From: a virus
Lineage: Duplodnaviria > Caudoviricetes
Direction: 5' to 3' (one strand)
Length of the DNA stretch: 64,000 bases
Virus record (IMG/VR): IMGVR_UViG_3300021255_003284
Location: 1-64,000 of that record
The translations under genes and the position numbers were made by a program. Shown one piece after another: positions 1 to 64,000 of this stretch. The notes beneath the pieces were generated by a model that had not been told where the DNA came from, ran no database searches, and saw only the letters and a program-made list of their open reading frames with translations. Within the stretch, counting starts at the first letter, position 1, and each line of letters starts with the position of its first letter.

Positions 1-107
1 CGCAGACGGTTGACACCCCCTGCGGTTGTAGACGGCCGCAGACGGTTGACACCCCCTGCGGTTGTAGACGGCCGCAGACGGTTGACACCCCCTGCGGTTG
101 TAGACGG
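1..107. repeat. 36-bp tandem repeat, about 3 copies (may extend beyond the window edge)
   Basis: CGCAGACGGTTGACACCCCCTGCGGTTGTAGACGGC at 1-36 and 37-72, plus 73-107 (35/36); no spacers. Confidence 0.95.
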
Positions 108-573
108 ACACATAAACAAGACGACCGACACAGTGACCTTTACACTATAACAAAGGTTAGCTGATAAATTCAGCCGTCGCTGGTGCATGAGAGTTAGGCT
201 CATGGTTCGAGATAGTGAAAATCCCCAGAGTTAGGCCGAGTTAGATGTGAAATTAGGCCGCATATCGCCGAACATGCGATACCATAGTAGGCTATACGCA
301 AACACTTTGCGAGTACGCATATCCTGAACAATCTCCAAGGAGATATCGAACACCCATCCAAGGATGGGATCGGCTGGCTCTATGCGCATGAGCACTGTAA
401 CTAGCGCGAACAATGGCAGAGTAACGCCCATACACTCTATGGGCTTGCATAGGTAACCCGTCACATCCGACCGGAGCTCCTGCACATCGCAGGAGCTTCG
501 CCAGCATTAACCCGGCCTCCCAGTGGCGCTGGTGGATAACCAACCAACAGGGCATAAGATGAGGAGGGTTACC

Positions 574-1338
574 ATGGAAAACATTGCCATCATCAACCAG
601 AACATGAACAACACTCGCGCCATCGTCGAAGAACTCGTCAAGAAGTGGAATGAGTATCACGGTGACAAGGATCATCTCGATGACATGCCCGAGCTCGAAC
701 GCAAGATCAACACTCGCGTGTCCGAGTATAACACCCTCGCGCAGAAATGCGCTTTTGAGGAAGCCAAGGCGTCCGATGATCCCATGATCCATGCCTGCAC
801 GGTTCTGAGCTATGGCGTCATCGGTGTCAAGGACGAAAAGGTCGAGAACACCGACATCGTCGTCCGCAAGGTCGTTGACAAGGTTCAGCCCATCGATCTG
901 CTCGCCCTCGACAAGTACTGTTCTGGTATCGGCAAGGATCACGAATGGCTCATCAAGGTTGAGTCGTTCAACTATCGGCTGGCTCTCCGCGTCGCCGAGG
1001 ACATCAACGCGAAGAACATGGCCGAGCTCAAGGCTACCTATGCGGTGTCTGCCATCGCCAAAGAATACGACCTTGGCAAGAATCCAGTTTCCAACAAGAC
1101 CATGCTCGCGACCGTCCGCGCCATGGTTACCGCCATGATTGGTGAAGAGTACGCGCCCAAGGTTCTCTCGCATGACGTGAACTACCTCGTGCTGACCTAT
1201 TCGGGCAAGGATCGCAAGAGCCAGAACACCGTCAAGCTGGCGGATCATCGCGCGTTCCGCAATCTCATGGCTGAGATCTGTCACAACCTCATCACTGGCT
1301 GCGGCTATGCCGTCGCGTTCAAGGCGCGCCGCGGCTGA
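574..1338 (+). CDS. hypothetical phage protein
   Basis: Long ORF; GAGGAGG SD before ATG 574; terminator follows. Confidence 0.85.
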   Translation: MENIAIINQNMNNTRAIVEELVKKWNEYHGDKDHLDDMPELERKINTRVSEYNTLAQKCAFEEAKASDDPMIHACTVLSYGVIGVKDEKVENTDIVVRKVVDKVQPIDLLALDKYCSGIGKDHEWLIKVESFNYRLALRVAEDINAKNMAELKATYAVSAIAKEYDLGKNPVSNKTMLATVRAMVTAMIGEEYAPKVLSHDVNYLVLTYSGKDRKSQNTVKLADHRAFRNLMAEICHNLITGCGYAVAFKARRG

Positions 1339-1360
1339 GCCATCTCGGTTTCGCCCATTA

Positions 1361-1405
1361 CGGCCCCGGCCATCGCGGCCGGGGTCTTGTCCGGTTTTCC
1401 CTTTT
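1361..1405 (+). terminator. Rho-independent terminator
   Basis: GGCCCCGGCC-ATCGC-GGCCGGGGTC hairpin followed by T-rich tail. Confidence 0.6.
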
Positions 1406-1463
1406 GAGCAACCGCTGATCAATGCGGTTATTCAGAACAGAAAATCGAAAAGGAGTGTGCGCA

Positions 1464-1658
1464 ATGTCTTATCAGGTTTTTGTCAACAAGGTCAATGCCA
1501 TTGCCAACAAAACAGGTGATACGGCTCGGTTTTTCATCGACGACAAGGAGCGCTATATCGCTCAGTTCCCGAACAACACGCGCATCATCGCAAACGCTAC
1601 ATCGAGCCGCGTGACAGTCCTGTTCGGATCTGGTCATCAGGCCATGGCAGATATCTGA
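1464..1658 (+). CDS. small hypothetical early protein
   Basis: AAAGGAG SD, ATG 1464. Confidence 0.7.
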   Translation: MSYQVFVNKVNAIANKTGDTARFFIDDKERYIAQFPNNTRIIANATSSRVTVLFGSGHQAMADI

Positions 1659-1738
1659 TCAGCAAGGGTTTTCACCCTGCGTCAAGCCAGGGTTTTTGAG
1701 ATTCAATAAGCAAGGGTTTTTCGGATGGAGGTTCAGTT

Positions 1739-1975
1739 ATGAAACGCCATATTCCGCACAACCATTATATTCAAGCCACATTCACCCACGCCAACACAAC
1801 ATCGGTTTCTCAGTATACCGTGGGTATTCTACAATCTCTGATTGCCAACCCAGCATGCACCGAGGTTATCGACCTTGAGACAGGCGACATATATGTCTGG
1901 GTTTCTCAGTCCGGAGAGCGCCGGGTTTCCTGGCAGGGAGCCATCTGCGCGCGCAATAATCGCCACGTCCGCTGA
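1739..1975 (+). CDS. small hypothetical protein (EVIDLETG motif, resembles 2937-3143)
   Basis: GGAGG SD; shares EVID-x-x-TG-(D/E) with EIADADTGEV. Confidence 0.7.
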   Translation: MKRHIPHNHYIQATFTHANTTSVSQYTVGILQSLIANPACTEVIDLETGDIYVWVSQSGERRVSWQGAICARNNRHVR

Positions 1976-2017
1976 ATAAGCGAGGGTTTTCCAATCACAA
2001 CAAAGGAGGGTTTTTTC

Positions 2018-2275
2018 ATGCCGACCATGTCGATCTTCGCAGTATATCTGCGCGATTCAGAGGGTACTTGCTATCCTCTCGGGGTTTATCAGTCCTTGGA
2101 GCTCGCCGAGGGGTTGGCAACCAATGACATGCCTTGGCTTCCCGCCGAACTCGAGCCCGTCCCCGATGATGATTGGGTTTTCGACCCCAGCGACTGGCGT
2201 CACACGTACACCTTCACCTATGATGGCAGGGTTTTTGCCATCGTCATCCGCGAGACCTCTATCACTATGAACTAA
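2018..2275 (+). CDS. small hypothetical protein
   Basis: AAAGGAGG SD. Confidence 0.75.
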   Translation: MPTMSIFAVYLRDSEGTCYPLGVYQSLELAEGLATNDMPWLPAELEPVPDDDWVFDPSDWRHTYTFTYDGRVFAIVIRETSITMN

Positions 2276-2288
2276 GGAGGGTTTTTGA

Positions 2289-2591
2289 ATGTTCCGAGCC
2301 ATCCGTTACGCCAGCGACGACATCGAAGACGATGTCGTTTTTGACGACATCCCGGGTTTTGAAGCGGCCCGGGAAATCCAGCGGCTCGATAAAGAGCTGG
2401 TTTCTCAGATCCTCAATGATATCGATTATCAGGCCAGGGTTATCAAGTCCCTGGTTTTTGATTACCTCGCCGACTGGGGCGAGGAATACAACGATATCGA
2501 GCACGACTTCGCGCTCGAGCAGCTCGAATGGGCGGAAGAGGAAATTGCCAAGCTGATCAGGGATATCGACATAATACTCATGGGTTTTTGA
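2289..2591 (+). CDS. acidic hypothetical protein
   Basis: AAGGAGG SD; D/E-rich. Confidence 0.75.
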   Translation: MFRAIRYASDDIEDDVVFDDIPGFEAAREIQRLDKELVSQILNDIDYQARVIKSLVFDYLADWGEEYNDIEHDFALEQLEWAEEEIAKLIRDIDIILMGF

Positions 2592-2616
2592 TTTTGACAA
2601 AGGAGGGTTTTCCAAA

Positions 2617-2889
2617 ATGGCATCCGCTCATCTCAGGGATTCCGACAACTGGTTTGATATCTGGTTTTCAGATAAACAGTCCATGCTCGGCACCATGAAC
2701 AGCAACATGCTTTCCGACCTCGAGGCCGGGTATTCGCCGAATGGGTCGACTATCTGCCACCAGCTCGAGATCATCGTCGAGTATCGCCGGGTTTTAGAGT
2801 CAGAGCTCGATTCATTCAAGACCATGACCGAGCCCGAGGTTAACCGCTGGTGCTTTTACGACATGAAAAAGCGCGGGGTTATCGAGTAA
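2617..2889 (+). CDS. hypothetical protein
   Basis: AAAGGAGG SD. Confidence 0.75.
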   Translation: MASAHLRDSDNWFDIWFSDKQSMLGTMNSNMLSDLEAGYSPNGSTICHQLEIIVEYRRVLESELDSFKTMTEPEVNRWCFYDMKKRGVIE

Positions 2890-2936
2890 CCATGACAATC
2901 CCGGGTTTCCCATATCAGCAAAGGAGGGTTTTTGAA

Positions 2937-3143
2937 ATGACCAAGCGCCTCAAGGTCAAATACGTCGACGGTTACTATACGACCCTGCCCGCATCCGGCG
3001 CGGTTTTCCGGGAATGCTTCAAGTCTTCCCGGGTTATCGAGATTGCCGACGCCGATACCGGCGAGGTTTTTCTGACCCACCGCCCGAACAACAGCCCCAT
3101 CGTGGGCGACAGGGCAATCGATATGTACTTCGCGGCCAACTGA
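2937..3143 (+). CDS. small hypothetical protein
   Basis: AAAGGAGG SD before ATG 2937. Confidence 0.7.
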   Translation: MTKRLKVKYVDGYYTTLPASGAVFRECFKSSRVIEIADADTGEVFLTHRPNNSPIVGDRAIDMYFAAN

Positions 3144-3315
3144 GAGGAGGGTTTTTGCGTGCCGGATTTCATTGCGATCATTATCATTCTGGTTTTGACG
3201 ACCGGGGTTTTTGGCGTAGCCTGCGTGATCGAACTGATCGTCGATCTGGTTTTCGACGCGCAGAATCCGCCGCGCCGAGTGACCTCGCACTACAACAGGT
3301 AAGGAGGGTTTTCAA

Positions 3316-3513
3316 ATGCTCGATGATGTTCAGGCCTTGGCCATGAAGATCAGGTTATCTGATACCTGGGCTTTTGAAGATCTCGACAGGCTCTGCTGGT
3401 ACGCAGGCTTGTCGCAGGAATTCAGGGAAACGGTCGGGTCAGCCGGGTTATTGGCTGGCCGCCGCGTCGCGCTCGATGCCGCCGACATCCTCGGCGTTGA
3501 GATCATCATCTGA
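3316..3513 (+). CDS. small hypothetical protein
   Basis: AAGGAGG SD. Confidence 0.7.
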   Translation: MLDDVQALAMKIRLSDTWAFEDLDRLCWYAGLSQEFRETVGSAGLLAGRRVALDAADILGVEIII

Positions 3514-3527
3514 GGAGGGTTTCTGCC

Positions 3528-3803
3528 ATGAACAAAGCCGACCTGGTTTTTCGATTATGCGACGCCACGGGTGTTGCGGCGAGCACGGTTTCCCGTATCG
3601 TCGACGAGCTGACCCGCCAGGTTTCTGAGTCGCTCAAGGCGGGCGACACGCTGACCATTCGCGGTTTCGGGTCTTTTCGCCCGGTCCACCGCACGGCGCG
3701 GGTTTTGCGAACGCCCGATGGCAGTCAGGTTTTCATCCCGGCGAGGGTAACGCCGGTTTTCAAGGCGAGCGATCAGCTCGTAAAGCGTATCAATGACAAG
3801 TGA
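3528..3803 (+). CDS. hup: HU/IHF-family DNA-binding protein
   Basis: MNKADLV...LKAGDTLTIRGFGSF...RTP...IPARVTPVFKASDQL matches the HU signature. Confidence 0.9.
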   Translation: MNKADLVFRLCDATGVAASTVSRIVDELTRQVSESLKAGDTLTIRGFGSFRPVHRTARVLRTPDGSQVFIPARVTPVFKASDQLVKRINDK

Positions 3804-3812
3804 GGAGGGCTT

Positions 3813-4394
3813 TTGACGATGGACGTCAGGACTTATGTAACCCCAGAAACCGCGTTCGACGCGGTCATTTCCGAGGCCATCAACGGCAACTATGAGACCC
3901 TGCTGGGTTTCTCGACCGACGCGGGCATCGCGGTCTACGGCACGTATGACGGCGACGACGTGACCATTGAGGTTTACGCTGACGACCGCTGCATCTACAC
4001 CGAGCCGGTATTCGACAAAGAGGATTCAGTCGAGACCGTGACCCGGGTTTTCAATCAGTTCCTGACCGAGCAAATTTATTCGTACGTCGAGGAGCTCGAC
4101 CCGTACGCCATCCCGGATGACGAGCCTGACGAGTACGAGCTGTCCGATGACGAGACCGAGCGCGTCGCGGACCGGGAATTTGAGCTGGACATGGCTTTCG
4201 AGTCCATGCTCATGACGGTCATTGGCGTCGATGATCCGGATGAGATCCCGGGTTTCGCGGATATCCGCGAGGAAATCAAGGACATGGTCCTTGACACGAT
4301 CCAGCACGACTACGGCATCGACGTGTTCCGCCCGACCATCACGACCGACGCCTCCGGTATCGAGCGCGTGGTCGACTATCCCTACGCTTCCTGA
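3813..4394 (+). CDS. acidic hypothetical protein
   Basis: 193-aa ORF with SD, very D/E-rich. Confidence 0.8.
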   Translation: MTMDVRTYVTPETAFDAVISEAINGNYETLLGFSTDAGIAVYGTYDGDDVTIEVYADDRCIYTEPVFDKEDSVETVTRVFNQFLTEQIYSYVEELDPYAIPDDEPDEYELSDDETERVADREFELDMAFESMLMTVIGVDDPDEIPGFADIREEIKDMVLDTIQHDYGIDVFRPTITTDASGIERVVDYPYAS

Positions 4395-4477
4395 ATCCAG
4401 GGTTTCTGATCCGATCCACACCGGCAATCACGCCGGTTGGAAATACATCTTCTCTACATTATAGGAGGGTTTTCACT

Positions 4478-4882
4478 ATGTCCAAGATCACCATCGCTGG
4501 CAACGCCGTCATCGTCACCGCCGAGACCAAGCTGACTGACCTGCAGAAGATCCAGCGCTACAACCCCAAGGCCCTGACCCTGATGGGCGGCGAGGACAAC
4601 AAGGAGCCGGTTTTCCGCGTCGTGGTGACGCCCGGCGTGTCCGGCAGCATCGACAGCTTCGGCGCGGAATTCGGCGCGGCGACGCGTGACGAGTCCGCCA
4701 AGGCCACGATGACCATGGCCCTGCCGGCCGAGGCGGGCGACGACGTGGTCGGGTATGTGGCCGACAAGCTGGGCGCGGCCATCACTGCGCTGAACAAGCT
4801 CGAGGCCGGGTTCCCGGCGGTCCTGCAGCAGATCGACGCCGACCGCGCCGCGGTCATGGCGAACATCACCGTCCTGGGCTGA
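4478..4882 (+). CDS. hypothetical protein at the head of the Ubl cluster
   Basis: AGGAGG SD, strong codon bias. Confidence 0.85.
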   Translation: MSKITIAGNAVIVTAETKLTDLQKIQRYNPKALTLMGGEDNKEPVFRVVVTPGVSGSIDSFGAEFGAATRDESAKATMTMALPAEAGDDVVGYVADKLGAAITALNKLEAGFPAVLQQIDADRAAVMANITVLG

Positions 4883-4903
4883 TCGGGTTTCAGCCGCGAC
4901 CCT

Positions 4904-4933
4904 GACCCCGCGGGGTTTCCCGCGGGGTCTTTC
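4904..4933 (+). terminator. Rho-independent terminator
   Basis: GACCCCGCGGG-GTTT-CCCGCGGGGTC then TTTC. Confidence 0.7.
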
Positions 4934-5004
4934 TGACCGCACCGCTGTGGTGGTGGAACATAACGACCCTGACCGCGCTCCTGTGGGGGCGGAACTCATC
5001 GACC
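4933..5004 (+). repeat. two tandem 36-nt units, each with a TGTG-loop hairpin
   Basis: CTGACCG-[CACCGC TGTG GTGGTG]-GAAC..CGACC and CTGACCG-[CGCTCC TGTG GGGGCG]-GAAC..CGACC. Confidence 0.75.
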
Positions 5005-5055
5005 AGTCCGGTTTCTGAAAAACATTACGATCGGGTTTTAGAGGAGGATTTCATT

Positions 5056-5289
5056 ATGATTAAGGTTACTGTCGGCAACAACGTCACCCGCAACACCGTG
5101 ATCATCACCGAGAACACCACCGTCCGCGAGGTCCTGGAGAACAACGGCGTTTCCACGCAGACCGGTTCGCTGATGCTGTCCGGCGCGGTCCTCACGCCCG
5201 ATCAGGTCGACATGACCTTCGCCGACCTGGGTTTCCGCGGTGAGGCTTCCGCCACGCTGTACAACGTCGCCAAGCGCGACAACGCCTGA
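5056..5289 (+). CDS. ubiquitin-like (beta-grasp) small protein
   Basis: 77 aa; IKVTV..NTVII..TTVREVLENNGV..LML SGAVL..MTFADLG pattern; lies upstream of E2/JAB/E1; ends KRDNA. Confidence 0.6.
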   Translation: MIKVTVGNNVTRNTVIITENTTVREVLENNGVSTQTGSLMLSGAVLTPDQVDMTFADLGFRGEASATLYNVAKRDNA

Positions 5290-5307
5290 GGTTTTCCCGG
5301 TCTTTTC

Positions 5308-5362
5308 GGGATGGAGCCATGGCCCGTATCGCGGCCGGTTTCAAGGCTCCATCCCGGTTTTG
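5308..5362 (+). terminator. hairpin/terminator after the Ubl gene
   Basis: CGGGATGGAGCC...GGCTCCATCCCG followed by GTTTTGTT. Confidence 0.55.
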
Positions 5363-5459
5363 TTGGAAAATCAGATTCCCTGAATCGCCCGTGACGCGGG
5401 CTTTTCAGGGGATTTGATGAGATACATCTTATGTTCCCTAAGAAAGGAGTGCAGGGGTT

Positions 5460-6926
5460 TTGTTCAAGACGGCAATTACGAGCACGCCGTACACCACGGC
5501 GGCGGCTGACGGGTACTTCCACAGGATCGCCATTGAGGGCATGCCGTTGTACGGCGACATGTCCATCGTCGCCACGCTGCGGGCGCTTCTGTATAAGCGC
5601 ATGCCGGCCGAGGCGACGCTCTCAGTTTACCACGGGCTTTTGACGCCGCTCTCCGGTACGAGCGGGCTGACCGAGCGGTATCTCAGCCGGTTCATCAACT
5701 TCGCGTTCGGCGGCGGCAGCCAGAACCAGACGGCCCTGTCCATCTACAACGCGAGCTTTGAGCTCGCGAAGGAAACCCTCGACTACATGCACGAAAACCT
5801 GCACCGGGTCTGCCCGGGTTTCCATGAGATCGAAAAGGTCAACGCATTCTACAAAAAGGTTTTCGAGGTGAGGTGTTTCGTCAATGAGGACTCAGGCCAG
5901 TCCGTCCTCATCGTCGACCACCTGAACCTGCCGAAGTACCACCTCCTGCAGTCCGGCATTCTCGCGTATATCCCGTGGTTTTTCAAGCTCGAAGACGGGA
6001 TCACGGATGACGAGCGCGCCCTGCTCGAGTCCCTGCGCAAGCCCGATCCCGCCGACTATCTCAAAATCCTCGCCCGCATGGTCGGGTCTGTCGACCTGCG
6101 GTCCGAATTCATCCGGTCGTCGCTCGACGGTTTTGAGGATTCGCTCACGCAGGAAGAGCTGAACGCCGCCGAGAGAAACATGAACGACATCAATCAGGAG
6201 CTCGACCGCCTCAATGCGGAATTCGCCCGCATCCTGACGAAGAAGCGCCATTACGAGGCGCTGATGAACGGGCTTATGAACCCGTCAGTCCACCGCGAAT
6301 CCGCGCTGATGGAGTATTTCCTCGGCAATAAGAACCTGATCCTCAGGAGCTTTACGAACGACAATCTGGTTTTCTCTGTCCTCGCTGACCTCCAGTTCTT
6401 TGACGAGGACGCCATCGAAGAGTATCTCGGCAACCCGCGCTCGATCATCTACCTGCCGCGCGGCAGATCGTGCGAGAACATCATCCCGCACGATGACATG
6501 CGCCGGCTTTTCAGCGCGGTTTTCATCGATCGCAGGGTCAAGGTCAAGTTGTGCGCCACGTATTCCCTGTCCACGCACGGCCGGGTCGCCGGCCTCAGCG
6601 GCCAGGTTTACGGCCAGGAGTACGACGGCCGGATGCCCAACCCGCACATCAACAGCTATTCGTGCCTCGGCGATTACGCCCCGGCAATCCAGGCTTTCGT
6701 CGACCATTACGATTATGTCGGCGCGGTGAACCAGTGCGAGGCGTCGTGCCGGTCGATCAATGTGAATGAGCATGCCACGATGTCTGTTTTTATGGACGGG
6801 GTTTATGGTATCAACGGCGTCGTGCCGTTCCGGTGTTTCGAACTGCCGGACGGTCGGATTTTGACAGCCAAGGGAGCGGCCGCCGCGCTGCGTGAGATCG
6901 ATGGGGTAGAGGAGGAGTGCGCGTGA
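5460..6926 (+). CDS. coiled-coil protein with putative C-terminal prokaryotic E2-like domain
   Basis: PNPHINSYSCLG resembles the E2 (H)PN/H...CL active-site motif; central coiled coil; gene context. Confidence 0.55.
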   Translation: MFKTAITSTPYTTAAADGYFHRIAIEGMPLYGDMSIVATLRALLYKRMPAEATLSVYHGLLTPLSGTSGLTERYLSRFINFAFGGGSQNQTALSIYNASFELAKETLDYMHENLHRVCPGFHEIEKVNAFYKKVFEVRCFVNEDSGQSVLIVDHLNLPKYHLLQSGILAYIPWFFKLEDGITDDERALLESLRKPDPADYLKILARMVGSVDLRSEFIRSSLDGFEDSLTQEELNAAERNMNDINQELDRLNAEFARILTKKRHYEALMNGLMNPSVHRESALMEYFLGNKNLILRSFTNDNLVFSVLADLQFFDEDAIEEYLGNPRSIIYLPRGRSCENIIPHDDMRRLFSAVFIDRRVKVKLCATYSLSTHGRVAGLSGQVYGQEYDGRMPNPHINSYSCLGDYAPAIQAFVDHYDYVGAVNQCEASCRSINVNEHATMSVFMDGVYGINGVVPFRCFELPDGRILTAKGAAAALREIDGVEEECA

Positions 6927-7732
6927 GCAAGTTTATCAAACTGACCGCCGAAGCGGTCGCGTCCGCGGTTGCGGATTTTGAGAAGTACATCCGGGATTTC
7001 AAGATGTCCGACGGCAAGGTGTCATTCACCAAGGACATCGCCAGCAAGAACGCCCGGGCCAAACTCTGGTTCACGCCCGAGGCGTGGGTCAAGACCCAGC
7101 TGCTCGTCCAGTCGTTCGACAGCGAGATCGCGTGGCACGGCATTTGCGTCCGGAGCGAGGTGCCCGGGGAATTCCTGATTTCTGACGTTCTGGTTTATCC
7201 TCAGACCGTCACCGGCGCGACGGTGACCACCGACCAGAAGGGTTATCAGGACTGGCTCATGTCCCAGCCGGACGAGGTTTTCCAGAACCTCCGCATGCAG
7301 GGTCACAGCCACGTCAACATGGGTGTTTCGCCCTCGTCGGTCGACATCAACGACGAAAAGGCGACGCTTTCCCAGCTCACGGACGACATGTTCTATGTGT
7401 TCCTCATCCACAACAAGCGCGGCGACATCACGGTGCGGATCTTCGACCTCAGGGAAAACACGCTCTACGAGACGGCGGATGTGGATGTCGGCGTCGTCGG
7501 TATCGACATGAACGGGTTTTTGTCCTCGGCTAAGGGTGCGGTCAGTACAGCGCCGGTCCGTCCCGTGACTGCGCAACCGGCCTCCGCCGCGCCCGCTTCG
7601 GCATGGCTTCCGAAAAAGCCCGCCAAGGAAAAGCCCGCCGAGAAGAGGGCGGTCAAAAAGTACCCGCTCTCGTGGGCGGACCTCGACGACGACGAGTCCC
7701 CGTACGGCTATTCCTACTATCCCGGTTTTTAA
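6923..7732 (+). CDS. JAB/MPN+ metallo-isopeptidase
   Basis: Upstream Glu (DSEIAW) plus exact HxH-x7-S-x2-D (HSHVNMGVSPSSVD). Confidence 0.85.
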   Translation: MSKFIKLTAEAVASAVADFEKYIRDFKMSDGKVSFTKDIASKNARAKLWFTPEAWVKTQLLVQSFDSEIAWHGICVRSEVPGEFLISDVLVYPQTVTGATVTTDQKGYQDWLMSQPDEVFQNLRMQGHSHVNMGVSPSSVDINDEKATLSQLTDDMFYVFLIHNKRGDITVRIFDLRENTLYETADVDVGVVGIDMNGFLSSAKGAVSTAPVRPVTAQPASAAPASAWLPKKPAKEKPAEKRAVKKYPLSWADLDDDESPYGYSYYPGF

Positions 7733-7744
7733 GGAGGGTTTGTC

Positions 7745-8368
7745 ATGACCAGACAGGAATTCATCGATGACATCACTTACATCGGCGATCTCGTAAGGTT
7801 CTGCGACGACGTCGGCTGCGACATCTGCGGAGGGGTTTACGACGACGAAGCGCGAGACGACTACCTCGACCAACAGGTTTGCGATTGGGCTCACGACGAA
7901 GCGTGGTACGAACTCCGCGACATGCTCGACAACATCCCGACCGGGTACGACTGGTGGATCATCAATGACTACGGCGACTGGAATGGCATCGACGACGACG
8001 AGTTCGATCGCCTCAAGGACGACGTGCTCGACTGGGCCGACGAGCGCGGGGTTTTCGAGGACGATGACGATGACGACGAGGATCACACCATCCCGAACGC
8101 GGCCTACCGCGGTCCCGGGTACGAGCAGGAGACCGTCGCGTATGACCCCGACGCCGGCGACGGCAATGACTGCGCGGTTTTCGAGTTCGATGGTTCCGAC
8201 CTGATCAGCCCGGTGCGCATCGATCAGGTCGAGTGCGATGACGAGCTCGTCGGCGAGAACGGCGTGGAGTACGAGGTCGAGACCGAGATAACCCTGCGCT
8301 GGGTCCCGCCTGTTCAGTCTGATCCGGATCTCGCCCCGCTGGAATCGGCCGTCGGCATTCTTCTCTGA
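7745..8368 (+). CDS. highly acidic hypothetical protein
   Basis: 207 aa, poly-Asp tracts, CxxC near N-terminus, SD. Confidence 0.8.
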   Translation: MTRQEFIDDITYIGDLVRFCDDVGCDICGGVYDDEARDDYLDQQVCDWAHDEAWYELRDMLDNIPTGYDWWIINDYGDWNGIDDDEFDRLKDDVLDWADERGVFEDDDDDDEDHTIPNAAYRGPGYEQETVAYDPDAGDGNDCAVFEFDGSDLISPVRIDQVECDDELVGENGVEYEVETEITLRWVPPVQSDPDLAPLESAVGILL

Positions 8369-8388
8369 TAAACGAAGGGAGTGGGTTT

Positions 8389-9063
8389 ATGAATCTGTCC
8401 AAGTCCTACGAGTTTTTCAAACCCGAGTCGCTCGACGCCCGCGTCCACATCATCGGGTGCGGGTCTGTCGGGTCTACCATCGCCGAGAATCTCGCCCGGT
8501 GCGGTGTCACGAAGATGACGCTGTACGACTTTGACAAGGTCGAGGCGCACAACGTGCACAACCAGATGTTCCGCGCCTGCGACATCGGCAAGCCCAAGGT
8601 CGAGGCGCTCAAGGACATCCTGACCGAGATCAACCCGGAAATCGGGAACGACTTGGTTCTTCGGCCCAAGGGCTGGACGGGACAGATCGTGTCCGGCATC
8701 ATCGTGCTGGCGGTCGATTCGATCGAGCTGCGCCGTCAGATCGTCGAGGCGCACATGGACAGCGTGTTCGTTCGCGCGGTTTTCGACGTCCGGACAGGGC
8801 TTACCGACGCCCAGCACTTCGCCGCCAACTGGTCTGACCCGGCTTCCAAACACAACCTCCTCCAGTCGATGCAGTTTTCCCACGACGAGGCCACGGTTGA
8901 AACGCCGGTTTCCGCCTGCGGCGTCACGCTCGGCGTGGTCACCACGGTCAGGCTGATCTGCGCGCTGTGCGTGAACAACATGATCGCGTTCGCCAAGGGC
9001 GAGGGACTCAAGAAGTTTATCCAGATCGACGGTTTTTCATTCCTGCTCGACGCGTTCTCCTGA
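8389..9063 (+). CDS. ThiF/MoeB/E1-family adenylyltransferase
   Basis: IIGCGSVGS, YDFDKVEAHNVHNQ, KPKVEAL, AVDSIELR; candidate catalytic Cys in VSACG. Confidence 0.9.
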   Translation: MNLSKSYEFFKPESLDARVHIIGCGSVGSTIAENLARCGVTKMTLYDFDKVEAHNVHNQMFRACDIGKPKVEALKDILTEINPEIGNDLVLRPKGWTGQIVSGIIVLAVDSIELRRQIVEAHMDSVFVRAVFDVRTGLTDAQHFAANWSDPASKHNLLQSMQFSHDEATVETPVSACGVTLGVVTTVRLICALCVNNMIAFAKGEGLKKFIQIDGFSFLLDAFS

Positions 9064-9078
9064 CATGACACGTTTGAT

Positions 9079-9412
9079 CGGTATGACGGACAGCGAACCG
9101 CAATGTAATTCATGACTGGTTTTCCATTCATGGCTTTCGCTGTCAGCGGAAGTGACGACTTGACCGGAAAGGGGAATCCCTGGGAAGAGCTCAGCTGCAG
9201 CCTCCAGAGCGCCTTCGGTCTCGAGCCCGTGTCATCTGAACAAGGCACAAAAGGGAAAAGAACCGATGAGCAGGCAACTTTCCTACGTTCAATCCCACAT
9301 TGGAACATTCCCACCCTGAAGCCAAGTCGTTCCACCAGCTCTCGCGCTGCCAATAACCTCGCATGCCGACACGCACACCGCAAGTGATTCCGTTCGCGAG
9401 TCCGTCATACCG
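9079..9412 (+). ncRNA. retron-like ncRNA unit 1
   Basis: Perfect 13-bp terminal IR (9079-9091/9400-9412); GGTTTTCC-loop hairpin 9111-9132; conserved core GCTTTCGCTGTCAGCGGAAGTGACGACTTGACC 9133-9165. Confidence 0.75.
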
Positions 9413-9444
9413 CCGTCCCGGAAATCGCAAGGAGGTTTTTTGAG

Positions 9445-9693
9445 ATGAAGAAGGCCGACCCCATAACGATCGCCCTGTTCGCGCTCCTCATCATGGTTCT
9501 GTCCGCGTTTTCCGCGTTCAGCGCCGGGTTTTCCGCAGGCATATCCCATGCCATCACGGACAGCGTGATCTGGACGGTCGAGTGCTATGACCCGCTCGAC
9601 CCGTACGCCAACGCCCGTAACGACGGCACCGATCAGACAATCTACATCGAGCTCGACGGCGAGCTCTACGAACACGGCATGTTCCAAGGTTGA
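9445..9693 (+). CDS. small membrane protein
   Basis: AAGGAGG SD, N-terminal hydrophobic helix. Confidence 0.7.
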   Translation: MKKADPITIALFALLIMVLSAFSAFSAGFSAGISHAITDSVIWTVECYDPLDPYANARNDGTDQTIYIELDGELYEHGMFQG

Positions 9694-9707
9694 TAGGAGG
9701 GGTTTTT

Positions 9708-10004
9708 ATGAACCGTTCAGGCACGCCGCTGGACAGTTGGATTCTGACACAGAGTTGGGTCGACCCGTTCGACCATATGTACGACACGACCCATATTGTC
9801 GGGGTTTTTACGTCACTTCACGATCTGCAGGCATATATGCTCCGGAATGTCGGGCATACGATGGTGCAGGGCCATGACTGTTACGAGCTGAGATACGAGT
9901 CGGCCGACCGTACGGTCAACGCGCGGTTTTGCGCATGGCGCTGCGATGTCCCGAAGATCGAACACGACTGGGACGGCGAATTTAAGCCGATCTATGATGA
10001 CTGA
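9708..10004 (+). CDS. hypothetical protein
   Basis: AGGAGG SD before ATG 9708. Confidence 0.7.
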   Translation: MNRSGTPLDSWILTQSWVDPFDHMYDTTHIVGVFTSLHDLQAYMLRNVGHTMVQGHDCYELRYESADRTVNARFCAWRCDVPKIEHDWDGEFKPIYDD

Positions 10005-10009
10005 CAAAC

Positions 10010-10328
10010 GATGAACCGCAATGTGATGCGTACACGGTTTTCCGTATACGGCTTTCGCTGTCAGCGAAAGTGACATCTTGACCGAAGAGGCGAGGGGTAG
10101 AAGGACAGTACCCGACAGAGGTGGCACCTCAGGACACCAGGTCCGCAGCAATAGTTCAAGCATCAGCGTAAGCGAAGTATCACGATTTCGCTGCTAAAGA
10201 CCAGGGGTAAGAGCGAGAAAGTAACCAGCCACAGCTCGACAGCGCTCAAAAACCCTGGCTAAGCGATCAACATCGTGACTCAAGCCTGCCTTCGATCGTT
10301 GCTCGCCCGCAATGTGATTCGGTTCATC
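10010..10328 (+). ncRNA. retron-like ncRNA unit 2 (immediately upstream of the RT)
   Basis: 9-bp IR GATGAACCG/CGGTTCATC; hairpin 10029-10050; core GCTTTCGCTGTCAGCGAAAGTGACATCTTGACC 10051-10083. Confidence 0.75.
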
Positions 10329-10356
10329 ATGATCAATACCCGGCATTTGAAAGGAG

Positions 10357-12756
10357 TTGTTGAGCACGTTATACGTCACGGTTTTCCAATCGCCGAGGGT
10401 TCATCAGATGACGCTGGATGAGTTCCTGTTTTCCGAACCAGCTCCGGCGTCGGTTTTTGTGAATAATGAGAACAACACTCGCACGTACACGACCGACCGC
10501 GCGACCGACAGGCTTCACCGGGCTTTTGGCACCGACCTCGTGGCGCTCAAGCTCGCGCTCGGAGCGTTCAACAGAGACACGGAGCACCTGCGCGCCGTGC
10601 CGCGCCACAGTCTGTACAGGGAATTTTATATCCCCAAGTCCTCCGGCGGTCTGAGAAAGATCGACGCGCCGAACGACGAGCTCATGGCCGCGCTGCGCCG
10701 GCTCAAGGGCATTCTCGAAACCGACTTCCACGCGCTCTATCATACGTCGGCTTTCGCGTATGTCAAACACCGTTCGACGGTCGACGCGGTCAAGCGGCAC
10801 CAGATGAACGAGTCCAGGTGGTTTGCCAAGTTCGACCTGAGCAACTTCTTCGGCTCGACCACGCTGGATTTCTGCATGAGCCAGCTGGCGATGATCTACC
10901 CGTTCTCCGAGCTGATCCGCTGGGGCGGCGGGGAAGAGCTCAGAAGGGCGCTCGAGCTCGGGTTTCTGGACGGCGGTCTGCCGCAGGGCACGCCGCTGTC
11001 GCCTAAAATTTGGGCCTCAGCAGAGTGATCTGCTGTGATAACGCGGTGAACCCGCATATGCGGGGTGTCGCACTTACGTGGTGCGGCTAACGGGGAAACG
11101 CTAAACGCTAAAAGAATTAGGAGGTTACAAATTGGGAGGTTCTACACTGCACGACCTCACCGGTCAACGCTTCGGCTGGCTGGTCGTCATCGAACGGGCT
11201 CCCGGCGTACCCAAGTCGAACGGGAAGTTCCGAACGATGTGGCGGTGTGTCTGTGATTGCGGCAATACAACTATTGTCCCTGCATCCAGTCTTAAAGATG
11301 GGCACACTACGTCGTGTGGTTGCAAACCGAGGCCGACTAAAGCGCCGGATCTGATCGGACAAAGCTTTGGACGTCTTACTGTCCTGGCGCGATCCGGTTT
11401 TTATCGAGGTGGTACACACAGAGAGGCACAATGGCTATGTCGATGCGACTGCGGGAATGAAGTTGTGAAAACGACTACATATCTGCACAGATCGAATTGC
11501 CCATCCTGTGGATGCGCCAAGTCTGATAAGACGTCTGAGGTAAAACGGCTTGATCTCGTCGGCAAAAGGTTTGGTTTCTTGACTGTCGTTAAGTCGCTTC
11601 CGTCAAAGAAGACAAGCGGAGGCAATCCCGTGGCAATGAACGAATGCGTATGTGATTGCGGGAATAAAACGATATGCTCAACGAACAGCCTGATTTGTGG
11701 CAACACAAAATCGTGTGGATGTCTTAAGAGCTCTTACGGGGAAGCGCTCGTGACGGACAGTCTCAAAAGCCTCGGCGTCCGGTTTAAGCGCGAGTTTACC
11801 TTTGGCGACCTGAAAAGCGATAAAGGGTGGCCTTTAAGGTTTGACTTCGCGATATTTGAATCGGACACAGACAGGCCATCGTTTCTGATTGAATACCAGG
11901 GCGTGCAACATTTCAAAGAGGTGGGCTCTGGGTTATTTGCTGGTTTCGGAAGTCAACAGCGAGACGTTACTGACGATCAGAAACGCGAGTATTGTCGCAA
12001 GAATGGGTTTCCTCTATACGAGATTCGTTACGATGAAGATGTCTGTGCACGATTGAACGAAATCCTTTCAACGCATGCCAATCCCGTGCCAAGCTCTGGA
12101 AATTCCGGAGAAGGTGTAACGACTATTCCGTAAGGAAGTAGCCGACGGGTGAAATTCCCGCCGGCGAAGTGCCGCGCATCTCGATATCGAGATGAAGATA
12201 TAGTCTACTCCCCTAATGAAATATCGGGAAACCGAGGGTTCAAAGGACACTCACCAACATTTTAATGATCCCCATCGACCACACGCTGTCCAACTCGCTC
12301 CGCGATTTCGGCGGCAAACACTTCATCTACACCCGGTATGCCGATGATTTCCTGATCTCGAGCCGCACGGATTTTCGGTTCAGGGATGTCGAGCAGCACA
12401 TCCGCGATACGCTGGCGCGGTTTTCCGCCCCGTATATCATCAAGCCCGAGAAGACGCGCTACGGTTCCTCGGCTGGCTCCAACTGGAATCTCGGGCTCAT
12501 GCTCAACAAGGACAACGAGATCACGATCGGATCGAAGAAGAAGCGCCAGTTCCGCGCCATGCTCACGAGCTTCGTGCTCGATACGCGCAACGGTAAGCCG
12601 TGGGACCCGTCCGACATCCGCGTCATGGACGGGCTTCGCTCATACTACCGCATGGTTGAGGGCAAGACGATCGACGACATTGTCGACGCCATCGGCCGGA
12701 AATTCGGCGCGGATATCCCGCGTATGATCAAGGCCGGGCTCAACCCGACCGCTTAA
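10357..12756 (+). CDS. retron-like reverse transcriptase, spliced: join(10357..11004,12247..12756), about 385 aa
   Basis: IPKSSGGLRKIDAP, SAFAY, DAVKRH (NAxxH-like), KFDLSNFFGS, LPQGTPLSP|TLTNIL, YTRYADD, KPEKT, NLGLMLN. Confidence 0.9.
11005..12246 (+). mobile_element. group I intron in the RT gene
   Basis: Exon ends in U with P1 GCCU/GGGC (U-G pair); intron ends in G; Q-like AATCCCGTGCCAAGC; P7 GACTA/TAGTC; S element AAGATATAGTC; splicing restores frame and motif. Confidence 0.88.
11132..12133 (+). CDS. intron-encoded homing endonuclease (3x CDCG modules plus PD-(D/E)xK/Vsr-like domain)
   Basis: Repeated DL-G-RFG-L-V..C-CDCG..SCGC; C-terminal RFDFAI..LIEYQGVQHF. Confidence 0.8.
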   Translation: MGGSTLHDLTGQRFGWLVVIERAPGVPKSNGKFRTMWRCVCDCGNTTIVPASSLKDGHTTSCGCKPRPTKAPDLIGQSFGRLTVLARSGFYRGGTHREAQWLCRCDCGNEVVKTTTYLHRSNCPSCGCAKSDKTSEVKRLDLVGKRFGFLTVVKSLPSKKTSGGNPVAMNECVCDCGNKTICSTNSLICGNTKSCGCLKSSYGEALVTDSLKSLGVRFKREFTFGDLKSDKGWPLRFDFAIFESDTDRPSFLIEYQGVQHFKEVGSGLFAGFGSQQRDVTDDQKREYCRKNGFPLYEIRYDEDVCARLNEILSTHANPVPSSGNSGEGVTTIP

Positions 12757-12775
12757 TAAGAGGGGGTATTTCATC

Positions 12776-13048
12776 ATGGGTATCATCGCGTTTTCCGAAG
12801 GTATCGTCGGCGCGTGCGACAGGCTGCGCGGCGCGTCCGTGGGCGAGTTTCTGAACGCGCTCAACGTGCTCGGCGAGGTGCTCGCTCCGTCCACGATCGA
12901 GGCCTTGCGCGCCGCAGACCAGTCCGAACCGATCAGCGACGTGCTTTTCCGTAACTTCAGGAACAGCGTAGCGCTCAAGTGCAGGGTGGAATGCAACGCG
13001 ACGATGCGCCGCGTTCTGACGAGAAAGGAGGATCTCAATGCGGTCTGA
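12776..13048 (+). CDS. hypothetical protein
   Basis: SD; directly after the RT. Confidence 0.65.
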   Translation: MGIIAFSEGIVGACDRLRGASVGEFLNALNVLGEVLAPSTIEALRAADQSEPISDVLFRNFRNSVALKCRVECNATMRRVLTRKEDLNAV

Positions 13049-13340
13049 GATTTCGCGCATAGCCAGAAAGCACATGATGGACGCGCTCGCAATGGCGGCC
13101 ATGGAGGCCATGTACATATCCAATAACGAGGCCGTGCCCATGATCAAGTACTCCCGGGAAACCGAGGAAACGATAGCCCGGTTTTCCGACTTCGACCGCG
13201 AGTATCACGGGCTTTTGCCCGACGGTGAATACTTCTACATCACGCGCAAGGGTCAGCTGCTCTACGCCGTCAACGTGACCTGCGACAGCCCGCTCACCGC
13301 GTTTTCCGAGCTGACCCAACTCATCGCCCGCAAGTTCTGA
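13038..13340 (+). CDS. hypothetical protein
   Basis: AAAGGAGG SD. Confidence 0.75.
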   Translation: MRSEISRIARKHMMDALAMAAMEAMYISNNEAVPMIKYSRETEETIARFSDFDREYHGLLPDGEYFYITRKGQLLYAVNVTCDSPLTAFSELTQLIARKF

Positions 13341-13352
13341 CACCAATACAAA

Positions 13353-13575
13353 GGGCCCGCCCATGTCGATCGGATCGAACGAAACACGGTTTTCCTTCGT
13401 CACCCTCCTGTCCATATACGTTCGACCGCGTTCGCTGTCAGCGGACGTAACGCATTGACCTACCTGGTTTTCGCAGACCGGCGCGAGGCTTCCGAATTCC
13501 ATTAAGAACGGGTTACACGATGTAACCCTTGCTTAATGGCATTCAGAAGCCAGCACCATCTGGATGGCCGGGCCC
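13353..13575 (+). ncRNA. retron-like ncRNA unit 3
   Basis: IR GGGCCCGCCCAT/ATGGCCGGGCCC (11/12); core GCGTTCGCTGTCAGCGGACGTAACGCATTGACC 13428-13460; long msd-like hairpin 13487-13551. Confidence 0.75.
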
Positions 13576-13659
13576 GCCATCCGCATTTTCCATCATTCGC
13601 CTCGGCAAGTAGGTCTCCCGACATCACGGGAAGCGCCGAAGCTGCGGCACCCAACGGTT

Positions 13660-13863
13660 CCGCCCACCCATGAGGATCGGCTATTCTGGTTTTTCAGTTC
13701 AGCCGCTTTCGCTGTCAGCGGAAGTAACGCAATGACGGTTTTTTCGCCGAGGCCGCCGGACTGGCGCGCGACATTGTGCGCGCCATTAAGTCCGGCTGTC
13801 TCGGCGGACACGCAAAGTCTCACGCACGTAAGGCAAGGCGCTCAACTTTGGATGGCTGGGCGG
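13660..13863 (+). ncRNA. retron-like ncRNA unit 4
   Basis: IR CCGCCCACCCAT/ATGGCTGGGCGG (11/12); hairpin 13678-13705; core GCTTTCGCTGTCAGCGGAAGTAACGCAATGAC 13705-13736; long hairpin 13745-13806. Confidence 0.75.
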
Positions 13864-13900
13864 CCATTCGTACATTCAAAATATGAAAGGTGGTTTTCGC

Positions 13901-14545
13901 TTGTCTCACTACTCTGTCTGCGTCTTCTCACACTCCGGCACCGAATGCGAACTCGATTCCCTGCTCGCCCCGTACTCTGAGAACGTCGAGCCCGGTTCGC
14001 CGTACGCGGTTTTTGAGCCGAACACCGACAGTGACGTCGATCCGACGACGAACCAGCCCGGGTACTGGTACAACCCCGACGCCCGCTGGGACTGGTGGTG
14101 CGTCGGCGGCCGGTTCGATGGTTTCAAGCTGCGCCCGGAGGCGGCGAAGCGCCTCGGGTACGACTTCGATTGTGAGGCGCTGGTTTCCGACATCGACTTT
14201 TCCGACGACAAACAGGCCTACGACGAGGCGCTCTCGTTCTGGGACCACTACGTCGACGGCAAGCCGTCCGAAGACGGCGAGGATCACTCGAGTTTCTGGA
14301 AGCCGGAATACTACCGCGAGCGGTACGGTTCCCGGGAATTGTTCGCCCGGTCGCGGGCTTCTCAGAAACCCTACGCCTTCGTCACAGCCGACGGCGAGTG
14401 GGTCGGCGACGGTGTGGTCGGCTGGTTCGCGGTCGACGACGCCACGGACAAATCGATTACCGAATCGCTCGACCGCTGGGAAAAGTATCTCGCCGAAGCG
14501 ATCGAGCAGGATCTTCACGCGACGATGATCGACTGCCACATCTGA
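13901..14545 (+). CDS. hypothetical phage protein (YNPDARWDWW motif)
   Basis: AAAGGTGG SD before TTG; Trp-rich; ends DCHI. Confidence 0.8.
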   Translation: MSHYSVCVFSHSGTECELDSLLAPYSENVEPGSPYAVFEPNTDSDVDPTTNQPGYWYNPDARWDWWCVGGRFDGFKLRPEAAKRLGYDFDCEALVSDIDFSDDKQAYDEALSFWDHYVDGKPSEDGEDHSSFWKPEYYRERYGSRELFARSRASQKPYAFVTADGEWVGDGVVGWFAVDDATDKSITESLDRWEKYLAEAIEQDLHATMIDCHI

Positions 14546-14574
14546 CCGACGATTAAGGGGAGGTTTTTCGGATT

Positions 14575-15105
14575 ATGATCTACGACACCATCGAAGAGGC
14601 GGCCCGCGCATGGGTCGAAACGTTCGACGCGGTCCCCATGTCCGTCGTCCACAAGCTGCTGACCGTCAACGAAGACGACCTTTACGAGATCACGCCGCCC
14701 GCACCGGGCGACAGGGTCTATCTCATCGACGGTTTTTACGAGGACAATACCGGCGAGGTCATCCGCCACGACCCGGACGACGCCGAGGCTTTTATCGTCC
14801 GGCTCGACGACACGGACGACAAGGAGGTCAGCGTCAAGGCGTACGACCTCGACGTGATGCGCGATGACGGCCTCCCGATGTGGGGCACCATGTGGGCTTT
14901 CCATGAAAATCTGGACAATGACTGGCTTTCCGGCAAGTACGGCGAAAACGGACTGCAGCTCATGGCGGACTGCGGTTTCCGGGTTTACGAGTCCGAGGAC
15001 TACGGCTATCTGTTCGGCATCGACGGAGCTGGTTACGACTTCTACGAACAGCACTGGTGTCCCCTGTACAAGGCGCGCGGTCTTCACTGGCACAAGGACG
15101 CGTGA
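14575..15105 (+). CDS. hypothetical phage protein (GIDGAGYDFYEQHW motif)
   Basis: GGAGG SD, 176 aa. Confidence 0.8.
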   Translation: MIYDTIEEAARAWVETFDAVPMSVVHKLLTVNEDDLYEITPPAPGDRVYLIDGFYEDNTGEVIRHDPDDAEAFIVRLDDTDDKEVSVKAYDLDVMRDDGLPMWGTMWAFHENLDNDWLSGKYGENGLQLMADCGFRVYESEDYGYLFGIDGAGYDFYEQHWCPLYKARGLHWHKDA

Positions 15106-15137
15106 CGACATAACATCCCGGTTTTCAACCCGTCAAA

Positions 15138-15164
15138 CGCCGCCCGATCCGGGCGGTGATTTTT
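15138..15164 (+). terminator. Rho-independent terminator
   Basis: CGCCGCCCG-ATC-CGGGCGGTG then ATTTTT. Confidence 0.6.
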
Positions 15165-15186
15165 GTAAATGATGAGGAGGGTCTTC

Positions 15187-15714
15187 ATGCCAAAGAGGTC
15201 TGGCAAGTACGACATCGGCCGGCGGTTCGGTCGGCTGGTGATCGTCGGTATTCCCGAATCCGACAAGCGAAAGCGCATCTGCCGGTGTGACTGCGGCCAC
15301 TTTGTGACCGTGCTTAAGCACAATCTCGGCCGCACGGTTTCCTGCGGCTGCCGCCGGTCCGAGGCGGCCAGCGACACCGGCCGCAGGCTCATCGCGGAAA
15401 ACGCGGCCCAGTCCAGAGACGCGAACGCGCGCTACGACACCAACTTCAACGTCATCGCCACTGAAACGCCGCCTCGCAACAATCATTCCGGGAAAAAGGG
15501 CGTCTGGTACGACGAAAAGCACGGCGTGTGGCTGGCGTACATCTCGGTTCACCGCAGGCGTCACCACCTCGGCACGTTCAGGTCGTTCGCCGACGCCGCG
15601 CTGGCCCGGGATAACGCCGAACAGAGGTATTTCTCGCCGCTGATCCAGGCATGGAACGCCGAGCGCGGCGGAGCCGACCACGCCTCGGCCAGGCGCAGGG
15701 CCGTCGGCTTATGA
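15187..15714 (+). CDS. CDCG module plus AP2-like DNA-binding domain protein
   Basis: CRCDCG..SCGC; NNHSGKKGVWYD..WLAYI..HLGTF..AALARDNAE. Confidence 0.8.
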   Translation: MPKRSGKYDIGRRFGRLVIVGIPESDKRKRICRCDCGHFVTVLKHNLGRTVSCGCRRSEAASDTGRRLIAENAAQSRDANARYDTNFNVIATETPPRNNHSGKKGVWYDEKHGVWLAYISVHRRRHHLGTFRSFADAALARDNAEQRYFSPLIQAWNAERGGADHASARRRAVGL

Positions 15715-15835
15715 GACATACGCCCGGGGATGACGGGTTTTTGTGGCGGCTCTGGTTTTTGACCGCGCTCGCCGGGTGCATCTTGCTGGCCGTCCTGCAG
15801 CTGCTTGGCGTGCCAATTGATTAAGGAGGGTTTTT

Positions 15836-16330
15836 ATGTCGAGACACAAGAGGACGGATGATTATGGAAAGCGCTACGGTCGGCTGACTGTCATCAGTCA
15901 CGACCCCGACAACCCGCGTAACCTGCTCTGCCGCTGCGATTGCGGGCGCGTCGTGTCCGTCGTGGCGGGCAATGTCCGCTACGGTTCGACGCGGTCGTGC
16001 GGCTGTCTTCACAGCGACTTTCAGCGGGAAAACTGCGTGTCCAACTTCGACGGGTATTTCGAAACGATGCGCCAGTCCGGATCGAATCCGGCCCGGCTTT
16101 TCAAGCACGCCGTCCGGCGCGACAGCAAGACGGGTGTCGTGGGCGTCACCATCTCGCCGCGCAGCGGGAAGTTCGTCGCCCGCATCACGACAAACTACAA
16201 GACGATCGAGCTCGGTTCGTACGACACGCTGGCCGAGGCGGCCGAGGCGCGCCACCGCGCCGAGCTTAAGTATCACGAGCCGATCGTCCGCGAGTGGCTC
16301 GCGTCGAAAGGCGGTGTAAAAAGCGCGTGA
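15836..16330 (+). CDS. CDCG module plus AP2-like DNA-binding domain protein (paralog of 15187)
   Basis: CRCDCG..TRSCGC; SKTGVVGV..KFVARI..ELGSYDT..AAEARHRAE. Confidence 0.8.
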   Translation: MSRHKRTDDYGKRYGRLTVISHDPDNPRNLLCRCDCGRVVSVVAGNVRYGSTRSCGCLHSDFQRENCVSNFDGYFETMRQSGSNPARLFKHAVRRDSKTGVVGVTISPRSGKFVARITTNYKTIELGSYDTLAEAAEARHRAELKYHEPIVREWLASKGGVKSA

Positions 16331-16644
16331 CAAGTCAGGTTTTTAACTTTCCGATCGAGGAATTCGCGGTACGCTTCCACAGGGAATACGCCTTCCTCTA
16401 CGATGCGTTCGACCGCGTCGCGGGTTTTCAGGAAGCGGTCGACACGTTCGACGCGCTGATGAAGCGCAATGAGAAGTTCCGCGCCTTTGTGTCCGAGTTC
16501 GCGGCGTTTCGCGAGGATATGATCACATCCGACCGCGAAGCCGCCGCGTTCATGTACGTCCTGTCCGATATGATCAATATGTCCGATCCGGATACTGGGC
16601 TCAGCCCGGTTCCGGATGGTGAAGGAGAGATGCCCGATGCCTGA
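16327..16644 (+). CDS. hypothetical protein
   Basis: GTG overlapping the previous stop codon. Confidence 0.65.
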   Translation: MTSQVFNFPIEEFAVRFHREYAFLYDAFDRVAGFQEAVDTFDALMKRNEKFRAFVSEFAAFREDMITSDREAAAFMYVLSDMINMSDPDTGLSPVPDGEGEMPDA

Positions 16645-16894
16645 CAAGATCTCGCTCCGCATGGAAGCCGCGTACATCGTCGAGCTTTTCGAAGTCCTGC
16701 TCGACCTGCACGGCATTTCGATCCCGTCTGATGAAGACCCTTACGCCGACTCCGACAACCCGGCCCCGATCACCGGCTGTGACTACGGCGACCTGCTCGA
16801 CAATGTCACCGACATGCTTTACGACATCGCCGAGCGGATCAGGGGTGGCGCTGAGATCGTCAGGGATTTTTACGCTGAGGAGGATGATGAATGA
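16637..16894 (+). CDS. acidic hypothetical protein
   Basis: AAGGAG SD; coupled to iscS. Confidence 0.7.
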   Translation: MPDKISLRMEAAYIVELFEVLLDLHGISIPSDEDPYADSDNPAPITGCDYGDLLDNVTDMLYDIAERIRGGAEIVRDFYAEEDDE

Positions 16895-18081
16895 TCTATC
16901 TCGACCACGCCGCGACGACGCCTCTTGAGGAGCCGGTTTTCGCGGCCATGTTCCCGTACCTGCGCTACAATTTCGGCAACCCGGGTTCGCTACACACCTA
17001 CGGCCGGGCCGCTAAACAAGCCGTCGACGCGGCGCGCGAATATGTCGCAGCGTTTTTCCACACGACGCCCGAGCACATCATCTTCACATCCGGCGGCTCC
17101 GAGGCCAGTTCGCTGGCCTTTGCCCAGATCGGCGGCATCCGCAGCCCGGGTTCGCCCGGTTCGCCCCGCGCGGTCATTACGTCTCTGGCCGAGCACGACT
17201 CGGTCATCCGCGCCGCGATCGCCGCCCGGGCTGACAAACGATACGACCTGATATCGTTCATCGCGCCGGGCTCTGACGGAGCCGTCACACTCGGCGGGTT
17301 TTTGGACGCCGTTGAGCGAATCGGACACGACCCGGTTTTCGTCTCCTTGATGTACGTTAACAACGAGATCGGCTCGGTTTCCGACATCCCGGCGATCGCG
17401 GCGTACTGTCACGAACACGGCATCACGCTGCACGTCGACTGCGTGCAGGCCGCCGGGTTTCTCGATCTGGATTCGTCCGCAATCCCGTTCGATTACGCGT
17501 CTGTCTCGGCGCATAAGATCGGCGGGCCGAAGGGGATCGGCTGCCTTTACCGGCGTGATACCGGCCCGCTGACGCCCATCGTGTACGGCGGCGGTCAGGA
17601 ATTCGGCGTCCGCGGTGGGACGGAAAACGTCCCAGCCATCGTCGGATTTGGCGCGGCCTGCCGGTGTGCGCTCGAAAACCTGTCAGAGCGAGCCAGCACG
17701 GCGTCAAAGCGCATGCTGGGTTTTTACGAAACGCTCGTCCGGATGATGGACGGGTATCAGATCGGCGACATCCTGCACGTCAACGGCGCGCCGCCCGACA
17801 AGTCGCCGGGCAAGATCCTCTCTCTCCGGTTCGACGGGCTCGACGCCGAGTCGCTCCTGCTCATGCTCGACGCGAACGGCGTATGCTGTTCGGCCGGTTC
17901 TGCCTGCCACGCGCACGAGCACAAGCCCAGCCGCGTCCTGACGGCACTCGGTTATCCGGACGATCAGGTGATGTCTTCTATCCGGTTTTCGTTCTCGCAC
18001 ACGACCACCGAGCAGGAAGTCGTCGAAGCCGCGCAGACCACGGCCCGCTGCGCGTGGATGCTTCGCGGAAAAAACTTTTGA
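16891..18081 (+). CDS. iscS: cysteine desulfurase (NifS/IscS group I)
   Basis: YLDHAATTP, FGNPGS, FTSGGSEA, HVDCVQA, SAHKIGGPKGIG (PLP Lys), GGTEN, SAGSAC. Confidence 0.93.
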   Translation: MIYLDHAATTPLEEPVFAAMFPYLRYNFGNPGSLHTYGRAAKQAVDAAREYVAAFFHTTPEHIIFTSGGSEASSLAFAQIGGIRSPGSPGSPRAVITSLAEHDSVIRAAIAARADKRYDLISFIAPGSDGAVTLGGFLDAVERIGHDPVFVSLMYVNNEIGSVSDIPAIAAYCHEHGITLHVDCVQAAGFLDLDSSAIPFDYASVSAHKIGGPKGIGCLYRRDTGPLTPIVYGGGQEFGVRGGTENVPAIVGFGAACRCALENLSERASTASKRMLGFYETLVRMMDGYQIGDILHVNGAPPDKSPGKILSLRFDGLDAESLLLMLDANGVCCSAGSACHAHEHKPSRVLTALGYPDDQVMSSIRFSFSHTTTEQEVVEAAQTTARCAWMLRGKNF

Positions 18082-18106
18082 CTGCCAGTTTCCCATGTGA
18101 TACAAT
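18078..18106 (+). promoter_or_regulatory. sigma-A/70 promoter with extended -10
   Basis: TTGACT-17 bp-TACAAT with upstream TG. Confidence 0.75.
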
Positions 18107-18128
18107 ATATACAAAGAACTATTGAGAG

Positions 18129-18566
18129 GTGTTGTTTGTGCCAAACGTCGATGACCTGCCTGATTTTTATGGCAAACTGATCGATACACAGGGACGTATA
18201 TTAGACACGTCCGGTGAGCCGCTCGAGGGTTTTGTCGTTGCCATTAGAGAGATGCTGAACAGAAAATCCGGCAAGAGATACCGTATGGTTCCGAACATGG
18301 AAAAAGGGAAGCGGCTTGCAAAAACGGCTTTGCTCTGCCGCGACGTCGTACATGCTCTGGGTGGCACCACGCGTATTGACGTTGACGATACGTTGGGAAC
18401 TGCCAACATCCAAATACGGGCAAAATCGATCGAAGTCAGTGATGTCAGGGCTTTCGTTGCAGCGATTGACGGTGCGCATGTTGTATCGGTTTTCAAACAC
18501 ACAGACGGTACGGTCGCGCTTGATGTAGGGTTCAATGGCATATACACAAGGGAGGAGATCGAGTGA
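18129..18566 (+). CDS. hypothetical protein
   Basis: ORF after promoter; lower GC. Confidence 0.7.
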   Translation: MLFVPNVDDLPDFYGKLIDTQGRILDTSGEPLEGFVVAIREMLNRKSGKRYRMVPNMEKGKRLAKTALLCRDVVHALGGTTRIDVDDTLGTANIQIRAKSIEVSDVRAFVAAIDGAHVVSVFKHTDGTVALDVGFNGIYTREEIE

Positions 18567-18907
18567 CAGGAATCCACTTGTACGACGCGGTTGACATGGC
18601 GATATCAGACTACGCAGAACGTAAGAATGTCAGAACGATGCCGCTTCACATCGCCGCAGTTCGGCATGTGTGCAGCGAGCTTGAGACGGAATGCGGAATC
18701 GAGATCGAGGACGATGTACGGTCGTTCACCGCATCCGTTGACGAGGAGACTGGCGTTCTTTCGCTGTCTGTTGTAGCGGATGCTGAGATCGTCGTCAGGT
18801 CTGATGGCGAGTGTGATGTGTTGAAGTATTGCTCAGCTTTCGCGATTTCTGGAATACCGGACGGCGTTGTTCTGACGCTACGTTTTGATGGGATTTTCGA
18901 TATGTGA
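18563..18907 (+). CDS. hypothetical protein
   Basis: GGAGGAG SD, translationally coupled. Confidence 0.7.
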   Translation: MTGIHLYDAVDMAISDYAERKNVRTMPLHIAAVRHVCSELETECGIEIEDDVRSFTASVDEETGVLSLSVVADAEIVVRSDGECDVLKYCSAFAISGIPDGVVLTLRFDGIFDM

Positions 18908-19185
18908 TGATTCTGGCTGGCCACGTTTTAACAGTTCTGTGCATGAAGGAGATGGTTTTTTTGAACAGCGCAAGACGCGGTAAGCTCCGGACGGCGGTCT
19001 CCAACATAGAACTGGCGATCAATATTGTGCGGAGCGCATCCCTTGAAGAGCAGTTCGCATTGGACGGCCTTCCTGACGGAATACGCGATGCGAAGGAAAA
19101 CGACTTCGAGGAACGTATCGATCACATGGACGACGCAGAGTCGCTGCTTGAGGAAGCGGCTAGCCACCTCCGCGCCGTAATCTGA
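18904..19185 (+). CDS. hypothetical helical protein (true start probably about 18961)
   Basis: ORF; AAGGAG SD near 18946. Confidence 0.6.
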   Translation: MMILAGHVLTVLCMKEMVFLNSARRGKLRTAVSNIELAINIVRSASLEEQFALDGLPDGIRDAKENDFEERIDHMDDAESLLEEAASHLRAVI

Positions 19186-19197
19186 GGAGGTTTTTCA

Positions 19198-20028
19198 TTG
19201 GGCAGCGTCCTGATCCTGTTCGTCATCCTGTTTGGTTCCCTGTATTACATCGTGACTTCCGGTTTCAAAAAGGTCGAGACCGGCACGCAAAATGTCGCCG
19301 ATCGCCTGCGCGCGCTTCAGGTCAAAGAGCGCTATCCAAGGTTTTTCGCCGAGCGCGTCAACGACAGCGTCGAGGCCGAGGTAAACGCGATCCTCGACAG
19401 GGCTGAGCGCGCCAAGGCCGGGCGCTCGCCCGAAGGTGAGGCGGAAGCGGACAATGACGCACTCAATGAGTGTGTCGGGTTCGTCCGCTCCGTCGTCTCG
19501 TCGATCGACGCGGACGAGTCGCTCAAAAGCGCCGCGCCTGAAAGGCTTTTCGAGGAGGGCTTTATGCCGCGCCGCACGATAGCCCGGATTATGCTCGCCG
19601 ACCGCGGGTTTGTGCCGCGCGAGGAGGCGGTATTGGGGACGGCGAACTTCGTTACCTATATGTGGACGACGAAGGCGGTCCCGCAGGAGCGCCGCGACGC
19701 GGACCATGCCAGGTTTTTGTTCAAACACGAGCTCGCCGTCTGGATGGATATAAGGCTCCAGTCCTTTGGCTGCGAGCCGATGGTGTTCGCCTCGCGCGGC
19801 GGCGAGTTTACCGACGCCAATGGGAATAAGTTTTATCGCACGCCGAACTGGGAGAGCCGCCTGCTATTCGCCCATCCATACGTCATCGTGCCTCTCAAAG
19901 ACCTCGATATAAGCACGATCGAAATGACGAACGGCTGCTGGTATCACTGGCGGACGAATCTCGACGCGCTCCAAAATGGCGTCGCCGGCGTGCAAAAATC
20001 CTATAACACCGTGATACCGCTGTTCTGA
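19198..20028 (+). CDS. membrane-anchored hypothetical protein
   Basis: N-terminal TM helix, GAGGAGG SD. Confidence 0.75.
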   Translation: MGSVLILFVILFGSLYYIVTSGFKKVETGTQNVADRLRALQVKERYPRFFAERVNDSVEAEVNAILDRAERAKAGRSPEGEAEADNDALNECVGFVRSVVSSIDADESLKSAAPERLFEEGFMPRRTIARIMLADRGFVPREEAVLGTANFVTYMWTTKAVPQERRDADHARFLFKHELAVWMDIRLQSFGCEPMVFASRGGEFTDANGNKFYRTPNWESRLLFAHPYVIVPLKDLDISTIEMTNGCWYHWRTNLDALQNGVAGVQKSYNTVIPLF

Positions 20029-20118
20029 CGCGGCCCGGTCTTTCATATAAACTATACAATTCAGAACTTCTTAAAACGCTCGTATTTACGAACTTTTAAG
20101 AAGTTTTTCCAAACTTCC

Positions 20119-20147
20119 TTGATATTTAGGTACTTTTGCCGTAAACT
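20119..20147 (+). promoter_or_regulatory. putative sigma-A promoter
   Basis: TTGATA-17 bp-TAAACT in AT-rich intergenic DNA. Confidence 0.5.
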
Positions 20148-20195
20148 TTTCCTGTCACAAAGCAAAGCGGTTTTTCAAAAACAAGGAGGCTCAAT

Positions 20196-20522
20196 ATGCT
20201 CAAACTGTCACTCGGAGAATTCAGGACGCGGCTCAACGCAATGGCCGACCGAACGTTTGTCTACGACTCGCGGAATCAGCCGGACGGCCGTACCGGTCAC
20301 CTCGTTTCGACAAGGTACGACACCGCCCAGCTCTTCCTCAAACCCGACAGTGTCTGCTTCAAAAACGACAACGGGTTTTTCTGCCTGCGCAATCCGCGCT
20401 GGGCTTCCATCGACGAGTCCGAACCGGCCGTCGGCACGATCATCACGATCGGCTGCGCCGACGCGCCAGGCTCCGGCGACGAGACGACGTACGTCTTCCT
20501 CGCCGACAAAAGGCCGGCGTAA
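20196..20522 (+). CDS. hypothetical protein
   Basis: AAGGAGG SD. Confidence 0.75.
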   Translation: MLKLSLGEFRTRLNAMADRTFVYDSRNQPDGRTGHLVSTRYDTAQLFLKPDSVCFKNDNGFFCLRNPRWASIDESEPAVGTIITIGCADAPGSGDETTYVFLADKRPA

Positions 20523-20540
20523 ATTTACATTGGATTTAGC

Positions 20541-20569
20541 TTGACAACTGGTCATCCGCGCTGTATAAT
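20541..20569 (+). promoter_or_regulatory. perfect consensus sigma-A promoter
   Basis: TTGACA-17 bp-TATAAT. Confidence 0.9.
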
Positions 20570-20620
20570 GGGCATACAGGCCGGCGATTATGAAGCCCGG
20601 CGCAAAAGGAGCGTGCTCAT

Positions 20621-21562
20621 ATGTACAACACCGACGTCAAATCGCGGTTTATCCAGTCGTACAGTACGAGCCTGACGGTCAGGCGCGCCTGCATCTCGCT
20701 GTTCAACGCGCTCCAGCGCTACGAGGAGGCGTGGGGCGCTGACCTGTGCACCCGTTCATCCGAGGTTCTTCAGCCCATCATCGACAAATACGTCGGCATT
20801 CGCGACAACGCGCGCGGCATCAGCGTTTCGATCATCAAGGCGTACATCAAGTGGTGTGTCGACAACGGCGTTCCCGGCGCGGTCGACGGGCTTTCCGGCG
20901 TGGTTTTTGACTTCGTGCCAAAGATCCGCAGCCAGATGCTCGCCAACCCGACGCACCTCAAAAAGTGCCTCGACGAAACGTTCAACCCGGAATCTGACGG
21001 CGCGACCGACATGCTCCTTCGGTGCTTCTGCTATCTGGCGTACATGGGTCTGCCGGAAAACGAGATCCTGCCGCTGCGCGTATCCGATATAGACTGGCAC
21101 AATATGGTCGTCCATACCGGCGGCGAAGAGTATCAGATCGTCCGCGAAGCCGTTCCGACGCTGCGCTTCTGCGCGAACAGTCCGATCCTCAAGCTCAAGC
21201 ATCCGCATTACGAGACGACCGTCGAACGCACGGTTTCCGACGCCCTGATGCGCGGCGGCCACGGCGTCGTCACGCTCAGCGCGCTGCGCGTCAGCCTGTC
21301 CAGAGCCACGGCGATGGCCGTATCGCTCGGCCAGTGCGGCGTGTCGCTCAGTTATGGGAGGCTCTGGCTTTCCGGGTTTTTCTACCGGGCTTACCAGCAA
21401 GAGATATCCGGTTTTCCGCCTGACTTCGAGTCGGCCGCGACCGATCGAGCCATGCCGTCCGGACCGGAGATGGACGACGGTACGGCCAGAGCAAAGATCA
21501 AACGCGCGGCGAGGGATTTTGAGCGCGACTACGAACAATGGAAGCGGGCGTTCTACGCCTAA
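20621..21562 (+). CDS. tyrosine-recombinase-fold protein, MrpR-like lytic-cycle repressor candidate
   Basis: SAM-like N-terminal region plus LAYMGLPENEILPLRVSDID (Int box I-like, lacking the catalytic Arg); no HxxR; own strong promoter. Confidence 0.55.
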   Translation: MYNTDVKSRFIQSYSTSLTVRRACISLFNALQRYEEAWGADLCTRSSEVLQPIIDKYVGIRDNARGISVSIIKAYIKWCVDNGVPGAVDGLSGVVFDFVPKIRSQMLANPTHLKKCLDETFNPESDGATDMLLRCFCYLAYMGLPENEILPLRVSDIDWHNMVVHTGGEEYQIVREAVPTLRFCANSPILKLKHPHYETTVERTVSDALMRGGHGVVTLSALRVSLSRATAMAVSLGQCGVSLSYGRLWLSGFFYRAYQQEISGFPPDFESAATDRAMPSGPEMDDGTARAKIKRAARDFERDYEQWKRAFYA

Positions 21563-21589
21563 CAAAGCATAAAGGAGGGGGCATGGTAT

Positions 21590-22873
21590 CTTATCGTTCA
21601 TATCTGTGACGCCATCATGGGCAGCGGTAAGACATCCGCCGCCATCCAGTACATAAACGCCCACCCGGATGGGCGTTTTATCTATGTGACGCCGTACCTC
21701 GACGAGGTTTCCCGCATCCGGGAGGCCTGCCCGTCGGCCGGGTTTATCGAACCGTCCAACTCCATCGCCGCGTTTCACCACAGAAAGAGCGAGCACCTGA
21801 TCGCGCTCATGCGCAGCGGCCACAACATCGTGACGACGCACGCCTCGTTTTCGAGGGTCGACGATGCGACGCTCGGCGCGATACGTGACGGGCGCTACAC
21901 GCTCATCGTCGATGAGGACGTCGACATGGTCGAGGCGACGTCGATCGCGCCGGAAGACATGCGCGCGGCGGTCGGAGCCGGGTACATCGCCGAGGACGGC
22001 GGAGTTTTCACCCGCACGGGCGAGCCGTACGCCGGCAGCGTGTTCTCCGGTCTGCTTTCAAAGCTCGATTACGGCGAGGTCATACGCTACGACGATGAAA
22101 CGGGCGAGCTTTTCTGCTGGACGCTTTCCAGCGCGCTCATCTCGTCGTTCGACACGGTGTTCATTCTGACATACCTCTTTGAAGGTCAGGTTTTTTGCCA
22201 GTATCTGCGCGCAAACGGTGTCTCGTTCGATTACATCGGCGTCGCCCGATCCGAGTCCGACGGTTTTTTATTCTCATTTGAACCGCCCGTACCGACGCCG
22301 ATCCCACAGCTCCGGTCGCTCGTCGATATCCTCGACCGGCCCAAGCTCAACGAGATCGGCGATCATCGCGCGGCGCTTTCCATCCAGTGGTTCAGACGTC
22401 ACAGCGCGCGGTCCGATCAGATCGCCGAGCTCAAGCGCAACCTGACCAACCTGTACAAAAACATATACATCTGTCCCCAGGCGCAGCGGCTGTGCGGCAT
22501 GTGCAGCGAGGCGGCTAAAAAGGCTGGCGGGGCAGGGTATACGCGCTCGATCATCGCGTTCAACATCAAGGCGACAAATAAATACGCGCATTGCACGCAC
22601 CTGGCCTACGTGGCCAACGTCTTCCTTAACCCCAACGTCAGCGCGTTCCTGCGCGGCCGGGGTTTTCCGGTCGACGAGGATGTGTACGCCCTGTCGGTGA
22701 TGATCCAGTGGATCTGGCGCTCGGCCATCCGCAACGGCCAGCCGATCCATATCTACGTCCCGTCAAGGCGCATGCGCGAGCTTCTCGTCGACTGGATCGA
22801 CTCGGTGTCGACTGGCGAGGATTTCTCGTCCATCCGTTCGCAGAGGCGTCTCGGTTTGAGGCCGGCCGCGTGA
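21590..22873 (+). CDS. SF2 helicase-like P-loop protein (start uncertain)
   Basis: DAIMGSGKT, LIVDE, IQWIWRSAIRNG. Confidence 0.75.
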   Translation, partial: LIVHICDAIMGSGKTSAAIQYINAHPDGRFIYVTPYLDEVSRIREACPSAGFIEPSNSIAAFHHRKSEHLIALMRSGHNIVTTHASFSRVDDATLGAIRDGRYTLIVDEDVDMVEATSIAPEDMRAAVGAGYIAEDGGVFTRTGEPYAGSVFSGLLSKLDYGEVIRYDDETGELFCWTLSSALISSFDTVFILTYLFEGQVFCQYLRANGVSFDYIGVARSESDGFLFSFEPPVPTPIPQLRSLVDILDRPKLNEIGDHRAALSIQWFRRHSARSDQIAELKRNLTNLYKNIYICPQAQRLCGMCSEAAKKAGGAGYTRSIIAFNIKATNKYAHCTHLAYVANVFLNPNVSAFLRGRGFPVDEDVYALSVMIQWIWRSAIRNGQPIHIYVPSRRMRELLVDWIDSVSTGEDFSSIRSQRRLGLRPAA

Positions 22874-22934
22874 CACGGTTCCAGCCCGTTTCGCCAGACG
22901 GGTTTTTATATACACACTATTTGGATCAGAAAGG

Positions 22935-23189
22935 GTGATATCCATGTCTCATCTCGTCAATCTTCGCTACGACGTCCCGGCCGCGTATCGCTGCGGCGTC
23001 CACGACCACCCGCAAATGCAGATGAACAAGCTCGGTATTGCCGTCACCAAATCCGAGCCGGTTTCGATCGCCGACTGCTGGTGGTTCCGGGCAGACCTGC
23101 GGCCGCAGCAGATGCCGCTGCCCGAGTATCTGGATTTTCTTCCCGACAGCTTCCGGTTTTCAGATGAAAGGATCCCGCTCAGAGCATGA
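22935..23189 (+). CDS. hypothetical protein
   Basis: ORF with SD. Confidence 0.6.
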   Translation: MISMSHLVNLRYDVPAAYRCGVHDHPQMQMNKLGIAVTKSEPVSIADCWWFRADLRPQQMPLPEYLDFLPDSFRFSDERIPLRA

Positions 23190-23398
23190 AGAAGCTCAAA
23201 GCGGAACTCAAGCTCGACGATGTCCTCGCCTCGATCCGGGCCTACTGCATGCTCTGTTCCGGCGGCTGCAGGAAAGAGGTGGAGCACTGTCATATCAAAA
23301 ACTGCCCGCTCTTTCCGTACCGCTGCGTCAGCGCGGTTTCCGAGCGTCTGAACGCGACAGAGCCCGGCCAGATCTCGGTTTTTGACATCGTCAGGTAA
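23186..23398 (+). CDS. small Cys-rich protein
   Basis: CxxC..C..CPLFPYR. Confidence 0.7.
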   Translation: MKKLKAELKLDDVLASIRAYCMLCSGGCRKEVEHCHIKNCPLFPYRCVSAVSERLNATEPGQISVFDIVR

Positions 23399-23418
23399 CG
23401 CGCTTCTCAAACCCGCCC

Positions 23419-23835
23419 GTGGCGAAGGGCGGGTTTTGTCCGGTATTTTACTTCGATTCGACACGACACAAGGAGGCCATCATATTGGCGTACGATTTTG
23501 ACAAACTTTACAAGGCCGCGACCGTGTGCTACGGCTCCAAAGACCTCAACTGCCCCGACTGCCCCTACGGCGCAGACAACTGCGATCAGTTCGACGCGGA
23601 CATGCTGTCCCTGATGAACGCGCTCAAGGAAAAGCCGCAGCCCCACTGCGAGCTGAAGCCGTCTGACGCTTTCGACATCCTCACCGCCCTGTTCAATGTG
23701 CGGGGTAGGCTCGATACGCTCTGGACGCTCGAGAAGGATGAATTGCACGCCCTCGCCATCGAGGAATGCGTGTCTGAGTTCGACGTGATTCTCGATAAAT
23801 TTCGCGGTATTTTCCGCGTTTGGGAGGATTCATGA
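23419..23835 (+). CDS. hypothetical Cys-rich protein (true start probably about 23485)
   Basis: CPDCPY; AAGGAGG at 23470. Confidence 0.6.
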   Translation: MAKGGFCPVFYFDSTRHKEAIILAYDFDKLYKAATVCYGSKDLNCPDCPYGADNCDQFDADMLSLMNALKEKPQPHCELKPSDAFDILTALFNVRGRLDTLWTLEKDELHALAIEECVSEFDVILDKFRGIFRVWEDS

Positions 23836-24545
23836 CAGACACTCAAGCTCCGCTCAATCTCTATCAGAAACTGGCAAAGATCCGGGCCATGTCCGATGTC
23901 GTCTCGCGGGACAAGCGCGGATACAACTACACCTATGCCGACATCACGGCCATCCTGGCCAACATCACGGCCGGCATGAAAAAGTACGGGGTTTCCCTAA
24001 TCCCGAACGTCGTCCCGGGCACGGCCAACGTCTCTCCAAACGTCACCGTCAACACCAAGTTCGACAAGACGGGCAAGACGTACGATCAAACCGTCACGGA
24101 AATGCTCGTGTCTGCCCAGATGATCTTCCGCTGGATCAACGACGAAGCGCCCGACGAGTTCATCGAGGTACCGTGGTTCATCACCGGCTCCCAGCAGGAT
24201 CCCAGTCAGGCTTTTGGCTCGGCGCTCACGTACTGCACCCGGTATTTCCTCACCAATTACTTCCAGATCGCCCAGGCTGACAGCGACGTCGACGCCTATC
24301 GATCCAAGCAGAAGGCGGCCGAGGCGTCTGAGGAGAAAGCTGTCGCCGAGGGGATCATCGCCGAGTTCGACACGATGCTGCGCCAGTTCCTCGCCGACCA
24401 TCCGGACAGGAACGACGACGCGAAGAAATTCATTTCGCGTTTTGCAAAAAACGCAAACTACACCGCCATCAAGGAGCCCGCGCTGGCATCCAAACTGGTG
24501 ACCGACTTCAAGGCCGCGTTCATCGAGGGCGGCGAGACCAAATAA
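23832..24545 (+). CDS. ERF-family single-strand annealing protein
   Basis: LYQKL..GYNYTYA..QDPSQAFGSALTYCTRYFL..DVD. Confidence 0.85.
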   Translation: MTDTQAPLNLYQKLAKIRAMSDVVSRDKRGYNYTYADITAILANITAGMKKYGVSLIPNVVPGTANVSPNVTVNTKFDKTGKTYDQTVTEMLVSAQMIFRWINDEAPDEFIEVPWFITGSQQDPSQAFGSALTYCTRYFLTNYFQIAQADSDVDAYRSKQKAAEASEEKAVAEGIIAEFDTMLRQFLADHPDRNDDAKKFISRFAKNANYTAIKEPALASKLVTDFKAAFIEGGETK

Positions 24546-24593
24546 TGTATACGGTTTTGCATAATTATTCGACATATCAGGAGGGTTTTGCTT

Positions 24594-24974
24594 ATGGGTT
24601 TTCGCTCTAACACTTGGTGCAAGATATGGAGTGTCAAGCCGATCTCCAACACGCTGACCAGCGCGCGCATCTCGATCAGCCGCAAGAACCGTCAGACCGA
24701 CCAGTACGAACAGGACTTCGGCGGCTACGTGTCGTTCGTCGGCACGGCCTGCGCCGCGAAGGCGCTCCGCCTCAGGGAAGGTGACCGCGTCAAGCTCGGC
24801 GACGTCGACGTCACCAACCGCTACGACAAGGAAAAGAACACGACCTATACCAACTTCAATATCTTTTCGTTCGAGGTCGACGGCGAAGAGGCGCAGCGCC
24901 CGGCCGAGGTCGAGTCCAATCCGACCGAGGGCTTTATTCCTGAACCCGATACGGACGATCTCCCTTTTGATTGA
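24594..24974 (+). CDS. ssb: single-stranded DNA-binding protein
   Basis: OB-like pattern with acidic tail DDLPFD. Confidence 0.8.
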   Translation: MGFRSNTWCKIWSVKPISNTLTSARISISRKNRQTDQYEQDFGGYVSFVGTACAAKALRLREGDRVKLGDVDVTNRYDKEKNTTYTNFNIFSFEVDGEEAQRPAEVESNPTEGFIPEPDTDDLPFD

Positions 24975-25013
24975 CTGGTTAGCCTTCCAGAGCAAAAAAA
25001 GGCACGGAGGTTT

Positions 25014-25571
25014 ATGGAACAGTGGAAAGATATACCGGGATATGAAGAATTGTATCAGGCGTCAACATATGGTCGTATCAGAACATGCGAGGGAAAGGTG
25101 ACAAGCAACGCTCGCTATCCGCGCCGCGTGTGGAAACAGCGAATAATGAAGCAAAAATACCAAGAACGAAAGACAGGGACAGGGTTTGACGCCAAAGTCA
25201 CACTCTGGAAAGATGGCCGCGAACATACCTATCTTGTTTCCAGACTTATTGCTTTAACATGGTGTGATGGTTTTTCTGAAGAAATGACAGTAAATCATAT
25301 CGATGGCAATCCGATGAACAACCACTCAGACAATCTTGAGTGGGTTACGCGCGCCGAAAACATTCGTAAGTCTTTTGATAATATGTCACACGGAGCACAA
25401 ACACCCACTTCACTGATCGACCAAGGTGGTCAGATACTGTCATTTCCTTCAATGTCCAGCGCCAGCAGGTATCTTGGTAAGAATAGTCACTATATTTCTG
25501 GCTTACTTGCAAGAGGTATAACATACTTAAGCAACGGATATACGATTGTTACAGCGGAGACTTCCTTCTGA
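25014..25571 (+). CDS. NUMOD4-HNH homing endonuclease (free-standing)
   Basis: EQWKDIPGYEELYQASTYGRIR; VNHIDGNPMNNHSDNLEWVT; lower GC. Confidence 0.9.
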   Translation: MEQWKDIPGYEELYQASTYGRIRTCEGKVTSNARYPRRVWKQRIMKQKYQERKTGTGFDAKVTLWKDGREHTYLVSRLIALTWCDGFSEEMTVNHIDGNPMNNHSDNLEWVTRAENIRKSFDNMSHGAQTPTSLIDQGGQILSFPSMSSASRYLGKNSHYISGLLARGITYLSNGYTIVTAETSF

Positions 25572-26353
25572 TGGGCGAGGTTTCCTATCGGCCTCTGATC
25601 GATGACATGGTTTTTTCCTACAGCCGCCTCGAGTGCTTCGAGGATTGCCCTTATAAGTGGTTTTTGAAGTACATCGGCGGCTATAGGGAATCCGGACGCT
25701 TCTATTCTTCCTACGGCTCGCTGATGCACAGCCTCATCCAGCGCTACTACCTCGGGCTTTTGAAGGTCGACGAGCTCCCGGTCGCGTTTCTGACCGAGTT
25801 TTCCTCGTCCGTCGAGGGCGACAGGCCGTCCGATCAGATCGTCGAGAAGTACGTCTCGGCCGGGCTTTCGTATTTCAGATCGTTCAAACCATTCCCGTAC
25901 GAGACGATCGGCACCGAGGTCGAGCTGCGGTTTTCGATATCCGGCGTTCCGTTTGTCGGGTTTGTCGACTATCTCGGCAAAACCGACGGCGGGCTCGTCA
26001 TCGTCGATCACAAGTCGAGAGACGTAAGGCCCCGGTCAAACCGCAAAAAACCGACGGAAAACGACAGGACACTCGATAAGATGCTCCGTCAGCTTTACCT
26101 CTACGCCGAGGGCGTTCGGCAGATTTATAGGGAACAAATCAAGCTTCTGTGCTTCAATTTGTTCCGTACAAATTCGTTTATAGCCGAGCCGTTTTCCCAA
26201 ACCGCGTCCGACGAGGCGATCTCCTGGGCGCTCAGGACTGTTGAGGAGATCAAAGCCTGCGAGGATTTTTATCCAAACATCGACTATTTCCCGTGCCGCT
26301 GGCTGTGCGGGGTTTCCGAACAATGCCTCTTCACCGGCGGCAAAGAGGCGTGA
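25571..26353 (+). CDS. PD-(D/E)xK RecB/Cas4-like exonuclease
   Basis: SYSRL..CP; GFVDY..IVDHKS; QLYLY; C-terminal CxxC..C. Confidence 0.85.
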   Translation: MGEVSYRPLIDDMVFSYSRLECFEDCPYKWFLKYIGGYRESGRFYSSYGSLMHSLIQRYYLGLLKVDELPVAFLTEFSSSVEGDRPSDQIVEKYVSAGLSYFRSFKPFPYETIGTEVELRFSISGVPFVGFVDYLGKTDGGLVIVDHKSRDVRPRSNRKKPTENDRTLDKMLRQLYLYAEGVRQIYREQIKLLCFNLFRTNSFIAEPFSQTASDEAISWALRTVEEIKACEDFYPNIDYFPCRWLCGVSEQCLFTGGKEA

Positions 26354-26377
26354 CGACGACAAAAAGGATGGTGGTTT

Positions 26378-28776
26378 TTGACGAAAGCCGAAGACATCAA
26401 CGCGATCGAAAGCGAAGCGGGCGTCATCGCCTCGCTCATCCACGATCCAGACCTCTGTTTCCATTCCGAGTTCCTTCTGCCGAATCACTTCACCGACAAG
26501 GCAAACCAGTGCGTCTACACAGCCATCGTCGACCTGGCGCACAAGGGCATTTCGACGATCGACGCGTACAACATCCTCGAAGACTTGAACGCGTCCGAGG
26601 CGACGCGCAAGTTCGCCGACGAGCTGACGCTCGACCGACTTCAGGAAATGATCGAGATGTCGGACGTGCTGGCGAGGCATTCGGCCGAGGAATACAGGCT
26701 GCTCGTCAACAACGTCATGGACGCGGCTTTCCGGCGCGATATGTACCGCGCGGCACAGACGTGCCAGGCGCTCTGCTGTGACCGCAACGCCGAGGACATC
26801 GAGCAGAAGATCTACGCCCAGATCGACGGCGTGATGACCGAGTTTTCCACGGCCAACGAGATCCCCGCGTTCGCGGACGTCATCGACGAATGCTGGAACG
26901 AGATCCGATCGCGCCAGTCCGGCGGGTACGCCGGTATCCCATTCAAGTTCCCCACGCTCAACGAGTACGCCACGATCGAGCCGGGCGAGCTGTTCATCTT
27001 CGCGGCCGAAGCCAAGCAGGGCAAAAGCATGATGCTTCTCAACTGCGCGGTCGACCTGCTCAAGCGCGACCTGTCGGTTTTGTATCTCGACTCCGAGCTC
27101 AATACGCGGCTTTTCACGGCCCGCATCCTCGCGCATCTGACCGGCATCGAGTACAAGCGGCTCACGTCCGGAAGCTACACCGAGGATGAGGCTAAGGCCA
27201 TAGACAAGGCGCGGGCGTGGCTCAAGACGCGGAAATTCACGCACATCTATATCCCGATTTTTGACCAGCAGACGATCTACACGGCGGTCAAAAAGGTCAA
27301 GCATGTCCAGAACGGGCTCGACGTTCTGATTGTAGATTACTTCAAGAGCAGCGGTAACGGCGACGCGTTCGATTCCTATCAGGAACTCGGCAAATTCGTG
27401 GATTGATTACAAGGTCCCGTGGCGGAGGAATCCGTCATGTAAAACCCGTTGAATTGCTGGAACCCCCAAAGCCATGTTTCCTACAACGCAGCGATGAAAC
27501 ACGCGCAGTCGTGATAGGCGCGAAAGCAGAAAGAAAAGCATGGATGGCGCATGGTGAAAACCTTAACGCTTTATAAACGGGCAATCAGCAGCCAAGCCCC
27601 GAACAGGGGAAGGTTCAGAGACTAAGCTCACTTGAGCGGCGCGTTCGCCATAGCGCGCTAAGCGGCGGGCATCCAGAACGGATGATGATGTAGTCCGATA
27701 TCCGGCGAAAGTCGGGCCGCGTAAGCGGCAGTGTGTAATTATTCTTATGATGAAAGGTGGTGATATGATGAACACAAAGTATAAAGACAGAACTGGTGAA
27801 CGGCATGGCAGGCTTTTGGTTCTCGGGCCTGCCGAAAGCAGGCGATCTTCAGATGGGAAACCAAGGCGGTATTGGCGGTGTCTGTGCGACTGCGGCAATA
27901 CGATAAATGTAAGGTCTGATTCGCTGGAAAACGACAGAACGAAATCATGTGGATGCCTGCAAAGAGATGTCATTAGCGAGTATATGAGGGAGCATCATCC
28001 GAAGGCGAAATACGGAGAGAGCAGAGAGAGGCTTCATAACATTTGGTATCTCATGAATTACAGATGCGAAGAGCCGACATGTTCTGCTTACAAAAACTAT
28101 GGCGGGCGCGGTATTCGGGTATGCAAAGAGTGGAAGGACGTTGATTGCGGGTATCCGAGGTTCAAAGAATGGGCCCTGCAAAATGGATACAACGATGAAT
28201 TGACAATCGACAGGATCGACAATAATGGTAATTACGAACCGTCGAACTGTCGATGGGTTGAAGCCTCTAAACAGAACCGCAATAAGCGTTCAAATATAAG
28301 GTGTGTTTGGCATGGCGCGGAATTTACTATTGCAGAGCTATCGCGAGAAGTTGGTATGCCATACAAAACACTATACAATCGTATCCGAGCATTGCATTGG
28401 GATATTGAGCGCGCTCTTACGACCCCTATAAGAAAGTAATTATGGCAAAGCACACTGAACATTTTTGCTTGTCAAAAACAAAATCTGCGGAGATATGGGC
28501 ATTGCCGGTATCGGTGCGGCTCAGGCCACATCCTCCGGCAAGGTCGCTGACTCGGCCAAGATCGGCCGCAACGCCTCGACGATCGCGCTCATTCAGGACA
28601 AATCAGCCGAGGAAATCGCGGCGGACGGCCCAGAATGCGGCAATAAGAAACTCCGCGTCGTCCTCAACCGCAACGGCATGCAGATGGCGGAGGGTGAATA
28701 TATAGACCTCAGCTTCGATGGAAACAAAATACTCTACGCCGAGGCGAAACAGCATATCCCACACGTCCCGTTCTGA
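26378..28776 (+). CDS. dnaB: replicative DNA helicase, spliced: join(26378..27403,28468..28776), about 444 aa
   Basis: ESEAGVI; AEAKQGKS; YLDSEL; LIVDY; exon 2 GAAQ..ADSAKIGRNAS..NRNG. Confidence 0.88.
27404..28467 (+). mobile_element. group I intron in dnaB
   Basis: P1 GGAU/GUCC; P GAATTGCTGGAA; Q AATCAGCAGCC; R TCAGAGACTA; S GATGTAGTCC; terminal G. Confidence 0.88.
27765..28439 (+). CDS. intron-encoded HNH-type homing endonuclease
   Basis: CLCDCG..SCGC; YGGRGI; LTIDRIDNNGNYEPSNCRW. Confidence 0.85.
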   Translation: MMNTKYKDRTGERHGRLLVLGPAESRRSSDGKPRRYWRCLCDCGNTINVRSDSLENDRTKSCGCLQRDVISEYMREHHPKAKYGESRERLHNIWYLMNYRCEEPTCSAYKNYGGRGIRVCKEWKDVDCGYPRFKEWALQNGYNDELTIDRIDNNGNYEPSNCRWVEASKQNRNKRSNIRCVWHGAEFTIAELSREVGMPYKTLYNRIRALHWDIERALTTPIRK

Positions 28777-28812
28777 TTTTTTGTCACTCACGACACGCTT
28801 AATGGAGAGATT

Positions 28813-29004
28813 ATGAGTTACATAGAATTGTGCGGCGAAGACCCGTCCGGCTGGACGCCGGCGATGATCTTCTGGAAGATCGCCGAGCTCGAACGCGCCA
28901 AAGAGAAGGCGTACCGGGCTTTTATCGACGACATGGCTGACATGGAAAGACAGATCAGCTATCTGCAGACGCTCATATCGAATTCCGGTGTTTTTGACGG
29001 TTAA
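28813..29004 (+). CDS. small hypothetical protein
   Basis: GGAGAG SD. Confidence 0.6.
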   Translation: MSYIELCGEDPSGWTPAMIFWKIAELERAKEKAYRAFIDDMADMERQISYLQTLISNSGVFDG

Positions 29005-29169
29005 AGGACACAATATGCAACTAAAAAAGGGGGCATCGCCTCCGCTCTCAGCGGATGGTTGGGGCGGCGATGTGGCGCAGAGATGTCAGAGGGAACACTG
29101 CGCATTAAAAGGGTGTAATAAACGAGAATGGGGATGATGATATACAGGAAGCAATAGACGCATTCAACC

Positions 29170-29406
29170 GTGCGCACTCAGTTCCTCAGTAGCATTACCC
29201 CGGAAGGGGCTGAGATAATAATAGATAAGTTGCGATTATGCTGTGATGTTGAGCCAATTATTGTTGTTGAGAATTTTCGCAATACGAAGTATAAAATGCG
29301 CAGACTTAGATGCCCAAAGTGCGGAATGCAAACCCAGCCCAAGAAGTTTTTTGTGGATGCTGTTCGTGAATGGAATAATCCAGAAAACGTTCACACGAAC
29401 AAATGA
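29170..29406 (+). CDS. small Zn-ribbon (Lar-like) protein; start uncertain
   Basis: CC..CPKCG..AVREWN. Confidence 0.5.
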   Translation: MRTQFLSSITPEGAEIIIDKLRLCCDVEPIIVVENFRNTKYKMRRLRCPKCGMQTQPKKFFVDAVREWNNPENVHTNK

Positions 29407-29621
29407 CTGTTTTAGAGGAGGAACGTATGTTGAACTGCTATGAATGCAAGTACGCCGACAAAATAACCGAGTGTGAGTATGTATGTACTGCCGACCAGTA
29501 CGATATTGACAATAAGACGTGCTTTGTGCCGCGAGGCTTGGATGATGCAGACGAAGCGGCCTTCCGTGACATCAACCGTATCTCTGCGAACATGGACTTC
29601 ATGAGTGAATTGCTCAAATAA
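29403..29621 (+). CDS. small Cys-rich hypothetical protein
   Basis: GAGGAGG SD, CYEC. Confidence 0.6.
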   Translation: MTVLEEERMLNCYECKYADKITECEYVCTADQYDIDNKTCFVPRGLDDADEAAFRDINRISANMDFMSELLK

Positions 29622-29877
29622 TGTGGGGTTAGCTATTATGCAAAAATGCGTCATCATCCACAACAAAGCCCGCTGTAAACTGTGCGGCGATGTCATCGAA
29701 TCCCACACGGCACACGACTTCGTGACGTGTTCGTGCGGCTCGGTGTCCGTCGACGGCGGTAAATCGTATCTGAAGCGGTCTTTTCTGTCGCCGGACTGCT
29801 ATGAAGACCTGTCCGAGTGCGAATGGGTCGAGGCCGGTCAGCTGAACGTCGCGTCAGGGCCGAGATACGCGCCATGA
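29605..29877 (+). CDS. small Zn-binding phage protein
   Basis: CKLCGDVIES..HDFVTCSCG..VDGG. Confidence 0.7.
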   Translation: MNCSNNVGLAIMQKCVIIHNKARCKLCGDVIESHTAHDFVTCSCGSVSVDGGKSYLKRSFLSPDCYEDLSECEWVEAGQLNVASGPRYAP

Positions 29878-30872
29878 GCGAGGCGTCTTTGGATGAACTC
29901 ATCGCCGCGATCGACATCGTCGAGTACATCGGCCAGTTTGTCGACCTCGAACAGCGCGGAGACGAGTTCTGGGGGCTTTCGTGTTTCAAGGACGAAAAGA
30001 CGCCTTCGTTTTCGGTCCGCCGCGAGCCGCCGGTGTTCTTCGACTACTCATCCGGTATCGGCGGCAACGTTTTCACGTTCACAAAGTTCTATTATCACTG
30101 TTCCGCGGGCGAAGCGGTGCAAAAACTCAGCGATTACGCCGGTTTTTCCGATAATCAGGCCGGTGATATCAAAAGAGCGCCCCGTTTGAGCGCGACGCAG
30201 GTATTCAAGCGGTATCAAAAGCCGATCCACACCCAGAAACCGTCGTCGGCTAAGGTCTTGCCGCCCGATTACATGCTCAGGTATGAAAACCGGCCCGAAA
30301 AGCTTCAGGTCTGGCGTGACGAGGGCATTTCAGACGTGGTCATGGCCAAATTTCAGGTCAGATACGACCCGTTTTCCGACCGCATCGTATATCCGATCCG
30401 AAACTTGGAGGGCGACATCGTCAACGTCGGCGGCCGGACACTCGACCCGCTCTGGAAGGAGAAGGATCTGAAAAAATACTGCTATTTTCACTCGTGGGGC
30501 ACGCTCGACGTGATCTACGGCGCGTTCGAGAACATGCAGGGCATCATGGCCCGGCGCGAGATCATCCTTTTCGAGGGCTGCAAGTCTGTTTTGATCGCCG
30601 CGTCGTTCGGCGTCACGAATACGGGCGCGCTGCTGACGTCACACCTCAATCCGAACCAGCTTCGCCTGTTGGCCCGGCTCGGATGCGACGTGGTTTTCGC
30701 GCTCGACAACGACGTTGATGTGCGGCGCGACCACAACATCCAGAAACTTCAGCATTACGTCCGCGTCACGCGGATACACGACACGTCGGGTCTTCTCGAC
30801 GAGAAAGATTCACCCGTCGACAAGGGAGAGGAGGTTTTCAGGAAGCTCTATGCCGACAGAATTGCAATATGA
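29874..30872 (+). CDS. dnaG: DNA primase
   Basis: EKTPSF (degenerate CHC2 Zn finger); RIVYPI..GGR; TOPRIM LFEG..FALDND. Confidence 0.9.
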   Translation: MSEASLDELIAAIDIVEYIGQFVDLEQRGDEFWGLSCFKDEKTPSFSVRREPPVFFDYSSGIGGNVFTFTKFYYHCSAGEAVQKLSDYAGFSDNQAGDIKRAPRLSATQVFKRYQKPIHTQKPSSAKVLPPDYMLRYENRPEKLQVWRDEGISDVVMAKFQVRYDPFSDRIVYPIRNLEGDIVNVGGRTLDPLWKEKDLKKYCYFHSWGTLDVIYGAFENMQGIMARREIILFEGCKSVLIAASFGVTNTGALLTSHLNPNQLRLLARLGCDVVFALDNDVDVRRDHNIQKLQHYVRVTRIHDTSGLLDEKDSPVDKGEEVFRKLYADRIAI

Positions 30873-30882
30873 CGGTGAAAAC

Positions 30883-31173
30883 ATGTATTATGTCGCCACC
30901 ACAACCAGTGACCAGAATTATGCCGCCACCACAATCATTGACCGGGATGTTTCCGAAATCACAATCCCCGCTTTTACTTTTAGACCCACATATGACGCTT
31001 TTGATGCGTTGTTTGTGACAGCAGGCGCGTTAGCAGGCGCGTTAGCAGGCGCGTTTGGCGGCGGTCAGGGAGAGACGCTCAGCTCGGAAGAAATGAGCGA
31101 CTGCGATCTGATCATGCCGGCGGAGCCACTCGACCAGCTCGACGAGTTCCTCGACTCCTTTGAGAGGAGGTAA
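30883..31173 (+). CDS. hypothetical protein
   Basis: ORF filling the gap before dnaE; internal 12-bp tandem repeat. Confidence 0.5.
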   Translation: MYYVATTTSDQNYAATTIIDRDVSEITIPAFTFRPTYDAFDALFVTAGALAGALAGAFGGGQGETLSSEEMSDCDLIMPAEPLDQLDEFLDSFERR

Positions 31174-31184
31174 GACGGCGCAGC

Positions 31185-34100
31185 GTGGACAACTACACAG
31201 TCTATCATCTTCACAGTGATCTTTCCAACGGCGTCACAAATATCGATTCCGTCACGAAGTTCCAGTCATATATCGACCGGGCCGCCGAGTGCGGCATGAA
31301 GTCGCTCGGGTTTTCCGAACACGGTTCGATCTTCGAGTGGTGGCACAAGAAGACGGCCATCGAAAACGCCGGCATGAAATACATACACGGCGTCGAGGCG
31401 TACCTGACCGCGACGCTCGGCGAGAAGATTCGCGACAACTACCACTGCGTGCTGATCGCCCGGGATTACGACGGGTTTTTGGAACTCAACAGGCTCATTT
31501 CAAAGAGTTTTACGCGCACAGACAATCATTTTTACTACGTTCCGCGCGTTTCGTTCGACGAGCTGTTCGCCACGTCCGATCACATCATCGTGACGACGGC
31601 CTGCGTCGGCGGCGTCCTCGGCAAATCTGACGACGAAAGCGTCGTCGGTCCGTATCTCGAGTTTTTGAAGCGCAACAGCGACCGCTGCTTTCTTGAGATC
31701 GGCCACCATATCGACGAAAAACAGCGCGCCTACAACAAAAAGATCTTCGATCTGAGCCGTGAAAGCGGGCTGCGCCTGATCGCTGGTACGGACACGCACG
31801 TCCTTGACGCCCGTCACGAGAAGGGCCGCGCCATCCTTCAGGCGTCGAAGAACATCACCTTCGGCGGCGAGGAAAACTGGGATCTGCGGTTTAAGACGCT
31901 CGACGAACTGGTCGAGGCGTACAGGCTCCAGGGTGCGCTGCCAATGGATGTCTGTATGGAAGCGATCGGCAACACGAACGTCCTTTCCGACATGGTCGAG
32001 CCGTTCAAAATCGATTGTGGCACGAAGTACCCGCACATCTACGACGATCCGGAGGCGGTTTTTGAACGCAAGATAGCGGAGGCCATCGACAGCCATCCGT
32101 ACGCGCTGAAAAACCACACGCGCGACGAGATCGACGCCGTCGTCTCAAAGGAGCTCGAGGTGTACAAGGCGACCGGGTCGATCGACTTCATGCTCATGCA
32201 GACGTACCTGCGCGAGTGGGAAAAATCGCAGGGCATCCAGAGCGGGTATGGGCGCGGTTCGGTTTCGGGCAGTATGATCGCGTACCTGCTCGGCATTACG
32301 CAAATGGACAGCATGAAATTCGGGCTTAACTTCTTCCGCTTCATGAATCCTTCCCGCGTGACGAACGCCGACATCGACACAGATTACGCCGGTCCGGACC
32401 GAGACAGGGTCAAGCAGTTTTTGCTGCGCGACAAAATGAACCTCCCGTCGATCCGCTCGGCGGAGATCATTACATTTAATACGATCGCGCTCAAGGGCGC
32501 GGTCCGTGATGTCTGCCGGGCTTTGTTCAAAGAGAGCGAAAAAGTCAACTATCTCGATCTGGCCGCGGAGATCAACGCGCTGGCCGAGACCGACGAGGAA
32601 GCGGCGCGCAAGAAATGGCCCGACGTATTCGAGTACGTCGACATCATCAACGGCACGATCGTGTCCATCGGCACCCATCCCAGCGGTGTCCTCATATCGG
32701 ACCTGCCGATCGACGAGACGATCGGGCTGTGCAGCGTTTCGACTTCCGACTACCCGGTCTCCATGATCAATATGAAGGAGCTCGACGATCAGTTCTATGT
32801 CAAGCTCGACATCCTCGGTCTGGACAATCTGGCCGTCATCAACGATACATGCAAAATGCTTGGTATCGAGCGGCTTACGCCGGACAACGTCGACCTCGAA
32901 GACATGGATGTCTGGAAAAGCATCCGCGACGACACGACGCTCATCTTCCAATGGGAATCTCAGAGCGCGAGCGTCTATCTGCGCCGCTTCATGTCGGACG
33001 AAACGCTCCGGATCGCAAAGGCGAGGACGCCGAATTTTTCGATGCTCAAGTGGATGTCGTTCGGGAACGGCCTGATCAGGCCGGCCTGCGCGAGCTTCCG
33101 CGACAGCGTCGCAAAGGGCGAGTTTTACGACAACGGGTTCGACGCGCTCAACGAGTTCCTCGCGCCTGAAGCGGGGCGCATCGCCATGCAGGAGACGATC
33201 ATGCGGTTCCTCGTGCGGTTCTGCGGTTATTCCGACGCCGAGTCAGACAACGTCCGGCGCGGCATCGCCAAGAAAAAAGGCACGGAAACGCTGCTTCCCG
33301 AGATCGAACGTAGATTCACGGAGCATTGCGGTGCGGAATTCGGCATGTCGCCCGAACAGTGTGAACGGATCATCAAACCATTCCTTCAGGTCATCCTCGA
33401 CGCGTCGTCGTACGCGTTTTCGTGGAACCATTCCGACTCCTATTCGGCCGTCGGGTACATTTGCGGGTATCTGAGGTACTATCATCCGCTCGAATTCCTC
33501 ACGGCTTCATTAAATACGTTCGGCGACGACTCGGACAAGACGGCGCAGATCACAAAATACGCCCAGAAAGTCGGTATCCGCATCACGATGCCAAAATTCG
33601 GGGTTTCCCGGAGCAAATACTTCTACGACGCCGACAAGCGCGTCATCGCAAAGGGCCTGTCCAGCGTCAAGTACATGTCCGAGGCGGTTTCCGAGGCGCT
33701 TTATGACCTTGGCCGCTCGAAAAAGTACGAAAGGTTCGTCGACCTGCTCGCCGACATCGACCGCGAGACGTCGATCAACACGCGCCAGCTCGATATCCTT
33801 ATCCGGATCGACTTTTTCTCGGATTTTGGCAACCAGCGTGAGCTTCTGGCCGTGACAGAGCTGTTCTACGACACGTTCAATCGTGGTCAGGCCAAAAAGA
33901 TCGCCAAATCGCGCATCGAGGGCACACCGCTGGAGGCGATCGTGCGCAAATACGCGGTCGGCGAGACAAAAACGGGCGGCATCGCGAAAAGCTACACGCT
34001 CCTGGACGTCACATCCATCCTGCGCGAGGCGGAAGACGCCGTCAAATCCAGCGGGATGTCCGATCTGCCAGACACGGTCAAGGTGCGCGCCTTCGCGGAC

Positions 34101-34397
34101 ATCATGGGCTACGCCGGATACGTGTCCGGCCGCGAGGAAGACCGCCGCAAGCTCTATGTGTCCGATATAAGGCCGCTCGTTCGCAAGAAAGACGGCAAAC
34201 AGTTCGGATATTCCATCGTGACGAAGTCGATCGGCAGCGGTGTCGACAGCCGCTTCACGGTTTTCAACCAATTATATAAGACCGACCCGATCAAAAAGGG
34301 TGACATCATCTGGTGCTCGTCATACGAACGGGAGGGCGCGTACTTCAAGCTCACCGGGTTCAGAAAAATCGGCTACGACGAGTGCCGCAGCGTATGA
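31185..34397 (+). CDS. dnaE: DNA polymerase III alpha subunit
   Basis: PHP domain HLHS/EHG/DTH; GRGSVSGS; DIDTD; HPSG; KLDILGL; YAFSWNHS. Confidence 0.95.
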   Translation: MDNYTVYHLHSDLSNGVTNIDSVTKFQSYIDRAAECGMKSLGFSEHGSIFEWWHKKTAIENAGMKYIHGVEAYLTATLGEKIRDNYHCVLIARDYDGFLELNRLISKSFTRTDNHFYYVPRVSFDELFATSDHIIVTTACVGGVLGKSDDESVVGPYLEFLKRNSDRCFLEIGHHIDEKQRAYNKKIFDLSRESGLRLIAGTDTHVLDARHEKGRAILQASKNITFGGEENWDLRFKTLDELVEAYRLQGALPMDVCMEAIGNTNVLSDMVEPFKIDCGTKYPHIYDDPEAVFERKIAEAIDSHPYALKNHTRDEIDAVVSKELEVYKATGSIDFMLMQTYLREWEKSQGIQSGYGRGSVSGSMIAYLLGITQMDSMKFGLNFFRFMNPSRVTNADIDTDYAGPDRDRVKQFLLRDKMNLPSIRSAEIITFNTIALKGAVRDVCRALFKESEKVNYLDLAAEINALAETDEEAARKKWPDVFEYVDIINGTIVSIGTHPSGVLISDLPIDETIGLCSVSTSDYPVSMINMKELDDQFYVKLDILGLDNLAVINDTCKMLGIERLTPDNVDLEDMDVWKSIRDDTTLIFQWESQSASVYLRRFMSDETLRIAKARTPNFSMLKWMSFGNGLIRPACASFRDSVAKGEFYDNGFDALNEFLAPEAGRIAMQETIMRFLVRFCGYSDAESDNVRRGIAKKKGTETLLPEIERRFTEHCGAEFGMSPEQCERIIKPFLQVILDASSYAFSWNHSDSYSAVGYICGYLRYYHPLEFLTASLNTFGDDSDKTAQITKYAQKVGIRITMPKFGVSRSKYFYDADKRVIAKGLSSVKYMSEAVSEALYDLGRSKKYERFVDLLADIDRETSINTRQLDILIRIDFFSDFGNQRELLAVTELFYDTFNRGQAKKIAKSRIEGTPLEAIVRKYAVGETKTGGIAKSYTLLDVTSILREAEDAVKSSGMSDLPDTVKVRAFADIMGYAGYVSGREEDRRKLYVSDIRPLVRKKDGKQFGYSIVTKSIGSGVDSRFTVFNQLYKTDPIKKGDIIWCSSYEREGAYFKLTGFRKIGYDECRSV

Positions 34398-34482
34398 TTT
34401 TCCATAAAACGCGCGTTTTTTGCGTATTTTTGTGAAAATATGGTGGTTTTTGACTCAGGTCATTTGAAAGGGGTGATCAGAT

Positions 34483-34941
34483 ATGACGCGCAGAGACAAG
34501 GTAGTCACGGGTCTCAAGGCCTGCCTTGGCAACGATACGATGTGTGCTGACGGCAACTGCCCGTATTACGGGATCGGCGACGAGTGTACCGAAGCGCTTC
34601 TCGGCGATACGACCGGCGAGCTGAACGAGGCCGTTTCAAACGGCGACGAAACGTTCATTAAGGCGATCAGAGAGGCGCTCAAATGCGGCGACCAGCACAT
34701 CATGCTCGACAGCTACGACAATCAGATCAGTCTGCACATCTTTCCGCAGTCTGACGACACGATCGTTTCGATCCGACCGCTCAGCGAGTGGCTGGCCGGG
34801 CTTTCCGAGCCGCCGGGCTACGCGCTCGACGAGATCAGCAATGGCGGCTACGCCTCAGAGGCGTGCCGAATGGCGAAGGCGTGGGAAAAAGCGATCAAAG
34901 ACGCGCTCGATTGCGGGCTTTTGGATGAGGAGGATTCATGA
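34483..34941 (+). CDS. hypothetical protein
   Basis: SD; GLKAC..CPYY, similar start to 43548. Confidence 0.7.
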   Translation: MTRRDKVVTGLKACLGNDTMCADGNCPYYGIGDECTEALLGDTTGELNEAVSNGDETFIKAIREALKCGDQHIMLDSYDNQISLHIFPQSDDTIVSIRPLSEWLAGLSEPPGYALDEISNGGYASEACRMAKAWEKAIKDALDCGLLDEEDS

Positions 34942-35663
34942 GTTTTCAAGACGGTGAAACTTATCACGACAACGGAGCGTATTTCAGCATAGCGGACTGC
35001 GACTGCGTGCATAACGCCCGCGTTTACGGGCTTCGCGAAAGCATCAGGCGCGCGAAATTCCCCATGTCCGTCAAACCGGAAAAACTTGACTGTGAACTGA
35101 CCAAAGGGATCGAGATGCTGGCCAAGAGCCGCAGCGGCGAGGGCCACGACCAGTGGCTGACCGGCGTCGTCGTCCAGTTCGACCTGACGTTTTCCAATAA
35201 AGCGTGGGTCGAGGCCGAGCGCTACCATTTTCTCGACTTCGTTTCGTCCCAGTCGACGATGCACCGCATCGCGCGGTTCGATATCGACAAGGTGTACAAC
35301 GAATACGTGGACCCGCGCATCATTGACATCATGCGCCAGAAGGCCGACGCGTACAACGAAGCCTGTCAGGCTTCCGAGAACGCGCCTGAAGGTCAGGAGG
35401 AGGAGTATGAAGCGCTCAAAACGCGGCGCTATCTCGAACTGCTCTACTCAAATCCGGCCGGTTTTAAGATCACGGCGGGCATGACCACGAACTATCGCCA
35501 GCTCAAGACGATCTACGCCCAGCGTCACAATCACAGGCTGCCCGAATGGCGGGCTTTCTGCCGCTGGATCGAGACGCTGCCCAACGCCGACCTGATCACG
35601 CAGATCCCGCTGAAGGCGACGGTCGCCGTGCAAAACGGCGCGCCTATCCAGTTCGCGGTTTGA
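34938..35663 (+). CDS. ThyX-like (FAD-dependent thymidylate synthase-like) protein
   Basis: ERYHF..SSQSTMHR; TNYRQL..RHNHRLPEW; nucleotide-metabolism context. Confidence 0.55.
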   Translation: MSFQDGETYHDNGAYFSIADCDCVHNARVYGLRESIRRAKFPMSVKPEKLDCELTKGIEMLAKSRSGEGHDQWLTGVVVQFDLTFSNKAWVEAERYHFLDFVSSQSTMHRIARFDIDKVYNEYVDPRIIDIMRQKADAYNEACQASENAPEGQEEEYEALKTRRYLELLYSNPAGFKITAGMTTNYRQLKTIYAQRHNHRLPEWRAFCRWIETLPNADLITQIPLKATVAVQNGAPIQFAV

Positions 35664-35702
35664 TATAAATGTAGCTTTTCGACCAACAACGGAGGTGATC
35701 GT

Positions 35703-36242
35703 TTGTTACTTATCCCGATTTCCGGCCACGCCGGACACGGCAAGGATGCGTTTGCGCATACGCTGCGTCACGCGCTGCAAAGGCGCGGCAAGCGCGTGCT
35801 CTTTACGCACTACGCCGACCTGCTCAAGTACATCTGCAGGACGTTTTTCGGCTGGGACGGCAAAAAGGACGAAGCCGGGCGCACGCTGCTCCAGCGTGTC
35901 GGCACCGATGTTATCCGGGCGCGTGATCCCGATTTCTGGGTCTCGTGGATATCGACAATATTGCAGTTTTTCCCGGACGCGTGGGATGTCGTCCTGATTC
36001 CGGACGCGCGGTTTCCCAATGAGATCGACGGCCTCAGGCAGGCCGGCCGCGTCGTACACATCCGCGTCGTGAGGCCGGGCTTTGCGTCCGCCCTGACGGA
36101 CGCCCAGATGGCGCATCCGTCCGAGACGGCGCTCGACGACGCGGCGGCGGACATAACGGTATTGAACGACGGCTCCCTTCTCGATCTCGACACAGTGGCA
36201 GAAAAAATTGCGGAGGATTTGATTGATGAGCGACATTATTGA
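35703..36242 (+). CDS. deoxynucleoside monophosphate kinase
   Basis: SGHAGHGKD, RTLLQRVGTD, DARFPNE, HPSE. Confidence 0.85.
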   Translation: MLLIPISGHAGHGKDAFAHTLRHALQRRGKRVLFTHYADLLKYICRTFFGWDGKKDEAGRTLLQRVGTDVIRARDPDFWVSWISTILQFFPDAWDVVLIPDARFPNEIDGLRQAGRVVHIRVVRPGFASALTDAQMAHPSETALDDAAADITVLNDGSLLDLDTVAEKIAEDLIDERHY

Positions 36243-36870
36243 AACCGGAACCATTACCCTCGATGAAATCGAAAAGCTGCTCGTTTCGCACGGCGCATCG
36301 ATCGACGGGCTTTTCTACCTGCGAGACATTCGCCAGCGCAAGCTCTACCTGACCGACGTGGTCGACCAGATCACCGTCGACGATCTCGTATCGAACATCA
36401 TCCAGTATAACCGCGACGACAAGGGTCTCGACCCGTCGGAGCGGGTGCCCATCATGCTGTACATCTCGTCGCCCGGCGGCGAGGTCGACGCGGGGTTCGA
36501 GCTGATCGACGCGATCGCGGCGAGCAAGACGCCCGTCTATACGGTCAACCTCGGCGTCTGGTACTCCATGGCTTTCATGATCGGCGTGGCTGGGCACAAG
36601 CGCTTCGCGATGCCCAATTCCAAATTCCTTATTCACGACGGTTCCGGCTACGTCGCCAATTCCGGCTCAAAAATGCGAGACCAGATCGACTTCCAGACGC
36701 GCGTCGAATCCCGCATCCGGGATTTCATCGTCAACAAGACCTTCGTCACCGGCGAGGAATATGATTCCAAGCTGCGCGTCGAGTGGTATCTCTTCGCCGA
36801 CGAGGCCAAGCTCAAGGGCATGGTCGATCACATCATCGGCATCGACTGCGACATCGACGAGGTGGTCTGA
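36226..36870 (+). CDS. clpP: ClpP-family protease subunit
   Basis: YISSPGG, YSMA, FLIHD, ADEAKLKGMVD. Confidence 0.88.
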   Translation: MSDIIETGTITLDEIEKLLVSHGASIDGLFYLRDIRQRKLYLTDVVDQITVDDLVSNIIQYNRDDKGLDPSERVPIMLYISSPGGEVDAGFELIDAIAASKTPVYTVNLGVWYSMAFMIGVAGHKRFAMPNSKFLIHDGSGYVANSGSKMRDQIDFQTRVESRIRDFIVNKTFVTGEEYDSKLRVEWYLFADEAKLKGMVDHIIGIDCDIDEVV

Positions 36871-37709
36871 TGGCCGACACTGAATACACGGGCTTTCACG
36901 AGGTATCTCTGACGGCCGACGAGGTCGCCGGGCTGTTTGCCGGGATCGAGTGCGACAAGACGGCGCAGTGCCTCGACAACGAGTATCTCGTCGTCAACGA
37001 CGCGGACACGGGCGATCTGGTGTGCCTGTATAAGCGCAAGGACGGGAAGCTCGTCAAGGTACCGTATAAGGCGATCTCGTCGCGGTTTCTCGACAAGATC
37101 AAGCCGCGCAACATCCAGCAGCAGATGGCCATCGACATGCTCTACGACCCAGACACGACCATCAAGATCATCACAGGTAAATTCGGAACGGGTAAAGACA
37201 TCCTCATGAGCTCTGCGGCCGTCGATCTGATCGAGCACAACAAATACGATCGGATCGTCTATGTCCGCAACAACATCGAGGTCAGAGATTCAAAACCCAT
37301 CGGGTTCCTGCCCGGCGGGTACATCGAGAAGCTCCTGCCATTCGCCATGCCGCTGGCCGACCATCTCGGCGGCGTGGATGGGCTCAATCTTATGATGACA
37401 CAGGGGCGCGTCGAGGTCGTTCACCTCGGATTCATCCGTGGGCGCGACATCAAAAACGCGATCATCCTCTGCTCCGAGGCTGAGAATATGACGCGCGAGC
37501 ACATCCAGCTGCTCATCGGCCGCGTGGGCGAGGGGTCGTCTCTGTGGATCAATGGCGACTTCCGTCAGCGCGACGCGGCGGTGTTCGACCGCAATAACGG
37601 ACTTCTGACCGCAATAGACAGGCTTAAAGGCCATCCGCGGTTCGGCTACGTCAAGCTGATCAAGACAGAACGCAGTGAAACGGCCGCGATGGCCGACCTG
37701 CTCGACTAA
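36870..37709 (+). CDS. phoH: PhoH-family ATPase
   Basis: GKFGTGK, IGFLPG, FIRGR, EAEN, RVGEGS, GDFRQRD. Confidence 0.9.
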   Translation: MADTEYTGFHEVSLTADEVAGLFAGIECDKTAQCLDNEYLVVNDADTGDLVCLYKRKDGKLVKVPYKAISSRFLDKIKPRNIQQQMAIDMLYDPDTTIKIITGKFGTGKDILMSSAAVDLIEHNKYDRIVYVRNNIEVRDSKPIGFLPGGYIEKLLPFAMPLADHLGGVDGLNLMMTQGRVEVVHLGFIRGRDIKNAIILCSEAENMTREHIQLLIGRVGEGSSLWINGDFRQRDAAVFDRNNGLLTAIDRLKGHPRFGYVKLIKTERSETAAMADLLD

Positions 37710-37726
37710 CGAAAGGGGTAATCATT

Positions 37727-37939
37727 ATGGAAGGGATCGGTACGATCACACTCTATTCGACCGGCTGCCCGAAATGCCTCGTCCTCAAGCGCAAGCTTGA
37801 GGACCGGGGCCTCCCGTACACCGAGGTCACGGACGTCCAGGCCATGCTCGATCTCGGTATAACCGAGGTGCCGATCATGCGCGTGGGCGACAAGCTGATG
37901 TCGTTCGGTGAGGCGGCCGTCTGGGTCAACACATTCTAA
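37727..37939 (+). CDS. glutaredoxin/NrdH-like protein
   Basis: LYSTGCPKC, VP. Confidence 0.85.
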   Translation: MEGIGTITLYSTGCPKCLVLKRKLEDRGLPYTEVTDVQAMLDLGITEVPIMRVGDKLMSFGEAAVWVNTF

Positions 37940-37952
37940 AGAGGGGGTATAT

Positions 37953-40900
37953 ATGCAAATCCAGTTGAAACTGTCCAAGGACTTCGAGTCGTGCCTCGGC
38001 GATCTGAAAAAGAAATACGGTGAGGCTTTTGAGTACATCAACGGCCTGCATGACTCACAGCTTGACTTTTCAGAGTTCATCGATAACTTTGTCGCCAAGT
38101 CGACATTGGCGGATTCGTCCATAGATCCGAACGCGAACGCCAACCACAAGGACATCCGGTCGTTTATGACCGAAAAGGGCAAGAGCGAAGACAAGTTGTT
38201 CGGGCTGAACAAGATATTCAATACGATCAAGAAGCAGTGGGGTCTGCGTACGGCGCGCGAGTGGCTCGAACAGGAATACAGTCGCGGTTTCTACCTCAAT
38301 GACAGCGCAACGTCGTCATACTTCCCATATTGCTTCGCTGTCGATCTGTCCCGTCTGGCTACTGAGGGACTTTTCTTCCTCGATAAATACAATAACGAGC
38401 CGCCCAGGCATCTGACGACATTCCTTGACGACGTGATTGAGTTCGTGTCGTTCTTATCAAACCGCCAAAGCGGAGCCTGCGGGCTGCCGAATATCATCGT
38501 ATGGTCGTGGTATTTCTGGAAAAAGGACTGCGAAGACGGTTACTTCATGAAAGACCATGAATACTATCTTCGCCAGCAGTTCCAGAAGCTGCTGTTCCGA
38601 CTGAATCAGCCGTTTTTGAGGATTAAAACACATATTGGTCCCTGTTATGCAAAAGCGTAACAGCAAACGCATCGAATTGCTGGAACGCCCTTAGAGCTTC
38701 CTGGCTACAACGCACGGATGAAACACGCCGATACGTGAATGCTTGAAAACGTGGAAGATTGGGTAATCAGCAGCCAAGCCCCGACGAGGGGAAGGTTCAA
38801 CGACCATCCGGTAGCGGAGTAGGGGCAAGCGCCCCGAAGCGGTGCGCGCCGTATTACGGCGATGATATGGTCTGGACTGCCGCGAAAACGGCAGAAACCA
38901 CATTTGTGGACAGCGTGCGCTAAATAAAATGATGAAGGAGGTGATTTATTGAAGAAGCCATGCGAATTGGACGGCAAAAGATTCGGTAAGCTTACCGCAG
39001 TCAAACGCGTTTCAGATAAAATCTATCCAAGCGGAAGACATGACATCGTTTATCAATGCCTGTGTGATTGTGGTCAGTATACTGACGTGCTTGCCGTTCA
39101 TCTCAATAGTGGTCATACGCGGTCATGCGGGTGCCTTAGAGCGGAAACTACTTCGAAAAACATGACTACACACGGTCAAAGCAGTACGAGGCTTTTTACC
39201 ATATGGAAAAACATGAAGTCGAGATGCACAAATCCAAATAATCCGTGTTTTAATCAATATGGCGGGCGTGGCATAACTGTGTGTGATGCGTGGATTGAAG
39301 ACTTCGCCGTTTTCTACGATTGGTCGATTAAGCACGGTTACAATGACGATCTCTCTATAGATAGAGTAAACGTTAATGGCGATTATGATCCTGATAATTG
39401 CAGGTGGGTCAGCCAGAAAACTCAGTGCAACAACACGCGCAGAAATATAATGATTGAGCATGACGGCGAGCTCCGTACGGCTAAACAGTGGTCTGACGAA
39501 CTTGGCATTAAATATGGGACTCTGATATCGAGGATACGCAGAGGGTGGGATGTTGATAGGGCGTTATCGGTATGAGCGGGCGCACGCTGAACTTAACGCG
39601 ATCAGTCAGCATTTACAAATGTTTCCATTTTCGATCATCCCTACCTCGAAGCGCTCTTCGGCGGCGTCGTCTTCCCGGACGGCACGATGGCCATCGACCA
39701 CATCGACGACATCATCGAGTGCGAGAAGGTTTTCATGGACGTCGTCAGTGAGACCAGAGAGATCAACATGTTCACGTACCCGGTGTTAACATTCTCTTTA
39801 CTTTACAAGGACGGCCAGTTCATCGATGAGGAATTTGCCCGCTACGCTTCATCTCACAATATGAAGTGGTCAGATTCCAACTTCTTTGTCAGCGACAATG
39901 TCGGCGTCCTTTCCAACTGCCCCGTATCCGGCGATACAAACGTCGTCTATTGGGACGCGGCTGAGGGGAAATTCGACATCGCGACGATGCGCACGCTCTA
40001 TGGCATGAAGTGCGACAACCCGCTTTTCAAGATCCACGTCCTCAACCACGGCGATGTCGTCGAATGCAACATCAATAAGTACAGCGTCCCGATCGAGTAT
40101 GAGATCGAGCTCGCCAACGGCGTCAGGGTCAAGACGACAGCCAACCATCTCAATCGTATTTATGATGGCGACGATACGCGGACCGACATGCTTTCTCTCG
40201 ACGACTATCTGCCGTTCAGCGCCGTACCGTATACCGCGCCTGGCAGCGATTACGAGAGCGGCGTCAACCTTGAGTTCAAAGACGGCAAGGCTTTTGGCGT
40301 CAATACCGGGCTCAATTACCAGTACTACGATGGCGTCGATCTGCGTACGCTCAACCACAGTCCGCAATTCAGGCGCGGCGCGCTCGAAGGGCTCGCGCTG
40401 GCAACGAGCGGCAAGCGCAACGAGATCGTTACGACGTCCACCTTCCTGCGCGATTCCGTCACGACGCTTATCGCGTCGATCGGCTTCCTGCCGATGGTAG
40501 GGGCTGAATCGGTCGGCATGGTCGCTGACTCGGCCGAGCCGGTGACTCGATATCACATTTCGTGGCGCAAGCCGTCCAGAGAAAACTATGAGGAAGGCGT
40601 CTACTTCTGTGAAGGCGACTCGTTCTGGGTGCGCATCAAATCGATCCGCAAACTCAACGGCGACGACAAGCAAAGCTACTGTCTGAGCGTCATCGACAGA
40701 GACGCCGACCCGGTCTTCATGCTGGCCAACGGCCTGCACACGCATAATTGCCGGCTTCTGAGCGACACGACGAAACTCGACGCGTTCATCAACTCCATCG
40801 GCGGCACGGCGCTGTCGGTCGGATCGTGCCGTGTCAGTACGATCAACCTTGTCCGCATCGCGTACGAAAGCGGTCTGGACAAAGAAAAGTATATCCAGAT

Positions 40901-41681
40901 CCTGAAGGATCGCGTCCTGCTCGACTGCAAAGCTCTGACCTCGATGCGCCACATCATCAAGCGCAACATCGAAAAAGGGCTGCTCCCGAACTTCCAGGAC
41001 GGCGCGCTCGAGCTTGATAAAATGTTTTGTACAATAGGCGGTATTGGCTTGTACGAGGTGATCGACATGTTCGGCCTCATCGAGACCGACGAGCTCGGCT
41101 GCAAATCCTATTCCGACGACGGTGTGGCTTTTGCCACAAGGATCATCGACACGATCAATGAAATCAAGGATGGCTTTGAGTGCGACTACTCACTGAACCT
41201 TGAGTTCATACCGGCCGAAAATTGTGCCGGCGTCCTTTGCACGGCCGACAACCTCCTTTACGAACAGGACAAGTATTTCATCTATTCAAACCAGTGGATC
41301 CCGCTGATGGGAAAGTGCACGATTCAGGAAAAGTGCCGCCTTGGCTCTCTGTTTGACGCCAAGTGCGGAGGCGGCTGCATCGCGCATATCGACATCGAAA
41401 ACCGCTTCCCGACCGAGGAAGCGGCATGGGACATGCTCAACTATGTGGCGTCTCATGGCGTGATCTACTTCGCGTTCACAACCAAGATCAGCGTGTGCAA
41501 AAACCGCCACGCGTTCATATCCGAGCAGCGCTGTCCGATCTGCGGCGAGCCGATCGCCGACACGTACGCTCGCGTCGTGGGATTTTACACCCCCACATCA
41601 AGCTACCAGAAGATCCGCAAGCGCGAGTTTGACAAGCGCCGATGGATGAATGTACTCACAAACGACGGAGTGATGCAGTGA
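37953..41681 (+). CDS. nrdD: anaerobic ribonucleotide reductase, spliced: join(37953..38623,39599..41681), with intein
   Basis: NRQSGACG; FLRI-DQSAFTN; FTYPV; SNC/CRL; IPAEN; CGGG; glycyl-radical RVVGF. Confidence 0.9.
38624..39598 (+). mobile_element. group I intron in nrdD
   Basis: P1 GGAU/GUCC; P GAATTGCTGGAA; Q AATCAGCAGCC; P7 GACCA/TGGTC; terminal G; splicing restores frame. Confidence 0.85.
38949..39575 (+). CDS. intron-encoded HNH-type homing endonuclease
   Basis: CLCDCG..SCGC; YGGRGI; SIDRVNVNGDYDPDNCRW. Confidence 0.85.
   Translation: MKKPCELDGKRFGKLTAVKRVSDKIYPSGRHDIVYQCLCDCGQYTDVLAVHLNSGHTRSCGCLRAETTSKNMTTHGQSSTRLFTIWKNMKSRCTNPNNPCFNQYGGRGITVCDAWIEDFAVFYDWSIKHGYNDDLSIDRVNVNGDYDPDNCRWVSQKTQCNNTRRNIMIEHDGELRTAKQWSDELGIKYGTLISRIRRGWDVDRALSV
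39921..40748 (+). mobile_element. intein in NrdD (276 aa, Pro1, class 3-like)
   Basis: PVSGDT block A; TANH block B; SYCLSV block F; THN|C block G; degenerate LAGLIDADG remnants. Confidence 0.8.
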
Positions 41682-42157
41682 AAGTTAAAGGCGTCCTTGA
41701 CGAGGACTTCGTAAATTTCAAACTTCCGTCCATGTTCATATCGACGTGTTACTGCTCCTTCAAATGCGAAAAAGAAAGCGGGGTGCGCTGTTGTCAAAAC
41801 AGCGCCCTCGCCAACCAGCGTGAAAAGAACCTCAGCGACACGTTCATCATCGATCGGTACCTGAAAAATCCGATCACGAAAGCCATTATATTCGGCGGCC
41901 TCGAACCGTTCAACCAGTTCGATGAGATGTTCTCATTCATCCAGACACTCAGGATCAAGTACGCCTGCGATGATCCGGTCGTCATCTACACCGGGTTCAG
42001 GCCGGACGAAATACCGGCCGAGATCCTCGCACTCAAACATTACAAAAACATCATCGTAAAGTTCGGGCGGTATGTCCCGGACGATCAGCCCCATCTGGAC
42101 GAAGTGCTCGGCGTACGGCTCTCGTCGTCGAATCAATACGCTGAACAGATCAGCTAA
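41678..42157 (+). CDS. nrdG: anaerobic RNR activating enzyme
   Basis: CSFKC..C-N; GGLEP; IYTG; KFGRY; SSNQ. Confidence 0.85.
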   Translation: MKVKGVLDEDFVNFKLPSMFISTCYCSFKCEKESGVRCCQNSALANQREKNLSDTFIIDRYLKNPITKAIIFGGLEPFNQFDEMFSFIQTLRIKYACDDPVVIYTGFRPDEIPAEILALKHYKNIIVKFGRYVPDDQPHLDEVLGVRLSSSNQYAEQIS

Positions 42158-42168
42158 AGGAGTTAAAT

Positions 42169-42363
42169 ATGAAAATCGTTCCTAATCCGGATCCCCAGTT
42201 CGTTGCCGACATCAAGCAGCGATTGAAAGAGCGCAACGGATACTGCCCCTGCCAGATCGATAAGACGCCCGATACGAAATGCCGCTGTAAGGCGTTCCGA
42301 GACCAGATCAAGAGAGGGGAGGAAGGCGAGTGCCACTGCGGTCTGTGGATCGCGGTGAAATGA
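42169..42363 (+). CDS. ferredoxin-thioredoxin reductase catalytic-subunit-like protein
   Basis: YCPC, CRC, CHCGL. Confidence 0.75.
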   Translation: MKIVPNPDPQFVADIKQRLKERNGYCPCQIDKTPDTKCRCKAFRDQIKRGEEGECHCGLWIAVK

Positions 42364-42456
42364 TTCCGCGCGCCTGTGTTGTCGTCGTCTGTCTCATCAT
42401 CATGACAGAGGTGCTTTACGTGCTATTCAACGAGCGAAAGCCGCCGAGGTATTGAG

Positions 42457-43019
42457 ATGGACACGAGACCGTACGATATCATATACGCCGATCCGCCGTG
42501 GCCTCAGAAGAAAGTCGTTCGTAAAGTCAGACCGAATCAAAAGCCTGAACTCGACTATCATACCGAACCGGTCGAGCGGTGCATCGAACTGTGCGTTCCC
42601 TTCTTTAATAAGGCCGCGCCGAAACACAACGTCTTTATGTGGGCGATCGACAAATTCATTCCCGACACCGAACGGCTCATGGCCGATCTCGGCTACAAGG
42701 TACACGCCCGGCTCATCTGGGACAAAACCAACGGCATACCGGCCGCGCGGACCGTTCGCTTCAGCCACGAGTATCTGCTGTGGTTCTTCAAGCGGGGGGG
42801 CTCCTCTATCCGCGTCCGGAAGCGATCGGCAAATACACCACTGTCATGCGCGAAAAGTCAACAGTCCATTCCCGAAAGCCGCAGTGCGCCTACGAGATGC
42901 TCGAGGACATGTTCCCGGACGCGCACAAAATCGAATTGTTCTGCCGCACGCCGCGGCCCGGCTGGGACGCGTGGGGCGACGAGGTACCGCCTGAAATCGC
43001 CGTAAATATCCAGGAATGA
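42457..43019 (+). pseudogene. MT-A70-family adenine methyltransferase, frameshifted at a G7 tract (42794-42800)
   Basis: IYADPPW, FMW, IWDK, HEYLL in one frame; HSRKP, IELFCR, GWDAWGDE in another. Confidence 0.85.
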
Positions 43020-43063
43020 CAAAAACTTAAACGAAATTCCGCAAAACGGAGGGATTGCAGAAA

Positions 43064-43543
43064 ATGATTGAAATCAACCTGACCAACACGGAATCGGTCA
43101 AGCCGGTCGAGATACCACTCAGGCATCTCGATCATGAATCAAAAACGCCCACGCACGGGTCTCCTTATTCCGCTGGATATGATCTGTATGCTCAGGTCGG
43201 CGACGAACCTCTCGTCATATGGCAGGGCGATACGCGCCTCGTTCACACCGGCATCTCTATTGCACTTCCAAACTGGTGCTTTGGTGCAATTTTTGCACGT
43301 TCCGGCCTGGCGAAGTGCAAAGGATTGAGACCGGCCAACTGTGTCGGTGTCATCGACTCTGACTATCGCGGCGAGATCATGGTCGCGCTGCACAACGACT
43401 CTCAGGAACGCCAGGAGATCCGCACCGGTGACCGTATCGCTCAGCTCGTCGTGATCCCATTCCTTCCGATCTCGTTCATCGAAGTCGACTCGCTCGAAGA
43501 GACGGACAGAGGGATCGGCGGTTTCGGCAGCACGGGGGTGTGA
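43064..43543 (+). CDS. dut: trimeric dUTPase
   Basis: AGYDL, RSGLA, GVIDSDYRGE, RIAQL, RGIGGFGSTG. Confidence 0.95.
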   Translation: MIEINLTNTESVKPVEIPLRHLDHESKTPTHGSPYSAGYDLYAQVGDEPLVIWQGDTRLVHTGISIALPNWCFGAIFARSGLAKCKGLRPANCVGVIDSDYRGEIMVALHNDSQERQEIRTGDRIAQLVVIPFLPISFIEVDSLEETDRGIGGFGSTGV

Positions 43544-43547
43544 CACG

Positions 43548-43907
43548 ATGGACAAGCCTGATGTGGATAAGTTGTTGACCGGCCTGAGGGCTTGCCTCAG
43601 TTTTGGCGGCGAATTGGGCGATGTGACGCCGCTCTGTGAATCATATCCGTACTGCGACGACGATATCGGTACATGCGGCTCGATCGAGGAAATGCTCAGC
43701 GACGCGCTTGTCGTTTCAACTTTGTACGCAGAGCTTCGCAGTGAGCTGGCAGACACATTGAGCGATCTGGTGACGGTCGACTGCGACCTCAACGCGAAAG
43801 AGCTCGTGAACTTCCTGATCCGCTTGTCAAACATTATTGAAAAGAGAGTCATGCAAGAGCTCGATACAGAGCAAAGACAATCATTTAAGCGCTCGATCAG
43901 TCAATGA
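43548..43907 (+). CDS. hypothetical protein
   Basis: ORF following dut. Confidence 0.65.
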   Translation: MDKPDVDKLLTGLRACLSFGGELGDVTPLCESYPYCDDDIGTCGSIEEMLSDALVVSTLYAELRSELADTLSDLVTVDCDLNAKELVNFLIRLSNIIEKRVMQELDTEQRQSFKRSISQ

Positions 43908-44133
43908 CATACACATCCCCGTCCATATGGAACGCAGTCTCTCCGGCCTCGTTGGTAAGGATGAAGTCTGCTTCTCGCTCCGTCTCTGGCAACACGCACC
44001 CGTTACCAACGATCATATCGCCATCCCGGTTGACATCACGTATGTCATGGACAAGGAGACCGCGCAGATTATCTCCGTCATAACGGTAGGTAATCTCAGT
44101 AAATTCGACCCCGTTTATAACAACGCCATTCAT
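43897..44133 (-). CDS. lone antisense small acidic protein with its own promoter
   Basis: GGGAG SD, ATG 44133. Confidence 0.65.
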   Translation of the reverse strand: MNGVVINGVEFTEITYRYDGDNLRGLLVHDIRDVNRDGDMIVGNGCVLPETEREADFILTNEAGETAFHMDGDVYVID

Positions 44134-44163
44134 AGTATCACGCTCCCAATTTGATCTGTATAT

Positions 44164-44192
44164 ATTATAACAGACGCAACGACAGATAGCAA
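44164..44192 (-). promoter_or_regulatory. sigma-A promoter (extended -10) for the antisense gene
   Basis: TTGCTA-17 bp-TATAAT with TG. Confidence 0.7.
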
Positions 44193-44234
44193 GCATAACC
44201 TAAGCAATGGATTGCTTAGGTGTGAACGGAAAGG

Positions 44235-44558
44235 ATGAAGACAGTGCGACTGATTGATGCAGATGCGCTAAAAGAGACGTTCGGCGCACGCCCGCTCATC
44301 TGGTTCGACACACCTAAAAATGTTCAAGCTGTCAAAAGCTGGGACAGAGCCATGGACCTTATCAACAAATCTCCAACAGTCGATGCCGTATTGGTCGATC
44401 CGCTTTGCGAATTTCTCGCCAGCAACTACGAACCATTTTACGACCTCGACGAGATACAGGATCTGAGGTGGCCGATCGACCACGAACAGCAGAAAATGGC
44501 GTGGATGAAATTCCTGAAGAATAAGTTCGCGCCCGAGAAGCGTGACCAAGGAGCGTAA
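44235..44558 (+). CDS. hypothetical phage protein (RLIDADAL..PTVDAV)
   Basis: Common Firmicutes-phage small-protein motif. Confidence 0.7.
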   Translation: MKTVRLIDADALKETFGARPLIWFDTPKNVQAVKSWDRAMDLINKSPTVDAVLVDPLCEFLASNYEPFYDLDEIQDLRWPIDHEQQKMAWMKFLKNKFAPEKRDQGA

Positions 44559-44560
44559 AC

Positions 44561-44851
44561 ATGATCGAAACGACAATAAACTATTGTGATCCGGACTGGG
44601 CGTTCGTGTCCAGCGACGAGCGGCGTTGGCACAATGCTATAGCCAAACTCGCAAAAGACAATCCGAACGAGTGTATCATCATCAAGACCCCGGAAGAGAA
44701 CGACGGCGTGATTTACGCGAAATTTCCGCCCAAATGGGTACGCATCAGGCCGCCCAAGCAACTGAACCTGACGGATGAGGAAAAGCAAAATCGCACCCAA
44801 AAACTTCGAGAATCTCGACGGAACAAAACATCAGACAGCGACGATGTCTGA
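44561..44851 (+). CDS. hypothetical protein
   Basis: AAGGAG SD. Confidence 0.75.
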   Translation: MIETTINYCDPDWAFVSSDERRWHNAIAKLAKDNPNECIIIKTPEENDGVIYAKFPPKWVRIRPPKQLNLTDEEKQNRTQKLRESRRNKTSDSDDV

Positions 44852-44862
44852 CAGGAGGAATT

Positions 44863-45918
44863 ATGAGTCAATCCATACGTAAACTCGCGTCCATTCAGGT
44901 CGTCCACGGGATCGAACAGATCAAAGACGCGGATCGGATCGAGCTAGCGCATGTGCTCGGCTGGCAGTGCGTCGTGAACAAAGATCAGTTCAAGCGCGGC
45001 GATCTCGCCGTCTACTTTGAGATCGACAGCTTCCTGCCGATCCGTCCTGAGTTTGAATTTCTGCGTCAAAGCAGCTACAAGAATACGGACATCATGGGCG
45101 AGGGGTTCCGGCTCAAAACAATGAAGTTTCGCGGGCAGGTGTCTCAGGGTCTCCTTTTGCCGCTCTTTGTGTTCCCGGAGATCCCGGACGACGCAAAGGC
45201 CGGGATGGATGTGACGCGCCTGCTCGGCGTCAAAAAGTGGGAGATAGAAGAACGCGCTACGACAGGCGGTACGGTCATCGGCGCGCTGCCGCCCGATGTG
45301 CCGCATACAGACGAGCCGCGCGTTCAAGCCTACCCGGAACTGATCCAGGCTTTTGCCGGCAAGGAGTATTACATCACCACAAAGATGGATGGGTCGTCCC
45401 ACTCCCTGTCCATCGACGAAAACGGCTTCCATGTGACCGGCCACAATTTTGAGTACAAGGACGACGACTCAAGCGCATTCTACCGCTTCGTCAACGCCAA
45501 CGGCTACAGAGCTCGCATGGAGGATTTTGTTGCGAAGCACGGCGTCAAAACGCTCACTATTCAGGGCGAGTTCTGTGCGCCAGGCATCCAACAAAACAGG
45601 CTCCGCCTGACACGCCCGAAATGGTACGTGTTCACCATCCGTGTCGACGGCCAACGTGTCGGCTTGTGCGACATGCTCGACATAACCGAAGAGCTCGAAA
45701 TGGAGCATGTCCCCGTTGAAGAGGTTGGCAACGACCTTCCGTCGAAATATTCGACAGTTGAGGCGCTTCTTGAGCGAGCGGACGGAGACTATCCCAACGG
45801 CGGAAAGAAAGAGGGCATCGTGATCAGGCCGACCGAGCCGGTGTTTTGCCCGCTGATCAGCGCCAGCCTGTCCATGAAGATCGTCAGCAACAAATACCTG
45901 CTCAAAAACGACGGTTGA
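44863..45918 (+). CDS. ATP-dependent RNA ligase (Rnl2/DRB0094-like)
   Basis: RKLASIQ..ADRIE N-terminal domain; KMDGSS; QGEF; EGIVIR; KIVSNKYLLK. Confidence 0.88.
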   Translation: MSQSIRKLASIQVVHGIEQIKDADRIELAHVLGWQCVVNKDQFKRGDLAVYFEIDSFLPIRPEFEFLRQSSYKNTDIMGEGFRLKTMKFRGQVSQGLLLPLFVFPEIPDDAKAGMDVTRLLGVKKWEIEERATTGGTVIGALPPDVPHTDEPRVQAYPELIQAFAGKEYYITTKMDGSSHSLSIDENGFHVTGHNFEYKDDDSSAFYRFVNANGYRARMEDFVAKHGVKTLTIQGEFCAPGIQQNRLRLTRPKWYVFTIRVDGQRVGLCDMLDITEELEMEHVPVEEVGNDLPSKYSTVEALLERADGDYPNGGKKEGIVIRPTEPVFCPLISASLSMKIVSNKYLLKNDG

Positions 45919-45919
45919 T

Positions 45920-45965
45920 AAAAAAAAAGGCGGGCCGGAATCAAATCCGGACCCGCCTGCTTTTT
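45920..45965. terminator. bidirectional terminator
   Basis: A-run, AGGCGGG-CCGGA..TCCGG-A-CCCGCCT, then T-run. Confidence 0.7.
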
Positions 45966-45977
45966 AGGAGTGATTAT

Positions 45978-46172
45978 ATGGATATACCGATCAGTGAGAA
46001 ATTCGTTCTATCCGTCAGCGAAGCCGCCGCATACTTTCGTATCGGCGAGGGCAAGCTCAGACGGATCATACAAAACAATAAGTCGGCCAAATACATCTTG
46101 TGGAATGGAAATCGCCCGCAGATTAAAAGAGCTCTTTTCGAATCGTTCATCGAAAATTTAAGTCATATATGA
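45978..46172 (+). CDS. xis: excisionase (Tn916 Xis-like HTH)
   Basis: IPISEKFVLSVSEAAAYFRIGEGKLR..IKRALFESF. Confidence 0.85.
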   Translation: MDIPISEKFVLSVSEAAAYFRIGEGKLRRIIQNNKSAKYILWNGNRPQIKRALFESFIENLSHI

Positions 46173-46173
46173 A

Positions 46174-46202
46174 TTGCATACTCATCTGCGCCGTGTTATA
46201 AT
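46174..46202 (+). promoter_or_regulatory. sigma-A promoter for int
   Basis: TTGCAT-17 bp-TATAAT with TG. Confidence 0.7.
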
Positions 46203-46246
46203 ATCTTTGCATATCGCGGCGCGTCTTTCGGAGAAGGAGGATTTAC

Positions 46247-47572
46247 ATGTCGGAGAAAAGACGCGACAAAAGGGGGAGAATCTTACAGACAGGAGAACGT
46301 CAGCGCAGCGACGGTATGTATGAATATCGCTATATCGATGCGTCAGGCGTCAAGCGCAGCGTATACAGCTGGCTGCTTGTACCAAGCGACAAAGCGCCAA
46401 GCGGCAAGCGTGCCACCGAGGCGCTGCGCGATATGGAGCGGCGCATCGCGCGCGACCTCGCGGATGGGATCAATGAAAGCGCGCTCGGAAAGCAGACGCT
46501 CAACGAAGCGATCGAATCGTATTACGGCCGCCGCAGCGACATCAGGCCTGCAACGCGCCGCACATACAGCGTGCTGTATCGCCTTTATGTGCGCGACACG
46601 ATCGGCAGTAAGCCTGTGACGAAGATCTGTTTCACTGACGTACTCGGTCTGTACACGGAAATGTTGCTCAAGCGCGGCCTGAGTAGGAGCACGGTACAAT
46701 CACTCGACGCGATGATGAAGCCTGTATTCAACATGTATGTCCGCGCCGGTGCGATCCGTTCAAACCCTCTGAACGGGGTCATGCGCGACGTGGGCCGCAC
46801 GAAGGATAAGGTCGTACGCCATCGTAATGCGCTGACCAAAGACCAGCAGGACACACTTCTGAACTACTGCGTACACAGCAAGGTATTCGCATCAAGCCTT
46901 CCGATGATCATATTCTTGCTCGGTACCGGATGCAGATATGGCGAAGCTACCGCACTGACATGGGACGACTGTGACTTTGACACCGGATCCATCAGGATCC
47001 ACCGCACGCTGTCGTATCTTCCAGATGAAAACGGTCGTTGCAAGTGGATGCTCGGACCGACAAAGACTGCTCACAGTACGCGAGTTATCCCAATGATCGA
47101 AGATGTCAAGCGGGTGCTCCTCGATATAAAGGCGTCGCAAGAACTTAGCGGAAAGCGTGGTGCCGAGGTCGACGGTGTGATGAACTTCGTATTTCTGAAC
47201 AGCAATGGCAATAACCCATTGCAAAGCTGTTTTGATATGACATTGAAGAGCATCTGCGATTCATACAACCGAATCGAAACGACACTCGCCGCCGAACAGC
47301 ATCGCCAGCCGAATCTGCTTCCACGCATATCGGCACACATCTTCCGACATACGTTCTGCGTCAGACTGTGCGAGAACGGCGTTGACATCAAGATTGTTCA
47401 GGAGCTGATGGGGCATGCCAGTATCGGCGTCACGATGGATATCTACAATGAAGCCACGCTTGAACGCAAGCAATCCAGCCTCGTCTCGGTCGGCGACAAG
47501 CTCAACCTCAACATCGGCCTTGCATCGCAACATACCCACTTTTCTACCACTTCAGACCGCGAAGTTACGTGA
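46247..47572 (+). CDS. int: tyrosine integrase (Tn916-like N-terminal arm-binding domain)
   Basis: RRDKRGRIL..GE.QR.DG.YEYRY; catalytic GCRYGE, TKT, HIFRH, MGH, IY. Confidence 0.93.
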   Translation: MSEKRRDKRGRILQTGERQRSDGMYEYRYIDASGVKRSVYSWLLVPSDKAPSGKRATEALRDMERRIARDLADGINESALGKQTLNEAIESYYGRRSDIRPATRRTYSVLYRLYVRDTIGSKPVTKICFTDVLGLYTEMLLKRGLSRSTVQSLDAMMKPVFNMYVRAGAIRSNPLNGVMRDVGRTKDKVVRHRNALTKDQQDTLLNYCVHSKVFASSLPMIIFLLGTGCRYGEATALTWDDCDFDTGSIRIHRTLSYLPDENGRCKWMLGPTKTAHSTRVIPMIEDVKRVLLDIKASQELSGKRGAEVDGVMNFVFLNSNGNNPLQSCFDMTLKSICDSYNRIETTLAAEQHRQPNLLPRISAHIFRHTFCVRLCENGVDIKIVQELMGHASIGVTMDIYNEATLERKQSSLVSVGDKLNLNIGLASQHTHFSTTSDREVT

Positions 47573-47761
47573 ACTTATGAGAACTTATGAGAGGTTCCCC
47601 GCCGACACAACGTCCGCAATACAGCCAAAGTGCCCGTATCACGGACATTTTCTACTCGATACTGGGTTAAATATGTTTTAATACCCACCCTCGCCAAACC
47701 TCCCACACCACGGACGATTCGCGCTACCAGCATCTGTTTCTACCACTTTTTTACCACTTTT
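47535..47761. other. probable attP region
   Basis: TACCACTT arm-type repeats at about 47545, 47741 and 47752 around an AT-rich centre; GAACTTATGA x2 at 47571-47590. Confidence 0.55.
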
Positions 47762-47866
47762 GCTTATAAGGCCGCCGCGATATGCACCACTCGGCAGTCA
47801 TTTCATATAGATGCCGGACAAAGATCCGGCTTACATCCATTCCTCAAACCAGATTGCAATGAACGG

Positions 47867-47906
47867 AAAAAACAAGCCGGCATCACGCCAGCTTGCTATA
47901 TTTTTA
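47867..47906. terminator. bidirectional terminator between the convergent arms
   Basis: A-run, CAAGCCGGC-ATCAC-GCCAGCTTG, then T-rich. Confidence 0.6.
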
Positions 47907-47928
47907 TTTGATACTATCGAAACATATT

Positions 47929-48948
47929 CTATACCGCCTCGATGTCCCCGACCTTTACAGCGGCCATCAGTTTGAACTTCCCATCTTCGCTCTCGCCAAG
48001 CGTTACCTTATCATCGTCAACAGAATATATCCGCCACGTCTTTCCAAGGACCCACGGCTGGATGCTGACGCCCGAGTAATATGCCGTACCTGTAATACGC
48101 ACGACCCGACCGGCAGAAATCACACCATCGTCAGAGGCGCTGCGTTCATCGTCGATCATGCCGAGCTCTCGCATCATGGCCATGTGCGTCTTTGCCCCAT
48201 ATTCGCCATCCGGGACTAATCCAGAGCGGGTCTGAAACGCTGCGACAAGCCTCATGATCTTTGGTGTGCATTCCACGCTATCACGTTTGGGACTCAGGCC
48301 AACCTTTGACAGGGCGAGGCATAGTTGCAGCACATCGTCCCCGGTCGTGCCCTCCGTCAGTGTGCGTGTGCCGAGCGTCGTGAACGGACTGCATTCGAGA
48401 CAGGCCGGCGCGTCTGTCGTTTCACCGTAGTCGACCCACGGCAAATCCATCCATTCCCGCCACGCCCCGTCTATAACGCGCGACTTTGCGCATCCGCCTT
48501 TATCTCTACTCCAGTAGACGATATGTCCGCCACCAACATATACGCCGATGAGCTTGTCATTAAGCAGCGCCACTCCCGGCCTCTCTGGCAGGGTGTCGAT
48601 CGGCATAGGGCACACACCGTATCTTTCCGCGCACAGTATCCTAAAAGCCGCGAGTGAAACATCCATCAAGCCATGCAATCCTGGAACCGCGTCGTGCGCC
48701 CCAAGGTCGGTCCACACAGCGCCCTTGATCGCGCCAATCGAATCGGAGCAGATTTGCCCCTCAATGATGTCCTTCTGCGCGTATTTACAAAACTTATCCG
48801 CATAAAAAGCACAATACGCGGCCTTAAGCTTATCCAGTAGTTGGGCAGTGCATCGGAAACATGAGGTGGCGTACCAGAACGGACGATGGAGCGCGGCCTG
48901 TTTGTTTAGCCACTCTGTGTATGCCGGGGCTGTAAAAATCTTTTTCAC
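47929..48948 (-). CDS. endolysin paralog with peptidoglycan-binding domain and apparently inactive NlpC/P60-like domain
   Basis: CSDSIGAIK and KLIGVYVGGG versus CADCVGMIK and GHIGVYVGGG in 56667; PG-binding GDDV..FQ..GLVPDGEYG.KT. Confidence 0.7.
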   Translation of the reverse strand: MKKIFTAPAYTEWLNKQAALHRPFWYATSCFRCTAQLLDKLKAAYCAFYADKFCKYAQKDIIEGQICSDSIGAIKGAVWTDLGAHDAVPGLHGLMDVSLAAFRILCAERYGVCPMPIDTLPERPGVALLNDKLIGVYVGGGHIVYWSRDKGGCAKSRVIDGAWREWMDLPWVDYGETTDAPACLECSPFTTLGTRTLTEGTTGDDVLQLCLALSKVGLSPKRDSVECTPKIMRLVAAFQTRSGLVPDGEYGAKTHMAMMRELGMIDDERSASDDGVISAGRVVRITGTAYYSGVSIQPWVLGKTWRIYSVDDDKVTLGESEDGKFKLMAAVKVGDIEAV

Positions 48949-48984
48949 GAAAGTCTCCCGTTGACATACAGTCCGCAATATAGC

Positions 48985-49473
48985 TTAAGAGATTTCATCG
49001 GTCAATACGACCTGTTCCACATCTTCGCCTGTCCACTCGCCGGAGTGCGCACTGGTGAACCTGTACAGTATGCTGTCAAACATGACATAGTTGCCGGCCG
49101 AATACGACGCAGAAGAGTCGAACTCCCTCGCCAGCGCGCCGCGGATGTCGGCAAGGCTCCCTGCCGCAAAAGACATGAACATATTGAGCGTGTTCAGCTC
49201 ATTCCTGACGTATGCGAACGAATCGATTATATCGCGCGTAATGACAGCCGCTTCAACATCGTTCTCGTCCCAATCGCCGCTGTGATCGTTTTCAAAGCGA
49301 TACAGCACTCCCTCGTACCACACATGATCGTCCGTCTTGTATTCTGTGTCTTCGTCAAACTGTCCAGCGATGGCGTCAACGACGCCGGCTGGCACGTCGC
49401 CTCCTCCGCCGCCGACGACATAAGTGTTTTTCAACGCCGAAGACTTGACCTGTTTCAAATTGACCTTTGCCAT
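48985..49473 (-). CDS. hypothetical protein with two chitin-binding-like aromatic repeats
   Basis: FD...Y..(D/G)..V.(Y/F)...LYRF...HSG.W twice. Confidence 0.7.
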   Translation of the reverse strand: MAKVNLKQVKSSALKNTYVVGGGGGDVPAGVVDAIAGQFDEDTEYKTDDHVWYEGVLYRFENDHSGDWDENDVEAAVITRDIIDSFAYVRNELNTLNMFMSFAAGSLADIRGALAREFDSSASYSAGNYVMFDSILYRFTSAHSGEWTGEDVEQVVLTDEIS

Positions 49474-49617
49474 CTAACCACCATCCTTCTATACAATATA
49501 ATTATCTCATTGCTGAGTGAAATATCTGTTTTTATAAGCTGCAAAATGCCGGTCCCGGCAATAACACCGGGGCCGGCGCGTCTTAATGTAATAAAGCCCG
49601 GCGCAGCCGGACTGTCC

Positions 49618-49845
49618 TTATTCTTCCGTTACTTCTGCGGGCGTTTCCGTATATCCGACGTTCGCCGAGTCAACCAGCCCTTCGCCGATGATATACGCCA
49701 TGGCCGCCGCACCAGCCATGATGATCGCAGTTACCTGAACCGCCGTTTCCTGTGAACCGTTGAATGCCAGCACGAGGTTCGTCACCAGCGCGCAGATCGC
49801 GGCCCAAAATTTTCTGCTTGTTAGTTTTCTCTTCCAATCGATCAT
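49618..49845 (-). CDS. holin
   Basis: IDWKRKLTSRKFW plus two TM helices plus YIIGEGLVD. Confidence 0.8.
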   Translation of the reverse strand: MIDWKRKLTSRKFWAAICALVTNLVLAFNGSQETAVQVTAIIMAGAAAMAYIIGEGLVDSANVGYTETPAEVTEE

Positions 49846-49872
49846 GTTTGCGCCTCCCGACAATTCTTAGTA

Positions 49873-50196
49873 TCACCGGCGATCCCAATAAGGATCGATA
49901 TACTCCGCGGGATAATGGCCGGAATACCTGTCTTCGGGATAACCGCGGCTGATGAGTCGACCCATCATGGGACCGCGATACCGCGCGCCAGACATATTGC
50001 CGCCGCGTTCCTCACTGTCTTCAGCGCCGACCATCGCGTAATAAGTCTCGGCGCTCTTCAAGGCGTGAAACAGCGTCCTGACGCGTTCGGCGTCCTGCGA
50101 AGTCATTTCCTCTTCGTTAGCGTACTTCTTATTGAGCTTATCCAGCTCCTTGCACATGACGTGCTCAAGATTCTCAAAGCGCTTATGTTCTGCCAT
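49873..50196 (-). CDS. hypothetical protein
   Basis: AGGAGGAG SD; GARYRG..GR motif. Confidence 0.75.
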   Translation of the reverse strand: MAEHKRFENLEHVMCKELDKLNKKYANEEEMTSQDAERVRTLFHALKSAETYYAMVGAEDSEERGGNMSGARYRGPMMGRLISRGYPEDRYSGHYPAEYIDPYWDRR

Positions 50197-50213
50197 TCCG
50201 AACTCCTCCTCTC

Positions 50214-50669
50214 TTACGCAATTCTGGTCACAGTCAGATTCGCGTTCTGAACGTTAATCGCTGTGGCGGCAGTTGCCGGCGTCGCGCCGAACGAAGCATT
50301 CTCAACAGAAATGTTGAAGCAGCAACCGCGAGGGATAGTAATGATAGCCGTGCTCGTCACGTTGAAGTACTCATCAACGGCCGCCGGCGTGACGATTGCC
50401 CTGCTGGTCTGGATCTGTTCCCCGTCCAGGGCAAGAGAAACAGCGATCGGGCCGGTAGTCCCATCGGTCGGCACCGCAATGTTCGCATTGAAAGTCACCT
50501 GATACCGCGCGAAACTCCCGCACGCGTTGTTTACGATACCGCGAAGAGTAAGAATGCCTGACCCATCCCTGTGGTATACATAACCACGATTGCAGGGGAT
50601 GGAGTTCTGCAATAATACGTTCTGGTTCGGCTGAACGAGCTGAACCGGATTGTATACATACTCAGCCAT
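50214..50669 (-). CDS. beta-rich hypothetical protein (BclA-C/C1q-like?)
   Basis: HRDGSGILTLRG, YQVTFNANIA, NANLTVTRIA. Confidence 0.75.
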   Translation of the reverse strand: MAEYVYNPVQLVQPNQNVLLQNSIPCNRGYVYHRDGSGILTLRGIVNNACGSFARYQVTFNANIAVPTDGTTGPIAVSLALDGEQIQTSRAIVTPAAVDEYFNVTSTAIITIPRGCCFNISVENASFGATPATAATAINVQNANLTVTRIA

Positions 50670-50681
50670 TATCGCACCACC

Positions 50682-51440
50682 TTACTGACCGCAGCCACAG
50701 CCGCCATACGGCTGGCAGCAATTCGGATTCTGCACGATATACGCGGGACGCGGAGTCGGAAGCACGTACTGCTCGACCTCGTTGGCCAGAGCGCGCTGAC
50801 CGGCCTGGATCGCGGCGGTCTGGACGTCCTGAGAAGCCTGGCCGCGGGCATACATCAGCTCAGAACGCAGCTGCGCGATGATGTCATTCTTCTGCTCGAT
50901 CTTGTCGTTGCACAGCTGATCCTTGATGGACTGGAACCCGTTGTTCATAGCCGTCATGATGTTGTTCGCATTCTGGGCGTCGGCCGTACGAGTGGCACAG
51001 GCTTCGGTCGCAAGGGCGAACTTGGTGTCAGCGGTCGCGGCGCGGTTGTCGCAGCAGCACTGCGCCATCTGGCTCTGCAGTGCGAACATCTGCTGCATGT
51101 CCGCCATCTGACGGGCGTTGGCAGCGATCTCGGCCTGAGAGAAACCGTTGGAAACGCCAGCGAAGCCATTGCACATGGCGGTCTGCACATTACCGAAGCC
51201 GTTCGTCACAGCATTCTGCACACCGTTGATGCCATTCATGACCGCGTTCTGGTCGAAACCGCGCTGCACGTCGTTGTTGGTGTTCATGCCGCCGTTCATG
51301 CCGCCCCAACCGTTGTTGAAGCACAGCAGGAGCAGAATGATCCACCAACCGTCGTTGCCGAAGAAACCATTGCCACCGTAATTGCCGTTACCGTAGGCGG
51401 GAGCGACGGGCATGTACATCGGGGTCGTGTTCTCAGTCAT
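50682..51440 (-). CDS. Gly/Asn-rich protein with hydrophobic WWIILLLL segment, CCC motif and coiled coil
   Basis: 252-aa ORF with strong SD; ends GGCGCGQ. Confidence 0.8.
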   Translation of the reverse strand: MTENTTPMYMPVAPAYGNGNYGGNGFFGNDGWWIILLLLCFNNGWGGMNGGMNTNNDVQRGFDQNAVMNGINGVQNAVTNGFGNVQTAMCNGFAGVSNGFSQAEIAANARQMADMQQMFALQSQMAQCCCDNRAATADTKFALATEACATRTADAQNANNIMTAMNNGFQSIKDQLCNDKIEQKNDIIAQLRSELMYARGQASQDVQTAAIQAGQRALANEVEQYVLPTPRPAYIVQNPNCCQPYGGCGCGQ

Positions 51441-51532
51441 TCTCCATCATTCCTTTCTGTAGTTTGGTCGTTTTGTCAGCCTTTCCTTATATACAAAACC
51501 CGCCCCAGCGTGTGGAGCGGGAGTTTGTATCA

Positions 51533-51757
51533 TTATCGCCAGGCAAGCTGGCCGAGCAGCGGACCGATCTTTTGCAGCATCGGTTGACTTACCTGACCGG
51601 ACTGCAAGAGGTGCATGACGATCGTCCGTGAGTCATCAGCCATCCCGTCCGGGATGTTATATCCGGCTTGTCTGGCGATCGACAGGGGATCCATCTGGGT
51701 CGTGTTCTGTGTATTGTACATGTTCATGGTCAGGCTCTCATACAGAGGATTTGCCAT
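51533..51757 (-). CDS. small hypothetical protein
   Basis: MANPLY..LLQSGQVSQ; AAGGAGG SD. Confidence 0.7.
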   Translation of the reverse strand: MANPLYESLTMNMYNTQNTTQMDPLSIARQAGYNIPDGMADDSRTIVMHLLQSGQVSQPMLQKIGPLLGQLAWR

Positions 51758-52211
51758 TCCACTTTACCTCCTTGACACTATTGATTGCCGCCTTCAGTTC
51801 TTCCTTGAGGTGCTCAATGTCGTCCTTCGTAGCGTACTGGCTCATATCCTGAACCATCGCGGAAGGCGCTTCCGCGGCAGGCAGCATGGACACATTCTGG
51901 GTCGGCATGCTCTGCTCCATCGTATAGCAGACCTTCTGGATCGGATTGGGCATACCCATCTGGTTGATCGATTTCAAATAGATGACCGTATCGTTCGTAT
52001 CCCACAGCGGCATCGGTACGTTGGCGGGCCAGCCCTGCGGAAGCTGGTATGCCTTAGCACCAACTTCACCGTCGACCCATTCGATGCCGACCTTTTGCTG
52101 CTGAGGCTGCTGCATCGGCTGAGCATAAGAAGCGCCGTTGGACATGGGCGCATAGGCATAATTCATCGTGTTCGGATAGCCGTAGCCGATCATATTGTTG
52201 TAACCAGCCAT
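51738..52211 (-). CDS. Q/P-rich hypothetical protein
   Basis: WVDGEVGAKAY..LWD..IYLKS..GMP. Confidence 0.75.
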   Translation of the reverse strand: MAGYNNMIGYGYPNTMNYAYAPMSNGASYAQPMQQPQQQKVGIEWVDGEVGAKAYQLPQGWPANVPMPLWDTNDTVIYLKSINQMGMPNPIQKVCYTMEQSMPTQNVSMLPAAEAPSAMVQDMSQYATKDDIEHLKEELKAAINSVKEVKWNGKSSV

Positions 52212-52212
52212 A

Positions 52213-52587
52213 TCAAATCACCCTCCAAAAATAACTCGCGACCTGATCTCCTGAGTTGTAGGAGTCATAGTACCACCCATCTATCACGGCGACAGCATGT
52301 GACCCGGTGCCGATGATATAGGTTCCTTTCGGAAACAGCTTGCAAAAATCGCGTATCGTAATACATTTGGGACATCTGTCAGGCAGGATGAATGGCTCAA
52401 ATCCCAGCCTGTACAAATACAGACCCCAGACCGCATCCGCATTGGGCATATCGTATTCTTCACGTCCGGTCAGATATATGTCGTCATATACATCGAGCCA
52501 CGATCGCCCCGTGGCGACGCTGATGGCTCGCACGACGCAGTCGCCCACATTCTTCCCGGCCGGATTGACATTCAACTTTTTCCACAT
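52213..52587 (-). CDS. hypothetical protein with papain-like motifs
   Basis: NP..GDCVVRAIS, HAVAV, YYDSY. Confidence 0.7.
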   Translation of the reverse strand: MWKKLNVNPAGKNVGDCVVRAISVATGRSWLDVYDDIYLTGREEYDMPNADAVWGLYLYRLGFEPFILPDRCPKCITIRDFCKLFPKGTYIIGTGSHAVAVIDGWYYDSYNSGDQVASYFWRVI

Positions 52588-52827
52588 TTCTTCATAGCAT
52601 GAATAACCGGTCGGTTTCAGCTCTCGTAAAAGGCATTCCTGGTCTATTCATCAGGATTACTGACGGCGTTCGCCGCATATAAACCATCTGTCGCTCACTG
52701 CCATAATGGGGTTGACGATCTCGCACCGCGTCCAAATGGTGTTCAGCGATCTGCTGATCAGTGAATAGCATTTTAACCATTTAATCACTCTCCTCTTGCC
52801 GGCTTAAAGTGTTAAATAAGTCTGTAA

Positions 52828-55800
52828 TCAATTCTTGTGGCAAAAATATAAATCGTTATTCTTTGGATCATACATTGTTGGTTCTTTCCCACTGTTCACA
52901 TATTCGGCGACATTGATTCCTGCATACCTGCCAATTTCATTATACGCCGCCTGATAATAGTGATACTGATCTTTCATCAATCCACGGGATTTATATGATG
53001 TTAGAATCGTTGTTGCCATAACAGTATCGTCCCTGTCCTGTGCAATGTCAGTCTGGGCGTTGATGATGTCAGAATAATCATAATCCGTACCGTTAAATTC
53101 CCCAATCCGAATCAGGAAACACTTCTCAATCCCGGCATTTTTCATGGTCACCATAATATCATCAAAATACGTTTTATACTGGTCACCAGTTACCCCGAGC
53201 CTGGTATCACTTTCGCCCTGACACCACAGCATGAACTTATGTCGGATCGTGTATCCGTTGTTTGTCAGATACGTTACAGCATCAGACAACCGCTGGAGCG
53301 CGTCCGTCAGGTTTTCAGACCCTGTTATCCACGATTGGATGCCAGTGCCGCCTTCACTTGCGCTGATGCCAATAACAGGCACACCAGTGTGCATATAGTA
53401 TTCATTGACAAATGCAACGGCAAGCCCCCCGGTTTTGTTTCCGCCATCTGGTGCGCTGCCTCCGTCATCAATCCCGCCAGTTTTGTTTTCAAATTTGCCA
53501 AACGGCTCCGCCATTGGGTAAAGTCTTGTTTTGTCGGTTATAGCTCTAAATTCAAGGCCGGCACTCGGTATAATGTGTGGATATGATTCTGGCCATGTGC
53601 TGTTAGTCACTCCACGTCCAGCCATGTTTGACTGTCCTGCAAAAAGAAACAGATCAACAATTCTATTTCTGTCAATCACATAACAGCATTTATCTACATT
53701 GGCCGGGTCAACGTTGTTTGAATCGTTCGTTTTGTCCTTAAACTGCAATAGCACAACATAATTATTCATACCGTTGGTGTCAATAATCATTTTCCCGGTT
53801 GTGTTCCACCCCGTGTTTGGAACAAGCAACGTTTTCTTTGTCGCCTTGTCCACTATCATATATGTACCAGCATATACAGAATTATCAAAATACACTATAG
53901 CGCCATCATTCAACGTTATTTCACATAATGCCCGAATATTACTGTCAACAATCCCCGTGCTAGAAATAAACGTTTTCCCGGAAAACCGATACCCCTTGAC
54001 ATAATAATATTGGTTATCCGCATTAACAGGAGAAATATGTTTGACATCATACGCATTTTCTGTGAGCCGTTCATCAGTTTCCTGTTTCGTAAGGGTCGTC
54101 ATGATAATCGGCTTGGAGATTACATCTGTATATGATGCGCCGTTTGTGATCGAAAGGCGGACTATACATCCTGTCGCATTTGCAGATAACTTAACGGCCT
54201 TTGTGCCATACCCTGGAATGTTGGCGATTTCTGAGTAACTGCTCCCCACACGCTCATAAAGCCGGAAAATGATGTTGCTGTTAGCGCAATCATGCACCAA
54301 AAACAATTCATCGCCAGCACCGAATCCGCTCGGAAATGCGTTTGCATTATTATATATGTCGTAATGCGTTAAACCGCTCCCGGTAGATGAGCCGTTGATG
54401 GTGTAATTGCCCATTCCGTCCGCAACTATGGTAAAACTTCCCGGTCTGTACGTACCATTCGAAATAGGGGCATGATTCGCCGCGCCGTAAACATCAATGG
54501 CGCTCTTTAAGTCACCAACCTTCGCCGCATCTGCCGCCGCTCCCGCCACAGACAGCGTGTCGTCGACGACATATCCCGTAGCCGGATCGACGTGGTCATC
54601 GAGCCAATCGGACACAGCATCGCTGACGCCCGCCGTCAAATCAACGGGGTTGGGATTCTGCCGCCCGCCGTCGTTCGCCCACGATATAACGCCCGCACTC
54701 GATACAGCGGGAGTGAACGTCACGCCGTCATCGCCATCCGTGCCGCTCGCGCCATCGTTGATCGTGGCGACACCCGTGCCGTCGACACTGATCGTCGTGA
54801 TCGTGCCTGACTTGCTGGCTGTGATGACAGGCGTGTGACCGTCAGTGCCGTCCGCACCATCCTTCCCCGCTGGACCGCGCTGCCCTTCGGAGCCATCCAT
54901 CACATCGAAGCTATGTGCCCCTGTCGCGTCGGTGATCGTTACCCTGTGGCCGCCGGTAATATCCGTGATTGTAATGATAGGGGACACACCGTCCTGACCG
55001 GCCGGCCCAGCCGCTCCCTCCGGACCGGGCGGGCCGTCAACACCGTCGACGACGTCGGTCATCGTGATACCGTATAAGTCGGAAACCACGATGGTTGATG
55101 TGTTGCCTTCCTTTGTCACATATGCAATCGGGCTGAAGCCCTCCGGACCCGCCGGCCCAGTATCGCCTTTTTCGCCGCGCGCGCCCTGATCGCCGCGAAC
55201 ACCTCTCGGGCCGGTATCGCCCTTAACGCCCTGCAGCCCGCGTTCGCCGCGCGGCCCCTGTTCGCCCGTGTCGCCCTTCTCGCCGTGAGGGATACCGAAC
55301 GTAATAACGCCGGCGTTATAATCCGCCGTCGCAGCCGAACCCGGTTCAAGCGTGATCGCGTTGGCCGTAATACCGCGCAGTTCGTCGGCAAGCGCCTCTC
55401 GCGCTTCTTCTGCGGCCTGTCGCGCCGTCTCGTTTGTTTGCCTGGCGTTTTCATCTGACACGCGCCGCTCTTCCGCGCTGATGCGCTGCGCCTCTGCCGT
55501 TCGTCTCTCGGCTTCATCGCTGACGCGCAAAGCTTCACTGTCCCTCCGCTCGATTTCAGCTTCGACACGGCGTTCCTCAGCGGCCAGTCTGTCACCCTCG
55601 GAGGCGATGCGCATCGTCTCGCCGGATAGGCGCGCGTCTTCATTATCTTCGCGCTCGAGCTCTGCCGATACGCGCTCAGCTTCGCCGCTTATGCGTTCAG
55701 CCTCATTCTGTACGCGGATAACCTCTGCGCTGATTCGCGCTTCTTCGGCCGCGATCCGATCTTCTTCCCGCTGCAATCGATCCTCTTCCGCGCTCACGCG

Positions 55801-56220
55801 CACGCTCTCCGCACGGATAGCCTTTTCCATCTGCGCGTACATGATTTCAAAGGCGCTCTGCTGCTCGGGAGTAACCTCGTCATAATTTGGCTTCGGCCTC
55901 TCGTGCACGGGAATGACGGCTGTATAAGCTGTCTCGCCGTCGTCAAGATCGTCATGCAGATATACGAATGCGTAAACAGGCTTGCCGCTTTCAAACATGA
56001 TGTTCGGAACGACGACGCCGTCGCTCGTCCCTGTTTGCGATACGGCGTCCCCGCCCGTCGCGCTGTTCGAGAAATGCACCTCGTAGGCTTCTGGGAGCGA
56101 TATGCCGTCAAATCGAAGGACGATGCCGTAATCCCATTGCCAGAGGCTTCTGGCGACAGACGATGTCTTGCCCGCCCTGAATGACGCGGTCACGACATGT
56201 CTGAATTCCGCTTCCGCCAT
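52828..56220 (-). CDS. tail fibre/spike: baseplate-anchor N-terminus, coiled coil, collagen-like repeats, C-terminal SASA/CE6-type O-acetylesterase
   Basis: LWQWDYG N-terminus; E/R/A heptads; GxY repeats; FAGQSNMAG, WCQGESD, DQYH. Confidence 0.8.
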   Translation of the reverse strand: MAEAEFRHVVTASFRAGKTSSVARSLWQWDYGIVLRFDGISLPEAYEVHFSNSATGGDAVSQTGTSDGVVVPNIMFESGKPVYAFVYLHDDLDDGETAYTAVIPVHERPKPNYDEVTPEQQSAFEIMYAQMEKAIRAESVRVSAEEDRLQREEDRIAAEEARISAEVIRVQNEAERISGEAERVSAELEREDNEDARLSGETMRIASEGDRLAAEERRVEAEIERRDSEALRVSDEAERRTAEAQRISAEERRVSDENARQTNETARQAAEEAREALADELRGITANAITLEPGSAATADYNAGVITFGIPHGEKGDTGEQGPRGERGLQGVKGDTGPRGVRGDQGARGEKGDTGPAGPEGFSPIAYVTKEGNTSTIVVSDLYGITMTDVVDGVDGPPGPEGAAGPAGQDGVSPIITITDITGGHRVTITDATGAHSFDVMDGSEGQRGPAGKDGADGTDGHTPVITASKSGTITTISVDGTGVATINDGASGTDGDDGVTFTPAVSSAGVISWANDGGRQNPNPVDLTAGVSDAVSDWLDDHVDPATGYVVDDTLSVAGAAADAAKVGDLKSAIDVYGAANHAPISNGTYRPGSFTIVADGMGNYTINGSSTGSGLTHYDIYNNANAFPSGFGAGDELFLVHDCANSNIIFRLYERVGSSYSEIANIPGYGTKAVKLSANATGCIVRLSITNGASYTDVISKPIIMTTLTKQETDERLTENAYDVKHISPVNADNQYYYVKGYRFSGKTFISSTGIVDSNIRALCEITLNDGAIVYFDNSVYAGTYMIVDKATKKTLLVPNTGWNTTGKMIIDTNGMNNYVVLLQFKDKTNDSNNVDPANVDKCCYVIDRNRIVDLFLFAGQSNMAGRGVTNSTWPESYPHIIPSAGLEFRAITDKTRLYPMAEPFGKFENKTGGIDDGGSAPDGGNKTGGLAVAFVNEYYMHTGVPVIGISASEGGTGIQSWITGSENLTDALQRLSDAVTYLTNNGYTIRHKFMLWCQGESDTRLGVTGDQYKTYFDDIMVTMKNAGIEKCFLIRIGEFNGTDYDYSDIINAQTDIAQDRDDTVMATTILTSYKSRGLMKDQYHYYQAAYNEIGRYAGINVAEYVNSGKEPTMYDPKNNDLYFCHKN

Positions 56221-56355
56221 GGCTATCAGCTCCTTTCGTTTTATATATACTGATAAGGCCGGCGCTGACTGAGCGCCGGTTTGCTTGCTGTTTTATCAAG
56301 GGACACTGCGGGCGGTCGTTTGACCAGCCCGCAGCTGTCTGATTATTGTACCTGA

Positions 56356-56670
56356 TCAACGACCGCCTTCGCTTGCACCGATCTGGTCGATGCGCTTGTT
56401 GAGCCACACGATCTGCTCTTCGACCACAGGCATCCTGCGGGCGAAGTTGTTGTGCTCTCGCACTTCACGCGTCAACTCATCGATCTTCGTGTCGGTAACG
56501 GCCTGCCACTTTTCTATTTTATCGTCGAGCGCCTTGTCGGCCAGCTCGCTTTGCTTATCCAGCTTCGTATACAGATCTTTACTGTTTTGCTTTGATATAA
56601 ATATCTGTGATATGATCGCGCAGACTCCGGTGATCAGCGCGACAACAATCGCCTCTGTCACGCCCATCAT
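56356..56670 (-). CDS. membrane protein, holin-like
   Basis: N-terminal TM; LTREVREHNNFARRMPVVEEQI; follows the endolysin. Confidence 0.7.
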   Translation of the reverse strand: MMGVTEAIVVALITGVCAIISQIFISKQNSKDLYTKLDKQSELADKALDDKIEKWQAVTDTKIDELTREVREHNNFARRMPVVEEQIVWLNKRIDQIGASEGGR

Positions 56671-58232
56671 CCTTTCGCGATCTCACTTCTGGGGTACTTC
56701 GCCATCAACTCTTCTACCTCGGCCCGGCTCAGGTCGTATATGACCAGCGTATAGTACGCGGCCGGGTCGGCCGGCGCTGTCACGACCGGCTCATTGGGTT
56801 CGATGTTCGGAGTAGCGGCTGTGTCATTTTCGCCGTTCTCTTCATCCTGTTTCGGCATGGCCGCTTTGATCGCGGCGATCGTTGCCTTACCGGCGACACC
56901 GTCTGCTTCCAGATCATGATCTTTTTGAAACTGCGTGATCGCAGCGATCGTCTCGCCGCCGCAATCGCCGTCCGCGCCGTAACGCGGAAGAGCGTATCCA
57001 AGTGCGATCAGTGCCTCCTGAAGTTCTTTGACGTCAGACCCCTTAACGCCTTTCTTGATCGTCCTCGCCCCAAGCTTCGAGCCGCCGATCGTACCGATTC
57101 CGACGTATTCGATCATCGTGCTCGGCAGGCGTCCCCATTCGGTCCACGGGCCGTCCGTCACTTTATTGCGCACACAATCATACGCGAATCCTTTCATTTC
57201 AACCGTATAACCGCCGCCTACATATACGCCGATATGCCCGGGCTTATGCACGACCAACCCGGGGATGTCCGGGATCGTGCTGATCTGACCCGTCTCGTCG
57301 CACAGCGCGAACAGGCCGTCGGCGCTTCTGTCGGGGCAGCCGTTGCTCTGATACGTGTTCTTGCCATTGATGTTCCCGTTCTTCCAGAAAAATGATTTGA
57401 TCATTCCGACACAGTCGGCGCACATCTTCCCATTTGCGATATCCTTCATATACCCGCTCGTCCTGTCGGACGTATAATGTTCCGGATATTGCTGGCGCTT
57501 GCTGTTGTACAGTGACTGCGTACACTGGTAACCGCATGAACCGTACCAGTATACCCACGCGGCCTCATACACCTGTTCGCAATAATTGGCCAGCTCCAGA
57601 TTCGTAGGCATTCCTGTCTCCCCCTTTATAGCGCGATCATCGGCGAACCACTGAAGCACCCGCCCGCCGCGATACGCGTTCAGGTCGACATTGCCATCGA
57701 TACCGGCTACGCACCCTTTGCTCGTATACTGCCACAGGTCGCACGCCTGCGTCGGCGCGTATGATTCGTTGATCGTTCCGTCGTCCTTGCCCCAGCGCGG
57801 AATCCACACGATGTCACACAGCGCTTTGGCCGATCCGATCCAGTTGATATGAGGCTGACCGACATACATGCCGATCCTCTTTATGCCGCGTTCTCTGAGG
57901 CGCGTCAGAAACGCTATGCATATATCTTCCGTATTGGATGCCGTCTGCGCCTCATATTCGACATCCAATATATAGAATGCTGGCTTGCCCGCGCTCGCGC
58001 ACTGCACAAACCAATCGGCCTCGTCTCGCGCGGCCGCAGTGGATGACGCCTTGATGTAGTGATACACGCCGTACGGCAAACCGCACTGTGCGGCGTTCGT
58101 CTTATACTTGGCATCCTCTTTCATACCGACAGACGCACGGAATATGACCATCTCAAGCTCAGTCCGGGCCTTCGCCCAGTCAATGGTGCCGTTCCACGCG
58201 CTGATGTCCGCGATTTTCATTCGCCCGATCAC
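56667..58232 (-). CDS. endolysin: GH25 muramidase plus NlpC/P60-like domain plus PG-binding domain
   Basis: DISAWNG, GVYHY, LDVE, LWQYTSKG..VDLN; DCVG/GHIG; GSDVKELQ..ADGVAG. Confidence 0.88.
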   Translation of the reverse strand: MIGRMKIADISAWNGTIDWAKARTELEMVIFRASVGMKEDAKYKTNAAQCGLPYGVYHYIKASSTAAARDEADWFVQCASAGKPAFYILDVEYEAQTASNTEDICIAFLTRLRERGIKRIGMYVGQPHINWIGSAKALCDIVWIPRWGKDDGTINESYAPTQACDLWQYTSKGCVAGIDGNVDLNAYRGGRVLQWFADDRAIKGETGMPTNLELANYCEQVYEAAWVYWYGSCGYQCTQSLYNSKRQQYPEHYTSDRTSGYMKDIANGKMCADCVGMIKSFFWKNGNINGKNTYQSNGCPDRSADGLFALCDETGQISTIPDIPGLVVHKPGHIGVYVGGGYTVEMKGFAYDCVRNKVTDGPWTEWGRLPSTMIEYVGIGTIGGSKLGARTIKKGVKGSDVKELQEALIALGYALPRYGADGDCGGETIAAITQFQKDHDLEADGVAGKATIAAIKAAMPKQDEENGENDTAATPNIEPNEPVVTAPADPAAYYTLVIYDLSRAEVEELMAKYPRSEIAKG

Positions 58233-58388
58233 CGCCTCTCCGTTTATATACCGGGCGACTTCTGCCGCCCGGCATTGATGACTCGGCTCGGCATGGCTAT
58301 GATTACGTAGTGATTGCGCCTCTTTTGTTGCGCTTACCTTTTAACCGCCCATGCTCTCGCCGCTTTACTGACTCAAAGTGTTATTTAA

Positions 58389-60542
58389 TCATTTGTGCGG
58401 CGGTAGCATATTCAACTCAGCCGCGATAATATTGCCAATGTCCATACACGCTTTCCCGCTCAAATCAGTATTCGGGTGCTTTCCGTCTTGCATATGCAAC
58501 TCCGGCAAGCGATATGATCTACTCGTTCCTCCACTTTCAATCCAAATTCCGCCGCCGCTCGTTTGCTGCCAATATCCGGTACTCATTACTGCTCTGTCCC
58601 ATGCCCAACCCAGTTTGTCGCAGATGCGGATTAGCGGCAGGCCCCAGTATTCAGCGACGCTTTCCTGCATATCGATCACTCCGGGTTCGCGCTGAGTTTC
58701 ATAATGGCTGATCAATACGATGTTGGCGTGCGGATTCACGGCAAGGATGGCGGCAATAAATGTATTCATTGCCCCCTGATATGTAGAACGATCAAACGCA
58801 TTATCGGGATTGGCAACATTATCGGCTGAATTGACACGCCAATCATTATAGCCGTGGTCGAACACATACAAATCGACCGGGTTTGTTGTGACATACTGCA
58901 TCAATTTGTTTTCGTAACTACAGGCAATCGCTTTATCTTTGATCACGTCCGTCATTGCGGCATCGTACCCAGTTATTGCCCGCCACTTCGTTTCCCAGTT
59001 TGTAGTTAATTCCGTTTTTTCTGCAATCGTGCCGCCCAAAGACCACAATGCACCAATGCCCATATTCGTAACGCCGTAAGGATCATTTTCTGACTCCGCG
59101 CTTCGCGTCCCGCGCCGTGCGCAAGATGAGCCCACGGCCTCGTTATAAATCGTAGCCCCCAGCAATTCACCCACATATTCGGGGTAGCCGGTGACCGGAT
59201 TATAGCCGGACGGTTCCGGTATTGAGGTGCCGAACCATGCAATTTTTTTTCCGTGCCATTTACTATAAGGCATTGGCGCAACCGTCTGATATTTGGCTAC
59301 ATACAGCAAATATGTATTGGCGTTTACAATCACTTCGTCAACGCCGGATGGAATCACAACAAGCCACCGTTTGAACATCTGGTTTGCGTTCTCAGAATAA
59401 CCTACAATCGCGCCATCTTTTCTGAAAATATATGCTGGATAATCGTTCCCGTATTTATACGCAATAATTTCATATTTTTCGCCACGGCTCACAGTGATAG
59501 AAGTATGCTGTCCGATATTCGCGATTGCCCCTGTTTTATTCATAACGCCAGAAACGGGTGTTACGTTGATTCTGTTATATACACCTGCTTCTCCATTTTC
59601 GACAATACTATCAACAACCGTTTCAAGTGCTATAAAATCACTTTGATTTGCCTTTTCATGAACAACTGTTATGTTTACAGTCGAAGACAAAACAATATCA
59701 CTTATCATATCTGGGGTTAAAGCTGAATTGTCATCAGATTTAATGCATACCATAACCTGTGTTGCGGTACTGTTATCTGACGTGACATTCTGCGCCCACG
59801 ATGCATCAACAATATAATTCCCGCTTGAATCGCATAACAATAGCCTTGCCTTATATCCGCTTTTCACACTAACATATTCCCCAGCAGACCATTTTGCAAA
59901 CTCTTTTGTTCTGACGACATAAGCCAGATCTTGTGGTTTCAGTTGCTGTCCAACGTTAATAGCGGAATAGTTTCCTTGCTCAAATAGATAGGTTTTTATG
60001 GGATTAAATTCATCAATGGCGCTCTTTAAGTCAGCAACCTGAGATCTAACCGCCTCTCCGGCCGTTTGATACACCGTCCCATCTGAACCAATGCGGATGT
60101 CGATGACCTCCGGAGCCAGCTCACTCGTCGACTCGTCAGTCATCAAATGAATGATCTCGTTGAGCCTGGTGCTGATCGCGGCGACGCTGACATAATCAAT
60201 ATTGTCGCTATATTCGTAGTCGCTTGGCTTTGCCCTCGGCGCAACTGGGATCTGTATCACATGCTTTGTCTTATACGCGTCATTGTCAGTCTCGTAGTAT
60301 AGATAGGCGAATATCGTCTCAGCGCTCTGAAGTAGTACATTCGGCACCTTAACCGTAAGATCGGTGCCGCCGGTCTCCTCTGGCGTAACGACCAGTGCCT
60401 CCTTGCTGCATCTGTTTGCGAAGTGAAAAACGGGATAAGGCGGAACCTCGGCACCTTTTATTGTAATCGTTTGGTTTGTATCCCATTGAAACATCGTGCG
60501 CAGCAGTTCGCCCATCGAGTCATAGCAAACTATCTGACTCAT
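58389..60542 (-). CDS. tail-associated protein with C-terminal SGNH/GDSL hydrolase
   Basis: FQWDTNQ N-terminus; WFGTSI, DHGYND, DGKHP. Confidence 0.8.
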   Translation of the reverse strand: MSQIVCYDSMGELLRTMFQWDTNQTITIKGAEVPPYPVFHFANRCSKEALVVTPEETGGTDLTVKVPNVLLQSAETIFAYLYYETDNDAYKTKHVIQIPVAPRAKPSDYEYSDNIDYVSVAAISTRLNEIIHLMTDESTSELAPEVIDIRIGSDGTVYQTAGEAVRSQVADLKSAIDEFNPIKTYLFEQGNYSAINVGQQLKPQDLAYVVRTKEFAKWSAGEYVSVKSGYKARLLLCDSSGNYIVDASWAQNVTSDNSTATQVMVCIKSDDNSALTPDMISDIVLSSTVNITVVHEKANQSDFIALETVVDSIVENGEAGVYNRINVTPVSGVMNKTGAIANIGQHTSITVSRGEKYEIIAYKYGNDYPAYIFRKDGAIVGYSENANQMFKRWLVVIPSGVDEVIVNANTYLLYVAKYQTVAPMPYSKWHGKKIAWFGTSIPEPSGYNPVTGYPEYVGELLGATIYNEAVGSSCARRGTRSAESENDPYGVTNMGIGALWSLGGTIAEKTELTTNWETKWRAITGYDAAMTDVIKDKAIACSYENKLMQYVTTNPVDLYVFDHGYNDWRVNSADNVANPDNAFDRSTYQGAMNTFIAAILAVNPHANIVLISHYETQREPGVIDMQESVAEYWGLPLIRICDKLGWAWDRAVMSTGYWQQTSGGGIWIESGGTSRSYRLPELHMQDGKHPNTDLSGKACMDIGNIIAAELNMLPPHK

Positions 60543-60570
60543 AAAACACCTCCCTGAACATCATTATCAG

Positions 60571-62919
60571 TTAAACGCCGATCGCGATCCAGTCAATCTC
60601 TCGCGTTCCGCTGCCGCTGAGTATGACCTTTGCGCCGGCCGTAGTCTTGTCATATATTTTGGGGATCCCATTATCTCCGGAAACATTCGCACCCTCCTTG
60701 GAATACGTCACGGATATGTGCGGGACCTCATCGAATCCGATACTCGAATAGTTTATCTCTAAAGCCGTCTCCGATGTTCCGCCGACCGTCCCGTGACCAT
60801 GTGCGATCTTGACCGGCATACGATCCATATCAAGCGTACCCGTCGTGATATTCGACGCGTCGTTTGCACCAAGATTTGCTCTGGCGTCAGCCGCGGTCGT
60901 CGCACCGGTACCTCCGCTGGAGACCGGAACGCCGTTCGCCATGCCGGAATGAAATACCTGATAATTGGCCGCCGCACCGCCCTCGTTTGTCCGCAAATAC
61001 AGCGCATTATCCAGACTCGTCTGATACGCCGGGTTGTTTACCCAAAGCGCGCGGTAAGTCCCGATGCCCTCGCCGGAAAAGGCGTAAAACCCGAAGTATC
61101 CGTTCGCTGCCGCGTCTATCCGCGCGAAACCGAGCCGCCCGGACGCGGCCTGCTGCGGCGTCATGTGCATCTGAGAGACTGATCCCGTATTCGCGATCGT
61201 CAGTTCACCCGTAAATGTGTCTGTCGTCCTTTTGAGAGCCCCGAGTGTGTTCAGTGCGTCCGTCGCGTTGTCAGCGCCCGTTCCGCCATCCGCAATGCCG
61301 AGCGGCTCGAGCATCTTGAGCGGCCAGTTGAATTCGACGACGCCGGACTCTTCTGCGACTTTGCCGAAAGCGACGCCGTTGCCGTCACGCAAAAAATCCA
61401 TGATGACGACCTTTGTGCCGATCTCGGCCTGCTGTTCGACCTGATAGAATTTGTCGGCGAAAACGATACGGATCTCATAACTCGTTACATCTTGAAATAC
61501 CGCGCCGCTCGCAGTCAGCAATCGATTCGTTTCGCTGACAGTGAAATCCACGGGTGACAGCTGGTCGTCCGTCGTCCACGACGAAGTGCCCTTCAGACGG
61601 TGTTGGATCTCGCACGTCAGTATCGCGTTTTGATCTGTCGCCCCGTCGTTCAGCGAAGAGGCGCGCGCGGACAGGTTGATGCGTACATGCGTGCCGTCAG
61701 TCTGCGCTTCGGTGCCCGTATCGTTGCATCGCTCCGCTGAAAAACTCGTGATCGTCGGCTTGCTGTACGCCAGCGCGGTGATCGTCGCCGTGCCGGCCTG
61801 TGAAACGCGGCCGCGCGTATCTGTAACCGTAACGCTGATTTCGATGCTTCCGGAGGTCGCAAGCGGGGCGGATGCAGTGAATTGCGCCGTATAATCAATG
61901 TCGTTTGATGTCGTAAATGTTGTGCCCGTATATGTTCTGCCGTCCAATGTCGCCCTGTATTGCGTGGGCGTACTGCCATATACGCCGCGCGCCACGATCG
62001 TCACGACAGGCTTGCTGAAATTCTGTATGTATGCCGTGATGCCCTGCGGGATGTCGGACGCGCCTTCTTGAGCTGTGACACTCTGTACTGTCGGCACCGT
62101 GCTACTTGGCACGCCGAGCGTGATCGTGCAGCTTTTCGTGCCGGTCAAAGCGCCATTGTAGTATGTATCGCAGTATATCGTACACACGCCGCTGACATCG
62201 TTCGGTATCTGCGACGCGAGCGACGCCGGGGGAGTCCAGCTCGTTGAAGCGCCGACGTTCGTCGCGATCGTATCCGACGCCCCGCCGAACGCGTACCTTA
62301 TCGTGTGCGTCTGCGCCGAGCTCGCTCGGTTGGTATTGATCGTGATCGCCGAGCCGAGAGCCACGGTCGACGCGCTCGTCGTCGGCTTTGACGCGCCTTC
62401 GTCGTAGTCGATCGTGATGCTGACGCTCGTCCACTTGAAGTAAGATTCCGAGTACTGCCGCCCCGGCAGATCCGGGTGCGGGTTGGGGTTGTACACCGTG
62501 AACGTATTATGGCCGGCTGTGAGATACGCCGCCATGTTGGTCAGCAGCGCGTTGCCGGTCTCGTCCGCCAGCGTGAACGTCAGCGTGTTATCCCGATAGT
62601 TCCCCTGAAGGCTCCCGAGCGAATCGCCGACGTACTGCAGACCTGTCACGCCGCTCTGCGTCGTGTTCTGATAGTTGGACTTATGGAGATAGGCAGTCTT
62701 CGTGTACCATTGACCCAAACCTGCGGAAGCCGATGTGATCGTCAGGCTGATGCCGTTGATGATCCGGCCGGTCATGTCCAGTCCGTTGAACGAGATAACG
62801 CCGACCTTATTCTCGCCCTCGTAAGGGTAGTCCTGAGCCGCGTAGCTGGTCGATGTATTGGCCGTCTGGTTATACTGGCGCGTCATCAGCGTCGCGGTAT
62901 ATGTTGCCGTTTTAGACAT
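60571..62919 (-). CDS. siphovirus minor tail/baseplate protein (DUF859-like)
   Basis: HTIRYAFG..WTPP..QIPN; TVTDTRGR; GVAFGKVAE. Confidence 0.75.
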   Translation of the reverse strand: MSKTATYTATLMTRQYNQTANTSTSYAAQDYPYEGENKVGVISFNGLDMTGRIINGISLTITSASAGLGQWYTKTAYLHKSNYQNTTQSGVTGLQYVGDSLGSLQGNYRDNTLTFTLADETGNALLTNMAAYLTAGHNTFTVYNPNPHPDLPGRQYSESYFKWTSVSITIDYDEGASKPTTSASTVALGSAITINTNRASSAQTHTIRYAFGGASDTIATNVGASTSWTPPASLASQIPNDVSGVCTIYCDTYYNGALTGTKSCTITLGVPSSTVPTVQSVTAQEGASDIPQGITAYIQNFSKPVVTIVARGVYGSTPTQYRATLDGRTYTGTTFTTSNDIDYTAQFTASAPLATSGSIEISVTVTDTRGRVSQAGTATITALAYSKPTITSFSAERCNDTGTEAQTDGTHVRINLSARASSLNDGATDQNAILTCEIQHRLKGTSSWTTDDQLSPVDFTVSETNRLLTASGAVFQDVTSYEIRIVFADKFYQVEQQAEIGTKVVIMDFLRDGNGVAFGKVAEESGVVEFNWPLKMLEPLGIADGGTGADNATDALNTLGALKRTTDTFTGELTIANTGSVSQMHMTPQQAASGRLGFARIDAAANGYFGFYAFSGEGIGTYRALWVNNPAYQTSLDNALYLRTNEGGAAANYQVFHSGMANGVPVSSGGTGATTAADARANLGANDASNITTGTLDMDRMPVKIAHGHGTVGGTSETALEINYSSIGFDEVPHISVTYSKEGANVSGDNGIPKIYDKTTAGAKVILSGSGTREIDWIAIGV

Positions 62920-62938
62920 CTGATCCACCTCCGTTCAG

Positions 62939-64000
62939 TTACGCGGGATCCAGCATCCTGACGCTGTTCGTATATTGCGTCGTGCCGTATGTACTTGTCA
63001 GTTTGCATCTGTATATATTTTTCCTTCTGCTCGTATTGAATTCTGTCTGCAGCGTCGCGGTCTTATTGCCCGTCGCGGTCGAATTGCTCCACGACGAACC
63101 GTCGTTGCTGCTGTATTGCCACTGGTAAGACTGGACCGCGCTGGCCGTCACAGAGAACGCGCACGCGTCGCCGTCTGAACCGGCCACGCTGACCGGCTGC
63201 GTCGTGATGACGAACGGCGTCTCCGTAAAGATCAGCGATAGGTTGCCGTTGCTCTGCGGCGTAAAGGCGTACGAACCAAGTATGAGCGTCGTGAGCACTT
63301 CGGCCTGATTGATATACAGCTTGTCGTTGCTCATGTACGCGATCTCCGAACCGTCCGACAAAAACGACAGCTTGTCATCGTCCATGCGCGTCCTGAACTT
63401 GCTCTCGGTCCGGCCGATCGTCAGACCATCCTGATCGAACTGCATGTATGTCTGAAATTCCTGAAGCGTTCCGTTCGTGTCGTCAAGCGCCTCGCTGAGC
63501 TGCTGCTGCGCGTTCGCTACCCGATTCACCTGCCATGTAAAGTCGCTTGCCGTCTGCTGCTGCTGCGTGCTGAGCGCCTCGAGCCCGGTCTCCAGCGCAC
63601 TCGTCGCTGCGGCGTTGCTCGCCACGTCGCCGCGCACGCTGTTGATTGCCGAGTTGACCGGACCGATGGCTGAACTGATGCGCCCGTCGACAACGGTGAA
63701 CATGTCGTTCCCTTCGTCGTCCAGTATCCTCAGCGCGTTGCCCATGATCAGATCGCCGATCAGTACGGATGCGTTGACGCCGTACACCGTTTCGCCGCCT
63801 ATGTTGATCTCGCCGATCGCGACCTTGCTGCTGTCCCACGCGTCGTCTGTCAGCACGATGCTCTTGCCGGTGATCTTGACCTGCCTGGGGTCGTATTCGC
63901 CGTTGGCAAGCCGCCTGCGTCCTGTATATCCAGAGCCGTCTATGATGACCTCTTCGTTTGTCGATGTCAGGGCCGCGCCCATCGTCAGATCGCGCGAAGC
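62939..64000 (-). CDS. tail protein C-terminal part (5'-truncated by the window) with terminal Ig-like domain
   Basis: Open to the window edge; IAYMSNDKLYI; ITTQPVS..YQWQYS..YRC. Confidence 0.75.
   Translation of the reverse strand, partial: ASRDLTMGAALTSTNEEVIIDGSGYTGRRRLANGEYDPRQVKITGKSIVLTDDAWDSSKVAIGEINIGGETVYGVNASVLIGDLIMGNALRILDDEGNDMFTVVDGRISSAIGPVNSAINSVRGDVASNAAATSALETGLEALSTQQQQTASDFTWQVNRVANAQQQLSEALDDTNGTLQEFQTYMQFDQDGLTIGRTESKFRTRMDDDKLSFLSDGSEIAYMSNDKLYINQAEVLTTLILGSYAFTPQSNGNLSLIFTETPFVITTQPVSVAGSDGDACAFSVTASAVQSYQWQYSSNDGSSWSNSTATGNKTATLQTEFNTSRRKNIYRCKLTSTYGTTQYTNSVRMLDPA

What the first reader, a model, noticed from the sequence alone, without database searches (positions are those of the whole stretch)
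4478..9063. Phage-encoded Ubl-E2-JAB-E1 conjugation operon abutting the RT/ncRNA array
Co-oriented genes: a 77-aa beta-grasp-like protein, a 488-aa protein with an E2-like PNPH..SCLG motif, a JAB peptidase with a complete metal motif, an acidic protein and a ThiF/E1. ncRNA unit 1 begins 16 nt after the E1 stop. Bacterial E1/E2/JAB systems are known from defence (CBASS Cap2/Cap3, Bil); a full set on a phage next to a retron-like array suggests phage-directed protein tagging, possibly as the RT's effector module. The E1 and JAB calls are solid; the Ubl and E2 calls are motif-level only.
Basis: partly seen in the sequence, partly recalled or inferred. Interest (0 to 1): 0.8.

Follow-up and report, generated by a model that had tools for sequence, protein, structure and literature searches.

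The report
Phage ubiquitin-like tagging cassette beside retron
A 108-kb uncultured gut phage carries its own ubiquitin-style protein-tagging kit (tag, activating enzyme, probable carrier enzyme, trimming protease) that almost always sits next to a retron-type reverse transcriptase in related phage contigs, a pairing found in none of the papers searched and whose target is unknown.

Summary
On the + strand at 4478-9063 lie six co-oriented genes.

- **134-aa protein:** conserved, function unknown.
- **77-aa protein:** folds as a ubiquitin-like beta-grasp (pLDDT 88; the top 50 Foldseek matches shown are nearly all ubiquitin, SUMO, NEDD8 or other Ubl structures).
- **488-aa protein:** its C-terminal domain best matches RWD domains, which belong to the same fold group as E2 enzymes (my knowledge). 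It has an invariant His396 and Cys402 in a P-N-x-H-x5-C-[LM]-G motif.
- **JAB/JAMM peptidase:** all catalytic residues are invariant.
- **Acidic protein:** dispensable in relatives.
- **224-aa ThiF-type E1:** has an invariant Cys177.

The tag ends in Asn-Ala rather than Gly-Gly. Relatives add 1-4 extra residues, or a whole in-frame 134-aa partner, after that point. Two variants carry Gly (Gly-Gly, Gly-Ala) there. This is the signature of a processed and activated C-terminus.

The 488-aa protein, JAB and E1 occur in all 81 loci found through JAB. They also occur in 70 of 70 loci found through the RT that have enough upstream DNA. Flanking genes are mostly not shared. One MAG has the cassette without the RT.

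The E2 call rests on fold, motif and context, not on sequence homology. The target and the role of the RT are inferred. No paper searched describes the pairing. This scan has noted the same module on many other phage genomes.

The parts
4478..4882 (+). p134: conserved 134-aa protein of unknown fold; probable partner or substrate of the tag
   Evidence: Found by tblastn in 71/81 loci, always beside the Ubl gene. Fused in frame behind the Ubl in several relatives. Not related to the Ubl (hhalign probability 0.2%). No Pfam, PDB or NCBIfam match.
4904..4935 (+). GC-rich hairpin followed by a U-rich tract after p134 (terminator/attenuator-like)
   Evidence: Read. Folds at -27.3 kcal/mol, z -4.25, 0/200 shuffles as good.
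5056..5289 (+). Ubl: 77-aa ubiquitin-like beta-grasp tag ending ...K-R-D-N-A
5307..5405 (+). Two strong hairpins with U-rich tails after the Ubl gene
   Evidence: -35.9 kcal/mol (z -3.7) and -23.4 kcal/mol (z -5.6); no shuffle folds as well.
5460..6926 (+). p488: alpha/beta N-domain (aa 1-224), long coiled coil (225-272) and UBC/RWD-like C-domain (278-488) with N394, H396 and C402 (Cys codon 6663-6665); probable E2-like carrier and target selector
6917..7732 (+). JAB/JAMM (MPN+) metallopeptidase; its start overlaps the p488 stop by 10 nt
   Evidence: E70, H130, H132, S140 and D143 invariant. Profile against PDB hits Rpn11 at E=0.003 with the motif aligned. 11/34 members weakly hit Pfam Prok-JAB.
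7745..8368 (+). Acidic 207-aa protein; accessory, not core
   Evidence: Detected in 57/81 loci, but in many it lies 5-7 kb downstream rather than between JAB and E1; absent from L002.
8389..9063 (+). Minimal ThiF-type E1 (single adenylation domain) with invariant Cys177
   Evidence: Pfam ThiF 2.3e-24. Profile against PDB: UBA5 1.6e-16, then UBA1, MoeB, MccB and Cap2. GxGxxG, D47, D49, N58, Q59, K70, D110, R135 and C177 invariant in 29-59 sequences.
9079..13863 (+). Adjacent retron-type RT and ncRNA array (RT exons 10357-11028 and 12265-12756); the linked partner module, studied by another agent
   Evidence: RVT_1 and PADLOC retron RT hits. Coordinates from earlier finding e1-5914534. The RT is linked to the cassette in 79/81 and 70/70 loci. 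No hairpin between the E1 stop and the array.

Best explanation
This is a phage-encoded ubiquitin-like conjugation pathway, inherited as one block with a retron-type reverse transcriptase.

Proposed steps:
1. The 77-aa beta-grasp tag is made in excess; its gene is bracketed by strong hairpins.
2. Where the tag carries a tail or is fused to p134, the JAB peptidase trims it to expose the conserved ...Asn-Ala end.
3. The minimal ThiF-type E1 adenylates that C-terminus and probably takes it as a thioester on Cys177.
4. The tag passes to Cys402 in the UBC/RWD-like C-terminal domain of p488.
5. p488's N-terminal region and coiled coil choose the target, and the tag is transferred to it.
6. JAB can also reverse the mark.

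p134 is a stoichiometric partner, either the main substrate or a cofactor. The cassette works together with the neighbouring RT and ncRNA array, in the position that effector genes hold in bacterial retrons.

Shown here: the folds, the motifs, the conservation, the variable C-terminal tails and fusions, and the linkage to the RT.

Inferred: thioester chemistry, protein targets, the direction of the biological effect (counter-defence, exclusion of rival phages, or prophage-borne defence), and any physical coupling to msDNA.
For: The Ubl has a ubiquitin-like fold.

The tag ends x-N-A in most of 89 unique homologues. About half stop exactly there, about 30 add 1-4 residues, five continue into an in-frame fusion of about 130 aa, and two variants have D-G-G or D-G-A at that position.

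E1 membership in ThiF/UBA5-like enzymes, with an invariant ATP-site and Cys177.

The complete JAMM motif is invariant, with a profile hit to Rpn11.

p488: AF2 topology a-b-b-(insert)-b-b-loop-Cys-a-a-a, with best matches to RWD domains. The motif P393-N394-x-H396-x5-C402-[LM]-G has Asn 8 residues before Cys, as the HPN motif does in canonical E2s (spacing rule quoted).

An Ala C-terminus is adenylated by Cap2 in E. cloacae CdnD (...GRFA), which is a precedent.

Order and presence are conserved: p488, JAB and E1 in 81/81 loci, RT in 79/81; cassette in 70/70 RT-anchored loci. The window's flanking genes recur in at most 20 of 56 loci.

The same order is kept in a distant 35-kb faecal phage at 23-54% identity.

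No terminator-like structure lies between E1 and the first ncRNA.
Against: No sequence or profile method links p488 to any E2 family: Pfam, PADLOC, NCBIfam, a PDB profile search, and hhalign against a Prok-E2_D protein (probability 0.2%) all failed.

The tag lacks the usual C-terminal glycine.

No E3 and no target were identified, and p134 has no recognisable fold.

One MAG (L095) has the cassette but no detectable RT, so the cassette may be able to stand alone.

All loci come from related gut and rumen phages, so part of the co-occurrence could be inherited synteny.
Confidence: 0.62

Rival explanations
1. The cassette is a self-sufficient ubiquitin-like tagging system, working like bacterial Bil. 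The retron is a separate accessory system that simply shares a conserved accessory island with it.
For: Bil, Bub and Cap2 systems work without any RT. L095 keeps the cassette with no RT found in the whole MAG. In L040, L088 and L103 the RT lies 6-7 kb away. The RT array may have its own promoters.
Against: Co-occurrence is near total from both sides (79/81 and 70/70), while flanking genes are mostly not shared. The order survives at 23-54% identity in a different contig type. No terminator lies between E1 and the first ncRNA.
Confidence: 0.25
2. The Ubl and E1 are a ThiS/MoaD-type sulfur carrier pair. JAB acts as a trimming enzyme, as in CysO-Mec+ or QbsE-QbsD (my knowledge). The pair would serve a thio-modification or cofactor step rather than protein tagging.
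Against: Known sulfur carriers end in Gly-Gly (my knowledge), whereas this tag ends in Asn-Ala. The desulfurase-like gene is near the RT in only 3/56 relatives. No rhodanese, PP-loop or MoaE-like partner was seen. A conserved Cys-bearing UBC/RWD-like protein is always present. All E1 hits are below the family cut-offs.
Confidence: 0.06
3. The E1 acts like MccB or PaaA, chemically modifying the C-terminal Asn of a carrier protein (after JAB removes the Ala) to make a nucleotide-linked or cyclised product.
For: MccB and PaaA are among the E1's PDB relatives. Asn is nearly invariant at the penultimate position.
Against: About half of the homologues end exactly at Ala with no tail, so Ala is the simplest mature end. 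Variants with G-G or G-A at that position point to a ubiquitin-like end. The substrate is a folded 77-aa beta-grasp, not a short peptide.
Confidence: 0.04

Closest known systems
BilABCD (bacterial ISG15-like) anti-phage ubiquitination operons, as described in 10.1101/2023.09.26.559546 and 10.1101/2024.11.21.623953
   Different: The E1 here is a 224-aa single adenylation domain, not the IAD-AAD-CYS architecture. The carrier is a 488-aa three-part protein with no sequence match to BilB. The tag ends Asn-Ala, not Gly. There is an extra conserved 134-aa protein. The system is carried by a phage and linked to a retron RT.
CBASS type II Cap2/Cap3
   Same: A minimal E1 whose catalytic Cys lies on the crossover loop without an inserted domain; a JAB partner; an Ala C-terminus can be adenylated (CdnD ...GRFA). 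The E1 hits PADLOC Cap2 'E1-E2' models at 5e-18.
   Different: E1 and E2 are separate proteins here. The substrate is a free beta-grasp tag, not a CD-NTase tail. No CD-NTase or CBASS effector is in the cassette.
Bub (6E/DUF6527) operons
   Different: Bub enzymes use oxyester (Ser) chemistry, have JAB-E1 or E2-E1 fusions, and include the BubE serine protease. Here Cys177 and Cys402 are invariant and no BubE-like gene was seen.
Bacterial retrons (RT + msr-msd ncRNA + effector)
   Same: A retron-class RT (PADLOC types II-A, I-A and III-A score best) and its ncRNAs sit next to a conserved non-RT gene set, as retron effectors do.
   Different: As far as I know no described retron type has an E1, JAB or Ubl effector, and none was found in the papers searched. 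The cassette lies upstream, the element is phage-borne, and one RT serves several ncRNAs (earlier finding e1-5914534).
PRTRC cassette (ParB-related, ThiF-related) of plasmids and ICEs
   Same: A mobile-element cassette with a ThiF-like enzyme; from the family names and an earlier scan note it also includes small Ubl-like and E2-like proteins.
   Different: The only hit is a weak sub-threshold match of the E1 to PRTRC_ThiF (1.1e-7, 31.5 bits against a cut-off of 144.75). No PRTRC protein A, C, D, E or F hit and no ParB hit among the six cassette proteins.

Membership tests
Ubiquitin-like (beta-grasp) modifiers | Beta-grasp fold with a flexible C-terminal tail | tested here: met
   AF2 pLDDT 88. 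Strands 2-7, 12-17, 38-41 and 64-71, helix 23-29; pLDDT falls to a mean of 67 over residues 71-77. Top 50 Foldseek matches shown are nearly all ubiquitin, SUMO, NEDD8 or other Ubl structures.
Ubiquitin-like (beta-grasp) modifiers | C-terminal Gly (usually Gly-Gly) as the activated residue | tested here: not met
   Ends D-N-A. x-N-A is conserved in most of 89 homologues, and only two variants carry D-G-G or D-G-A.
Ubiquitin-like (beta-grasp) modifiers | Precursor forms with C-terminal extensions that are removed by a dedicated peptidase | tested here: inconclusive
   Tails of 1-4 residues and in-frame fusions of about 130 aa follow N-A in relatives. Cleavage itself is not testable here.
E1 / ThiF-MoeB adenylyltransferases | Rossmann-type ATP site (GxGxxG, Asp, Arg/Asn-Gln, Lys, Mg-Asp) | tested here: met
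   Pfam ThiF 2.3e-24 over profile positions 20-221 of 238. The invariant residues are listed.
E1 / ThiF-MoeB adenylyltransferases | Catalytic Cys for thioester formation | tested here: inconclusive
   C177 is invariant. It sits just before the segment that aligns, non-significantly, with the UBA5 helix that follows UBA5's catalytic Cys (combined with my recollection of the UBA5 sequence). No chemistry was tested.
E2 / UBC-like superfamily (UBC, UEV, RWD, Prok-E2) | UBC fold: N-terminal helix, four-stranded antiparallel sheet, then helices | tested here: inconclusive
   [not shown]
E2 / UBC-like superfamily (UBC, UEV, RWD, Prok-E2) | Catalytic Cys about 8 residues after an (H)PN motif | tested here: met
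   P393-N394 lies 8 residues before C402, followed by [LM]-G. C402 and H396 are invariant and N394 is at least 90% conserved in 54 sequences.
E2 / UBC-like superfamily (UBC, UEV, RWD, Prok-E2) | Sequence or profile similarity to a described E2 family | tested here: not met
   No hit in Pfam, PADLOC, NCBIfam or a PDB profile search. hhalign against a Prok-E2_D protein gave probability 0.2%. The ESM atlas gave only a weak Prok-E2_D lead.
JAB/JAMM (MPN+) peptidases | E...HxH-x7-S-x2-D metal and catalytic motif | tested here: met
   E70, H130, H132, S140 and D143 are invariant and align to the Rpn11 motif at E=0.003.
BilABCD | E1 with IAD-AAD-CYS three-domain architecture | tested here: not met
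   The E1 is 224 aa and is a single ThiF domain.
Bub (6E) | Ubl-E2 or E2-E1 fusions plus the DUF6527 BubE serine protease; Ser-based chemistry | tested here: not met
   The genes are separate, no cassette protein gave a DUF6527 hit in Pfam, and Cys residues are invariant.
PRTRC cassette | NCBIfam PRTRC proteins A-F plus a ParB-family protein | tested here: not met
   Only the E1 gives a sub-threshold hit, to TIGR03736 (31.5 bits against 144.75). The other proteins give none.
Retron (as its effector module) | Conserved adjacency of the gene set to a retron-class RT and its ncRNA | tested here: met
   79/81 and 70/70 loci.
Retron (as its effector module) | Functional dependence of the effector on RT or msDNA | not testable with these tools
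   Needs genetics or biochemistry.

The most novel reading that the evidence does not exclude
The cassette is the effector arm of a new, phage-borne retron class. DNA copies made from the several interchangeable ncRNAs would gate or guide p488, so that the Asn-Ala-ended tag is put on chosen targets such as host defence proteins or parts of rival phages. That would be nucleic-acid-programmed ubiquitin-like tagging, deployed by a virus.
Probability: 0.25. Interest if true: 0.92.

Novelty: new variant of a known kind. Interest (0 to 1): 0.76.

Why it matters
Ubiquitin-like conjugation in the bacterial world has so far been described as a host weapon against phages (Bil, Cap2/Cap3, probably Bub).

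Here a large and diverse group of gut and rumen phages carries its own version. The carrier-protein family alone has about 2,500 clusters at 50% identity. This version has a minimal E1, a carrier protein that no domain library recognises, a tag that ends in Asn-Ala, and a near-obligate link to a retron-type reverse transcriptase.

If it tags proteins, it would show viruses of bacteria using the ubiquitin logic for their own ends. It would also give retron biology a new kind of partner module, and it would offer a compact orthogonal conjugation system with a non-glycine end.

It also gives testable roles to two protein families that Pfam, PADLOC, NCBIfam and PHROGs do not recognise.

Tried and rejected
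The contexts of the Logan and ENA homologues P0001-P0018 could therefore not be read.
- **The search for related loci** with the p488 alignment or with single p488 proteins found nothing usable. A two-sequence JAB alignment worked.
- **INPHARED phages** hold only one relative, MT835544.1.
- **Folding the natural Ubl-p134 fusion**, to get both folds from one job, was abandoned. MAFFT kept aligning the p134 rows onto the Ubl part. As a result p134 has no good model; the ESM atlas model has pLDDT 0.46.
- **p134 as a Ubl paralogue** is rejected (hhalign probability 0.2%).
- **Linking p488 to known E2 families by sequence** failed:
  - Pfam, PADLOC, NCBIfam and a PDB profile search gave nothing.
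  - A sample of 301 Bacillota genomes yielded only one Prok-E2_D protein.
  - hhalign against that protein was not significant, although its top local alignment paired the N...C-[IL]-G motifs.
- **The full-profile search** listed only full-length family members among its best 150, so no bridge to other families could be read from it.
- **Whole-model Foldseek against PDB** gave only noise, including RNF213 at TM 0.13.
- **BFVD** gave one uncharacterised phage protein.
- **PRTRC membership**, a lead from earlier scan notes, was tested and not met.
Full report
**Setting.** The window is the first 64 kb of a 108-kb IMG/VR virus record rated 92% complete. The region lies among non-structural genes. 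An HU-type DNA-binding protein sits upstream. HNH endonucleases and unknown genes sit downstream.

**What is there.** ORF listing shows six co-oriented + strand genes:

| Coordinates | Size | Label |
|---|---|---|
| 4478-4882 | 134 aa | p134 |
| 5056-5289 | 77 aa | Ubl |
| 5460-6926 | 488 aa, TTG start | p488 |
| 6917-7732 | 271 aa, overlaps the p488 stop | JAB |
| 7745-8368 | 207 aa | acidic protein |
| 8389-9063 | 224 aa | E1 |

The last four genes are tightly packed. p134 and the 77-aa gene are each followed by about 170 nt that holds strong GC-rich hairpins with U-rich tails. These fold at -27.3, -35.9 and -23.4 kcal/mol, with z from -3.7 to -5.6, and no shuffle folds as well. This layout fits high output of the two small proteins and lower read-through into the enzyme genes, which is inference. 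Between the E1 stop (9063) and the start of the RT/ncRNA array (9079) nothing folds better than shuffled sequence (z +1.1).

**E1.** The Pfam ThiF hit is 2.3e-24 and spans almost the whole model. PADLOC Cap2 'E1-E2' models hit at 5e-18. A profile of 29 homologues hits UBA5 at 1.6e-16, followed by UBA1, UBA6, MoeB, TcdA, MccB and Cap2. All NCBIfam hits are below their family cut-offs, so it belongs to no named subfamily.

The nucleotide-site residues and one cysteine, C177, are invariant. C177 follows a poorly conserved stretch and lies just before the helix that aligns, non-significantly, with the UBA5 segment after UBA5's catalytic Cys. That placement relies partly on my memory of the UBA5 sequence and is an inference. 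At 224 aa the protein has no room for a separate Cys domain. In this it resembles Cap2, ATG7 and UBA5-type E1s.

**JAB.** Single-sequence searches were weak (Rpn11 E=0.11; no Pfam hit). With 34 homologues, E70, H130, H132, S140 and D143 are invariant. The profile matches Rpn11 at E=0.003 with the Glu and the HxH...S..D motif aligned. Eleven of the 34 members weakly hit Pfam Prok-JAB. The call is solid.

The C-terminus is informative. Among 89 unique homologues from 181 loci, most end in x-N-A, usually D-N-A.
- About half stop exactly there.
- About 30 add one to four residues.
- Five continue in frame into a protein of about 130 aa, which in L024 and L028 is the p134 homologue.
- Two variants read D-G-G and D-G-A at that position.

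A conserved end followed by disposable tails or fusions is how ubiquitin-type modifiers look before a peptidase exposes their reactive end. An Ala terminus is not unprecedented, since Cap2 adenylates CdnD ending ...GRFA.

**p488.** The family starts with an invariant Met-Phe, which confirms the TTG start. It is very large: a profile found 2523 clusters at 50% identity with E<=1e-3, and 1322 with E<=1e-30. Pfam, PADLOC, PHROGs and NCBIfam do not know it.

The AF2 model (pLDDT 84.5, pTM 0.50) has three parts: an alpha/beta N-domain, a 48-residue helix and a C-domain.
- **Motif.** After the last strand comes P393-N394-P-H396-I-x3-[FYH]-x-C402-[LM]-G. H396 and C402 are invariant, and N394 is at least 90% conserved, in 54 diverse sequences. 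The Asn lies 8 residues before the Cys, the spacing quoted for the HPN motif of canonical E2s.
- **Odds.** I put the E2-like carrier reading at about 70-75%.

**p134 and the acidic protein.** p134 is conserved (71/81 loci by tblastn) and always sits beside the tag gene. In a few phages it is fused behind the tag. It is not a tag paralogue and has no recognisable relatives. The acidic protein is often displaced by 5-7 kb or not detected, so it is not core.

**Linkage to the RT.** A JAB-based scan of IMG/VR found 151 relatives, of which 80 loci were fetched.
- With the distant faecal phage MT835544.1, p488, JAB and E1 are present in 81/81 loci, in the same order.
- The RT lies downstream in 79/81 loci. 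The two without it are short (about 10 kb).
- The RT is a single intact ORF in all 79, so the intron-split RT of this window is a local peculiarity.
- From the RT side, 548 or more relatives exist. Of the best 80, all 70 with more than 6.5 kb of upstream DNA carry the cassette.
- The window's own neighbours are found near the RT in at most 7/56 loci (downstream genes) and 12-20/56 loci (upstream genes).
- In GTDB genomes the module occurs only in MAGs, mostly gut Clostridia. A few of these contigs are 244-359 kb, which suggests prophages.

There are exceptions. In L103, L040 and L088 the RT is displaced by 6-7 kb. In L095 no RT was found in the whole MAG. The block is therefore a conserved unit in variable surroundings, but the cassette can probably exist without the RT.

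**Mechanism and rivals.** The best reading is a phage-run ubiquitin-like conjugation pathway in four steps: JAB trimming, E1 activation, transfer to p488 Cys402, then transfer to a target. It would work together with the retron array. What it tags, and to what end, is not shown.

The main rival is that the tagging kit and the retron are independent neighbours (about 25%). A sulfur-carrier role is unlikely (about 6%). It is suggested by the ThiF-like scores, by a class-V aminotransferase (the family of cysteine desulfurases) at 16891-18081 and by the weak MogA-like N-domain. Against it stand the non-Gly end, the always-present Cys carrier, and the fact that the desulfurase-like gene is not conserved nearby (3/56). 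An MccB-like chemistry on the Asn is also unlikely (about 4%).

**Comparison and novelty.** In function it is closest to Bil. In E1 size and in tolerating an Ala end it is closest to Cap2. In making the tag as a cleavable fusion it recalls Bub. It fails a defining feature of each of these families, and of PRTRC; details are in the membership tests.

Five literature searches found no paper on a retron joined to an E1/JAB/Ubl set or on such a set in phages. One eLife paper that mentions both was read and does not describe it.

Earlier notes of this scan report the same module on many other phage genomes. This report agrees with them, and the checks here were run independently on this window.

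Noticed in passing
window 16891-18081 (+): 396-aa class-V aminotransferase (PF00266, 6e-58), the family that includes NifS/IscS cysteine desulfurases. A homologue lies near the RT in only 3/56 related loci. It may feed Fe-S assembly for the phage's NrdG, or a sulfur relay.
   Followed up: partly
window 7745-8368 (+): Very acidic 207-aa protein between JAB and E1. In relatives it is often moved 5-7 kb downstream or missing. Its composition recalls DNA-mimic anti-restriction proteins, but nothing was tested.
   Followed up: partly
window 15169-15714 and 15836-16330 (+): Two neighbouring paralogous HNH endonuclease genes (phrog_374, phrog_99), in addition to the HNH gene inside the RT intron (11132-12133). 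The genome is rich in homing-type nucleases.
   Followed up: no
relatives of window 5056-5289 (script; individual loci not recorded): Rare tag variants end ...K-A-D-G-G-I-H and ...K-A-D-G-A-R instead of ...D-N-A. The Asn-Ala position can therefore be Gly-Gly, as in classical ubiquitin-like proteins.
   Followed up: partly
L024:4945-5565 and L028:6462-7082: Here the gene order is swapped, and the tag is fused in frame to the p134 homologue (206 aa). This is a natural precursor that would need cleavage after Asn-Ala.
   Followed up: partly
L095 (contig CAUDCW010000003.1, 244,891 bp, Oscillospiraceae MAG): The cassette is present, but no retron-type RT was found within 8 kb or anywhere in the MAG with an RT protein query. 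An RRXRR-HNH protein lies downstream.
   Followed up: partly
window 20621-21562 (+): 313-aa protein with an MrpR-type N-terminal core-binding domain (PF22822, 2.6e-11) and a weak integrase PHROG hit. This is a possible tyrosine recombinase, which would fit a temperate lifestyle.
   Followed up: no
[not shown]
   Followed up: partly

Follow-up and report, generated by a model that had tools for sequence, protein, structure and literature searches.

A phage locus in which a single retron-type reverse transcriptase is accompanied by several retron-like units built on a shared scaffold

Retrons are understood as bacterial defence units in which one RNA, one reverse transcriptase (RT) and one effector act together, and to our knowledge every retron known so far pairs one RNA with one RT. 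Other ratios of RT to non-coding RNA (ncRNA) do occur, for example in DRT3 (UG3 + UG8), where two RTs accompany one ncRNA. The locus analysed here also has a non-canonical stoichiometry, of one RT with many ncRNAs. The nearest parallel to that arrangement is man-made: engineered multiplexed retrons (recombitrons and multi-donor editing) combine one RT with several msr-msd RNAs that have a common scaffold and different inserts (10.1101/2023.03.24.534024), whereas the phage array is natural. Retron-like RTs have been reported in viruses, 338 of them, with no mention of their RNAs (PMC13681634). A first-pass annotation of the present locus held that no described system was known to have such a layout and, in agreement with this, no description of natural multi-RNA retrons or of an RT-E1 module was found in the open-access literature searched.

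The window, that is, the whole stretch of DNA analysed, comprises the first 64 kb of a 108,453-bp IMG/VR virus record that is rated 92% complete. Between positions 8389 and 13863 it carries, all on the + strand and in this order, a gene for a ThiF/E1-type enzyme, unit 1, two small ORFs (82 and 104 aa), unit 2, the first exon of an RT gene, a group I intron with an HNH homing endonuclease, the second RT exon, two further small ORFs (90 and 100 aa), unit 3 and unit 4 (Table 1). Unit 1 begins 17 nt past the stop codon of the ThiF/E1 gene, and no further unit-like copy is present in the whole 108,453-bp record. Neither at gathering nor at permissive thresholds does Rfam hold a family that matches the units.

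Table 1. Coordinates of the array features in the window. R1 is the covariance model described in the text; z is the whole-unit fold z-score.
Feature	Position	Strand	Parts	Evidence
ThiF/E1-type adenylating enzyme	8389..9063	+		Pfam ThiF 2.3e-24; PDB MoeB/UBA5/Cap2 matches
Unit 1 (class 1)	9080..9411	+	5' arm 9080-9104; G 9105; SL1 9111-9132; SL2 core hairpin 9133-9153; box GACGACTTGACC 9154-9165; cargo ~9166-9385; G 9386; 3' arm 9387-9411	sequence; fold, z -2.5; R1 match 9099-9173, E 7.2e-10
Unit 2 (class 1)	10010..10328	+	5' arm 10010-10022; G 10023; SL1 10029-10050; SL2 10051-10071; box 10072-10083; cargo ~10084-10315; G 10316; 3' arm 10317-10328	sequence; fold, z -2.8; R1 match 10017-10091, E 2.2e-7
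RT exon 1	10357..11004	+		RVT_1 2.4e-9; retron RT models
Group I intron	11005..12246	+	homing endonuclease ORF 11132-12133 inside	
RT exon 2	12247..12756	+		TLTNILMIPID..., YADD, thumb
Unit 3 (class 2)	13353..13575	+	5' arm 13353-13364; G 13365; extended SL1; SL2 13428-13448; cargo with long hairpin ~13487-13551; G 13563; 3' arm 13564-13575	sequence; fold, z -5.6; R1 partial match, E 0.11
Unit 4 (class 2)	13660..13863	+	5' arm 13660-13671; G 13672; SL1; SL2 13705-13725; cargo hairpin ~13745-13806; G 13851; 3' arm 13852-13863	sequence; fold, z -6.0; R1 match, E 0.014

Each unit is built in the same way, with a unit-specific 5' arm, a G, a variable hairpin (SL1), a core hairpin (SL2), a box, the cargo, a second G and a 3' arm complementary to the first. 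The core hairpin has the form C-UUUCGCU-GUC-AGCGGAAG and is followed by a box of the form GURAC-N3-UUGAC; an 18-nt core, TTCGCTGTCAGCGRAMGT, occurs four times on the + strand, where 0.02 occurrences are expected by chance. In minimum free energy (MFE) folds of all four units the unit-specific arms are paired over most or all of their length. Both hairpins are present in the folds of units 1-3, and in that of unit 4 the first hairpin is present and the core hairpin is absent. Three positions differ between the arms of units 3 and 4, each of them matched by a change on the opposite arm, and the single mismatch falls at an identical position in the two units. The four units that had been proposed from the sequence thus lie where they were placed, with boundaries correct to within 1 nt, and their anatomy bears out the terminal inverted repeats peculiar to each unit, the G that follows every 5' arm and faces a G on the 3' side, and the T-A to G-C swap in the core of unit 3. 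The description of SL1 as a hairpin with a GGTTTT loop fared less evenly: the hairpin stands, and covaries in relatives, but the loop does not hold as a feature specific to the units, because GGTTTTCC has 17 copies on the + strand of the window against 1.9 expected, is also found within genes, and gives way to other loops in the SL1 hairpins of related units. The GGTTTT loop is a motif of the whole phage and not of the scaffold.

Relatives of the RT, with 44-66% identity, were collected from about 150 loci in viral contigs, metagenomes and metagenome-assembled genomes (MAGs) from gut, rumen and termite samples. The RT has no match in cultured phages, the only match in the phage collection being a metagenomic record. 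Since the exact core motif is absent from the relatives, units were recognised by their structural grammar and by a covariance model, R1, which was built from 56 units of other phages with the window sequence left out of training. A covariance model and a search for RT-linked arrays had been put forward as a check on the original reading. Applied to both strands of the window (128 kb), R1 recovers all four units, and beyond these it matches only one site, the opposite strand of unit 4's palindromic core (E 1.5). In 96 RT loci it finds 258 matches at E values up to 1, every one of them on the strand of the RT and clustered just before and after it. These matches give mostly two or three units per locus (range 1-5), usually one upstream of the RT and one or two downstream. 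Upstream units stop 13-54 nt short of the RT start, the first downstream unit begins 8-60 nt past the RT stop, and any more follow in tandem; the median unit length in the family is 304 nt.

SL1, which was not demanded by the selection of units, shows two-sided changes at six of its six pairs, and in the hairpin covariation test overall pairing reaches 84%, as compared with 40-51% when the partners are slid. A complementary 3' arm lies within 520 nt for 116 of 129 distinct R1 matches and for only 9 of 129 controls (a score of at least 9 of 14, the control arm being taken 25 nt upstream). The G that follows the 5' arm is present in all 56 model units, and in 97 of 99 units a G stands directly before the 3' arm even though the search did not require it. 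The closing arms and the first hairpin covary across the family, and the multi-unit array on a shared scaffold proposed for the window is conserved in a large group of phages: the many-templates layout is the rule in this related family from gut and rumen. This structure is real, conserved and retron-like.

The region has one RT gene, and the view of the first-pass annotation that it is retron-like is upheld by PADLOC, NCBIfam and PDB matches. Exon 1 encodes a family-specific N-terminal extension of about 80 aa and then the RT motifs up to ...GLPQGTPLSP. Relatives with an uninterrupted gene read ...GGLPQGTP.SP and, directly after the position of the exon junction, T.TN.MMIP.D..., and a related strain in run X4 has an intron-free allele in which 10988 is joined to 12246, which places the intron at the boundaries given in Table 1. 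The ORF inside the intron matches an HNH endonuclease family (phrog_374, 4e-50), and the 3' part of the intron resembles phage group I introns, with a weak Rfam match to Intron_gpI (E 0.02). Exon 2 matches PADLOC RT_II-A (1.6e-22) and NCBIfam retron_St85_RT (8.6e-23), the latter falling short of its curated cut-off because the exons were scored separately. For full-length relatives RT_II-A is the best PADLOC model (1e-42 to 1e-44), and the top 25 matches are all retron RT models. Retron RTs likewise account for 12 of 14 PDB sequence matches, the nine best included (Ec83, Ec67, Ec78/St85, Kva2, Ec86). The closest retrons by RT are those of type II-A (St85/Sen2) and type I-A (Ec78/Ec83), and a retron-clade RT is common to these retrons and the phage array. 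However, when aligned to the Ec83 RT the phage enzyme has altered versions of two retron signature motifs, NAKIH (NAxxH) being replaced by AVKRH and VTG by NLG. Given these changes and the roughly 80 additional N-terminal residues, the RT is, as judged from its sequence, a divergent member of the retron clade and not a canonical retron RT.

The likeness to retrons extends to the units, which are closed by terminal inverted repeats, have a G at the inner end of the 5' arm that faces a G on the 3' side, and present two msr-like hairpins ahead of a template region. By their cargo the units form two classes. Class 1, to which units 1 and 2 and most units of the family belong, has a weakly folded cargo of about 226 nt (mean z -1.1) and thus, unlike classical retrons, lacks a long msd hairpin. 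In the RNA sense this cargo has a T content of only 19.6%, where the loci have 24.7%, and a purine-rich tract at its start. Class 2, comprising units 3 and 4, has a different linker after the G and a cargo of 103-118 nt that is mostly one long hairpin (cargo z -6.9 and -7.0, respectively). A long msd-like stem-loop is thus present in units 3 and 4 and absent from units 1 and 2 and from most family units. At least one unit of the class 2 type exists in relatives, most clearly in locus L005; similar long-hairpin candidates in L083, L087 and L126 have arms that are only partly paired in the fold. Units of this type usually sit further downstream in the relatives.

That each unit has an unrelated variable region, as first proposed, is true well beyond the window. 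When 108 units were clustered they fell into 91 sequence clusters, and no cargo family was found across phages beyond those that are near-identical. Among six pairs of close phages, divergence in the cargo interior amounts to 10-24%, as compared with 1-3% in the scaffold (four pairs), 0.5-5% in the RT gene and 5-12% at third codon positions of other long ORFs, the excess over third codon positions being significant in five of the six pairs. Divergence climbs about 20-30 nt past SL2 and drops again in the 20 nt that lead up to the 3' arm. The same pattern is seen among strains of the window phage: X2 and X4 have no listed differences in 9015-9213 and 10005-10090 and are about 16% different over 9213-9336, and in related strains the cargo of unit 2 is partly replaced and its scaffold (10005-10090) unchanged. 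Unit 3 of strain X2 has single-base indels on both arms of the cargo hairpin that roughly mirror one another (13496 with 13543; 13486 with 13555), which fits selection for the hairpin. Substitutions in the cargo are mostly transitions, affect all four bases and are not adenine-specific. The 1-nt indels between strains speak against a coding cargo; stop-free sense frames are in small excess (26 vs 13.4).

The arrangement described above is probably a phage-borne system of the retron type in which one enzyme serves several templates. We propose that, once the intron has been spliced out, the single RT would bind a shared handle of about 95 nt on each of the four ncRNAs, consisting of the conserved G, the variable hairpin, the core hairpin and a GUAAC..UUGA box with the purine tract. 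Each RNA would be closed by its own terminal stem of 12-25 bp, which would set the G of the 5' arm opposite the G that precedes the 3' arm. By analogy with retrons, the RT may then prime from the 2'-OH of the 5' G and copy the unit-specific cargo from its 3' side toward the handle, and the products would be four different RT-DNAs of roughly 100-230 nt. We infer the priming, the cDNA synthesis and the point at which it stops from the resemblance to retrons. Since the rate of cargo evolution is neutral or higher, what the product does probably depends on its amount, length or shape and not on any fixed sequence. Such a rate might also mean a cargo that has no function.

An alternative that we regard as unlikely, though more probable than those that follow, is that the units act only as RNA. 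They would be plentiful, structured small RNAs of the phage, for instance regulators, sponges or RT-binding RNAs, that never undergo reverse transcription, and the RT would have some other template or role. This alternative draws on the weak structure and unconstrained sequence of class 1 cargo and on the fact that the presence of the units has been seen in an RNA library alone. In a metatranscriptome of the sample that is a possible source of the assembly, only two contigs fall between 8800 and 14200, one covering unit 1 (9034-9345, starting 46 nt upstream of the 5' arm) and the other the cargo of unit 2 (10090-10271), both with 100% identity and a depth of about 3. Because the depth is low and DNA carry-over is possible, these contigs amount to weak evidence, yet they are unlike random cover. 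The uncovered parts are not proof of silence. Against an RNA-only role, the conserved G:G junction, the closing stem and the handle mirror the priming site of retrons, and in nearly every locus the units are strand-locked to a retron-clade RT and abut it. Small regulatory RNAs, moreover, usually keep a seed sequence, and no conserved seed was seen in the units.

It is much less probable that the units support rolling-circle synthesis as in DRT2, with template jumping between direct repeats that end units 1 and 2 and a concatemeric cDNA that encodes a repeat protein. The two systems do have in common an RT with a dedicated structured ncRNA, as in DRT2 (UG2)/Neo, whose template is bounded by a stem. 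There is also weak similarity in the palm and thumb region, exon 2 matching Drt2 models at E 4e-6 and 1.7e-4, and the two ends of unit 2 share the 12-nt repeat CCGCAATGTGAT at a spacing of 291 nt, a multiple of 3. However, the spacing of the repeat in unit 1 is 280, retron models far outscore Drt2, and among 107 units no mod-3 bias is seen in cargo length (42/33/32) or in the distance from the G to the arm (40/38/29). Stop-free frames on the antisense strand are at shuffle level (18 vs 14.3), and the 1-nt cargo indels between strains are again at odds with a coding product. An endless ORF like that of Neo was accordingly rejected for want of any mod-3 or open-frame signal. The phage system differs from DRT2 further in its retron-clade RT, its several RNAs and its candidate priming-G junction.

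There is similarly little chance that the units are small non-autonomous mobile elements (MITEs or cassettes) that happen to have gathered near the RT. Such elements would account for inverted repeats of 12-14 nt at the unit ends, for a copy number that varies and for unrelated sequence inside, but within one phage each unit has arms of its own and these covary, as fits an RNA stem and not a transposase site. All 258 R1 matches, besides, are on one strand and adjoin the RT, no copies lie elsewhere in the genome, and no target-site duplications were noticed. Least probable of all is mutagenic retrohoming of the DGR kind, with each cargo a template repeat that diversifies a target gene, for although the system is phage-borne, has an RT and shows marked cargo differences between close strains, none of the cargos recurs in the 108-kb genome (shared words reach 12-16 nt at most, which is at or near shuffle level), the substitutions lack adenine specificity and the top-scoring RT matches are all retron models.

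A one-enzyme, many-template system of retron type would depart from known retrons in more than its RNA count, which is four in the window and two to five per phage RT, with units on both sides of the RT gene. Its carrier is a large gut phage, apparently virulent, that has no known retron effector, and a ThiF/E1 operon constantly accompanies the array. Of 150 loci, 127 have a ThiF/E1 gene immediately 5' of the RT-proximal unit; in the window this gene is the final one of the co-conserved upstream operon. Two more upstream ORFs are present in 102-105 of the loci, and an acidic ORF, placed either 5' of the array or shortly 3' of it, occurs in 64; genes 3' of the array are not conserved. By sequence, the identity of the upstream gene as an E1 is solid. 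The labels E2-like and Ubl-like given to upstream ORFs find no support in Pfam or PADLOC, and the E2-like ORF finds none in PDB sequence searches; the JAB-like ORF has weak RPN11 matches (E 0.11). PADLOC detects no effector among the three upstream ORFs (E2-like, JAB-like and acidic). The linkage of the RT array with ThiF/E1 suggests either one functional module or a shared anti-defence locus, and our best guess for the role of the array is host takeover or counter-defence, together with the adjacent operon. The first-pass annotation had suggested anti-defence decoys or superinfection exclusion as possible roles.

A fuller reading, offered tentatively and as no better than possible, is that these phages, which are widespread in gut and rumen, carry a natural multiplexed RT-DNA factory in which one RT serves two to five interchangeable template RNAs, and which works with the ThiF/E1-centred operon in takeover or counter-defence, the cargo evolving faster than neutral through error feedback from RT cDNA or through an arms race. 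Retron chemistry has apparently been adopted by phages in a many-template form that lacks a known effector and is stably tied to an E1-type enzyme, and this points to a function of retron DNA beyond bacterial defence. That cargo outpaces third codon positions raises the question of whether RT products can rewrite their own genes. The natural variation also amounts to a design table, with the handle (about 95 nt) and roughly the final 20 nt kept fixed and anything from 100 to 240 nt tolerated between them, a pattern directly useful for multiplexed retron editing.

Two points had escaped the first-pass annotation, namely the existence of two unit classes and the tight link to the upstream ThiF/E1 operon. 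With regard to signals for expression, a sigma-70 scan places no + strand promoter ahead of any unit, its sole + strand match (10715-10743) lying within RT exon 1, and one terminator-like hairpin overlaps the 3' arm of unit 3.

Across the family, the RT array is co-conserved with an operon of ORFs whose last gene encodes ThiF/E1. A 207-aa acidic ORF lies upstream of the array in some phages and downstream of it in others. Related strains from the sequencing runs X2 and X4 reveal differences both between and within units. The X2 strain lacks the 104-aa ORF that lies between unit 1 and unit 2 and has 323 unrelated letters in its place, with the scaffolds on either side unchanged. Within unit 4, the cargo hairpin aligns on the opposite strand in both X2 and X4; inversion or rebuilding of this palindromic cargo from one strain to another may account for this.

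Downstream of the RT at the related locus L125 (6185-6345), two matches to R1, the covariance model built from units of relatives, are just 91 nt apart; the pair may represent a truncated or nested unit. In the window, the 3' arm of unit 3 is overlapped by a terminator-like hairpin with a T-run, which is predicted to be an alternative fold competing with the closing stem of that unit. Two group I introns besides that in the RT gene are assigned by Rfam, and the phage therefore carries at least three.

Features in the window
Feature	Position	Basis or remark
RAGATH-16 RNA	160-230	Rfam
ThiF/E1-ending operon	5056-9063	Co-conserved with RT array
207-aa acidic ORF	7745-8368	
104-aa ORF	9697-10005	Replaced in X2
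Terminator-like hairpin and T-run	13561-13583	
Unit 4 cargo hairpin	13730-13848	
Group I intron	27394-27717	Rfam
Group I intron	38614-38894	Rfam

The SL1 hairpin loops of units 1-3 are made of a motif that shows a strong strand bias (GGTTTTCC and GTTTTCC; window 1393-31316 and the whole genome, C1). GGTTTT occurs 124 times on the + strand versus 26 on the - strand and GTTTTCC 31 times versus 13, with 19 of the 31 + strand GTTTTCC copies falling within 1.4-13.4 kb. Within genes, several motif copies in the region read take the form xxG-TTT-TCC, that is, Phe-Ser.
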